A stretch of DNA of 64,000 nt, taken from contig OX597820.1 in assembly GCA_951406725.2 (NCBI GenBank), forward strand, positions 83,700,001-83,764,000. The letters are read 5' to 3'. Each line of letters begins with the position of its first letter. Within the stretch, counting starts at the first letter, position 1. This DNA comes from Octopus vulgaris. Its lineage: Eukaryota. Positions 1 through 64,000 of the stretch are shown in pieces. A program made the translations under genes and the position numbers. Under the pieces are notes generated by a model, which was not told the origin of the DNA, did not search any database, and saw nothing but the letters and a program-made list of their open reading frames with translations.

Positions 1-1229
1 AATTACTCAAATAATATTCCGAGTAGCCTGTGATGCTGTATTTCCAAGAAAGAACTCTTATTTCAAAACTGTAGGAATTTCCGACTTACCCATTCTCTAA
101 ACAAAATAGCAAAAAAAAAAAAAAGGATTTATAAATACCTTATGAAGTGCAAAATGAGTTCGAATAAAGAAATAGATGTGTAAGCTTTGTAACAAAAAGT
201 AAAGATTGTCAAAATATAATAATGGCGCAAATTGAGCAGCCGTCAAATTTTACCATATGCCTAATTACATCCTTGACGACCTAATATATTTGACAATAAC
301 ATAGACGCGCAGGATTCACTGCACAGAGTAAAATTTTATGTTTTGTGAGACTATCTTTCATATAGAAATATGACAAACAGCAGAATGCAAATACACTGTA
401 GGCGTAGGCTCTGCTCATTTTTATTGAACGACTAACTGCAAATTGCAGGCCATGTGAGAAAATCTACTCAACTTTACCTGTAAAACGAGTAGTATAGCAG
501 GGCGGTAAATTTCATTAGTGAGAGAGGACGTGAATGAAGCTCAGGTATGGAATACGAGATGTGCTATATTACGTATCACACGCGACTTAGTTGGCAATGT
601 CCTAGGAACAACAACCACTGAAACCACAGGTAATTGTGTAAATGTGTGATATGGAGAGTTAGTTGTACCCATTTGTTGTGAATTATTTTGAGCCTTCGAG
701 ATATAAAAGATAAATATATGTGTTATCTGATTAAATAAAAGCACTCAAACAAAAACATGCGCAGTTTACAGCCGTGAAAATCTAAGATAACAGCCAGGGG
801 GCACGATACATGGTGAGTAAACAGCAGTATGACTATGAAGATATTTCTCACGTGCTCAGAAAAACTGCAAACAAGTATGACTTTTGATAATACCACATGG
901 ATGCGAAGCTGCAATAAACAGGCCGGATATCATTGATAATTTCCCATTACACCTTTTTTGAACATGTGTTTTGTGGATTAAACACCTGATGCATGTGAGT
1001 CAAGTTTTTGATGAAACGAGAAATTTTGGATGAGAATTAATATATAAGAAAGAGGACATTATTTTTTCGAGTGTTATTAAAGTGGTACTACACGGTGGAC
1101 TTGAGCTAGGGGACAGGGCGAACATTTGAGTATCTAACTTCAGCATTCTGGAAACGGCATGTATCTAAATGTGTAGTCACCTGTGCGTTGTAGAGTGTCC
1201 GAGTATATATATGTTAAAATGAATGTGTT

Positions 1230-3480
1230 TACTCGTTTGAAGAAAAAAGACAATAGTGTGGAAAACCAAAGGAAAGTATGCTAAAAGAAATACATGCAAA
1301 GTGGTCAAACAAAAGAGCAGGACATATATAGAAAGCAATTTCTACTGATTGTCCGATTTTTACACAGCCTAAATACATTGTCCGTTCCCGATCGGAAACG
1401 GAAGTTGTGGCGTGTTTATGGGATATATTATATGTAATTTTCAGAGTAGAATGAAGTGGGAGAAAATTGGTTTTGCATCTAGACATAAAATACCTATTGT
1501 GGATATTATTCATAAATGCCTCTTTCTATCACACTTGAATGATAGCAAATACATGAATAGGTTCTAAAAGTAAGCTGTGTATATGCTGTATACATACAAT
1601 ATTTACAAACGTTAAGAAAAAAATGGACATGGACATTCAATGATTAATACGAGCATGTATATTTAGTAGCATACGCGAGACTTGATCGTGACAAAGGTTG
1701 TTAATCTCTGGTGTTTGCAGTATTTAATGCTGGTGTGATGTTAGTGAGTTAATGGGTCAGAGCAGATGCGTATACCTGAAAACTGGCCATTTAATTCTCT
1801 GCAACATTTGTGCTGTAGCGACTATTGTAATAATTGAGGCCTTCGGATCTTGGAGAAAAAACAAGAGAAGAAAACTTTGGTGAGATTGTATTTTTCTCGA
1901 AACGTAGATAGCGAATACTAAAGGTAACTTTTTTTGTATGTATTTTTAAGTTAAACGGATTAATAGAAATATATGTCATTAAAGAATGCGCCAACATTTT
2001 CCGAATGTTTTGATGTTGCTCAAATAAACAACTGCTTATACAAGTAAAATACGGCTGTCTGATTATTTTGTAGGATCATTGTATACACAGAGTAAGGCCA
2101 CGAATATTTAGTAGGCATGGAATATGTTATATGCTATAATGATAGAAATGATGACAGAAGCTTTAATGGAAAATTCATTAACGACATAGAAGATAGTAGT
2201 AATATTAATAGTACGTCTTCTGAAATCGATTATGAATGGCGTCTTGGAATGACAAATAATGCAAATAGTAGAAATAATCATAATAATGATGTTGGTGATG
2301 ATATTAGTGTTTATAATGATTATCAGGGTGGTAATAATAGTGTTAATTGTAGTGATAATGGTAATAAAAATATTAGTAAAATTAAAAATAGAAATAAGAA
2401 TGATGTTGATAGTAAGAATAACAATAGAATAAATATACCGGAAAATAGTACGAACGATGGTCAAAATGATATGGTGGATCGTAGTAATGGGAGGGGGCAT
2501 GGTTTCGGAGTGATTAGTAATACGAGACTCTGTAGCAGTTTGAAGAAATGTAATTGTAGGGACCAATCAGTATGTCCGATTAGCGGAAATTGTCGTCAGC
2601 AAAATGTAGTGTTGAGGCTCAAGGAGGCCAGAGAAAAATATATATTGGAAGCACAGTAGACTTTAAGCAGAGGTACCGATCCCACCTGAACTCTTTCAAC
2701 AATCCTAAATATAGGACCTCTACAACTTTGGCATTACATGTTAATGACCTTAAGGAAAGGAATGTTGAATTTAAAATATTATGGACTATCTTTGCGCATA
2801 CCTCCCCTGGTAGAATTGGGTCGACTAGATGCGGTTTATGCATAAGAGAAGCATATACTATATTGAAAAATTACAACAACGCAGTGTTAAATAAGTTCAC
2901 TGATGCAATACCAGCGTGTGCGCATAGGATCCACTCGACGTTCCATAAGACATTTAGAAATAGAAAGAGCAATAAAAGTTAGAGCTAAGCATAAGCAATA
3001 AAAATTTGAATTAAATTTAGTAAGCATAGTAAGTAGTAAATGAAATAAAACTAAAGTAATGTAATTATTAAAATAAAAAACTGTTAAAAGAAATATAGCT
3101 ATTAGTATAAAATGCGTCATGGGTTGAACCCGAATATGTGGATTTGCATGTATGTGGGGATTTAAAAGATTGAAATAAGATAAAATAAAATAAAATAAGT
3201 GCATAAGTGAAATGGTGCAGATAGCGCTGCGTGCATACCACTTACAATGGCTGCTGATTCGAATTATATGCGTAAAAAGTAGCATTCAGGATAGGAGAAA
3301 AGTTTCTGGGAGTAACTAACGTCTCGGTTCTCAATATGGCCAGTATGTGATTGTGTATTTGTTTACGTTTACTATGTGTTGTATGTATAGGACATGCTGA
3401 TAAGAGGAGTGCCAATTTTAAGTATATGATATGTCCAATAATATTAATTGGCGCGTCTCCGAAACGGCCCGTAGATGGAC
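1230..3480 (+). mobile_element. Degraded Penelope-like retroelement (RT/thumb remnants, Asn-rich linker, Cys-rich linker, GIY-YIG endonuclease, 3' hammerhead-like motif)
   Basis: ORF 2117-2659 ends in CNCRDQSVCPISGNCRQQNVV and continues after a frameshift near 2611 into ORF 2590-2982 (KIYIGSTVDFKQRYRSHLNSF...TTLALHV...ILWTI...CGLCIREAYTI...LNK...CAH), the typical PLE GIY-YIG domain. Upstream remnants QHFP (~1992) and VKYGCL (~2044) resemble the PLE thumb. TEVVACLWDI...LHLDIK (~1400-1490) is a weak match to RT motifs. The left boundary is uncertain and may extend toward position 1. Confidence 0.8.
3393..3477 (+). ncRNA. Degenerate type I hammerhead ribozyme motif in Penelope 3' region
   Basis: catg-CTGATAA-[gaggagtgccaatt...aattggcgcgtctcc]-GAAAC-ggccc-GTA-gatg. 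Long stem II is present. The core differs from CTGATGA at one position and stem I has a mismatch. Confidence 0.6.
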
Positions 3481-3839
3481 TTCTGTGTATCTTTGTAAAC
3501 TTATATTTTTGTAAACCTGTATAATTATTATCTTCTATGTACATTTCGCTAGAATGTTAATCCATCTTTTAATAGGCCTTGTATGCTTTATTTTTATTTA
3601 TTATTATTATATTTATTTCTCTTATTGTAACAAATTTATACTAAATGTTTTAAGCGTAAATTCAAGGTGTTATATACAAAATTTATATTTTTATATAACA
3701 TATTTATATATTACAAAATGTTTAAATGTCGGGCTTTATAGATATGAATGAGTATATGAAGATCTGTATGTGTTTGGTCATTCTGTGGATTTTCTGATGT
3801 TCCTGTGGTTGTTGCTCGCATTGCCTCCCCTCAAATAAA

Positions 3840-3844
<5 letters not shown>

Positions 3845-3883
<39 letters not shown>
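3845..3883. repeat. (TA)n microsatellite
   Basis: Direct observation. Representative of dozens of (TA)n/(CA)n/(GA)n tracts across the window that are not all listed. Confidence 0.95.
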
Positions 3884-3887
<4 letters not shown>

Positions 3888-4029
3888 GGATATGTATACA
3901 TACGCAGACAAACACGTGTGTATGTATACTACTTGAATAAATATTATCTTGCATTCAGATTATCTGTTTCGTCCATGGGTTCTTAAAAGGTACGTTCCTA
4001 TTTTACTTGACCCTATATATTTTCCATGA

Positions 4030-4710
4030 CCCACGCTCTCATCTAACGCCCATTTTGCTAGTATAGAATTGGAATCATTAGTTATTTACACCAACTTCTT
4101 TAACCTCCCAGTCTCTTTACAAACTAATTCAATGAAACCCCTAATCTCCTTGATTTTGTCGCACCATAGAAACCTAAAATTTACGATCGCTGCACCATTG
4201 CAACTACATGGCACTCAATCACATACTACTGAACACCTACTTACCGCTCCAGCATTTGGTACTTCAAATTAGGCTATTGGTCAAATCTCTGTTAGCTTTA
4301 TGCCGTTTCTTCCTCGCAGAGAACTCGTTTTACTCTTGAGCTATATGATACATCTAGCTGGGTACTTGCACTGCAGCTGCTCTGTAGAAACACGGACTCT
4401 TCAACATCTAAAGATTTTTACCTACTCACCAAATCTGTGTTGCTTTCATCAATTATTCCCTCTCTTCTCCATTATGATGAACCCATACGAAATACTCACT
4501 TATAAGAAAGTTTGCAGCTTCACTGCTTTATCTGCATCCAACTTGAAAATACACAAACCTGGATGACTTATTTCAAATCCATCGTATTCTCTACATGCGA
4601 CTCACTACCCCAAATTAAACACACACACCAAGTGAAATAAAGCCATCAGTTGCTTCAAGCAAATGTGGCCATGAGCTCTGCCAACTGTTCCATTACTCTG
4701 AAATATTGTT
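4030..4710 (+). mobile_element. Possible highly decayed CR1/L2-group LINE 3' fragment
   Basis: C-rich composition and AIGQISVSFMPFLPRRELVLLLSY, which loosely resembles the post-RT 'AIRLI...L.PL..RR.V..L..FY' motif. No intact motif. Confidence 0.35.
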
Positions 4711-5236
4711 TATAATAATTTCCTCCAAAGTGTGCCAATTTTCAGTGAATTGTAATCTGGCTAAGACAATTGTCGAAAGAACGAATAAACGAAAGAACGA
4801 ACAGGCCAACGAACGGAAGAACGGACACAACATATGAAAGATAGTGAGTAATTCCGTCTTGTTGAAGAGACGACAAGCTGTTAAATCATTTCGACAGAAC
4901 ATAAACGATCATTGAAATCATTCATGCATAAAGTGAGTCCTGTAAGTAGAAGCCAGACACGTAATGCGAGATTGAGACACATAATTGTAACAACACGAAA
5001 TATTACTGATTATATCAAAAAACTAATTACGTAGTATCATTAATAAGTGGGAGAGTGAATGAAATCTGATACTGCTCTATTTTTATCTATAATGACACTG
5101 AGAAGATGGTTACGGGTGTGTTCTTTGATTCGTTTTGCTATAGAGAGCTCTGCTTCAATACATTTAAATGAAAGCATGCATGTCGTATACACATATATAT
5201 GCATATGAGCAGAAATACGTATGTGCACATATACAA

Positions 5237-5286
<50 letters not shown>

Positions 5287-5313
5287 ATGTATATATAAAT
5301 ATATATATATAAG

Positions 5314-5352
<39 letters not shown>

Positions 5353-5354
<2 letters not shown>

Positions 5355-5478
5355 CGCAAGAAAGTCTGTGGGTTCAGTTCCACTGCGTGAAACTTTGGGA
5401 TAGTGTCTGCTGTAGCCTCGGACTGACCAAAGCCATGTGAGTGGATTTGGTAGCCGGAATGTGAAAGAAGTCTGTCGT
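5353..5478 (+). mobile_element. Octopus OK-type SINE, 5' part with internal deletion
   Basis: ggttcagttccactgcgtg...tagcctcgg...gtgagtggatttggtag...gaaagaag matches the reverse complement of the fuller copy at 58881-59275. Confidence 0.85.
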
Positions 5479-5559
5479 ATATATATATGTGTGTCTGTGT
5501 GTGTATGTATGCTTATATGTACGCATGTATATATGTGTATGTATATATTTATGTATGTC

Positions 5560-6040
5560 TGGAAGACGATAGGAATCCAGTGCATAAACGTAGAATGAGG
5601 TTCAAGCATTGTCAAAATTTCTCTGACAGAAACAGGCATTTCAGTTGTTGATTGGAAGAGAGAGTCACAAGACCGAGACAGATAGAGGTAAAGATAGCAC
5701 AGTCGTTGTTCGCGCTGTGAGGGAGAGAAAATGAAATACGAGAAGATTAAGATATGGCTTGGAAGTAATGAACCTAGGGGAGAATCGAGGAGTATTGCTT
5801 CTTGCTTGTGTGGTTCGTGGGAGGAGGTGCTTGAGTCGTGCGGGCTGGTCAACCATCAGAAAACTCATACGAATCGACACATGGTAAAGTGTGCTATGGC
5901 TATTCTTCACAACAGAACATGTGCAACATCGGTTCTAACTGTAGCAACAGCTTCTTCTGCCATCCAGCACAGCGGTGGGTTGTATAATAAAATTTGCAAA
6001 ACTTACGCCGGGCTCAAGAGACATACATGGTCAGCATTGA
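5560..6040 (+). mobile_element. RTE-clade LINE ORF2 C-terminal fragment
   Basis: [18 protein letters not shown] resembles the RTE 'W...A.DR..W' tail. It is followed by two decayed C2H2-like motifs ([10 protein letters not shown]; KICKTYAGLKRH) in ORF 5731-6135. Confidence 0.6.
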
Positions 6041-6239
6041 CTCATTTCAAGGATCTTCTCTTGCAATGGTTTTCGACGTTTTTTTTTTTTATTACCTGTA
6101 CCTATATATGCATGTATATATACATATATATGTAGGTATGTACCTATATGTATGGATATATGCATTAATTGATATATCATTTATATAATTATATGATCGA
6201 ACGGCACGCATCCATGTAAGTTTTTATCTTTATAATTCC

Positions 6240-6855
6240 GATGTGCACTCTATCCCTCTCTATTCTTTTTTTATGTATCTCTCTTTTGTTCTTCTTCCTT
6301 TTTGTTTTTCCGCTCCCACCCTTCCCCTATTCTTCTGTTCTTCTCTTCCCCGTTCCCTCCCTCACTCTTTCTCATTGACTCTCTCGTTGGTCATACGCGA
6401 CCAACGGCTATCGATCTTTCTTTCATCCACTTCCTTCCTAAAGACAAAGACGTGCTTTTACCTGTGTCTTCTCAAAGCTCATTTTCCCAGCGTCCAACAC
6501 TTCACATCGTCTTAGCTTAACAGCCATCACCGTTTGTGTCTATTGTTTTGTTCTTACTGTCCTGTTTGTTTTTTGTTACTACTTGTTACTACTGTCTTAT
6601 TTTTTGTTAACTTCTTCAAAAAACCTAAATTTTCCTTGGTTTGCTTTGCGGGAAGGATTATTTTAACGACGTCGCGTCTTGTCCCTACCTTCGAAACGTG
6701 GAGTAGATAAAACAGGGGACAACAGAAGAAGGGAATGTTCTTCGTTAACTATCTCAATTCTCTGTTTCTTTCGTTATTGGAAAAAAAAGTTCGGTTTCTG
6801 TATTTGTTTTTGATGTTCTCGTTTCTCATTTCGTTGACGTTTTTCAATGCCCTCT
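6240..6855 (+). repeat. ~600-bp dispersed repeat, copy 1 (possibly Penelope pLTR-derived)
   Basis: Collinear similarity with the reverse complement of 56120-56695 (e.g. gactctctcgt, gtcttrgcttaacag, tttgctttgcgggaagga, tcttgtcc, aacagggg). Confidence 0.8.
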
Positions 6856-6925
6856 ATACATATATACTTGTATATATACAGATGTATGTAGCTATGTACA
6901 TACATGTACGTATATATGAATATAC

Positions 6926-6958
<33 letters not shown>

Positions 6959-7027
6959 TATGCCTATACATATACAAACACACCCACACACACACATACA
7001 GACATACATATAAATTAATAATCTACA

Positions 7028-7068
<41 letters not shown>

Positions 7069-7165
7069 GCGTGTCTGTCTCTGTCTATCTCTCGTTCTCT
7101 ATCTCTCATTCTCTATCTCTCATTCTCTATCTCTCATTCTCTATCTCTCGTTGTCTCTCTCTCTC

Positions 7166-7236
<71 letters not shown>

Positions 7237-9124
7237 GTGTGGGAGAGTGAAGTAAGAAATATGAGAGTTAATGATAGATACATGTAACTTCAGTAATTAA
7301 CATATTGTCGGAGCGTCAGTTTACCACTCATGCATATTACATGTGTTGAAAGCAATCTTCTGGTGCACTAGCAGGTTTTTTGGAAGATGAAAGTCGATTA
7401 ACAATGAATTATTTAATGTCAGTTTCACTATACGTGAGTTTCATTATTAGCTTATGCACTTTATCTCGTATTGTCATCAATCACTGTTTGAGAATACTGA
7501 AAACTGTTCTCTCAACTATGTTTTTGAGTTCATTCCACTAAACAAATCGTTAAATGTAGTTAAAAGAGCGAACAACTAGAATACATTTCATGTGTCTTGC
7601 TAGGTCATTCAGAGCAATTACAAGTTTTCACTGAATCCTCTATGTCATTAATACTATATGATATATGTTCTTACATTCCATACAAATCTGTGTACTGTTT
7701 CATTATATTCTCACATGAGATGATAAAGGAAGCGTGATTACTGTCCGTAAGGATACAAGCCTCTATTGCATTATTGACATTTTTATGTACCAGTGGCTAA
7801 TAAACTGAAATGCCCATAGCGCAATACAATTATACCTAAAGAGATACTATGATCATCAGTGTAAGCTGTGAGAGCATTGAAGGAGATTAACGAGAACTTG
7901 CTCGTATTTCTGCACTGAACAAAAACGCATACCATGAAATATATCGATTTTGAACTAAATCTATCCATCAATAAAAATACAATTGACGGGAAATATTCCT
8001 TTTGCACTCCGCTAGGTGCAAATGGACGCAGTGTTCGCATTTAGTTAGAAAAGAAGGAAGACAATCAAGAACAATACGAACGGTTTTGTGAATTCTGTAT
8101 TGAATAACGCAGTAAGAAATCAGTTGCAACAATACTGTAGGCTGTTATGCATTTCTCTCCACATTCTTAAGAGCAGAAACATATCCATTAAATCGTAAAC
8201 ATATCAATGTCTTTTCAGAAATGAGAGATTAGATACTTAAAATTATACAAGCTTTCCACAAAAAGAGAGCAGATTTTCATGTCTGGAATAATTAGGGCTA
8301 AACAATGAGAACAAAAGCAGTAATAGTAAGATACCTTAGGAAAACAAAATCGTTAGCAGCATTAATCAGAAGTGTAGACTGCTGCAATACTATTAGAAAA
8401 CAAAAACAGTGAAATATATAAATACGTAAACACGTAAAGATGCGCGCACAGCAACTTCAGTTGCTCGATATTCTGACACATGAATAAATGATAAATGTCT
8501 AGAGCAATGCCTGGAAACCGAAAACATTAATCTATCTATAAGGCCTCATATTAAAAACGGCAAAAATAAAACTAAACAAAAAAAGATTTATTACGAGTTG
8601 CAGAATATTAGCGTTTGCAGAATAAAATATCTATAGCCTGACTTTTCTGCAAACAGCGTTAGAGGGAAGCAACTCCTTTCTGAAATGGCCATACTATGAA
8701 GGAAAACGTGAATAACATTAATGTTCTTTCAAAGAAGTTAGACACCTGCTGCATTTACTTTAACAGTAAAAATAAAAGCATTTGCCTTAAAATTTACTAA
8801 AAACAAAGATTGAGAATTAGTAAAATTTTGCTGTTCGTTTGTGATCCCTCGGAATTTGCCGAGGAAATATATTCATATATCAATCCAGTTCCTCCTTTCT
8901 TAATAATCATTCTAGGTTTTACGAATACACCAAAAAATGTTCTTACAAAATAAAAACAATCTAGGATTTCCGTGGAAAGTTTGGATGCAAATATATCCAA
9001 GCTAAGAGCATCAAAACAATAACAATATTTCAAAATTGTTATGGAACTACCTTTTAAGAAGTGCATATATCTACTTAATATGTCAATGCATTTAACACTG
9101 ATAGCTGTGTATACATGTATTGTA

Positions 9125-9268
<144 letters not shown>

Positions 9269-9979
9269 TAGGTAGTATATATATGTAGAATGAGGGAGGC
9301 TCTTAAATTGCTACCATGTTTGTTGATCGACAACGAGGTTTATTTGTCGGTATTTTCTCTTCACTTCTCTAAACTATTAGTCAAGTGCTGCATTGGCATG
9401 AAGTATTACAAAGATATTATCACATCTATTATAGACGTGGGATCGCACGTTCCTATCTCTGAGCTAAAGTTTTACGTTATCTATAAACGATTTTTGCTTA
9501 TAACGATTAAAGATCATATGCATAGAAATTACCGGATGCTTAGATATTTATTCCTAAACAGAAGAACCACGACACTTGAGAGTGTCGTATTACATTAGCT
9601 AATAAATAAATAAATAAAATATGTTAAGCCAAGAAACCAAAATTCTAATTATTGAAACATAAGAATTAAATGAATTACATCGAAAGTATATTGTTTATAT
9701 AGTTGATTGCTGCGACACAACTTAGCAAATGGTTAATTTTACCACAATTAAATGTGAGAGGTACGTCAACATAATTTCTCCTGTTTACCTATATATAATA
9801 CGCACACTCGCACACACACACACACACGCACACACACACACACACGCACACACACACACACACACACACATTCATACCTTGACTTAATATAAATTTGGGT
9901 AATGTTTCTCTGTCCGTTATGGTTTTATGTTCGTCAATACCTCCTAGACCCTTGGTACAAAGACAACGAATCTCAAACC

Positions 9980-10385
9980 AGCACCTCCCCTAATTCCATG
10001 GAATGACCTAAAGAGGTTTATTTTTTAATTGCCGCCTAAATGGAGCCCTATCACCCCGATATCTTTACCACATTTTAAACTAAATACATGACACTGGCGA
10101 CCAAATCAAAGATATGACAATGAATTTCATACGATGTACTCCCAGAGAGTATCGAAAGAAGTTTTAGTTTCAGAAGGGCCGCTTCCGAAAGGGCCACTGA
10201 CCCTACTATTTTTTCCGCATTTACCTCGCCCCTACGCTTATTGATTACACTATGATCAGCATCAGTCCTTAGCACATTTTCCGAAATACGTTTCAGAGCA
10301 CTAGGGTAGAGCCGAACGCCTCAAAGTTGCCCTCCACAGGAGCGAGGACGAATACCGACTTGAGGGCGGGTCCAAGGCTAGAATA
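9980..10385 (-). mobile_element. Decayed L1/Tx1-like RT fragment
   Basis: Minus-strand TDADHSVI...GEVNAEKIVG resembles YADDV...GAKINxEKSVG of Tx1 RTs. Downstream RGDRAPFRR resembles the post-RT 'WxG...V.R' motif. Confidence 0.45.
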
Positions 10386-10401
10386 TTATATTTTGCATTA
10401 T

Positions 10402-10636
10402 ACTTTCTACTTGTTTCGGTCATTAAACTGCGATTATACTGGGGCACCAGATTGACGAATTTTAGTCGAAGAAATCAACCCCACTTCTATATTTTGTAAA
10501 ATCTGGTACTTAATATATCGGTCCCCTATGCGAGTAAGTTACGGGAAAGAACACATACTCAACGACATACACACACACACACTCAGTCACTCACTGACAC
10601 ATTTACACACTTGCGTAAACACACACACACACGCTC

Positions 10637-10668
<32 letters not shown>

Positions 10669-10798
10669 TCACTACATTCACATGACTTTGGTCGACCCGT
10701 GGATATAGTAGAAGATACTTGCCTAAGGTGCTGCATAGTGAGACTGAATCTGAAACAATGTGGTTGGGAAGCAAAATTCTTAGCAGAGATCCACGCCT
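10402..10798 (-). mobile_element. OK-type SINE, diverged
   Basis: tacttgtttcggtcatt...atagtagaagatacttgcctaaggtgctgcatagtgagactgaa aligns by eye with the 58881-59275 copy and has the internal (CA)n. Confidence 0.8.
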
Positions 10799-11420
10799 TT
10801 CTGCTGACAGTAACGTAAATTTAGGATAACTGGTTTCTTTTTCCGCTGACAGGTCGTCCAAAGTAATCATAGTTGTAGAGAAGCACTTTCTCTATACAAA
10901 AGAACTACTTATCACAACCTCTATCAAAGGCTGCGCATTTGTACCATTGTTGAATTTAAATCTTAAAGCAGCTTTGAAAAAAATCAGGTTTGCATTAAAT
11001 AATAGGAAATTGTTTACAATAGAGGTAGTGTTACTTTGAAATTTCATCGATACATTATTTAAGACAAAAAAATTACGCCCACTTTTTTCATTCGATCTCA
11101 CTATTATCATCATATTCCTCCTCCTCACCATCAAAGTCATCATCACTACGTATATGTGGGTGAGTGTGTGTGAATGTGTATGTACTTGTGCGTGTACGTG
11201 CATGCATGCATGTGTGTGCATAAATTATAGTCATAAATATAGCAAACCCTTTTATGTTTTTGTCATTCAAAATTGATACAAAGGAAATTAGGAATGTGTT
11301 GGGTGCAGTGAGGTAGCCCCCTCCCCCATTAAATACACATAAAACGTAGCCCCTTCAACACGCGCCTTTATATATATATATATATATATATATACATGAT
11401 TGCATGTATGCATATGTGTG

Positions 11421-11560
11421 CCACATGTTTCAGTATCAGTTAATGGCATCTCGGACACGTATTTTTTACTGTACACTTGGACTGGCCAAGCCCATGTGAG
11501 TGGATTCGGTGAACAGAAAGTGTGTATATATATATATATATATATATGCGTGTGTGTGTG

Positions 11561-11596
<36 letters not shown>

Positions 11597-11900
11597 CAGA
11601 GAGGACAGAGAGAGTCAGAGAGATAAAGATCGAGAGAGAGAAATATGTACGTATGTATGCGTTGCGTGTGTGTGTGTACTTGTGTATATGTATTGACGTG
11701 TGACTTTTGCACATTGTCGCTGGACGACCGGTTTTGATATGTTTACATCTGCGTAATATAGCGGTTCGGTGACAGAAAACGAAAGACAAAGTGACAGCCT
11801 TAATATAAGTGATATATAGAAGTACGATTCGTACAAACTGATATTCTTGAAGTCGGTGCCCCAGCATGGCCACTGTTCGATGACTAAAACTGCTAAAAAT
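11421..11900 (+). mobile_element. OK-type SINE, diverged
   Basis: gtgagtggattcggtg...(TA/TG)n...tagcggttcggtgacaga...cggtgccccagcatggccac...atgactaaaac. Confidence 0.75.
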
Positions 11901-14082
11901 CAAATAAATACAAATATATATTTTTGTATACAAAACACAAATAATATGAACAGCAGTTTGCAACGTTTCATCAAAAACAATTATAATTGTCGCGAAATGT
12001 GACTAGGGTGAAAACATTTTTATGCCAGTACATCTCCGTTTCTCATTCGATTATATCAAAAGATTTGATTTTGATGTAATTTTTACGCCATTTACGAAAT
12101 TTATAACTAGCTTTTGAAGAAATGAATAACACAAACACCTCGAGCTTCCAGTTATAGAAAGATTAACCCATTTTGCATATCCCTTTCAGCAACCATGTTA
12201 AAAGATGTCGGTTTTATGGTCAAGGTTTCTGTCGAGGATTAGACTTAGATATAGAGTTGAGAGTTAGGGTTTAGGATCAGTGTAACGATGTATGATTTAT
12301 AGTTTAGGTTGAAAGTCAAAGTTAAGTTTTAACGTTAGGTTCCTATTGAAGAAATACGTTTTTGGTTAGTATTAAAACTAAAGTTTAAGCTTAGACTGAA
12401 TTTTATGAGCAGGGTTTTGAATGTTTAAAGATACGTTTTATCAATAGGTTTATTGTTAGAGTTTATATTTTATTGTTGGAGCTTTTTGTTGGAGTTTATA
12501 ATATTATATATTATTATATGTTATAAGTCCATCAAAAAATGAACTTCAAATGAAGATTTGTTCGTTTCAATTTCTGTCGTTAAATATTATTCATCTTTAA
12601 ATAACATTTTTAGTTTCCATTCCTACCAGAGAATATGTTAGGCTGAAATGTCATATAGAAAACAAGTCTGAAACGACATATACAACATAAGACTTAAACG
12701 CTTTCTTCTTAATTTCTCCAATTTTAGGATTGATACAAATAGTGCCCATCTATAAAAAAAACTTATCAATAAAATTGCAAAATGCATTTCAAACAGATAA
12801 GATTCTGAGTTTCTTAATAATAACCTTTACGGCTGAATTAGGTTGGAATAGTACTGTTTTAATCTGTTCAAATAATCGTTAGCATAATTCCTACCGACAT
12901 ATTCCGAGGAAATTACTTGCCGTTTCGTTATTTAAATCCTTTATGATCTAGCTGACTTCTGTATTTGTAATCTTATATTCCAGTCTCATTTTTGTTTCCT
13001 TGGGTTACATTAACTTTTGGCAACATGAAAGACTATGATATAATTTTTCTAAATTTTCTTTATTTGAGTTTATTTCTTCTATCATGAATCACTGGAATAA
13101 AGTAGATACATAGCAATATTGTAATCATTGCATATATTATTGTATTCATTCTAGTGATTATTGATATCTGAATCTGTTTACAGTATGCCAACCCTAGCCA
13201 TATTGGATTTTCATGATACTGTTGATATTAATAACATTTTGCATCTTTCGTTTTGAAGATATTAATAGGTTCATGTGAAGACATTATGTGAATTTATATT
13301 ATTTATGTATTTAAAGTCTAAATTATTTATATATTTAGAATTTTTCATCTTTCAAATTTTGTATTATCAAATATTGCTTTATGATGGTAGGTTGGTAGAT
13401 AGAATGTCAAACAAAATTCATTGCAGCACATACTTAGGGTTCTTCGTATCTACAGCTGAAATCCAATTGAGCTCGATTTAATCTTATTGTCTTCCCATTA
13501 TAACTACAAAGTATCGATATAATCGAGTGTTCCATCCACCAAAGTATTTCCGGCCATGACCCCATATAATAATCAATATTCAATATTTAACACATGTATT
13601 TTTATTTAAAATCTAACATCCTCTCCGCAATCAGGTTTTCGCTTCTATTGGCTAGTATTCCGTAAGGAAGTTAAATTTGATCAGTATTGTTATTTGAAAT
13701 TGTATACAATCTTTTTTGTTATAATTCCTTCATGCTCCTTGCTATTAACAACAATAACTTCTTAATTTACATATCTGCTGCTATTATTTTTGTTTACTGT
13801 GTATAAGTTTATTCTTTTATGTTTAAGGTTCATAATGGAACTTTCCCAGATTCGTTGGTCTGATGGAATGCAAAGTTACATATATTTCTATTCTATAGAC
13901 ATTAGACTTTTCATTTCGAGAGGCCTCCATTTTGTTACTCTGAGGCTGCACATGAACACAAATACATATACATTCACGTTTAAACCTACGCCCCTGTACT
14001 TATGAACGCACACACACATACACACACACACACACATACACACACCTATACCTACAGGCATACGCACACATACAGATATATC

Positions 14083-14610
14083 CGATTCCTCCACATCGCA
14101 CATCTTCCAAAACCTACCCGTTCTATCCTTCGAACGAATCTTTAACTTGCGTGACTACCTGGTCCAAAATTTCTTCCCTAACCCCACCTCCGGTCTTAGA
14201 TCCTTCCACTGCTCCCACCCACAGTGCTGCACCTGCCCCTACCTTTCGAACACCACCATCCACACACGCATCTATCATCGTCTATATGTCACCACCGACT
14301 CTTTTCCTTGCAGTTCTAGTAACGCCATTTACTGCATCATCTGCTCTGACCGTCCTTCCCTGTACATCGGTCAAACGGGACGCCGTTCGGCTGACCGGCT
14401 CGCGGAGTACTTCCGAGACATCAGACACTGAAATAACAACCCAGTCTCGTGCCATTTCCACTCTCCCTGACATTCATTATAACATCTGTCTGTGTTCGGA
14501 CTCTTTAACCGGAGCCATTCGGACACCCGCCTTTGATGTGAACAGGAATTAATCTTCTCTATTCACTCCTTTGCCCCACATGGCTCACTTCACCTCTTCT
14601 ATTCATCTGA
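14083..14610 (+). mobile_element. Penelope-like element 3' fragment (Neptune-like Cys linker + GIY-YIG)
   Basis: PVLSFERIFNLRDYLV...CSHPQCCTCPYL...FPCSSSNAIYCIICSDRPSLYIGQTGRRSADRLAEY...NPVSCHF. In-frame stops follow position 14431. Confidence 0.9.
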
Positions 14611-14871
14611 CACCAAACTCACCTCCTCATTTCATTTGATACCAACTCCAAATCGATGCACATACACTAGAACTGACCACTTATACTTTATCTATTTTGT
14701 ATATTATATTAATAATTTTTTTTTAATGTTTTGGATTATGTTTTTCACTGTTTGATTTGCTTAATAGTGGTTTTATCTCTAATTTAATTTATATATATAA
14801 ATCTATTGCCATTGTCAACTGCTACCTTACTTGAATCTATGTATAGTAGTCATCGTTGTAGTAATATTATT

Positions 14872-14929
<58 letters not shown>

Positions 14930-15055
14930 CCAACATCATCAGTAATAGAAGTAATAGCAGGAGTAGAAGTATAAGTAATGGCAGTAGTAGTTGTAGTAGC
15001 AGTAGCAGAGGCAGTGGTAGGAGCAGTAGCAACAGCGGTAGCAGTAGAAGTAGAA
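14872..15055. repeat. (ATC)n followed by degenerate (AGT/AGC)n
   Basis: Direct observation. Confidence 0.9.
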
Positions 15056-15140
15056 TGGCTGGTTGGCTAGCTGAATCGGCTTTGTACTTCAGGCGCGACA
15101 CGACTAGTAGTAGTAATGATGGTAGTGGTGGGCGTGTGGG

Positions 15141-15542
15141 TGGTTGCGGTACTGTACCGACGCACAAAGAAGCCAGCACCATTTTGGAACAGTGAGATCT
15201 CGCCTGCAACCATTGCCATACGCGAGACAAAAACGAGATCTCACCTGCAACCATCATTTAAGGATAAGACAACATTCTTCCTCTCATCCTTCTCACGCTG
15301 ACGTCGAGGAAGACTTCGAAGCCAGGAGCTTACTGCGAACTTTTTTCCCGCTGTGATACCACATGCACTGTCTCCGGATGTTATTGAACCTCACGTGTAT
15401 GGGAGAGAAGGCTAACCACTCACTGGTGTGAGGATGGTTACTGAAAGCAAACCCTTGTACGAAGCGCCTGTGAATAAACGGTTATTGAATTTACTCCGCC
15501 TCAGAACTTTATTCTTTGTATTTCCAGCTCCTTGAATCAACA
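15141..15542 (+). mobile_element. Putative solo LTR
   Basis: ~400-bp GC-richer island starting TG(G)TTG and ending CAACA, with AATAAA at ~15473 and an internal 20-bp direct repeat gagatctc(g/a)cctgcaaccat. No TSD is recognisable. Confidence 0.5.
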
Positions 15543-15754
15543 GAATAATTATAATGGAAGAAGAACATAACCCAAAAGTTTCATAGAAACCTTCCTATTT
15601 TTATTGTAGCATTAGTATTAGAGGTGGTTTGTATTCTTTTGCCATCAGGAAACAAAAGAAGAAACATCACACCCTTCAGCAGAGGCCAAACGTGTTTACT
15701 ACTACCAGCGATCAATGAGAGAGCTAGCCTTGTTGTGTTTTAATTACTGATCGA

Positions 15755-15832
<78 letters not shown>
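15755..15832. repeat. (AAT)n microsatellite
   Basis: Direct observation. Confidence 0.95.
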
Positions 15833-15861
15833 CGTAATAATATATATACATATATATATAT

Positions 15862-16216
15862 ATTAGCAGTATCGCCCGGCGTTGCTCGGGTTTGTAAGGG
15901 AAATAACTATAAAGCATTTTTAGAGAGTTATAGCCAAAAAATGGAAAAAAAATGATGGTAAATTTTTTTTTAGTTAAAAAGGTCGAGTTGCGTTCCCTAG
16001 ACAGTCTGTGGTTTGTGTTTCTGATTCTCGACCCCATGTCGAATTTATCGATTTTTTTCAGAACTGGGGGAACTTTTCAAAATTTTCGCTGCGTTAGTAT
16101 TGAATTATGACATTGGGCTATGTGTGTGTCAAGTTTCATCAGAATCGGTTGAAAGCCGTGGTCAGGGTGAGCGTACAACCTAACAGACACACAGACAAAC
16201 TGCCGTTTATATATAG

Positions 16217-16218
<2 letters not shown>
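15862..16218 (+). mobile_element. Non-autonomous Helitron/Helentron-type element (DINE-1/HINE-like)
   Basis: 5' ta(t)tagcagtatcgCCCGGcgttgCTCGGG subterminal hairpin. 3' aagtttcatcagaatcggttga...acagacacacagacaaactgccgtttatatatag. Inserted within (TA)n. These end motifs are characteristic of this class. Confidence 0.75.
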
Positions 16219-16220
<2 letters not shown>

Positions 16221-16282
<62 letters not shown>

Positions 16283-16289
16283 ATATATT

Positions 16290-16350
<61 letters not shown>
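16221..16350. repeat. (TA)n microsatellite
   Basis: Direct observation. Confidence 0.95.
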
Positions 16351-16354
<4 letters not shown>

Positions 16355-16864
16355 TTTACATCGTTGCACATTCTTTTCTTTTTCTGGGTTTTGCAGTGGT
16401 TTAGAGCTTTCATAATTGTGCTGTTTGTATGTAGTGGCAATTGTTTATTTCCTTAGTTTTATCAAGCGTTTAATAGTGTCGTTTCAATAACAGGATGTTT
16501 GCATTTTCAAATGCTTAGGGAGAAAGGAAAGGAAGGATTTTAACAGAAAGTTGTATATATTAAATTTACAAAGTTTTTAAAGATTATTGTTTGCGTGTTC
16601 GGCCAGAGCAAACTAGATATGGAAGTTTTTCAATTCATTTTGAAGGAAATTTTAAATACTCAGTGTAACTTGTAGATATTCCAGTGTTTGAGAGTTATTT
16701 TTCAATTGACCTGCTGAATTATATTACTGTTTCTGTGTCATCTATTATTATCTTCATTATCATCATGATCAATGATCATTATTACAATTATTATTGTTAT
16801 CTGAAAGACTCTCGGATAGTCCTTAATTACCAGTTATTCTTTACACGAAAGCAGGCAATTACAA

Positions 16865-17475
16865 ATCTCCAAACGTTTCAAGTGTTGCCTTTTCATGTGA
16901 CTCAAACAGACTATAATATCCTTACAATGCAAGCTGTACCATCAATACAGGCTTCTGGATCACCTCGAGCCTCACAACAGCCCCATTATTCTTTATATGT
17001 TTTCCAAAGCCCTTGGAAACTGCTCCTAATGCTTCAATTACCACCGGTATCACCATTACATTCCTCATGCTCCATAACGTTCGTATCTTATCCCGCAGGG
17101 GCTGGTATTTCTCGATCTTTACTGTTTCCTTACGTTTCACCCTCGAATCGTCCAGTATTGCAACATCTATTATTTTTACTTATTTTTCATCTTTATGGAT
17201 GAACAAGATATCTGGTCGTCTCGCCTGTATGACTTGGTCGCACTGCATGTTAAAATCCAAGAGTATTTTGTGATGCCCGTTTTCCACTATTCCCGCGGGC
17301 TTGTGTTCTTACTATTGTTTTGCTTTATAGCAGAACAGCCAGTGGCCATAACTGGTCACATTGTCGTGTTTCCTTTTGTTTTCGCGTTGTGCGAGCTTAC
17401 ATCACTCATTAGCAATATGGCTTATACTTTCTCCCTTCTCAGAGTACATCCTACACTGTGGCAAGCCAGAGAATA
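16865..17475 (-). mobile_element. RLE-type LINE (Dong/R4-like) C-terminal fragment
   Basis: ORF 16922-17140 reads KETVKIEKYQPLRDKIRTLWSMRNVMVIPVVIEALGAVSKG...IQK. Upstream on the minus strand, KILLDFNMQCDQVIQARRPDILF...IIDVA gives the PD-(D/E)xK restriction-like endonuclease. Confidence 0.88.
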
Positions 17476-17906
17476 AATGTAAATAATGGAAAGTTACCAT
17501 TTCGGTATCATTAGCATCTAAACGTATTTGTTCTAATGATTATTGATGGGAAGAACCTCTAAAAATTGTTCACGTTTTTCATCAGTTCTGTGAGAAGGCG
17601 TAACAGTTTCTCTTAATCAATGCATAGGATAGGTCATTTGCTATGTATGAAGCTGGAATAAATTCCATAAGCATATAATGCAGCTTTTATTGTACCGTCA
17701 TTAATTAGATCATACCTGTTTTATATACAGTAGCTTTATTGTAAACAATATCAAATGAAATAAATTGAAAGGAAAGAAATCCACTTTCATTAAAAGGAGA
17801 ATGCACTGAAATTCTTTTTATGCAATAGTTGTGCAATAAAAGGACGGAGATGCCTCCTGACAGAAAAAATTACAGTTTGTCGACCTTTCATCAAATAATA
17901 TACCTA

Positions 17907-18207
17907 TTTCTTTACTACCCACAAGGGGCTAAACACAGAGGGTACAAACAGGGAAAGACAAACGGATTAAGTCGATTATATCGACCCCAGTGCGTAACTG
18001 GTACTTATTTAATCGACCTCGAAATGATGAAAGGCAAAGTCGACCTCGGCGCAATTAGAACTCAGAACGTAGCGGCAAACGAAATACTGCTACGTTCTGA
18101 GTTCAAATTCCGCCGAGGTCGACTTTGCCTTTCATACTTTCGAGGTCGATTAAATAAGTACCAGTTACGCACTGGTGTCGATATAATCGACTTAATCCGT
18201 TTGTCTT
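17907..18207. mobile_element. Two CORE-type (OR-like) SINE copies in head-to-head inverted arrangement
   Basis: gttctgagttcaaattccgccgaggtcgactttgcctttcat...aagtaccagtt...ctgg occurs on both strands and forms a near-perfect inverted repeat. Confidence 0.9.
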
Positions 18208-19686
18208 ATACCTGCTTTCCTTTCCTAAAGGTAAGCATATGTTTTTAAAAGAATTATAAACCACGCGAGCACATTATGGTAGATTTTCAATTTTATATTT
18301 GCAAACATCTGCAAACATATTTAGAACGGATCCGTGAACAAGCGGAGCCCATTGTGCTATATATGTGTGATTTGTGACAGTGGCTTAGCAGGGTACTTCT
18401 CAATTGATTTAGCAGTGTAGTAAATAATTTCACGTAGGTATATGCCTGGAAACTGTTGATGTTTCTGTTCATAGATACTTACAGAGTAAGAAGAGAGAGA
18501 GAGAGAGGTGGGGGACTGAGAAAGAGAGGGAAATTACTAAGAGGTTACAGGTGGTGAATATCCTCCTTGAGGGGAGAGAACCGCTTCAAGGCTTACTGAA
18601 TATTTTTTTTACTTACTGATTGTTGATTAAACTTGTTTTTTTAATTATTTTAGTTTGTATTTGAGAGTTTATGAAGTGGTTTTTATCAGTCATAGTTGTA
18701 TATCTTACAAGTAGGCATAGATTTTAAAGCACCGAACAAAATCCTTTTAATTTCAAATCACTTCGTTGTTGATTTTGCTGTTCATCTTACCGTGTTCAAT
18801 TAATATATAATACTATTGAAGTACTGATGTTTATGTAAGACATGAATCCTATGCACGTAAAACGCTTATGGACTTGCCAACAATTTTAGTGTTTGTGTTC
18901 TGCTTCTCATTAGAATGTTTTTATTTGAGATCTTTAGGTTTGTTAATAACGACCATACCAGTGTAAGAAACGTTGGTAGGATTTTATTTTCAGTTTTTAT
19001 ATTAAAATTTTATTTCAGTACCAAGAAATTGCTTCCATTGAAAAATCTATTATATCTTTTTTTTCAGTCACTGCTTCTGCCAACACTGCATGGCTATGTT
19101 TTTGAGTACAAATGTAATATCCTATCTTTGATTAAGATTTCTGAATATATTTATTAGTCATTCATATCCTCGTCTACTTATTTTTTAGAAAATATTGTAG
19201 GTGTATATTCACTATAAAGTTCAACTACAAGAATTATTTTTACTGTCTACATCATGCTGTCTTCTTGTTATATATATTTTGTATGCAGTTGAGAATTACA
19301 TGATATTTGGTGAGCACAGGTCATTTGACATCGGTCTTTCAATAGCATATTTGAATTTCCATTCCACACTTCAATTAGAGTTGGAGAAAATGCACAGACT
19401 AACTAAAAATAAACAACTGCTATGACAGCCATGTGAAACACTAATTCCTCTCTTCTGAAATGCTTAATCCTCATACCTTATACGTCGTGTGTAAGATGCG
19501 GTTCTTTATATTTTAAATGTGACATTCTTCTAGTGCTGTCATATTACAGATGGCATAACGACTGTATGAGTTTAAGATGAAACACACTAAATTAATTTTT
19601 TCCACAAAATGTTATTTCCCCCCACAAAATGTCATTTTCCCACTAAAGTTTGGCTTTGTCTTACGTGAGAATACATCTTATAGACC

Positions 19687-19856
19687 GGCAAATACGGAAT
19701 GCAAAAATTTAAGTAATAATGTTAAACATTCCTAGAGACAGATTGCTGTGAGCTATGAAAAGCTGAAATAGATTTTCATGACTATTCATAAGAGCTGAGT
19801 TGACTATTATAGTCTGACAATTAAATTTCACATTAACTGCCATTTCCGTATTTACC
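19687..19856. repeat. Possible small MITE relic
   Basis: Imperfect inverted repeat ggcaaatacggaatgca ... tgccatttccgtatttacc enclosing ~135 bp. Confidence 0.4.
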
Positions 19857-21767
19857 AATTAACTCTGACTTACATATTTAGCAATTAACACTGACTTACA
19901 TATTGAACTTCTTTGAAATCAATCGGTAATTATTAACTTATTCTGGAAATCATTTGACAGCAATCTTTCAATCAGACAAATCTTAAATTAAACACAAAAT
20001 TTTTTAGTTAAAGTTATTCCTTCAAGACGGGTTGAATGCTAAACAAATTTTTTGTCTTATTGATATTTCTTCCATTATAAACTACTGTAAGTCATTATTT
20101 TATATACTTATCAGATAATTAATGATTTTAATCAGCGCAGGAATTCCTCTTGAGAATAAATCCAGGCAATATATTGAGAAATTAATGTGTGTTTCGATAC
20201 ATAATTGAAATCAGGTGTGTGAAATTGTTTAAGAAAGCACAGAGCTTTTACTTAGATGAGATTTATCTGTAGACAAATTGACTCGGTGAAAACTTATTTA
20301 GTCATTGAACATATTTGTGAACCATACACACACAAATGCATAGACAGAAATATATACACACTCACCTTAACACGCATATAAACATTTGTATATTGATATA
20401 TAGAGTGTGCAATCCATGGCCTGGAATCAATATAATCAACTCAAACCCAAAGCTCAAAATTGGTGTTTTGCACTCTGTAGGAATCGAAAAGCATCAAAAG
20501 AAAATATTTGTCGTAACTGTGCCTTACCATTACGATCTGATTTACAACAACGCCAGGGTAAATTTTCAATCTTTGGACGTTGACAAAGTAAAACGTGAGT
20601 TAATTACTTATAAGTTATAAGATATGCCCTTTGTATTTAGGCAGTGTATAAAGGTAGATAATGAAAATGAGCTCAGGTGAACCATGTATCGACGCTTAAA
20701 TCTACAGATCCTAGACTGGTGCGAGTGCAGAATTGAGGCCAGACATTTGAGTCCACATTGTAGGGTAAAAAACTACATCCAACTGACCCAACAGTTACAG
20801 TTTTTTTCTGTAGTTCTGATGCTGGTAGACCTATTCTCACTATGTACCGAACGTTGATTCGTACGATTAAGTATACTAGAGGTATGCCCAGAGGTGTTAG
20901 CATTCCTAGTATGAAGTTGGGACCGGGACATTGGCATAGTCACAAGTATTAATGTCACTAACACCAGGTGCAATAGTGCTAATACAGCTATCGCTAAAAT
21001 AGGTTCAGTGTTAGTATCATACAGGTGGGGTGCCAGGCGGATTGTTGACTACACCTATAACTAGTCGGCTGGGTTTACGCCTATTGGAAACCTTTATTAT
21101 ATATCCCAAATGTGTGTGGGAGGAGTTCAATATGCTATCTTAAGAGATTTATTATAAATGAGGTAATAATATCGGTAGGTTGAAAGTTATAGCTCGGAAT
21201 TTTGAAAATATCTTCAGTATCGCTGAACCTGAAACGAAAGGAGGTTGCAAACCATATGGTCTCCTGCTTTCTTCCGCTTGTATCTTAAGAATATGTAGTA
21301 TCAGAATACGAAAACAAAATTTTAGTATTAGGAATGTATGATACACTATTGAGGAAGCTGCAACTATTTTCGAATGAGATGGTCAGTTTATAAATATGAT
21401 ATATTTTCGGAGCATCTTACGGTTATGTTAAATGGATTTCCAAGTCATATCTGTGGATGTGCCAAAAAAAACTTATGGATAGGATAGGGAAGTGTTGATT
21501 TATTTGAGAAGGAGTTAAGTGCCCTGAAGGGATTCTAATCTGAGCAGAATCCAAAGACCCTATGGTGATAACGAAATTACAGAACCTGTATTGATATTAA
21601 GAGACAAGATGCTAAAGAAAGTGTCGATATCCGACGGATAGTGGGGAGAGCATTTTCTAGCGAAGATTAAGGATTTATTTAATCGAATAGAGGATATGAA
21701 GACTTAATGGTTCCAAATATGAAATTGGAGGAAGTATGAGAACTGGAAGAAAGTGTACATTCATACA

Positions 21768-22307
21768 TGGTGACTGCCCCCTAGTTATCGAGTATGGCCA
21801 TTGCACGAAGCTTAATCAATGTTGTTATCGTGCAATGCCTGTGCAAGAATTTTTTTTTAAAGTGAGGAAAGGCTATGCCTCTCACTAAGCAACAGTAGCC
21901 ATAATCCGAAAAGAAGAGCAACTCAACATCATCGGTAACCACTGAGCCGTAGGTTTTATGAGGGAGTTATCCCAGTTACTTGAGTTACCATCTCCTAGAG
22001 GGATGCCCTAACAAAGGCTAGGAGTCCTTCACTCCCAATGGTTTAATCGCGCGATCGGGTATTCAGTCCAATTATTTCTATGTCCCTGCGCATGATACAG
22101 CCTTAACACATTTATTGGATGGCCGTTGACTCTCAGGAGTTCCTCCGCCCTTTGACGGGTATTGTTTTTCATCCCGCAGGGTGTCTAATTAACACCCTCC
22201 TCACCAAGCAAGCTTGGTGGGGTTGCCGGTTTAGTCGCCGACGACCCGACCATGTAACAGGTTGTACTGGGTTACATGTTACCAGTAGCACTCGAAAGTG
22301 ACCTGAC
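21768..22307 (-). mobile_element. Short non-autonomous non-LTR-like element (RTE-like structured 5' UTR joined to a 3' tail), flanked by (CATA)n
   Basis: GC-rich, hairpin-dense right end (ggcgactaaaccggcaaccccacc on the minus strand), no long ORF, and CATA repeats on both sides. Confidence 0.55.
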
Positions 22308-22399
22308 ATACATACATACAGACAGACAGACATATATGCGTGCTTTCATGCATACATACATACAAACAAAATACCCTGTTGTTGAAGTTGAAATTCTAC

Positions 22400-22900
22400 T
22401 GAGGGAACCTTGGATTTATTGACAAGTAATCTACAAATAAAGCGTATAGAACTAGAATATAGTGCTAGTAATTTTGATATCAATCTTCCCCGATGCCATA
22501 ATCCTGACTACAGAGTATTTACTACTTAGAGTTAAACCGGATTTAATGGGGCAAATAAGCCCAATTGGAAATTTACAGGAGAAGCCAGACTTAACGAAAC
22601 ACTGTGCTTTTAATTACACTCTCTTTTCCCGATTTTGTCCTGCTTGCACTCTCACTTCAACCATTTATATTTGCAAGCAATACTACAAGATTCGCACTCG
22701 TTAACCTTCTCTTGTATAGACGAGTCGAACTTCCTGTTATAACTGAAATTTCATCAAATTATGATTATTACGTAACCCATGACTTTCTGAAAGAGCCGTC
22801 ACGATATGACGCTATATACTTTTATATATATGCATATTTTTTGTTTATTTCCCTTTCGTATTTTTGTGCCCCATTTTTGTAGATATATCTACATAGCCTA
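22400..22900 (+). mobile_element. Possible Penelope-like extreme 3' fragment
   Basis: LTTEYLLLRVKPDLMGQ resembles the GIY-YIG C-terminal 'E.LLI...KP.LN.Q'. Downstream CTGAAAGA followed by the hairpin cgtca-cgata-tgacg resembles half of a hammerhead. Confidence 0.45.
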
Positions 22901-22987
22901 ATTGTGTTTATGCACCAAATTTTACATGTGTGTGCGTATGTGCGCATGGGGGTGTTAATATATATTTATCTTTATGCATAGATATGA

Positions 22988-23034
<47 letters not shown>

Positions 23035-23187
23035 CATAAGCTTATAAATATATATATATATATATATATACATTCAGCAAAAACAATTAAGATTCAAGTG
23101 AATTCCAATGAATTCAAATGAATATGGTACTTAACTTAGATGCACCAGAATTGTTTATGGTATTAACCATAAAAAATGTGGGGTGAT

Positions 23188-23722
23188 TATAACCAAGAAA
23201 AAAGCAACAAGAATGGATTAGTAGTTTAGTACAATTCTTTCATACCAAGAACAATTTTATTTAAAGCTGTAAGTATTGCAGCAAATACAAATGTCCAGTA
23301 TGCATAAGCTGAATCACATATATGTTTTCCAGACATGCTAGAGAATGTGTCTATCCACATGAAGTATTAAGAGTGAGTTCTATGAAATTTAAAGTCAAAT
23401 TATAAGCAGACTCAAATTGCTTTCTAATGATGCACAGTTTTATAAAAAAGTTTTTTAAAAGATTTTATAAAACTGTGCATCATTAGAAAGCAATTTGAGT
23501 CTGCTTATAATTTGACTTTAAATTTCATAGAACTCACTCCTAATACTTCATGAGGATAGACACACTCTCAAGGATGTCTGGAAAGCATATATTTGATTTA
23601 GCTGATGAATACTGGACATTTGTATTTGCTGCAATACATGCAGCTCTAAATAAAATTGTTCTTGGTATGAAACAATTGTACTAAACTACTAATCCATTCT
23701 TGTTGCTTTTTTCTTGGTTATA
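23188..23722. repeat. Long palindrome, ~260-bp arms, 15-nt spacer (likely inverted Penelope pLTR pieces)
   Basis: Arms 23188-23447 and 23463-23722 are reverse complements. I counted 14 substitutions and no indels by eye. Confidence 0.97.
23597..23685 (+). ncRNA. Type I hammerhead ribozyme motif with palindromic minimal stem III
   Basis: tttag-CTGATGA-atactgg...ttggtat-GAAAC-aatt-GTA-ctaaa. All conserved core positions are present, with stem I tttag/ctaaa, stem II atactgg/ttggtat (with G-U pairs) and a self-complementary stem III ACAATTGT. Confidence 0.8.
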
Positions 23723-23799
23723 TATATATACATATACATAAACTTATAAATATATATGTATAAGTATTTATATATATATATATATATATATACATATAT

Positions 23800-24087
23800 G
23801 TTTGTTCCCTGAGCCATGCCAGGCTCATAAGGGCCGGTTTCTTGGCGTATAGGTTCCCCACCTGGACGGGACGCCGGTTCGTCGCAGGTGAGCTGCAAGA
23901 TGCAGGAGGATAGAGTGAGTGAAAGTTGTGGCGAAAGAGTCAACAGAAGTTCGCCATTACCTTCTGTCGGAGCCGTGTGAAGCTTAGGTGTTTCGCTCAT
24001 AAATACACACATCGCCAGGTCTGAGATTCAAACCCGCGATCCCTCGACCGCGAGTCCGCTGCTCTAACCACTAGGCCATGTGCCCTC
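23800..24087 (-). mobile_element. tRNA-derived SINE, apparently full length
   Basis: The minus-strand head gagggcacaTGGCCTAGTGGttagagcagcggactcgcggtcgagggatcgcgGGTTTGAATCtc has Pol III A and B boxes and a tRNA-like layout, followed by a ~200-bp body. Confidence 0.85.
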
Positions 24088-24134
24088 AAATATATATGTA
24101 TATATATATATACACACACATACAGACATACATA

Positions 24135-24830
24135 CATTGTGGACTGTACCAGTGGGATTGCTTCCACTCTTACCTTGGAAATCTTTCTTCCAAGTTATGT
24201 GGGCAAAAGCATCACGTCTTCTGTCCTCGCCGCCACACTCGCCAGCCTCCTCGCCTCCTCATCTGTCATACACTGGACGATCACTGACCCGTATTTACAT
24301 CCAATGGTTATATACATTATTTAGTTCGAGTGTCTACTGAGCGTTTTTTCTATTATTTCCGCTTCCACCTGTTCAGCCTTTTTCTTCTTCATCGAGTGCA
24401 CGCTTTCCTGTGATAGCTTTCCACTCTCCATTTCTTTCATGATTCTTTTAGGGGGCAACAAATTCACGTCACCACCCACTTTCTGCGTCATTTTCCGACA
24501 TACCTTTAGTCCAGCCAGGTCTACATCCTTTTTCTTCACCTCCGCCACCTCAGAAAATCTTCTTGTTCTCTCCAATATTCCGTCCATTTTGCTCACCGCC
24601 TTCGCCAGCTACTCCTCCACTGAAGATAATTCAGACCTGCTAGGATCTGAATTTTCTCTAAACTGCTGCCAAGCAGCGCAAAAATCCTGCCAGGCAGCAC
24701 AAAAATCCTGCCCGACTCTCAAAAAAAAAAAAAAAGACCAGCAACAGAATCAATGCATGCGCAGTAACCGGAAGCAAGCTACTTACAAAACATCAACTCT
24801 TGCGCTTTTTCTTTCATCGGCAAAACGCAC
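24135..24830 (-). mobile_element. LINE (L1/Tx1-like) 5' UTR and ORF1 N-terminal fragment
   Basis: ORF 24321-24596 continues through stops into YGSVIVQCMTDEEARRLA...DVMLLPT*LGRKISKVRVEAIP, an RRM-like ORF1 pattern. A 21-bp tandem repeat lies at ~24666-24712 upstream. Confidence 0.5.
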
Positions 24831-25048
24831 TGGGCGAAATAAATGAAAATATTTGCACATGCCCCCATGTATAAATATTTTGTAAAAGCATACACAAAAT
24901 GTGAATATACAAACATTCACGAATTTATACGCGTAGAATGTGAAGATGGTAGACTGTGGTGGGAAGTATTCGGCTTCTTCTTTCAGTATATAGGCATGAT
25001 AGCTTTTGTGCCCCTAAGTATAATTGTACAATTACCTCTCTTACTGTC

Positions 25049-25103
<55 letters not shown>

Positions 25104-25124
25104 GGTAAAGGACGTATTATTGAC

Positions 25125-25206
<82 letters not shown>

Positions 25207-26134
25207 AAGTCTGTTGAAAGACCCTTGGCCGAAACGTCATTGAAATGGAAGTAAAACTGCTACCGAACATCGTCTCTGAATAGATATACCAAAACGCACT
25301 TTGTTCGATGGAATTGAGCATCAAGCGTTGGTTTTAAATTCGGTGAGACATTACATCTATTTCTGAACTACTCTCATTCTTTGTCCGAAATGATACTAAC
25401 ATTCTATGAATTCCGATGTATTGAACACGAAACATGAAGCAAATTCGGACGTTGTTTACTAGTTATATAAGTAGAAATGCTTGTAAGCATGAAAAAAAAA
25501 ACCAGAAAAGTAATTTATTCATTCTGTTTTAGTTACATGTTTCTGACCAAAGAAATACAACACATTCCACAAATAATAAAGAAAGAAACAAAATCAAATA
25601 TAAGTTTAAGAGAAATAACAATCTGGGTTAACAAATATAATATGTTTTCTATATTAAATTAAACCTTTTCTTTCTGTGAACAGAAAAATAAAGGATAAAA
25701 ATATCGCTCATACGTGTAAGATGAAGATGTGAAGAAAATCAATATGGAGAGTGAAAGTTATATTTAATTAGATTTAAACATGAAGTGTACTTAGTACATT
25801 CTATAACTAACTAGAAACGCATACGCTAAAGTATGAAACAGCATGGAAACAAATTAAATTGTACATTGACTAGAACATAATAAGAAAACATAAACGCAAG
25901 CAAATCAGTAAGAGACTTCTGCTAACTATTTATTACTTCGAACAGGGAAAAGGCTAGTCCCCAAGAATAGATGTTCAGAAGCAATACGAAAATTGAACTT
26001 TAATGTCGCCACATTCCAATAAATATACATGCATGCATACACACAAAAATACGTATCTATACATATATACTTATGTATGTATGCATATATACATATACAT
26101 ACATACATATATATATATCCTTATATATATGTAT

Positions 26135-26196
<62 letters not shown>

Positions 26197-26739
26197 TGAT
26201 TAAATATGTAGTTAGTGCTACAATACTGAAGAGATTTTTCTGTCCTTATTATTTGAAATATACTTGGAGGATAGAGAGGATACATCATTGATAAGTTAGC
26301 AAATATGTACGAAAGTAAAAAAAAAAATTGGTTGTCTAACCTATAGAGCAGCAACCGATCGAATACTTAAAAAAAAATCTAACCAACAGACTAATAATTG
26401 AAAAGTGAAACTTCGCCTGTGCGTGTAGCTAGTATTGGCGTAATGAACCTCCCTAGATGTAAAAAAAAATTGCTTCAATACAATATTCCTCATAAAGTAT
26501 CATGCAACACAAATTCAAAACCTTAGTATGTATGTGTCGTGGCTGCATACAGATAGGATTCCTATGTTTAGTAGAGTGACAATATTGTAAAAGAGAAATC
26601 GAGAAATGTATTTTTCTTGTTATATGGGTGTCTCTCGGATGATACATTGTTTCCTTTTTACACTTTTCAAATTCTAATTTGTGTTTCTCAAGTGATGATA
26701 TTGTAAGAGAGGAATTGCAAATAAATTCGGAGAATATAT

Positions 26740-26779
<40 letters not shown>

Positions 26780-26944
26780 GTGTGCATGTAAGAGTGCATA
26801 TATTAATATGTACAACGAACAAGGAAATGATTTGCAATGTTTCTGAAGTTTTAGTCTACTACCTAATCGTACGCACATTTTGCAGAAAGATGAACGGACG
26901 TGAATAAGATGGATCTAGAATTCTAACATTACTTTGTAATACAG

Positions 26945-27045
26945 ACACAGGGCCTGAAATTTGGCGGGAGAGGTTAGTCTAATTAAATTGACTCTAGTTA
27001 TTAACCGGTAGCTATCTCATCAACCTTGAAAGGATGAAATGCATG
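26945..27045 (-). mobile_element. CORE-type SINE 3' fragment
   Basis: cacagggcctgaaatttgg...accggta...caaccttgaaaggatgaaa is similar to the 17907-18075 copy. Confidence 0.6.
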
Positions 27046-27269
27046 ACCGTTTTTTAATCTACAATATAATCTACAATCTATAATCCAGAAATATTGAGAT
27101 TTCTTTTTTCAGCAGCGGTAGTTGTAATTGTCGTAGATTATTGGAATTTTAGTATATCATTGCTATATATCTAATAAACCGACTTTCCACATTGTGTTAT
27201 TTGAGATTGAAGGACACATATGTAACAATACTTTGAACATGTCCTATTCAACACTACTGTCACAGTGAC

Positions 27270-27740
27270 TAGTTTAGTCGGGCCGTTTCAAAGCGCGCTA
27301 TGCAGTGAAAGTTTGTTTTAAACTGGGCAAAAATACCAAAGAAATTTACGAAATAATCCAAACTGCTTATGAATAAAATTTTAGTCTACTACAAGAGGTT
27401 CAATTACGATAGAGAGGAGGTTAGAGAGGATGAGCTACGTAGGAAGGAGAAGGACATCAGAACATCAAAGCTGATTGAGATAATATGCTGTTCTCTGGAT
27501 GAAAGCTGTCGTGTATCTCTAAGGATATAATTTGGAGTTAGTGAAGCAACTTACACAACATTATCGTTAAAAATCTGAACAAGCGCAAAATGCCTACAAA
27601 GTTTGTTCCAAGGGAGATCAGTGACAAGCATCTCGGTACCCAACTACTTGATGGACATGGCTATCAAAACTGTGCCCCATCTTAGATACAGTTAATACCT
27701 TGATTCCTGTGACTTTTGTTTGCTTCTCCAGTTGGAGGAG
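27270..27740 (+). mobile_element. Mariner transposase relic (N-terminal HTH, internally deleted)
   Basis: ARYAVKVCFKLGKNTKEIYEIIQTAY, then KFVPR and a decayed 'DL.PCDF.L' motif near 27700. Confidence 0.75.
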
Positions 27741-27741
27741 A

Positions 27742-28100
27742 ACCCAGACGTCAGACAAATATCATGCCTCCTCGTTGACATGTCTCTCTCAATCGACATA
27801 AATCTATACGTCAAGACCTACCAAAAACTGAGCAAATATAAAGATCTTGAAATAGAAACTAGCAAAATGTGGAACCTCAACAGTAAAACAATATCTGTTG
27901 TTATAGATGCCCTAGGAATAATTGCAAAAGGGGCTGATCCCTACCTATCTCTGTTTCCAGGAAACCCCAAATGGCAGGAATTCAAAAGATAGTGGTCATG
28001 AAATTGCCCATATGCTACGTAAAATAATGCCTATGTAATTTTTGAAATTTCGTTTCTTTGCTGATCTGGAAACAACTAGGGAAACCGAAGCTGGGTGATG
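27742..28100 (+). mobile_element. Dong/R4-like LINE 3' fragment
   Basis: CLLVDMSLSIDINLYVKTYQKLSKYKDLEIETSKMWNLNSKTISVVIDALGII. Confidence 0.88.
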
Positions 28101-30070
28101 ACCGACAGACATCGCTTCGAGTCTGCCAGCAAGCATGAACTGCTCGTGCTGGGAAATTTCATGGCCGAAACTAAAGTTCCAATGACTGGTAAACGAAGCA
28201 CATTTCCTTATACTGCCTCCAAGATCCATGAACATAATTTGCTGGGACAAAACACTATCAAGACACTAAGAATTTCATTAGACAATGCTTTTGGACTGAA
28301 ATGCATAAACAGTCAAGACAAGTGTAAGGGTCCAAAAAGAAAATTACATCCTAAATCTTCTAACGGCCTTATATTTCTCTGCAACGACATTGCCAGAATC
28401 TCTGTGACAAATTTCCAGATCTTTTCACAGAAGAATTGGGATGGCTTAAAGATTTCAGACTGGAAGTAAAATTCAAGTCTGATGCGAAGTCGGTTCTTCA
28501 CAAGGCACAACGTGTTCCATTTGCTCTTCGTGCTGACCTGGCCAAAGGTTACCAAGAAGCTATCGAAAAAGGAGTCTGGTAGCAAGTCTAGCTCAACGAA
28601 TACGCAACGCCAGTGGTACCGATTCGCAAAGCACATAATCTGGACACTCTGAAGCCCAAAATACGGATTAGTGGTGATTACTCAGTTGGCATCAACAATC
28701 AACTAGAAGACAACCGTCATCCAATTCCGCTGCCAGAGGAACTGACGCAGAAGCTGGTAGGTGGATGTCGTCATACGAAGATTGGCCTTGCTGATGCCTA
28801 CAACCAGATCAAGCTGGTACCAGAGAGTCAACGAAGGCATTCATAGTGGAGTACTTCGGCAACAACAACTTCCAATCAGCGCCTGGTTATTTCCAAGAGA
28901 TCATGGAAAACCTGACTAGTGATCTGCCTGGAGTTGCCGTTTTCCAAAACGATATGTTCGTCAAAGGGAAAGGCGCAAATGGCCACTTAAGCAACCTGAG
29001 GCGTTTGCCCTCACGTCTGAAAAACAAAGGGCTCAAATGTCGCTGTGAAAAGTGCTTGTTCGCTCAAACCAATGTGGAATATCTTGGCCCATCTTATCAG
29101 CCGAAGGAATCGCGAAGGAATCCAAGGTCGAGGCAGTCATGAAGATGTTACCCCCTATAGACATCTAAAGCTTAAAGTATTTCTTGAGGTCGATTCGGTT
29201 CTACGGGAAGTTTATCCCATACCTGACCACTATGGCCTAGCCACTCCTTGGAAGCGGGTAGATGAAGAGCAAAGACCGTTTAAACAGTTGAAAAGCTTAT
29301 TATCTCTAGATCAAGTCTTTCTACATTTCAACGCAGACAAACCTCTCGGACTGGCTTTCATCATTGGAATTTGAGCTGCCTTGTTTCATCGCTATCCGGA
29401 TGGAAGTGAGCGCCCAATTGTCAGTGTGTCCAAGAGTCTCACGTCTGCAGAAAGAAACTACAGCCAATCCACAAGAAAGACATATCCATTATCTTTGGCT
29501 TGCTAAAATTCTACCAGTATCTGTACAGACGTAAGTTCATAGTGGTGACTGATCATAACCCTCTGACACCACTTCTCGCATCCAACCGACTAGCCCGATG
29601 AGCTTTGTGGCTGAACCAGTTTCACTACACAATTTATTACCGTAAAATAGCGGATTATGGCATTGCCGACGCTTTCAGATACTTCCCATTTGGAAATGGC
29701 AACAAATTCGACAAGGAAGAAAGTGGTGAAGACACCCATATGGTGTGCACCACTAGAGTTCTCAGTCTTCAAGTCAAACATTTAGATGGAAACATCTTCC
29801 CACAAGAATCTGGGAAAGACCCAGTGATAAATTACAGTGATGAACTATATCTCCGAACAGTGGCTACCGAAGCACACCGAGACCAATGATGAAATAGAAA
29901 TGTTCCTGAAGGTGTTAGATCCACTCAATATCAACCACGGATTCTTCATCTATGTGTCAAGATTCGTGACCCATATATCCTTGAGTCCAATATCCTTGAT
30001 ACTGGACACATATCGGACATTTCGACACGTATGAAGGAATTAATAAGAACCGCTGTTTATTGGTCCGGTA
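28100..30070 (+). mobile_element. Gypsy/Ty3 LTR retrotransposon pol fragment (protease end, RT, RNase H, start of integrase), frameshifted
   Basis: NLLG; RVPFALR; EYATPVVPIRK...IRISGDYSVGINNQLE..RHPIPLPEEL; LADAYNQI; SAPGYFQEIMENL...VAVFQND (decayed YxDD); DGSERPI...[13 protein letters not shown]; KFIVVTDHNPL; MKELIRTAVYW. Domain order RT-RH-IN indicates Gypsy. Confidence 0.92.
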
Positions 30071-30071
30071 A

Positions 30072-30572
30072 ACAGACTTTATTCCAGAAGCAATGAGGTC
30101 AGTTTACTAATTGACATGAGCATACCCTGTGACCATAATATCTCGGCAAAAGTATTTGATAAGCTCGGAAAATATAAAGCTCTGCTAATCAAAATCAACA
30201 AGACGTGGCATCTGCGGACGGTTACAATACCAGTGATTGTGGGAACACTTGGAATGATCAAAAGAGGAAAGGAAAGTTATTTAGGAATGATCCTTGGCTT
30301 ACAATGCACTCAGGGAGTGCAAAAGATTCTCTTAACTGGTACATCACAAGAATCGAGGAGAGCATTATCGCTGTAAAAGTTTGTTTCCTTTTATCCCCTT
30401 TATTTGTTCACTTTTCTATTTTTATTTTCTCCTTTTTTTCTCTGTAAATGATTCTGTAAATGAATAATCTGGTGTGTTTGTCTTAATGGCCTGTCAAGGT
30501 ATACAGTATGCCCTAGGTGTCAGGAAGACACTGGTCAAGAAACGGAAACAGAATTGAAAGAAGTTGTTAATG
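30072..30572 (+). mobile_element. Dong/R4-like LINE 3' end followed by (AAT)n
   Basis: LIDMSIPCDHNISAKVFDKLGKYKALLIKINKTWHLRTVTIPVIVGTLGMI...VQKILLTGT, then a 3' UTR running into (AAT)n at 30581. Confidence 0.9.
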
Positions 30573-30580
30573 AATCTGAC

Positions 30581-30659
<79 letters not shown>

Positions 30660-30725
30660 TTAATAATAATCGTAAGAAGAAGAAGAAGAACAACAACAAC
30701 AACAGCAGGAGCTACAACAACAATA
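30581..30725. repeat. (AAT)n then (AAG)/(AAC)n microsatellite
   Basis: Direct observation. Confidence 0.95.
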
Positions 30726-32113
30726 AAAACAGCTGCAAGCTGATTTTGATTTGTACATAAGTTCTAAGTCAGGTACATCCATCTAATATCTATTTTCATT
30801 AACTGTGATCGTATATATTTGTAGCTATACCAATATCGTTATTAAGATTCTAAGTGCTCATCATAATCCATGCAATTTATGTCATCTAATAGTGGCAAGT
30901 TACCATAAATAGATTTTCTAAGATATCTTAATATAAACTACCACCGCTGTATCTATCTATTCTAAAATTAGTCAAGTCTGTACTTTATAATATTCACCAT
31001 CCTTATCTTTTACATTGATTATGTCAATGACAATTTGCATATGCTCTGTATTTATATCTACTACAATAACATTATTATTGCCAAGATATTATGTAGTCGG
31101 TGATAAACTTATTAAAGTATTTGAATGTGGGATGTAGAGTTGAATAGCGTAATTATAGATATCATAATATGGTGGTATCGTGTTGATGGAGTAGGTTGCA
31201 CAATAATAAAATCCTTATTATTTTATAATACTCGTTTATGCATATCAAATCTAACTGATGTTTGATCAAACCATCGTTTTAATGCGTATTGATAAATTTG
31301 CAATTTGTGCAATAGGCTTTATTAAACATTGCATGCTGGTTTGGGAAAAGAAATATGTAATTCAGAGATCGTAGAAAATATATCTGTACGTAATACAGAA
31401 AAAAGTAAAAATTGATAGTAATTATCCTGGTAATAAATTTAAGCATAATTTGTCACGGCAATGTTAGCTCTAAAGGAAAGAAAAAATATCAATATGTTGT
31501 TTTATTTCAGGCTGTCACTTCCTCTAAAATCAGCAATTGCAAAATTAACCACCATTAATTAAAGACCATTAATGACTGCACCCAATCAGAGCAACCAAAG
31601 TCAAATATAAAATAATTAAAGTTCACTGACACTGAGAGGTAACTACTCGAAAAAGAAAAAGAAAGATTTATAAGTACTAGCCAAATCCAATCGAATCGCA
31701 AATTTGCGTAACGGATGGAAAAAGTGAAGCATTAAATAGCAGAGACTCATATATGCCAGTATTCGTGATGTTAATATGAATATGATATTTCCGTGGCAAG
31801 AAGCATCTGGACGTTAATGAGAACCAGTGGGCTTCATTACACGTGCTACCGATCGCCAGCTGTGAGCAATGGAAGTTACGAAATGAGTACCTTTAAAATG
31901 GTGCAGAAACCAACTCTCTCTCCTATGGTACAACTAGGAAACAATTGACCTCACCATGTCAGGCTGCTCTATCATAACCTCAGCTCAGTGTGTTAATTAC
32001 AATGATAGTCTTGGTCAGGATTGGACTTAAATATGAAAACAAATGTTCGAAAATCCCAGCAGAATATTAAGATAACACATTTCTTTGGACTTTAATGTTC
32101 AAACTTAAAGTGC

Positions 32114-33371
32114 TACGAAGAGTCGGCTGAACTGTTGATAGACTGAAAAATCTTCTGTCATGAAATGAAACCAAATGAGGTTTAGTTTTCAACATAGACC
32201 CCCTTGTGGCCCACACATACATCTTCCATCGCTGTTGCAGTGCTTGAATACAATTGGTAAGGAAGCTTTCATCCTGTTGGTAAAAAAAGTCATGGACGGC
32301 ACATATGACGTACCATCACCATCCAAGTGTTTTTTCATAAGGTGGTTCAGTTGATAGAGAGATGAAGCAAAGCCAGGAGAATGATGATCTTATCAACAAG
32401 GCCAAGGGACAGTCATGCCCATCAGCCATTGGAACAAAGTACTTGTGTGCTGGAGCATTGTTCTGATGAAACAAATCTCCTTTCACCAATTTTCCTGGGC
32501 GTATAATCTTGATCACCTGTTGTAACTGCCTCAGCAATTTCGCAAAGTTCTCCCTATTGATGATGCAGCCCTTTTGAATATACTCAATGAACAAAAACAT
32601 CCCCCAAAACTGCTGCCGTCACCTTCATTGCAGATGAAATGACACTGGCTTTCATTAGAACAGGTGAAGAGCGATAGTGCCATGGCATAAATTGTAACTT
32701 TGCCTTAGTGTCCAAGTGATGAAGCTAACCCTCATGCTGGGTTAGAAAACATTCAAGGAAATAAAATGGATCTGCCTGAAACAACGTTAGATTTCCCTGG
32801 TGCGCTTTTGATTGGGTGTCAGCGGACGTGTAATCCATCGAGGATAGACCTTCGTCATGTCAAGTTTATTGCGCAGAATATTCTCAACTTTCTTAACAGT
32901 AAATGCTAATAACAGTTGCTATGTGATTTATTGTCATACACCTGTCATCTATCAACATCTGGTCAACACGATCAACAATTTTCCTCGGTGACGGCAGTTG
33001 TAGGACGTCCTGACCTTGGGTCGTCTTCGAGACTCACTTTCCCTCCTAAATTCAACTGCCAACTTTTGCGCAGTTGACCAAGCTGAATCTGCATCACCTT
33101 ATCTAGCACTCATGTCAATATGAATGTCCTCGGTGACTAAACCATTTTCCAGCAGGTTATTGATAAACATGACGATGCCTAAACTTGTCGATAGGAGCCG
33201 CTAATATTTTAATTCAATGTCTTCTATGAACTTATAGATATGTTTACCTGGTGGGGGGTAACAATGCCGTTATAAACAGAAAGTGTTAAAATAAATGCAT
33301 GCAACATTTCACGAGTCTGGCATCACTCTATCATAGTCACCCAATGTACCTTTCAGGCCCACGCCCACATA
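32114..33371 (-). mobile_element. Full-length but decayed mariner (DD34D-type) element
   Basis: About 1.26 kb with degenerate TIRs (tacgaagagtcggctgaa... / ...gtcacccaatgtacctttcaggcc). ORF 32316-32600 reads IEYIQKGCIINRENFAKLLRQL...RPGKLVKGDLFHQNNAPAH. The frameshifted C-terminus resembles 'LQHRW.KCV...GDYVEK'. Confidence 0.9.
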
Positions 33372-33995
33372 TTTTGACCAACCAATCAGATATTGTGGTG
33401 AAAAATCTCATTTCCAATAAAACTTTGTTCATTGATTGATATATCTCGCTTAGCAGATAACAAATCCTCTGTGAAAAATTTTGAATATTTAAGTAAGGAA
33501 AAGAAATAATATTAAAATGGAACTCTCAAAAATGTAGAGTCTAAGAACGGTACTTTTATCTGCGATCATCGTAGCTTTGAAGATAATACCAAATAGCGTT
33601 CTGAGTTAATTTGATAAAATATTAGGGAACAAAATGTGTTCTCTTGGCTACATATGCTATCTTAAAAAACAAAAGTGTCAACCCGAGGACATGAATATTT
33701 AAAAATCTATTAAAGTCACCTTTACAGGGAAGTTTAAGCAATATCTTAATTCTCGGTATTTTTCCCTTCCTACATTGTTGGATAATACCAACAATGAAAT
33801 GCCAACTCATTGGTATTTGAGATCCCTGTTTGAGATATGGAACAGCTCGTATAAGAAAGGCAACGACATAAACAAAAACATAATGACGATAATAATAATG
33901 ATAATGATAATACTAATAAAGAAGAATAGTACTATTGTTAATAATAGTGATGGCTGTAGTAGTAGTAGTAGTAGTAGTTGCAGTACTAACAACAA

Positions 33996-34115
33996 TCCTT
34001 TCTACTATAGGCACATGGCCCAAAACTTTGTCGACCTCAGTGGAATTTGAACTCAGAATGTGATGACAGGTGAAATACCGTTAAGTTCTTCCATTGTGCT
34101 AGAGTTTCTACCAGC
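33996..34115 (-). mobile_element. CORE-type SINE, internally deleted
   Basis: cctttctactataggcac...gtcgacctcagtggaatttgaactcagaatgt...gaaataccg. Confidence 0.75.
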
Positions 34116-34149
34116 TCACCATCTTAATATTAACGATGATATTAATAAG

Positions 34150-34950
34150 GACAAGAAGAATAATTACGCAACGATGGACTACGCAATCAATTCCATATAG
34201 ATACAACGGAAGTTGCTGCAAAGAATAGGTGGGATTGGCTGATGAAAGAAACACTAAAAAATAAAAGAGACCGGGAGCACTATACTGGTAGTGCAAGATC
34301 AAGCTTTGGCCATGAACTGGAGGGTCAGCCTTAGGAATGAGCAAGTGTCTCCGTTGTGCCGCATATACAATAGAGCGGATTAATCCATTGCATATATCAC
34401 AAACGAATGCTCTAGATTGCCCCAAACCAGTAAAATTTGTGGCGACACGATCAGGTAGCGAAAGTTCTAAAGTGGAAACTGTGCGGAGCTAGGGAGAGGC
34501 AAGACATGGTGTGAGTAAAACTTGCAGAGAATGGTGGAGATAGGGACGAGCAAAATCCTCTGGGATTTCCCAATCTAAACAAATGAGAAGCTAGAAAGTA
34601 ACAGATCGGACCAAGCTGTGGTGGACATGATGCACTACATATCCTATATAGTTGATGTTACATGCCACTTTATCCACGAATAAACAACAAGGAAGACGGT
34701 AAGATAAATGAAAAAGGTGAAGATAGTACTAATTATTGTTGGGTTATTGGGAACACTATTAAAAGGCATGAAGAAGAATATTAAGGAGATTGGAATAGAA
34801 TGCCCAGTAGAACTGTTTTGCCTACTTGGCACGGTCAGAATAATCAGTAAAGTTTTAGATAACTGGAAAGAATGGATAGCTTGGTAGGGTAGGCTTCAGG
34901 TAGCAAACCAACCACGCATGTTAGACTCTAGGAGCTTCAATAAACATGCG
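34150..34950 (+). mobile_element. RLE-type LINE C-terminal fragment (zinc knuckle + RLE), heavily deleted
   Basis: WDWLMKETLK, ETGSTILVVQDQALAMNW, SPLCRI, KILWDFPI, IIVGLLGT. Confidence 0.8.
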
Positions 34951-35189
34951 ATAAAAAATATTAATAATAATATTAATGTTAATAATTAATATTAATATAA
35001 ATCAATTAATATTCATATAAATATTAATATTAATATTTAATAATAATAATAATAATATCTTTATGAACCACTAAGAGTTAAAAAACCCAGAAAAGACCGT
35101 AGAAGATAATACAACATGGTTTGCATAAAATGGAGCGTGTAAAGAGAGAAAATGATGAAATAAATTTTAACAATGAAACATTCCGCTAA

Positions 35190-35385
35190 CTGGATCCATC
35201 CTTCACTTGACAGCAGATGTTCGACATAAACCCACAAGTTAGCAATGCTGGTGTACTGGACTAGAGCGTGCAGACTGGTTTTGTCGCTCAGCGCTCATCT
35301 CGAGCTAGACCGGCTCATGGCACTTCCATGCCAGTATATTTTATCCCGAACCGACTATCCCCACCTCATCAGTAACAAGGTCATT
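35190..35385 (-). mobile_element. L1/Tx1-like ORF2 C-terminal (zinc-binding region) fragment
   Basis: Minus strand VRDKIYWHGSA...KTSLHALVQ...LWVYVEHLL resembles 'VRDKL.RHG...ETV.HAL..C....LW'. Confidence 0.55.
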
Positions 35386-35799
35386 GCAATTTTAAAGTCA
35401 GAGAATAGTGTTTCCTTGCCTCCTTCTCTATGTAAAATCGCACCTCTTCAGTGCCATATTGTTTTCCACAAGCAACGTACTCTTCACTGGTCTTAGATAT
35501 TGTTAAATTTGTTGCCATGTCGCCTGTTCTGGTTTCTGACTGTTTAATCCCAGCCTTCTATTTAATATTGCCTTTCTGCGTATCTACTCTACAATGGCTT
35601 TGGGCTTGTTAATAGAAACCATTCTTCCACTTCATTTTAACATGCAACTTGCATTTTTAAATCATCCATTGAGAGCTTTATATTTTCACGTGCTTGACGC
35701 ACCGCATCGGTGAATACATTAACGGTTGATTTGTGGCTTATGCCATTTTCAGTGACTGTGTTGGCATTAATGGCGGTAGTAGTGGCGGTGATTGAATTT

Positions 35800-36235
35800 G
35801 TACATGTCTCCGAAAATATATAAAAATTATGCGGCCCTTATGATAGCATTCAAGAGTAATTCAACATTTCGCAAATATCTCCTTCGAGTAAAACCACCAA
35901 TAGAAGAGAATAGGATGAAAGACTGCGTGTACTCCATCCCATGCCGCTGTGTTAGGTTATACAAAGGCGCAACATGCCGCCCCTTCAAATTAAGGGTAGA
36001 GGAACATCGCAAAGCTGTGACACGAGGAGATATTGATAAATCGGGTATAGCTGATAATGTATGGAGACCACCTCCCACTGTGGGATGAAATTAAAATAAT
36101 AGATAGAAAGTACCACTGAAAAATACGAAAACTAAAAGAAGCAACACATATGCTAGGACACAACAACCTCCTAAGCAGATGAGTACAGATATGAGCAGCA
36201 TATGGGCACCGGTATTAAGAAAAGATAGAAAATAT
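35800..36235 (+). mobile_element. Penelope-like element 3' fragment (Poseidon/Penelope-type GIY-YIG)
   Basis: FKSNSTFRKYLLRVKPP...CVYSIPCRCVRLYKGATCRPFKLRVEEHRKAV...KSGIADNVW, then after a frameshift WDEIKIID...RKLKEA...IWAPVL. Confidence 0.9.
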
Positions 36236-36589
36236 AGATTTATAAACCCTAAAATTCACTCCATAATTGCCTACGGGCATATGGCGTATTATTTAATTCG
36301 GCACACACGACTAAATATTACATTATACGGGCTTACATATACACTAATAATCATGCATATACATGCATCTCTTACTATATACATGCATATATATGCCAAG
36401 GTGGTATGGAATCAACATTCAATATGAAAATATTAACAAATGTATTAAACTACTTTTTCAGTAGAGATGTAGAACGAATCACGCCTCCACACAAAATATA
36501 CATACATTTTATGCATGTAAGTGTGAGTGTATGAATGTGTCTGTGTATATGTGTGCATGTATATATGTATGCTTCTATCTCTCTCTCTC

Positions 36590-36623
<34 letters not shown>

Positions 36624-37292
36624 CATATACAAACGGGCACGCTACTATGAGTTATTGTTGCATGTGCTACTCAAATTATATCTGTTATCATCAAGGCACT
36701 TCCATCTGAACTTTATAAGGGCGAACCCGATTATCATTTTTACCTCATATTTTTTGATACACCGGAGATAGTACAGTAACAAGTGAGAGAATTTAATGTA
36801 TTGCTACCCCTTGAAGGCTTCATGACTAAATGCATCAGTTAGGTATTTATAAAATGTGACTTACTTTTATTTGAGAAGGTGAAGCGGGGAGACGAAATTC
36901 AACAAAAGAGAAACGAAATCGAAAACAAAATTATAGTATAATAAAATAAAATTTCGGAAAATAAAACTGAATAGGTATTGTGAAGATAAAATATGAATCA
37001 CAGAAGTCGTGAGTTTTAGTGAAAAGAGATGTGGGTCATAAATTATTGTCTGCATTGTTCTAGAAGAACCATTTATTTATATATTTTTCTAGTTTTGTTT
37101 TCCCTTGCATTGTGTTGCGGTGAATAAAGATTGGAAAGACAATCTAAGACACGGAATAAATATTTTAATCTTCTTTATGTTGTTATTCCTACCTATTCTG
37201 TACATTCGCTTCTTTCAATATCAGCTCAATACCGAATTGTAATTGTCTTTAATACGAATGCTTCGCTTTTCCTCAAACATATACGAACACTC

Positions 37293-37323
<31 letters not shown>

Positions 37324-37725
37324 CCATACCATACATACATACATGTATATTTATGTGTATATATATATATATACATACACATATACATACGTTGATAGAT
37401 ATATTCATATACACGCTCATACACGCACATATCAATATTTATGATCAAATAAGTATTTAGAAACTTCGAGAGAACGGGATATAATTATTATCTTTTGGGA
37501 AATGTGAAACACGTACCAAATAACGCAAGAATGATAAAGTATAAGTGTTGGGTTAACAATCACTCTGGATTTAAAAACCTTAGAGCAGCCAATCTCTATT
37601 GTATTTAATGAAAATATAGTTTCCAGTTTCACAGGTAAGCATCAAATTTTTCTGTTCAAGGAGATTTTTAACCTGATATTTTTTATTTACTCTAATGTTT
37701 CCCTTTATTTGCCTCGACTTTCCCC

Positions 37726-37857
37726 GTGGTAAGTCTCTTGCTTCCAAACCACCTGGTTACGTGTTCAGTCCCACTGCGTGGAACCTTGTGCAAGTGTTTT
37801 CTATCATAGCTTCGAGCCGCCCAAAGCCTTGTGAGTGAATTTGGTAAACAGAAACTG
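37726..37857 (+). mobile_element. OK-type SINE 5' fragment
   Basis: gtggtaag...gttcagtcccactgcgtggaaccttgtgcaagtg...aaagccttgtgagtgaatttggta. Confidence 0.85.
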
Positions 37858-38309
37858 GCGTGCATGCGGGTGTCCTGAACACAAAACTAGATCTCAAGGA
37901 TTCTGGATGAGCCTAACTCATGATTGCAAAAACAGATGAGGGCAGTAGCATCATTGGCTTTCCTACATCATTATTTGAAATTTCTTCTGATATGTGGTAT
38001 CTGTTGAATGAAAGAGTTTGATTGATGATACTGCTCTCAATGGTGTTTCCTACCGTGAGGTAAGCTTAATCGGAACCCTTGATTGCAGGAGATCAGTTTG
38101 GTTTTGAAGACACCTACATACACACCATGCATTTTGGTAGGATAATGAAGAGCTGTTGGCCCTTGAAACGCAAGCTGTTACGGTATCTGGTCCTGTATCG
38201 TAACAGCGACGTTAGAATATTTGGCGCTATACTGCAGTATCATCAATCAAACTCTTTCATTCAACAGATACTCTTTCATTCAATAGATACTCATCTGCTG
38301 TTTGTGTAA

Positions 38310-39243
38310 CTTTCAATATCAAAGTTTGGTACAAATCCTTCCAGAATCTTCTATATTATCTTACTATATACCTTACCTGCCTTCGTTCTAGGAAGTAGAG
38401 TCTTAACGTTTTCAGTCTATCCCAGTAGCTGATACGTTATATTGCGACGGTTTTCTTTATTTAGCTGCGCTAGATTAATTCTTGTTCCGCAGTTGATTTA
38501 TACTGTGTGGTGACTATAATTAGGGGCAGTATTCTAAGCGGCTGAGGACATATGTCCTCCAAATGACCATCATGGTTTCCTGGTCCGTCGTTCAGAAAGT
38601 TCGGAAGATCCACCCAGCTAGACGTCTGTATTTTATTGCCACATAAGTAATATTTAGCTAGAGAGATACATACTGATCATGTCAATGTCCAAGTCTCGTA
38701 TTGGTTTTTATTCCGAGATTGCAATTCCTCCTGAGTCAGTGTATCCTGTATGGATTTCGTTCAGCACTGTGTGCTACTAGCGCAGAGCTTGGGACTTTCT
38801 AGCATTAAGCTAAGTGTCGTTGTCCTCAGCAAACCTGTATATTACGACCAACTCCCATTGCAGATTCCAAGGTTCTAAATCTTCTGAGAGACCGCTTTGT
38901 CAACTGCATAACTATCAACGGTGGCTCTATGAGCAGCTAAGAGCAAATGTGAGACGGCCACTATAAACAGCAGTGGACCTAAAACAGTGCCTTGTGGAAT
39001 ACCTCTTACTGGTTACGTTACGATTGAGGTGGCTCTATTGGCCATCATTGCCTGATTTCTATCTTTTAGAGTGTAGTGTTATCACTCTCCAATACTTCCA
39101 ACTATGCTAAGATCACGCAGTTTCTGACATATCATATTAGGGACGATTTATAAACCGATTTTGCATATTCACGATATATCACGTTTACATTTGAGTAGTC
39201 GAGCATCTGCATTAACACCCAGCCGTAGAGCTGCAAGAGCTGT
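38310..39243 (-). mobile_element. CR1-group LINE RT fragment
   Basis: Minus strand GIPQGTVLGPLLF at ~38965-39005 followed by a decayed YADD (SYAVD). Upstream remnants of 'V.VIY..FAK'. Confidence 0.8.
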
Positions 39244-39254
39244 ATTTATTTATA

Positions 39255-39440
39255 TGTGTGTGCGTTTGTGTCTGTGTTCGTCCAACCACTACTACCGTTT
39301 GACAACCGCTGGTTCGTCCCTGTAACTTAGCGATTATGCAAAAGAGACTGACAGAAAAACTACTGGGTTTATGAAAAGTTCTGGGGTTGATTTGTTCGAG
39401 TAAAATACTTCAAGGCGTTGCTCCAGCATGGCTGCATTCG
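39255..39440 (+). mobile_element. OK-type SINE 3' half
   Basis: ttgacaaccgctgg...gtaacttagcg...gcaaaagagac...ctggggttgatttgttcga...gctccagcatggctgca. Confidence 0.8.
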
Positions 39441-41288
39441 AATAAAATCTCATAGTTTCTAGATCAGGCACCCCGATCTCACTGCTACGCTCCCTTTCAA
39501 GTAACGTTTCACAAGTTATCTTTCGAAGAATCTTCCATTTCAACCAATTATATTCGCGATCGTACTCATTCGGTCATCGCCCAACATTCAAGACCATAAG
39601 GGAGGATATATATTTGCATATATATTTTGCGTGTATGTGTGTAAGTTTATGGATGTATGTATGTAGATTTAGCGGTTCCTTGACCTCTTTCTTTCCATAT
39701 ATATGCAGAAATATATTCAAATATGATCATTACTAATAAATATAGTTTATCAGTTAATCATGTCACATTGTTTAAATATGCAGTACGATTCCCTATTTTC
39801 TTCAGACTCTAGATAGATTCACACAAGACATCTAAATTAGAAATTAAATATTAGACACTGTTTTCATATCACCGTTAATATTTAATAACAACTGAGACAG
39901 AGAAAGTTTTAACAATGTATTTTCTTTTTATGAAATTATTCTACATTTCAGATTATCAATTGCAGTATGTTTGCAGCCTATATTATCAGTACACCGCAGC
40001 AGTATATTTTTTTTATCATTCTTTATTATTTGACTGCCACGATTTTGCTCTCTTTGAAACATTGTGAGATAAGAACTATTTTCATTCTGTGCTTTTTAAA
40101 TAAAGAAAAAGAAAATAATAGAATAATTTTCATGTGCAAAAGAACGTAGCAGATTGTTCAACACATGCATTCATTTCTATCAGGCAGTCAATATCTGCAT
40201 CAATTCATGATTATATCAAAAATAAAACACCATATGGATATGGATAAATATGTAATTGAGCATATCATTAAATGAAAAACATTTATTTATTTGCTTACAT
40301 ATTCACGTATTTATTATGCTTTCGCGTTTTATATTTATTTTTACCGTCAGCAAGATTACAATGCCGTTTAGATAACTAAGAAAAAATAACCAACAAATAT
40401 TGAAATATCAAACATTGTTGATATAATATACACTGGAAACATTCCATTGTAATTCTGTATCATATATCATTTTTAATAGGATTTATAACACGAATCGCTT
40501 GTGGATATTAAACGCTGCAGTTTAGTATGCAACATACATTCATGTTACATCAATGTTACGTTAATATGTTCTGTAAAATTTAATATTATATTTCGCATTC
40601 TCTTACTGTGTGTGAAAGTATAAAGAATAGAGTAATGTGTAATCTTCCGTTCTCTAATCACGTTTTGGTAAGGAGGGTTGCAATTGAAGTCTTAATGGTG
40701 CGTTGAGTTCAATAGGGAGAACAGCACAATTGTTTTTTTTGTTTTTTTTATTTGGAGGATCGCATGGAATAAGATGCTTACATCCCTTCCGCGTAGGGAT
40801 TAATGAAGCAATATATATGAAATGAAGGAACTTCTAAACATGACCATGTATTTTGCACTCAGTACTTGCGCACTGTTAACATTAGTTTATTTGTCCACAG
40901 AGATGACAGTCGAGTAGTAGAAAATGTACCCGAGGGGGAAAAAGAAACTCTGACATGAACGTGAAAGGACATTAAAAGTTTAATCAAGGAACTTTTAATA
41001 TAAAAAATACAGGTGTGAAGATTGGTTTGCTGCGATCATATCGCTTGGATTTCGGTGGCCATCTCTATTTCTCTCTATGTTACTACATCACCCTAACAAG
41101 TATTGAAAGTTGTTAACTACAATAGACATCATTGTATCTAGAAATGTGGAAGTTGGACAAAAACTAATGAAATACCATTTATCAATATTATTAGATATCT
41201 GCGAAGGACTTGTGTTTGATTTAACTGATATTGGATTATTTACCATCTATAAAGGTATCAATTTGATCATGCAGCATTGTAAAGAAAG

Positions 41289-41356
<68 letters not shown>

Positions 41357-41446
41357 CTATATAAAGGTAGCATTAATGTTAGACAATTGTCTTCTGTTTG
41401 TTAAGGTTAACTCTACACGTTTTTCTCCAGAAATTACATCTAACAT

Positions 41447-41683
41447 TGATTTGTTACGACGTTTCATATCCGACAATGATATCGAAGATAGAAAAGTAGG
41501 TAATGAGTGTACAACCATATTTCAGGAGTTTAAGCAAAGATTTCGCGCATGATAATTGGGCTGGTTATGGTACTGAAGAGCTAGAACTGAAATGTAAATA
41601 TACAAAATTACCTATTCTTTCATCTTCGATCGCATTGTTCTTTACATTAGATGTATTTGGATACGAAACCTTGTAACAAATCA
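41447..41683. repeat. Older imperfect inverted repeat carrying hammerhead 3' halves on both strands
   Basis: tgatttgttacgacgtttcatatcc...acaatgatatcgaagatagaaaagtaggtaat pairs with attacctattctttcatcttcgatcgcattgt...ggatacgaaaccttgtaacaaatca. Confidence 0.8.
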
Positions 41684-42049
41684 TTGCTGGCAACACGTTC
41701 AATAGAAAAATCTATAGCGATATCCTTAATATGTGATTTAATAGCACTGCTAACACAGTAGTACATAGTATTGACTTATAGAACGTTTAATATACTTATT
41801 TGAATGTTATGGTTGCATAACAAAATACGATGTCTGTACAACTAATTATTTGTCTTGTATTATTTTTCTTTACCTTTTTAACAATATGTTTCTTGGATAA
41901 TGTTGATATTCAGATGGTAAATAAGTGTTTATTTATTCTTCAATAAAGTATAAGTCCAAACTTGGCAATTTGCATAAAAAGAAACCATAATACAATATTC
42001 CATCCAAACATGAAACTATTTTTAAAAAATCAGGAAATATGAACTAGAC

Positions 42050-42807
42050 TATGTCAAGCAGATAACAGTTTACTCAAATAGCCGCCTCAAGTCTTCAAGA
42101 AACCACAGAACCTAGCACATGCGTTGGTCACTGCGTCTCTAGGAAGATCACCAAACACTTCTTCGATCTGGGCCACCATATAGGCCTTTATATTGCAGAC
42201 AAAGCGCTTGTAGTATTTCTCAACCACAACATACCTATGGTAATTCTTGGAAATACCATCGAAAAATCGGGCGGCCGGTGCTGGTGAACTCTCAGAAATT
42301 CTTCAAAAACAACCTTTAACTCATTACGTTGTGACAAAGTGCCGAGTCCTGCTGCCACTCGTAAGTACTTTCAGCAGACACTCTTCAGCCACGGATTGAA
42401 CACAGTATTCGCAGCTTTAAATAACCGTCTAAATCGAGCCAAAGTACCTCTTCGAATATATGGAAACGTATTCCAGTTGGGTACAGAGTCAGAACGTCTG
42501 CTATGTCCCTTTCTGCTGGTTGTGATATTGTAGTATAACTTGTAGCTGTCCATGTCACATCTTATAACATTTACAGTGTTCATAGTACTTCCAATCGTAG
42601 TCAAGACATCTGAATTATGATACGTGGTTCGAATTGTCATCACACCAGTAACTTTTTCCATTATTCACCTAGCTTCTAATCCGCTAATATTTTTGTAAAC
42701 AACTATTTCCATCCGCTGTCGACCGCTTATCAATGCATCAAGATGTTACTGATAACATGAGTCATAACACCATACATGAGACATGAAATTTAACCCGAAC
42801 TCCCTGT
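42050..42807 (-). mobile_element. Tc1/mariner (maT/DD37D-like) transposase relic
   Basis: Minus strand NTVFNPWLKSV, WQQDSALCH, IEEVFGDLPRDAVTNACARF. TIR-like cagggagttcggg at the right end. Confidence 0.8.
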
Positions 42808-45170
42808 CTTACGCTGTTCAAACATTTAAAGTTTGTCCTGTTTAAATATTAAGTAACATATTTCTTAACCCCATTAAAGTATCATTCAGTTTCTGTTCAA
42901 GCTTTTCATGTATTAAAAGTCTCACTGAAAGGTTTACCCCATTTGCTTTTTATCAGTAAGGCAAAATAATATTTTAGTAAAGATGTCACCGCAAGAGATC
43001 GACAAGCGAACATTCTAAACGTTCTGTGATAATGCTCCTACACACACGCGTGATTTTGTGTGTGTGTGTGTGTGTGTGTAAGTTTGGGACTTATATATAT
43101 ATTTTGCATGATTCCTAATATTATAATTACTTAAAACAATTGTACCTTGGAATAGCCATTTGAAAATAGAAATAGAAATATCAACCTTGATTGTATTTTC
43201 CATATTTGTATTTGTATCAATTACTTTAACTATTTCACAAATTTCTCAATCAATTTATTTTTCTCTCATAATCCTTTCCTCGCCTGACGCAACTCATGAA
43301 TGACTCGTTATTGCAATTTTGTAGGGATATGTCTCTTAGATTCTTCTTTACTTTATATATAAAATTGAGCCTCACTGTGATTTTGAGTCGAAGTGGCAGC
43401 GTGTATGGTTGTGTATGTTAGGTTCAATGGTGTTTAATTGCCTTTTTTCTTTCTCTGCTTCTTTTGGGTGTATGCAAGCTAACTAGTCTGTTTATGTGTT
43501 TTTGTATTCGTGCATGTATTCATGCGTATATGTGCAGCCGCAACCAAATATGCTTTTCGTTACCATTTGGCAAATAGTAGTTTATGAAAATCCTGTGTGT
43601 TGTGTGTAGAACTGTACAAATACGTATGGATAGTGACGTAGTTGAATGAGGAAGCAGAGTGTTGGTGCATGTGATGCATGTTGCTGTATGTGGTATGTGT
43701 GCGTATGCGTATCTGATCATTAAGTGCCTGGTGTGATGAGAGTGTGTGTGCGAATGTGAGGGAATATCCGGTGGGTAAATAAATATAATGTATAAAGTAA
43801 ATATGAGGATGGTAATGTCTAAAATATATTTATCTCTTATTTCTATTCGCATCTGACGTGCGGGGTGGTACAATAGCGAAATTTGCCACAATCATTATTA
43901 ACATTCTTATGGTTTGTTTTGGACGTACTTTGCTTCACCTAAAGATTTGAAAAATATGTTGAAATAACTTGTGTATTGTCAAATAATATTTTACTAAAAC
44001 TTTAAATAAAGGTGCTTAATTCACAGAATGAGGAGGGTGATTTCCGACTTCTGTAATAAATGGTAGGTGAAAAATCTTCACTCGTTATTAGGACCCTGCA
44101 CACAAAAAACCCCTCCACCGGCACAACCGCTATATCAAAGGTGTTTACAACAGAAATTTTAACAATAAGAACAGTGACAAGCAAAGCGATAAAATCAGCA
44201 ACAACAACATAAGCAGTGTGAGCAGAAACAAAGACAAAAATAACAAAAATACAAGCGACGGTAGAGACTCTATCGGCAAACAATTGTTCGATTAAATGGT
44301 GGCGAAATCAGCTAAGTACATTGCGCTCGTTCTAAACAAGTGGGTGACCCACCTGACAAAGGTGAAACAACCGGTGATGGTGAATGGGAATAATGCATAT
44401 GTTGCAATACCATGGCACAGGAAAAAAAACAGGTAATTCTAGCTATGTATCCACTAAAACTCAATGTCCAGCGAGACACTCCCACATGGTGACAATTGTG
44501 GAAGAAATATGTGCTACTGTAGATCATGTCTCTATAGCAAGACAGCTCAGGGATTGGAGGTTCTTTTCATAATCGGTGAAGTACATCATAGCTCCCATCA
44601 GTGAAGGGCAACTATCACTCAACGTGTTTGGGGATAAGTACACTAGAGTTTCATATGGGTTGTTCGTTTGTGGTGGCTAATGCGTGACCTTTGGAAAGAA
44701 GCGAGGTACCTCTCGATGGAGAGGGAGATTTGTGTAGGATTACGTCGGAGAATCATTTGCAGACAAAACATGAGAAAGGAAAAACATCTCAGAATTTATC
44801 TAGCCTCCCAGTAGAGTGGATCTGCGTGTTGCGGCCGAGTGTAGAAAGATAAGATGCAGCGTATATGGAAAACTGCTTCAGAAAGTGTACCCAATAACAT
44901 GAGGGAGAGAGGAGAGCCCACAGCAGACGACGCCTCAGGCCCAGTAGCAGGAACATTGTACAGCAGTAATATCGCCATCGTTTTCACTATCACCATCAGC
45001 AGCAACAGCAATAACCCACATTAACAGAACTAATATCTGCTAACCAGGAAGATATCTAAAATATTTCCCTTTTTCCCTCCCATTTCAAACATGCACATGG
45101 ATACAAGCGCATCCATTGAGAGTGCTGTCTTTCTGCAAAAAATTTGAAACCATCAGTGTTATTATTATAA

Positions 45171-45340
45171 AGTGAAGGGAGCAGTACATGCTATCAAAGT
45201 GACACTGGGGTACAGTTATGCGAAGCCTAATATGCATGTCATGACTACTCGTCTGATAAGGGTTTATGGGGGAAATTAATCACAACGATATGTACGTGAT
45301 ATTGTTATCTCATATCAAGATAAACAGCGTATAACCTTGG
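45171..45340 (-). repeat. Partial copy of the 58142-58716 repeat
   Basis: agcagtacatgctatcaaagtgacactgggg...gtctgataaggg...atctcatatcaagataaacagc is shared with 58150-58300. Confidence 0.85.
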
Positions 45341-45349
45341 TCAACTGTA

Positions 45350-45450
45350 TTCTTCTTCTTCTTCTTCTTCTTCTTCTAAATTCGTCTTCTTCTTCTTCTT
45401 CTTCTTCTTCTTCTTCTTCTTCTTCTTCTTCTTCTTCTTCTTCTTCTTCT
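45350..45450. repeat. (TTC)n microsatellite
   Basis: Direct observation. Confidence 0.95.
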
Positions 45451-45464
45451 CAATATTATTATTA

Positions 45465-45595
45465 TGCTTAACGGCATTTCGTCCATCTTCTAGTTCTTAG
45501 TTCAAATTCGGCATAGGTGGACTTTGGCATTCATCCTTTCGGGATCGATGAAATAAGTACTAGTGGGACTCTGGGATCAATATATTGGACTTACG
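45465..45595 (+). mobile_element. CORE-type SINE fragment
   Basis: atgcttaacggcatttcgtcc...agttcaaattcggc...ttcatcctttcgggatcgatgaaataagtac. Confidence 0.75.
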
Positions 45596-45632
45596 CTAAG
45601 TTAGTGGCCTTGAGCTAAAATTTAAAATCACA

Positions 45633-45642
45633 ACCACCACCG

Positions 45643-45696
<54 letters not shown>

Positions 45697-45757
45697 CCAT
45701 CAACATCATTATCATCACCATCATCATCATTATCATCACCATCACCATCATCATCAT
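45633..45757. repeat. (ACC)n/(ATC)n microsatellite
   Basis: Direct observation. Confidence 0.95.
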
Positions 45758-46619
45758 CTCTGAATAAGTGTCTCCAGAAGAAACGAACGACTGTGTGCGC
45801 GAGCAAACAGAAGTGAATATCATTAACAATATAGAAATACATTTTGCTCCGAGGAAGACAAATCTTACATTCCAGTGGTAGAGTTTCGACATTGAAAAAT
45901 GATATAATCAAATTTTCCATCATCAAACATACTATACCCGAAAAATTGGAATTTTGTTTTATTCATATATCAATTTTTTTTTCCTAATTCATACTATTTA
46001 TAATGTTTGTTTTTTATATAATTACGTGTTTCTTTTAAAGAATTCTTTTCTTGCCAAATATACTCAAGCTCCACGAATTCTTCCTCAAATTGCTTTCTAC
46101 TAATCTTGTTCAATATAAAGATGGCAGATATAATCTATATCCGATCAAATGTGGTTCTTACCAGCAATCATTTTACTATGGACACATTGTTAGAATCTGA
46201 CTCATAGTCCGGTTATCAATATTTTATATACAGATGAATCATCATGTGTTTCAACATTAATATTTCAAATATAGCAACCTACATTAATATTTAGATATAA
46301 GATTGTTTTCTACAATCTCGTGACCTCATCTATACTACAATTTTCTGCAGCCTCCCGTATCGTAGAAACACGTATTAAAACGTCAGCACCGAAAGATCAT
46401 GTTTTATCCTAGAATAAGCTAAGATTTATATGTATGTGCATGCATGGGTGTGTATCTTTGCGTGTCTCTCTCTACACACACACATTGCGTACACGCGCCC
46501 AAATATACATATCTGGACATAGGTGCGCGTGAGAGTGTGGTACAAATATTGTGTATATATATGTCCTGTTTAAAATATATAGGTACATACTATATTTAGG
46601 TAAGGCAAGATTGCTGTAT

Positions 46620-46689
<70 letters not shown>

Positions 46690-47834
46690 GTGTGTGTGTG
46701 TATGTGTGTGAGTGTATGTATGTATATATATAGATCAATACATGGATTTGATAAAGAACGAAAGAGAAGAAGAGGGAGACAGAAATTAGAACAAATCTTC
46801 CTGATCTAATCATTCTAAAAAATCTCATCCAGAAATGTACTCACACGGATACATACACAAACAAACATACTCACATATAAACACACACACACACACAGAT
46901 ACAAATATATATATATATATATATACATGTATGTGTATATGTGCGTGGCTATGTGCGCTCGTGCATCTATGTGCGCGCGCGCGTGTGTGTGTATTAGTAT
47001 GTTTACTTTGTGTACCGTAAGGTAGACATTCTATTCAGAAACACGTAAGAAATCCATTGGTATATAAATATAGTAAATAATATATTTACAACAAGTATCC
47101 CGAAAGACACGTGGAGCAACCACTGGGAGTATGGCTTCTTTAGATGCAGCTACCTTTCTGATAATCTTGGATGTTATGTACGCCAGTGGTTATTACTTAC
47201 ACCAACTCCGATAACAGTCTTTACTAAGTAAGTCATTTAATCGGTTTTTCTGTTGCTTGTGAATGGAAGCATCATGTATAATCTATTCCAGGATTCCCGA
47301 CAGCGTTTGTTTTTTAGATTTTTAAGCTGATGCCGTAATTTTTGTATATGCCCCCGAATGATTTTCCCCCATCAATGTATGGTGATTTTGCTCAAAAAAC
47401 TTGGAGGGGGGGGGGCTAAAAACCTTGTAGGTAGGGTAAAAACCTTTCTGGCGGGCTCGTTGGTCTAAATTATTGGTCTAAATTAGGTTCGTCTAAATTA
47501 TAGGTTGGTCTAAATTATTTGTATAATTTTTTTTAGCATTCATCAAAGGAAACAACATTACAAAAGCATTGACACGATTTTGCACTTGTTGCTTCATACA
47601 CGAGTTCACACAGCTGTATTTACATACGGTTTCTGTATATGCCAAAAAGTGCGTACACCTTAAGTTTGTTGACATCGATTAAGAGAGAGAAGCAGACAGA
47701 AAGAGACAGAAAGAGGGAGAGAGAAATGTAAGTTATGAATAGAAAATAGCGTTTTGAGGTGTCTGGTGTACTAAAATACTTGCAAATTAACAAAATAATA
47801 TTCCGCCTGTATAACATCTATAAAACAGAAAAAT

Positions 47835-48860
47835 CTAGTACCCGGATCCATACATGCTGCACTCTGACCATGAACTGAGCGGCCAAATAATTTTTTTGGA
47901 GGTCATGAATGAAGCTGTTGGCCTTGGGACCATCTGGTTCACTCGTCTCTGAATTTCATCCCACAGGTGTTCAAACCATGATGATGTGGCCACCACAACA
48001 CACATCTCTCTCCACGACACATGCGCCACTATAGTGTTCCCCCTCCTACGCCACACGCTCACTCTGCCATCCGAGCTGGAAACGCAATACCGGCTCTTGT
48101 CAGAGAAGACTATCGACCTCCATTGTTGATGTCGCCAATTTAGGTGCTGTGTAGTCCACTGTAGTTGTGCCTGACGGTGGCGGGTGGTGACGACAGACCC
48201 TCGAGAAGGATGACGGCAACGCAGGTTGTTGGCGGCCGGTCAACGTCCTTCAGTGTTCCACGCTGGTGGGTCGCTGTCCAGTGCCAATGGTGTTGTGAAG
48301 TTTCATGCTGGCCAGACTGAGGCGATTAAGGATGTGTTGCAGGTGGATGAAGCGGTCCTGCCTGGGTGTGGTCTCCTCAGAGCTCTCTCTGCGGCACATT
48401 CAGCAGTACTGGCGGTGATGTATCGCTGTTGCAGGTGATAGATGATCCTAACATGAACATTGTAAGCTTTCGCAACAACCGGGTCACACTGTCCTGCTTG
48501 GAATCGGCCGATAGCTTCTTCTCTCTGCGCTGTTGACAATCGGGTCATACCTGATGCGTCCAAATTAATAATGCCTGGAACGCGGTTGAAGTTGGTTGTC
48601 ATACCAATAACCTCCACGTGATGCACGTGCATTTCAGTTTTCATTACAGTTGTTTGCGACTGCCATCCACGGCATTTAACGCGAGTGCGATTTAGCGTCT
48701 GATGTCAGAGAAAGATAAAAGGTTACCTGTAATTTGCGTCGTAGTCATAAATCAGCATGTCTTCGAATTTACCCCTACATCACCGAAATCAATTTTCAGA
48801 ATTCACCATATATAAACGAAATTTGAAAAAATCGCGTTTATTTTGCAGTACATTGCGTAT
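47835..48860 (-). mobile_element. Tc1-family element, internally deleted
   Basis: MTRLSTAQREEAIGRFQAG...VAKAYNVHV (paired-like HTH), WRSIVFSDKSRY, VWRRRG, EHLWDEIQRRV. TIR-like caatgtactgcaaaataaacgcg at the right end. Confidence 0.9.
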
Positions 48861-49129
48861 GTGTTTGTGCGTATGTGTGCGTGTGTATATATATATATAT
48901 GTATGTATGTGTGCGTATATATATATATATATATATATATCATTATCCTTTTCCAGGTATTTGATCTTTCAGATGTTCTCCCTGGAGGTAAGATAATTTT
49001 TTTCTAGTTTGTTGCACAAACGCATTTTTGCTAGTACATACGCGGTGAAGCTATACATTAGCGTCGTATTATTACGTTCGCTATTTCCAGTAAATATCGG
49101 TACTTCGTTGTGCCAAATATTTACTTCTT

Positions 49130-49172
<43 letters not shown>

Positions 49173-49186
49173 GTATGTATGTATGC

Positions 49187-49218
<32 letters not shown>

Positions 49219-49939
49219 GCATGTATGTATGTACATGTACGTGTATTTACACATATAAATTTATGTAAATTTTTGTCAATAAAAAGACGTTGCATTCATT
49301 CGTGTGCGGGTACATACATATTCATAGCTAGTAGAGATGCTAAATTTTCGAACTTTTCTCATGGTTTAACTCAAGGTTCAGTTCCTCAGACTTAACTTTG
49401 AGTTTATATTAATTCCACCCTGGAAAACATTTTCAATAATCCGAGAATTTTTCTTTCAATGTTAAATGCTTACAGCCAAACTATATGTTTTTTCTTTCCA
49501 TCTTTGTTTTCGGGTAAGAGTCATCTGTCTGTATATTTCAGTCAGCGTGACATATAGTTATACACTCCTGCGACATCAGTTAACAATATCGTGTGAGAAT
49601 TGCATAACAATAACGTTTTCTTCAAACATGATTAAAATGTTACGCCCATAACCTTTTAAGATTATTCAGAAAATTTACTAACATTTCGACGGCACTTTTA
49701 TTTCGCAAACAAGCATATTTCTCGGGTTAACGAAACGAAGTGCTAATTCCCATGCTCATCATATTACATTAACATTCGGCAGCAAGCAGCATGCGCTCCG
49801 GAACTTATTGCACATGGTAATTTGAACTGGTTCATGGATATGTCCTACATGCAATACACAATGATGAAATGAAATTCGAAAGTAATACTACTACAGAGTT
49901 GCAGAAGCGACCTTCACTTAAGTCTAAACAGCCAATGGA

Positions 49940-50500
49940 TGTCAAAATCTATCACTCAGACAACATCTGCTGAACAAAGTAAAAGAAGTGAGTTCTTTGC
50001 ATGCAAACTCAAAATGGAAAGTAATAACATCATAAGTTAGAGCGTAACAACATTGACAGAAAAAATAGCCTTCGAAGCGTATGTGATATTGGATCCCATC
50101 TAAAAGGTTATACTTTCCATTGCAGGGACAGGAAATGCCTACTAAATACTGCCTACTGATAAGCAAAATGTACAGAGATATCGTCTAACCTTCATGTTGT
50201 TGAAGAAACTGTTGGCTCAAACATACCAGAGTAGAATATATAACCAATATCATAATCAGTTGTCACAAAATGTGTACGAGATAGTATCTGCCCCCTGAGA
50301 CATGCTGTAGTTGCAAAATCAATTTACAACACTATCCGCAAGAAGGATTGCTCAGCAATATGCATCAAAGATATGACAGAACCAGCATATATTTAAAAGT
50401 GATTTAAAAGCGAAGAATACAGTTCAAACATTCCAATGAAAACACCAATTCGGTGCAAGTATATCAGACTTAATGTATTTCTGTAGAACAGGGAACAAAA
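49940..50500 (+). mobile_element. Heavily decayed Penelope-like thumb/GIY-YIG fragment
   Basis: Frameshifted remnants HLLNKV, CMQ, VITS, CRDRKCLLN, CLLISKMY parallel the layout seen at 2000-2700. Confidence 0.45.
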
Positions 50501-50718
50501 GTTACGCGCTGTTGTAGAGGTCATACTTCAAAAATTATATTCCACACCACTCCCAATTTTCTATATCAGGTTAGGGCCTGGAGTCTTCAAAACGGATGTA
50601 TTACATGTCGCTTACTCGAATCCGACCAACATTTATTCCACAAATACATTGTCATCAATGGTGCACTTTTCCGTATCAACGGTTTCGACGTAACTGTAAT
50701 TATAAATATACATATACC

Positions 50719-50773
<55 letters not shown>

Positions 50774-50809
50774 CCTGAGATATGATGTAGTTGCAAAATC
50801 TCTCTCTCT

Positions 50810-50850
<41 letters not shown>

Positions 50851-50945
50851 AACAAAGCAACGCCGAGTATCTTTGGTAGAGATCAGTTGCCTCAAAATGT
50901 ATACGAGATAATATCTGCTCCCTGGGATATGATGTAGTTGCAAAA

Positions 50946-51006
<61 letters not shown>

Positions 51007-52059
51007 TGAGAGAGAGAGAGATATGCATGCAATCAAAGAGAGATCAAAGACTGAAAAATATCTGACGATGAATATTTAGGTGTATATATATAGAGAGAGA
51101 TATTTACATGAATAGATCAAACTTATACAGAGTACAAACGACAGAGAAACGTAATGAAGAGGCATGGTATTATAAGTTCAATAGCTGTTTCTAGGGGCTC
51201 AGTGATCCATCAGAATTTCGGAAAGTGTAGTTCACCTTAATATGGAAGTCGCAATGATGAATCTCTATGACATCAGATACAGTCGTCGGACACTTCGACT
51301 CTTCCCTTCAATTTTCTCTATCATTTGTACTCTGTGTAATTTTGATCCTATTCATTTCAATTTCTTTTATCTTTCTATCATTGGTGCGAGTGCATGCAGG
51401 AGCACCGCCTTGAAGAGCCGAAGCATACTGAACGCTTCACGAGTTGGCGTATCATCTATAGATTTATGTGTGCGTGTTTTTAAGATACGTATAGTAACCT
51501 CATACCAATTTATGCCATATGCTATTTATCAACACATTGCTTTGATAGGGAATGCCGTTAGTACATGCACATTATATTGAAGTGAGAATAATGTAGTTGA
51601 GAGTCAACGTCTTGCCAAAATGTCCTTGGTTCAATGTGACAATTTTTGATTAGCTTAAGGCAATATTGAGTCGGATTTTGTGTTTATATGTGTTTAAGTT
51701 CCTAGTAGCTGTAAAATAAAAATGTAGCTATTAATTGCAAGGTTGATAATGTCGACACAGCTTTTCACTCGTGACGACTGTGCTAGCATTATCAAAGGTT
51801 AGAATCTATAACCTTTTCATCACGGCATAATACAAAGAAATCTAGACCAATATTTATTGCCGCTACTGCTGTGTCTACTTCGACTTCTTATAGGGAATAA
51901 TAATATCAGAAATTGACGTTAATGCTTTGCATAACCTCTGCCTCCAGATTTGGCTTTGGCTTAGTTTTTCACACACACACACCCAGTACAGACGCACAAC
52001 AAGCTAGAATTGAATAAATATATAGTGACGGCGGTGGTTATAGTAACAACGACAGTAAA

Positions 52060-52190
52060 GATGATGACGATGATGATAATAATGATGATGATGAGGAGGA
52101 GGAGGAGGAGGATGAGGAGGATGAGGAGGAGGATGCTGCTGCTGCTGATGGTGATGATGACTACTATTATTATTATGATAATGATGATGA
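52060..52190. repeat. (GAT)/(GAG)n compound microsatellite
   Basis: Direct observation. Confidence 0.9.
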
Positions 52191-54464
52191 TTCATGGTTC
52201 ATCAACTTTATAGCAACATATGTATTATTTGTTAAAAAGAGATATAAATGATTTCAGAAATAAGGTAAAGTCTATAGCAGCATCTATAACACCAGTATGG
52301 TTGAAGAACATTACAGTACTTCTGCCTCTTATAATGAAAGGAACAATGTGTCATGACAAATGTTTTAGATATACAGTAAAATGATACCATCATATACCAA
52401 AGATGTACCCTATAACCAGTGAAATTATTTCAAAACATGAGATGAAAGCAACATTTCAAATACATAATTAACGAATGTGGGATATTTTCCAAATTCAAAT
52501 TAACTCCTTTCTTTATATATTCACTTGCTTGTTCCAATGACACGAGTTTCTATTCTGAATTGCAATTACTTCAACATTCATTTCTAAGATTATCTGTCGA
52601 TTACCGAAACCAATCGTTATCAATACTTTCATCTCTCTTTTTATTTCACTATTTCTTTCTTAACTCGCTTATATCTCTTTTATCTTCTTATCTCCTTGTC
52701 TTAACACTTCATCCAACATACAACTCTCTAATTTGCTTCAGTCTTCTATGTCAATTTTACGAGTTTCTGTCTTTCCTTCTCTCTTCGTCTCTCGGTGTAT
52801 CTATATATGCACATACACACAACCTACATATGCACACCCTCAGCAATCGTTTACAAGGATACACTCACACGCATACACACAAAGCTCGTACGCTCGCATT
52901 CACAAAGATTACGCATGCGCACACTCACACACGCACACATGAACAAATTTGCCCGCTTGTGAAAAGTATAAAATCGCATTTCGAAAATAATAATAGTATA
53001 TGCAGTTAAATTAATTCAACATATTCTGAAGATCAAATTGCTGGATTTTGAGCTCAGTCTCTAGGGTACATGCGTGTATATATAATAGCATACATTGATA
53101 TCACCTTTTGAAGCATGCGATTGGATTACTACTATATATACATAATTGGATTATATAATTGACGGTGTTGATGCCAACTTTAAATTCCCCGAAAATCATG
53201 CAAAGTATCCAAAATCTTGAATACTCTGCTGATGTATAAAATCAGTGCACTTTATGTCATCTGTCTTGACAATTAATAATTAATTATCATATTCAACTGT
53301 TGGTTAAATTAACATTAGCGCTAATTGAAATACTTCATCGAAATAACTAGAATATGTCTTGGAGAAACATGGCATTGACACCAAAATCAAGAATATTTCA
53401 GAGAGAAAATATATAAATACATTAGCACACAAAAATTGCTTACACTGGTTGACATGTGAGAAATAGTTAATAAAGATATACAAAGGGAATTTTTTATATT
53501 GTAGAAAAAACAGAAATATTCCATGAACGCATAACTTGAAACGGTTGAGAAAATTATCAAAGTACTACTATAATATTATTGTTGTTTTTTCTGAATAACT
53601 ATTAATAATTAGTCTTGGAATTTGAGAATTTTCAACACCTAGAAATTAAATTTCTTCAATTTTGTGATGTCTAAATGTATGGCAACCTTGTTAAGTAATG
53701 GTTTCATACTCTTATTACCTGGTGACGAATGCATCATATGGATATATAAATCTATACATATGAATTTAACGTGGGCGATTCTTTCTTCTCTTGGGATTCA
53801 CGGTCAAACGGCTGGGTAGAATTACGCGAAAAATGACACAGATGTATAGAATCACCTAGTGGTGATGCTGTGCTTTGTATTTTTTCATAACTCCCATGAT
53901 TACCGAGATCATCTACTATAATAATACTCTTGTGTTTATAAATGAGAAAGGAAGGGGTGATAGATGAATAAGGAAGGAAGGGGTGATGTCATATTTAGTA
54001 GTGGGATGATGAATATTGTAAGCTGAAAAAATACATCAAACGGCGTTTCAACTCTGTCTGAATGTATGTGTGTGTATATAAAAGGGGTATATTAATGTGT
54101 GTGTTTGCTTGTATGCGTGTGTGTTTGTGTGTGCGTGTACGGATCCACAATAGAAGTGGGATGGTTCATCTTTCTTCGCTTATTATTGGGATTATTTTTT
54201 GATTTGGTTGAATCTTCGTTCTTTTTTTTTGTTGGTCAATTATTTCTAGAGTTTTGACAGAAAAAGTCTTTCTAAAATTGTTTTTAACATAAACGTACCC
54301 AAACAAGTCGAATGTTTACACAGAGGAGGTTTTACAGCCACATCATCCAAACCGACCGGGCTTAGCTGCTAGTTATTATATAAAGTAATGCTCACAATAA
54401 ACACATTTGTATACATTCAGTGTTTGTATATGGCTAACAAGGTAGAAACATCGATGCCTGGGTA

Positions 54465-54482
54465 CCCGTCAGGTGGCAGCAC
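54465..54482 (+). promoter_or_regulatory. Candidate CTCF-binding motif
   Basis: CCCGTCAGGTGGCAGCAC closely matches the CCASYAGRKGGCRS core consensus and lies in apparently non-repetitive sequence. Confidence 0.4.
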
Positions 54483-54642
54483 TGGATAGATATGGTGTTT
54501 TTAATCCTGCTCCATAGCGGAGAATTTTTTTCTCCACGGTAATTGCAAAGAATTTGCATTCAGCATTTGAAGTATATCACAATCATATTTAACCTTAGCT
54601 AACTTCGCTTATTCCCAAACACTGTTGGCAGCTGATACTAAT

Positions 54643-54684
<42 letters not shown>

Positions 54685-54950
54685 CACGCACACACACACA
54701 CACTTATATATAACTGAAAACAGTGTGATTCGGATTCCCTGCCACATATATAACTTCTTACCTTTCCATTTGTTTATGTCATTGGACAACGGCCGAGCTG
54801 GACCACCTCGGTAGTGGGTTTATTCGAACAAATCAACACCTGCACTAATTTTTAAAGCCTGATAATTATCATGAAGGTTTCCTATTTGGAAGTGTTAAGT
54901 TTCAGTGAAGGAAACAAACCATCACTGATTTTAAAGGGGTGGTTTGAGAG

Positions 54951-54998
<48 letters not shown>

Positions 54999-55518
54999 AT
55001 AGGTATAAACATGCATACACACCTATATTTACATGCCGTAGAGATCTTTTCCTTTCTCTCACCATATTCACTCAAAAGGCGTGTCACGAAGTGGTGCTCA
55101 AGGGCAAAGATTCTGCGAAGTGGGACGGAAAGCATATTGGGTAGTAAATTTGCTACGAAATACCCGCGCCAGCGCTTATCTATATGCGTGTGTGTGTGTG
55201 CGTGTACGTGTGTGTGTGTCTGTGTGTCTGTGTCTGTGTATCGTAAAATCGACAAAGATAGTGCAGTGAAGGTCCTGGGAACTGTAAAATTCAACGTTTG
55301 GAACTGATTCTTATTTTCGGGAAAAAGTGACAGGAGAGAAATTAATGAGAACCGGCAAATCTTTTATATTGTGCGAGTAAATAGAACTGGATTCTACTTA
55401 GAAGATGTAAAACTCTACAACCTCTCACAAAATGTTTGCCCTAGCAACTATCTTGTGAAGAAGAACTGTATTGAAAACGTATTTGCACTTCTATATTAGA
55501 TCCCCACTCTATTTGTGC

Positions 55519-55571
<53 letters not shown>

Positions 55572-55946
55572 CGAAGGTACTACACGGGCAACTACATCGC
55601 TGAGAATAGAAATCACAAATACTTCTGTATATATACGTATATATTGTGTAGTGTTCCGTGATGGTAAGATCAACAATAATGTACTCCATATGGTAAGCGA
55701 TAAATACTATTTAATAAACACATTTTATATTTTTATTGGCTACTAATTGTTTAATGGGAAGAGAACAACTCAGATAGCATTTTCTACCACGTCTGGTGCC
55801 TTCAGGTAATATTCATCCTGGCACCACACATATAAAATGCTGTCTGAGTTGATTTCATCACGTGAAACCATTAGTGGCTCATAGAAAAGTATATACTCTG
55901 TTTATTAACTAATAAATATATATAATATATGTGTGTGTCTATATAT

Positions 55947-55981
<35 letters not shown>

Positions 55982-55998
55982 CACATACACACGCGCAT

Positions 55999-56048
<50 letters not shown>

Positions 56049-56119
56049 ATATTTAAATATATGCACATATACATACATATATTTAAATACCTACATATAT
56101 ATATTTATATACACGCATA

Positions 56120-56695
56120 TATGGATACAGGAAATGATGAACACAATGGGAAACGAAAACATAAAAAGAAAGGCATAGAAACGAACCTTTTTCGAACAAC
56201 GAAAAACCCCCCAGAGAAACGAGATATACAACATAAGGAATATTCCGCTTCTTTAGTTGCCCCTGTTCCATTACTCATCGTTACGAAGGCAAGGACAAGA
56301 GGCAACTTCGTTAAAACAGTCCTTCCCGCAAAGCAAATTAAATAAAATTTGGAATTTTTTGCAGAGGGTGACAGTGGTAGCAAGAACAGGACAGTGAGAA
56401 CAAAATCGGTAAAAACAACAGTGAGCTCTGTTAAGCCAAGACAATAGAAAATTATTATGAACGCTAAAGAAGTCGAGCTTATGAAAGAGGCTGTATAAGC
56501 ATGCTTTTTCTTTACGAAGGCTGTGGGCAGAGAGAGAGAGAGAGATTATCTTTCGTCACGTGTTAGTGACGAGAGAGTCGAGGAAGAGGAGTGAGAGAGA
56601 GGGAACGGTGAAGGGGAGAGGAGAATAGGGAAGTGTGGGAGAGAACATCAGAAGGGATGAAGAACAAGAGAGGGAGAGAGATAGACACAGAGGAG
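56120..56695 (-). repeat. ~600-bp dispersed repeat, copy 2
   Basis: Reverse-complement similarity with 6240-6855. Confidence 0.8.
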
Positions 56696-57250
56696 TGTGT
56701 GGGTAAAATTTTGATTTGGCATTTATTGTCATCTCTTCTCTCTCTTTCCAAATCTACAAAATTACACTCATATGATATTTTCACTTACAATTTACATTAC
56801 ATTCCTCTTTGCTCTTTCTTATATGTATTTTTCATGTCTCAACCCTAATTACCATTTTTGCCTTATGTAGACACTTTTCTTCAAATGCTCATTTTCTATC
56901 TATATATTCTCCAAAGTAACATAATAACTATGGTATTATTTTTAGCATTATATTTTCGTTTGCATATGTAGAATCAATGTGTCTTTTTTTGCGCAAAACT
57001 ATCTATTAGGCTATCTCTAGATCTCTACATTATATCAACATTTCTCTTTGTCCTTGATTCTCTCTCTCTCTCTCTTTCTATATAACTATTACTGTTCGCC
57101 ATATACTTCTTGCAGCGTGTTTGTCAACATTGCCTTCTATTACCCTTCATAATCATTATTCTGACTTCACTTTCTTTCGTCTTTTTCTTTTTAGAATTTT
57201 TTATCTCTTTTCCGAGCACCACCATATACAGGTACTCACATCATCATTAT

Positions 57251-57586
<336 letters not shown>

Positions 57587-58054
57587 ATGTGAGTGCGTAT
57601 GTCCATATAGATATGAGCTGTGTATATTCTTTAACGAAGCGCATTATTACGATTCTGATTACATTAGTAACATTCTTCAGATGAAAATCATTGCCTCGGG
57701 TCATTGGCCTTTGAAGTTGTGAAGAAATCTAAGTTTTACCACATTACCATATACCTATTACACATTCATGCTTCAGTACAAATAGTAGCAGCAGGCTAGT
57801 TCGAAATGTACGGAATCTGTGTCATTCGAGATAAGATTTTGTTGCCGATAGTGACAAAGAAATATTTTACTTCAGCCTAACCAGAACTATAGATTGTACA
57901 CTTCATCACAGAGAATCATTAACCTGATAGGATTACAATGTACTTATATTAATGATATGAATATCGGAAAACTTCTAAATTTTCCATTATTCCAGCCTCA
58001 ATCTACAGGCTGTTTCAGACCTGATTTATGGAGGTGTAGCAGCATGATTTCCAA

Positions 58055-58138
<84 letters not shown>
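58055..58138. repeat. (TTA)n microsatellite
   Basis: Direct observation. Confidence 0.95.
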
Positions 58139-58141
58139 TTG

Positions 58142-58716
58142 ATTGAGTGAGAGAGCAGTGCATGCCATCGAAGTGACACTGGGGTAAAATATACGAAGCC
58201 CAGTATGCCCAACATGACTACCTGTCTGATAAGGGTACACTAGGCACATGCATCACAACCATATGTGCGGGACATGGTGATCTCACATCAAGATAAACAG
58301 CACATGACCTTGCAGGTGGGGCCCAGTTAGAATTTTCTTCAGGTCGAGTAACCCATCCCGCTCAAAAGGTCCCTGAATAAGGGTTGTTTAAGGATGTTGA
58401 ACGAAACACCTATGTTTCCAGAGGTGAATTATTCAAACCCCAAAGAATCCCTCTCAACACAGGGCTATGATGCTCCCCCACTACTTCTGCTCATGATCAG
58501 AGATGTACATATCGGCAGCCACTAAGGGACATGCTCAACTGGTTAAGGTCAAACAACTGGCAAGCAAATCTGTTTTATTGAGCAGAATATTTGCTGTAGC
58601 CCATCTTTCATACCAAGACAAAACAATGTACATGATAACACTTCCAATCAGTTAAGATCAGAAGCCACGAGAGCCACTGCCTGGTACTGAATCAGGGCAA
58701 GTACTGCATCAGGGCA
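58142..58716 (-). mobile_element. ~575-bp non-coding interspersed element embedded in (TAA)n
   Basis: GC-richer block with (TTA)n on both sides, a second partial copy at 45171-45340 and a 17-bp terminal tandem duplication gtactg(a/c)atcagggcaa. Orientation is inferred. Confidence 0.75.
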
Positions 58717-58718
58717 AT

Positions 58719-58880
<162 letters not shown>

Positions 58881-59067
58881 ACTCTTTTACTCTTTTACTT
58901 GTTTCAGTAATTTGACAGCGGTCATGCTGGAGCACCGCCTTTAATCGAGCAACTCGACCCCGGGACTTATTCCATCGGTCTCTTTTGCCGAACTGCTAAG
59001 TAACGGGGACATAAACACGCCAGCATCGGTTGTCAAGCAATGCTAGGGGGACAAACATAGACACAGA

Positions 59068-59105
<38 letters not shown>

Positions 59106-59275
59106 GATATACATATATACAACAGTCTTCTTTCAGTTTCCGTCTACCAAATCCACTCACAAGGCTTTGGTCGGCCCGAGGCTATAGTAGAAGACACTTG
59201 CCCAAGGTGCCACGCAGTGGGACTGAACCCGGAACCATGTGGGTTGTAAGCAAACTACTTACCACACAGCCACTC
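58881..59275 (-). mobile_element. Near full-length OK-type tRNA-derived SINE
   Basis: Minus strand: A box TGGCTGTGTGG, B box GGTTCAGTCC, body, internal (TG)n, and a 3' tail ...gaaacaagtaaaagagtaaaagagt. Confidence 0.92.
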
Positions 59276-59289
59276 TATTCAGAATTTTA

Positions 59290-60033
59290 ATTTTTATCAC
59301 GTGTTCTCACTACACTACCGAACACAGCTCAGTATGCCTTAGGTAATGCTGTGGTTTGTCGTAATGCTCTTGTAGTCACTTTTGTGTAGGACGTGTGAAG
59401 TGCTTAGTAGTGCTATTTTCTGCATGCTATATATATTTGTTAGTCCTGGCATTTTTGTTATGTATTTTCCTGAATATTGTTTTATCGTTTTTTGACGTCT
59501 GTTGTTATCGATACATCAATTAGAAAGCATTTTTTTTTCTTTCATGACCTCTGACAACTATATCTGGCCTATTGGCTTTGATTTCTCTATCTGTGTTTAT
59601 TGGCATATCCCTTAGTATTGTTGCTATCCCATTTCTGTAACCTTTTCAGGTGTGTTCACATAGCATCTTTTTCTGTCGTTATTCCATAGCGTTGGCATAT
59701 CTTCCAGTGTACGTAGGTCTCAACTCTCTCGTGTCTGTGAATATATTCCTTCATAGCCAGGACTGGGCAGCCAGAGACAATATGACTAATTGATTTTTGT
59801 CCATCTCCAAATATTCTGCAGTTACTTGTTATGTTTCTTTTCATTATATGATTTTGGTAATTTCTGTTGGGTAGGCTTTGGTCTCTTGCTGCAAGTAAAT
59901 ATCCTTCAGTCTCTTCTCAACCGTTGCTGGTATGTTGCTTTGTCTGTTTCTTTGGCGTTTAGTTTAGCCCAGTATTTGCCATGAAGGGGCTTTCCTTTCC
60001 ATCGTTACTCTTTTACACTTTTACACACACACT

Positions 60034-60066
<33 letters not shown>

Positions 60067-60650
60067 GCGATAGGCTTCTTTCAGTTACCGTCTACCAAAT
60101 CCACTCACAATGACATGATCAGCCTGAGGCTATAGTAGAAGACACTTGGCCAAGGTGACACGCAGTAGGACTGAACCCAGATCCATGTGGTTCGTAAGCA
60201 AGGTACATACCACACAGCCACTCCTACACCTATAATGATCATGATATCATGATCCGTTGCTCTTCTACTTTTAGTCTGGATTTCATTTGTTTTACAGCCT
60301 TTGTTGTTTCTTCTTTTTCGTCGTAGTTGTTAGATAGTATGACTTCTTTTATGTATTTGTGAGATTCCTTAAAAATTGGAAACAGTTTTTGTTTTGATCA
60401 TGTTTTGTGGCTATTTGTAGTAGTTTTCCGTGCTTCTGAAGTAGGTATTTTTGCAAGTCATATGGTGGTTATTTTGTAATAGATTGCTAGCTGTATAAGG
60501 CCTCTACCACTTTCTATACGTTGTATATATAACCTTTCTATGTGAGATTTTGGTTGCTGCATCCTAAATTCTGTCACTTTTTTCTTGTTATCCTGTCTAT
60601 TTTGATTAGTTCATTTAGTGTCCAGTTAAGGTTATTCTAGTTGTATTATC
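59290..60650 (-). mobile_element. Dong/R4-like LINE 3' portion interrupted by a SINE
   Basis: KPLHGKYW, GYLLAARDQSLPNRNYQ, CRIFGDGQKSISHIVSGCPVLAMKEYIHRH (zinc knuckle), ANRPDIVV...CFLIDVS. Confidence 0.9.
60067..60230 (-). mobile_element. OK-type SINE 5' half inserted in LINE
   Basis: ggcttctttcagttaccgtctaccaaatccactcacaa...taccacacagccactcct matches 59125-59275. Confidence 0.9.
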
Positions 60651-60769
60651 ATGTATTATTATTATTGATATTATTATTGTTGTCGTTGTTGTTGTTTTTG
60701 TTGATCTTCTTCTTTTTGTTGTTATTATTATTATCAATATTATCGACACTTTTTCTCTGTCTCATGTTA

Positions 60770-61915
60770 TGCCGACATTAAACCAAACGAGCAAGCCAGA
60801 ACAAATGGTCAATTGTCCTTTGCGTCGTTCCTTCAACTGTCTAGAAACTCTTTAGAATCCGTGCTGTTCCTAATAAGGCAGTCTTCTGCAGAATTTCCAT
60901 TTACATGGTAATTCCTAGCTTCTCAAGCCGTGCATCGAACCTGCTACTAAATGCCCCCAGTACACCATTCACAATTGGTAGCATTTCTAAATACTTGGTT
61001 TTCCATATTTTCCTAATTATACTTATCAGCTCCTGGTATTTCTCAACTTTATTACTTTCCTTCTCATTTGCTCTGTTGTACCACTTTGAGGCAATATCCA
61101 CAATAATATCAGGTTTCTAGGCATAATAAAATGGTGATATTGGATGGTCATGTTCCATTAGATCTTACATTGTTCATTTTCAGCAACTTATTCCTGTTGG
61201 TTCTCATACCTTTCTCACTTTTGCTCATCTCATACTTATGACAGGTGTTCCAGAGAGCCTATCTGGCAATGCTACCGGGGTGCCTTTTCTTGTTTCCTTT
61301 TTGTACATGCATCTTACATTTACTAATAATGTAGTTTATTGTTTCACCATTCTCCCCCACATATCCTATAAAGCGGGTAAATGACTTCCGAAGATTGAAC
61401 TTGACGTAATTCGTTTCTGTATCTGTTCTACGGTTGCAAAGATATGTGCTTCAGTTACAATTTTCAACTCGCTTTCCCTACTCCATTCCAAGTGATTATT
61501 TTTGTCAAGTGTTTCAGGCATTTCCAGCAAGAATTGTATCTGCCTTTCCAACTATTCAAGGTGTTAATCTGTTTGTCATGTTTAAATTATATTTTTTCTA
61601 TTGCTTTATCACTGATAAAGACTATTCATGCTATCAATTTCTCCTTTGAATTCTTTACATACAATGTCACATTATTTTCCTCAGACTTCAAACACAATTT
61701 ACTGCTAATGTGATCTCTTCCTCCTCTCTGTCGTGATAGATACATGCTGTCCACTTTTGGGGTGTAGAAACCCTTGTAATACCATCATTTTCCAGGTATT
61801 TCCATCAAGGTCCTTAAGTTCATCCCTGCTCCACTCTATCATACCCGCTATATATCTTGTAGAGGGAAAAGTGATTAACTTAAGGCCGGTCGTGGACGCT
61901 ACTGGAAATATGTAA
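60770..61915 (-). mobile_element. RLE-type LINE 3' portion (distinct family)
   Basis: KPDIIVDIA...NRANEKESNKVEKYQEL...IWK...LPIVNGVLGAF...LQKTALLGTARIL. Upstream WSRDELKDLD...GFLHPKS. Confidence 0.88.
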
Positions 61916-62479
61916 GCCAGCACAACCTCTGTCCCATGGTCGAGTCATCGGGGATGAAAGCGGCAACGCCATGAATTTCCATGGCAAGGAGGAGGGTTTT
62001 TGGACATCGTGCGGGATGAATAACAAAACCTGTCACAAGGTGGAGAAAATCAGGCGAGTCAACTGTCATCCTAAAACTTTTAAAGTTTGCAGCTACAGAG
62101 TATAAAATGCTGGATCGGTGACCAGTGCATGATATCTCCCTACAATTTTAAGGTGCGAGGGCTCCTGAAAGTTGCTTATGTTACACTCTAGAGATGGTTT
62201 CTCAAAACCAAAAAGGTAATAAATACAAATCACGGTCATGAAGAACCTTAAAATCACTGACCTTGATGTGTAAAACGAATCAAAGCAATCATTTACACAA
62301 AGACCTGGGTGGTGTTGGAGCTTGTAGAGAAAATACCTCGTCTGGAATTTGTGTTCTAGGTGACCATCGCAGGCTCAGGCATCGTCATTATACAAGAATG
62401 AAGTGGGTTAAGGCGGTAACGTATAAATGTTTTATGTATACTGTGTGCGGTGCCTACTAGTGGTATTTTTTGTATGTTA

Positions 62480-62868
62480 TACATATTCATAATTACTTGT
62501 ATTTTGGCTCTATATTTGTCTGTTTTTAAATCCACATCCGGGTTTGCCCTATTTCCAGATTTTTGTATTTTGCAAGTTTCTCCGTTTCTTTTAGAGACAC
62601 CTTGTAATCCGGATGGGATTAATACGATGATTAGAAAGCATTTCTCTACTTGATGATTATAACAACCATATGCTTGATCTATCTATCTGTGTGCTTTTTC
62701 TATGGTTGCTGTTGTATAGTGAAACTGTATACCTCTACTTTACAACAGTTGCTTTGTTATCTTCTTAGAAACTTTGCGAGATACGCTCATACCACCCTTT
62801 CCTTTGGACATCCCATAGCGTCGGCATAGCTTCCAGTCTATTTAGGAATCAACTGTCATGTGTCACCT

Positions 62869-62934
<66 letters not shown>

Positions 62935-64000
62935 TTAATGTGTGTGAGTCAGTAAAATTGTGACTTCATGTTTATTGTCGTCTCTTGTCTGTCTTTCCAA
63001 ATCTACAAAGGTACATGTTTTCACTTAGAATTTAATCATATCCCTATTTTTTTATTCTCGTAGGTACTTATTCATGACTCTTCCAGGCCATATAGGTCCC
63101 AACTGTCATGTCTGGGTATATATTCGTTCTTTATTGTTTCTTCTTCATCAAATCATATTCTGCCGTTACTTTTGTATTTTACTTTATTATGTGCTTCTAG
63201 TGGTTTCTTGTGGGGTGGTTTTGATATTTGCCGCAATTAAATATCCTTCAGTCTCTGGTATGTCTTCTGAATTTCTGAAATACTTTTGGGATTTTACTTC
63301 GTCTATTTTTCTCTTTATTTTATCTCTGTATTTGCCTTTGAATGGCTTTTCCTGCAATCATTTTATCATAAAATATTTCGTTCCAGTTTTAGTTTAGATT
63401 TCAGTCGCTCTAAAAATTTAATTGTTTGCTCTTTGTTGTCATAGTTCTAAGTTACTATGACTCTTTCCTTGTAGCCTTCGACTTCCTTAAAGACTGATAA
63501 GAGGGGATTTTGATTTCCTTGTGTTTTGTGGTTATTTGTGTCAGTTTTCCTTGCTTCTGAGTTAGATGTTCTGTAATCATATGGCGGTTCTTTTATAGAA
63601 GTCTTGTATAAGACTTCCAATACTTCAGCTCTGTGTCAGATTTTGTGTGAGTATTAAAAAATCCGTCATTATTTTACTTGTTTTCCTCTCTAGTGTAGTT
63701 AAATCATTTAGTGTCCAAGTAAGAATATTGTAATTGTAACTCATAAACTGGGACAGCTATATTATTGATACATATTATCTTGCGTTTAGTATTGAGCTCT
63801 GTTTAAATATTAATCTAACTGGTCTATAGTATTCTTCCACATCTCCTGTTTCCTTTGTGTGTGTCGTATCGTATCAAGTTTATTGATTCTTAAGTATTTG
63901 TCATCATCATGTTTTCGATAGCTTTATGCGAATTTCTACTACTTCACGAGGTACAGCTAAATTTTCCTGATGTTGGTTCCACGATATTTTCTTATTTGAA
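62480..64000 (-). mobile_element. Dong/R4-like LINE fragment running off the window end
   Basis: Minus strand YKVSLKETEKLAKYKNLEI...MW, ETEGYLIAA, LVRLIFKQSSI, YNYNILTWTLNDL, KYLRI. Interrupted by (TA)n at ~62871-62932. Confidence 0.82.

Follow-up and report, generated by a model that had tools for sequence, protein, structure and literature searches.

We find that the palindrome at 23188-23722 of the window, by which we mean the whole 64-kb stretch of octopus DNA analysed here, is very probably a single short insertion of a Penelope-like element, in which two 5'-truncated pLTRs, one with a long and one with a short end, stand head to head and decay neutrally, likely without any regulatory role. 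On the one hand, one arm carries a hammerhead ribozyme motif with an intact core and the other a broken one, and the break is most likely ordinary decay and not part of a switch. On the other hand, the inverted pairs of this family nearly always join one long and one short end, a rule that probably stems from two separate starts of copying at every insertion.

The palindrome and its source element

The inverted repeat is real, as the original prediction had it: two arms of 260 nt each with 14 mismatches, separated by a 15-nt spacer (Table 1). The boundaries given there hold for the arms but not for the outer limit, given that the left arm runs on for ~115 bp of family tail down to ~23075. No ORF is left at the locus, and the arm divergence of 5.5% places this pair among the more diverged of the family. 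The 39-bp flanking repeats differ by one mismatch, a score reached by 1 of 47 pairs and by 1% of shuffled flank pairs; in other family pairs abutting repeats of 12-16 bp are seen in about 5 of 47, the remainder being masked by (TA)n. The tail at 23075-23187 folds into two stem-loops, and contig depth over its middle is far above that over the arms, this part being perhaps common to more subfamilies. Contigs of three sequencing runs presumed to be RNA and of one further run cover family-like pieces; among those listed none spans the stretch, and strand, ends and editing are not readable from them, for which reason they carry no weight as evidence here.

Table 1. Features of the palindrome and its flanks (positions in the window)
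Feature	Position	Strand	Remark
Left copy of 39-bp direct repeat, candidate target-site duplication	23017..23055 (approximate)	+	~21 nt of TA repeat before the element
Long tail of left arm, ~115 nt	23075..23187	-	Equals the 5' leader before the ORF in near-full-length copies
Left arm: inverted 5'-truncated pLTR copy, long 3' end	23188..23447	-	9 private substitutions
Damaged hammerhead	23225..23313	-	Private changes at G5, A9, C15.2 and in stem I (one position)
Spacer: family sequence extending the left arm	23448..23462	-	Junction falls in a near-palindromic, AT-rich family stretch
Right arm: 5'-truncated pLTR copy, short 3' end, into (TA)n	23463..23722	+	5 private substitutions
Type I minimal hammerhead motif, intact core, palindromic stem/loop III	23597..23685	+	Predicted cut after 23680
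Right copy of 39-bp flanking direct repeat	23719..23757	+	Abuts the element

A search of the genome (2.8 Gb) with the arm yielded 1256 candidates, of which the best 40 were scored, as were the best 40 of 1911 in a second candidate set. A 30-nt end motif has 162 exact genomic matches and its reversed control none; end-motif sites were drawn from the 100 of these 162 matches that were listed. The sampled copies are the best-matching ones and hence biased towards young insertions. L182 and L184-L189 were excluded from the site list, L018, a duplicate of L015, from the arm statistics, and L015 from the count of 23 pairs discussed below. At 65.417-65.455 Mb of C13 (L183-L187) lies a 7.8-kb unit in five tandem copies, 98-99% identical, each with the same tiny long-plus-short insertion; considered as a tandem source element, this array proved to be a segmental duplication that holds a tiny insertion.

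Upstream of the arm, longer copies contain an ORF that encodes RT motifs, an Asn-rich linker, a four-Cys linker and a GIY-YIG-type endonuclease (VIY..YIG). The Asn-rich insert between RT and endonuclease is long, as are the N-rich inserts of Adineta vaga Penelopes. Frames of 976-984 aa are open in several copies of an older-branching related subfamily, among them L222 (296-3250), whose 984-aa frame has YRDD and VIY..YIG motifs. Pfam gives one weak RVT_1 match below cut-off (E=0.0023) and otherwise recognises neither ORF pieces nor full ORFs; the family endonuclease aligns pairwise (E=9e-13) to an ORF of the window that has a Pfam GIY-YIG match, and the best of 366 homologues bears PF01541. In L193, L195-197, L204, L206, L209 and other copies, arm and tail stand before the ORF start and are found again at the 3' end; therefore the arm is the pLTR of an endonuclease-bearing (EN+) Penelope-like element. 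The pLTR origin, the inverted arrangement and the minimal dimer-type hammerhead motif of the original prediction are all borne out. By linker and (TA)n bias the clade looks Neptune/Nematis-like, although the Cys spacing, CxC-x5-C-x5-C, does not literally match the linker given for Neptune/Nematis in the published descriptions consulted, CX2-5CxxC.

No further family copy is found in the window or within 10 kb on either side. Another Penelope-like remnant lies at 2096-2982, with an Asn-rich linker, a Cys linker and a GIY-YIG endonuclease (Pfam E=7e-5) that is 30% identical to the endonuclease of the palindrome family; a GIY-YIG fragment at 14006-14431 and an RT fragment at 28795-29142 are both below the Pfam cut-off. 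A second, unrelated palindrome of 272 bp (90% identity) lies at 17946-18217. On the minus strand at 23800-24085 a tRNA-type SINE-like repeat points toward our palindrome, with A and B boxes at ~24078 and 24034, and the first T4 run that it meets on that strand is at 23655.

Could the palindrome, functionless by design, nevertheless act through its RNA? A read-through transcript would form a ~260-bp hairpin, predicted to be very stable (-383 kcal/mol), that might feed siRNA production or ADAR and, as a by-product, help to silence the family in trans. About half of the sampled sites are inverted pairs, and in transgenic flies siRNAs matched inverted Penelope regions, hairpin RNA and siRNA from such copies being described there as host silencing (PMC3681739). 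Any such effect would, however, belong to dozens of loci and not to 23188-23722 alone. The genomic arms show no excess of A>G changes (26 A>G, 41 C>T, 38 T>C, 35 G>A), though copies need not record editing, and the T4 run would likely halt RNA polymerase III coming from the neighbouring SINE long before the left arm. An Rfam search for a miRNA precursor gives no family at gathering score, only sub-threshold matches driven by the hairpin. Silencing as a by-product is thus conceivable but rather doubtful.

Long and short ends of inverted pairs

Among 145 sampled sites we find 66 head-to-head pair rows within 700 bp, derived from 63 sites and thus partly dependent on each other; pairs further apart were classed as 'other'. 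In 65 of the 66 rows one end is long-tailed and its partner short-tailed, and in the sole exception the partner stops before either end. Likewise, in the subset found by the end motif only, a partner is present at 51 of 95 sites, and long joins short in 51 of 52 rows. Of 51 copies that look unpaired, six do have a tiny inverted end, in every case of the other type. The rule also holds out of sample: in nine near-full-length elements the 5' inverted partner was typed before the 3' end, and eight of the nine proved opposite as predicted, while the ninth ends at neither site. Both 3' ends are internal at pLTR-ORF junctions, so that both are internal sites of a tandem precursor, and TA repeats follow 84 of 102 short ends and 74 of 85 long ends.

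The 5' ends of the arms are less orderly. In the 65 pairs the short arm reaches further in 33, the long arm in 17, and both reach equally far in 15. At L152, L168, L177 and L181 the inverted piece consists of tail sequence only and has nothing in common with its partner, hence neither arm was copied from the other there. Overlaps of 2-8 nt are the commonest among callable junctions, and 15 of 55 have gaps of at least 5 nt or failed calls. Both arms of a pair mostly belong to a single variant: they are discordant at 32 of 1252 family-variable sites and at 132 of 4616 sites elsewhere, and a rare allele is common to both arms in 13 of 44 pairs. Different common family alleles on the two arms occur in L157, at 3 of 6 variable sites, in L142, at 5 of 60, and in L047. 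The differing alleles of these three loci suggest two RNA templates per integration.

Taken together, the long/short rule and the partners without overlap favour priming on two strands, at two internal sites of the RNA, over fold-back copying. The element protein would nick both strands of a (TA)n target; one target 3' end would prime reverse transcription ~40 nt downstream of the ribozyme cut, and the other would prime at a site ~116 nt further on, both sites being TA-rich and internal to a tandem precursor RNA. Both cDNAs would stop early and then join via a few bases of microhomology, and the joined copy would decay. This scheme is read from DNA footprints, with junction calls that are clean in only part of the pairs. 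That in every complete insertion one target strand uses the distal start and the opposite strand the proximal one, each by TA/UA annealing and usually with one RNA, sometimes with two, is the reading toward which the balance tips slightly.

Fold-back self-priming has been proposed for inverted copies (PMC3846280). The same element, decaying just as neutrally, would then owe its palindrome to self-priming of the cDNA or of an antisense RNA, and its two ends to endonuclease trimming at two TA-rich sites. That the arms usually are the same variant, down to the rare alleles of 13 of the 44 pairs, would follow naturally, several junctions lie inside local palindromes or have overlaps of 2-8 nt, and the tail is attributed to endonuclease resolution in PMC8557442. 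Yet fold-back cannot yield the four partners without common sequence, nor does it fit the 33 of 65 pairs in which each arm has sequence absent from the other, or the differing common alleles of L157 and L142 that point to two templates. Fold-back may account for some loci; as the origin of the family's palindromes it is unlikely.

The hammerhead motif and its decay

A motif scan of both strands of the window finds one hammerhead only, with its core from 23602 and with stem I formed by 23597-23601 and 23681-23685, so the complete type I hammerhead originally predicted in the right arm stands as a motif. Searched with the Rfam models to which the original prediction had pointed, it gives no hammerhead match at gathering score and none at E<=10; the ribozyme therefore remains putative, the call resting on the motif, its conservation at family level and the support for its stems. 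The three core and stem III changes predicted for the left copy are found at G5 (mirror of 23604), A9 (23608) and C15.2 (23673), together with a fourth, at the mirror of 23599, which had been overlooked and which breaks stem I. The palindrome holds one sense copy per strand, so that self-cleavage would need a partner in trans.

Across the family, no column out of 17 in the core and helix III has an alternative allele in at least 5 arms, compared with 19 of 82 other columns (p=0.037). The core is conserved only between subfamilies, that is, in source elements. In stems I-III 90% of cells are paired, one pair shows two-sided change (U-A/G-C/G-U/A-U) and stem I has wobble changes, a support that the shuffle control overstates, as the sequences are related. 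The single variant of loop III retains self-complementarity through G-U. At the 10.1-11.1 pair, A-U is found in 17 of 29 and G-U in 8 of 29, instead of the conserved G10.1-C11.1. Core conservation and stem pairing would fit selection on a dimer-type hammerhead in source elements, and it is there that the ribozyme would matter, if at all, two sense copies of a tandem pairing via the palindromic stem III. Arm 5' ends do not pile up at the predicted ribozyme cut: 7 of 83 fall in that 10-nt bin of a flat profile, in which some of the refined ends are poor.

Once inserted, the core decays like its surroundings. In 131 arms, 22 of 1439 core positions carry private changes as against 155 of 10524 elsewhere (core plus stem III vs the rest, Fisher p=0.83), which favours the neutral decaying relic that the original prediction had kept as the simpler alternative, and the ribozyme is undamaged in 110 of the 131. 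All 14 arm differences at our locus are private to it, 9 on the left and 5 on the right.

The original prediction proposed a built-in antisense switch, in which the left arm would sequester the active ribozyme and would have had its own inactivated on purpose. Some local features lean that way. Three of the 9 left-arm changes fall within 13 of 260 sites (p=0.007), the inner 77 bp of the palindrome are without mismatch (p=0.006), and arms with at least 3 core hits number 2 of 131 against 0.37 expected (p=0.054). Of the 23 pairs in which both motifs are present, the long arm is the damaged one in 6 and the short arm in 1 (p=0.125). Core hits number 17 over 58 long arms against 9 over 72 short ones (p=0.15 once load is allowed for). 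This weak, non-significant lean of damage to long arms is biased, because likeness over the ribozyme was in part the criterion by which short arms had been chosen. The family as a whole tells against a switch. Its core mutates at the background rate, one of the three outcomes that had been named as refuting the idea, and does so in paired (8/627) and unpaired arms (14/812) alike; both ribozymes are intact in 16 of the 23 pairs; and across the family the 107 mismatches of 23 informative pairs are not depleted near the centre (KS p=0.20). Nor does antisense pairing require damage to the left ribozyme. The pair at 23188-23722 is among the more diverged, with 5 private changes in the right arm itself, and for RNA that lacks the left arm the hammerhead fold is still predicted to lie 4.4 kcal/mol above a competing hairpin. 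A transcript of that kind would hold only one dimer-type ribozyme, while single minimal PLE hammerheads were inactive in vitro (PMC4209133) and the anole PLE hammerhead needed protein (PMC11167929). With all this, a selected switch is highly improbable. The perfect inner 77 bp have no counterpart across the family and may be due to chance or to a single local conversion; homogenisation between arms around the centre, considered for the family, left no family-wide sign (same KS test). One damaged ribozyme in a palindrome is thus no evidence of design, and only the family-wide rate of private mutation can decide.

That the 535-bp unit itself moves, as a MITE- or retrozyme-like non-autonomous palindrome, is hardly credible: the genome does hold many palindromes of this sequence, but arm lengths and junctions vary by site from a dozen bases to >1 kb, there are no tandem hammerhead units, and repeated junctions are seen only in larger duplications (the C13 array; L015/L018).

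Relation to known elements

In L1 twin priming both target strands prime and an inverted piece is joined by microhomology, as we propose for the octopus family. L1 thereby joins non-overlapping pieces of one RNA, starting at its poly(A) end, whereas the octopus pieces usually overlap and both of their starts are fixed and internal.

The literature already describes inverted pLTRs, tails on one end, and pairs of hammerheads on opposite strands at distances of 100-700 bp. The EN+ insertions described in PMC8557442 and, for Adineta vaga Pen2a, in PMC3846280 share head-to-head pLTRs, a tail on one arm, a pLTR hammerhead and (TA)n targets with the octopus family, and Pen2a also the Asn-rich insert between RT and endonuclease. 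The tail is given there as 30-40, compared with ~116 nt in octopus, and as optional or often present, where the octopus family has it on exactly one arm in all rows but one. Metazoan type I hammerheads of PLEs (Cervera and de la Pena 2014, PMC4209133) have the same short stem I, long helix II and tiny palindromic helix III, and dual motifs on opposite strands, ~100-700 bp apart, were already noted in them. They differ in the conserved G-C at 10.1-11.1, and the putative octopus helix II is extended to ~60 nt. A non-LTR retrozyme (10.64898/2026.07.22.740005) is described with tandem direct hammerhead units, unlike the inverted octopus locus with one sense motif per strand. The octopus repeat annotation of PMC13282606 mentions Penelope-like families, and no hammerhead in the portion of its text available to us.

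A parallel to the proposed mechanism comes from Poseidon of Anolis carolinensis, studied in vitro (Frangieh et al. 2024, PMC11167929). There too two internal starts define the tail, and both target strands are cut and extended, which in octopus is read from DNA. The anole element used uncleaved RNA, was predicted to dimerise and did not need cleavage by its hammerhead, which is protein-assisted. The differences concern the sites: the anole hammerhead overlaps the ORF start, whereas the octopus sites lie upstream of the ATG; the anole starts lie in AC-rich sequence without homology to the target, whereas those of octopus are TA-rich and would anneal through TA; and, in the accessible text of that study, the anole start sites are not tied each to one arm of an inverted insertion. 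Within the literature searched, which left supplements and older subscription papers including Arkhipova 2006 outside its scope, no paper states a strict long/short rule or a link between tail and inversion.

These family data bear on how Penelope-like elements build their inverted ends. If two-site integration is obligatory, the 'optional tail' and the 'inverted pLTR' of Penelope-like elements would both result from that single step, without any need for fold-back self-priming. The long/short rule, the non-overlapping partners and the two TA-rich starts yield predictions for the existing in vitro PLE assay.
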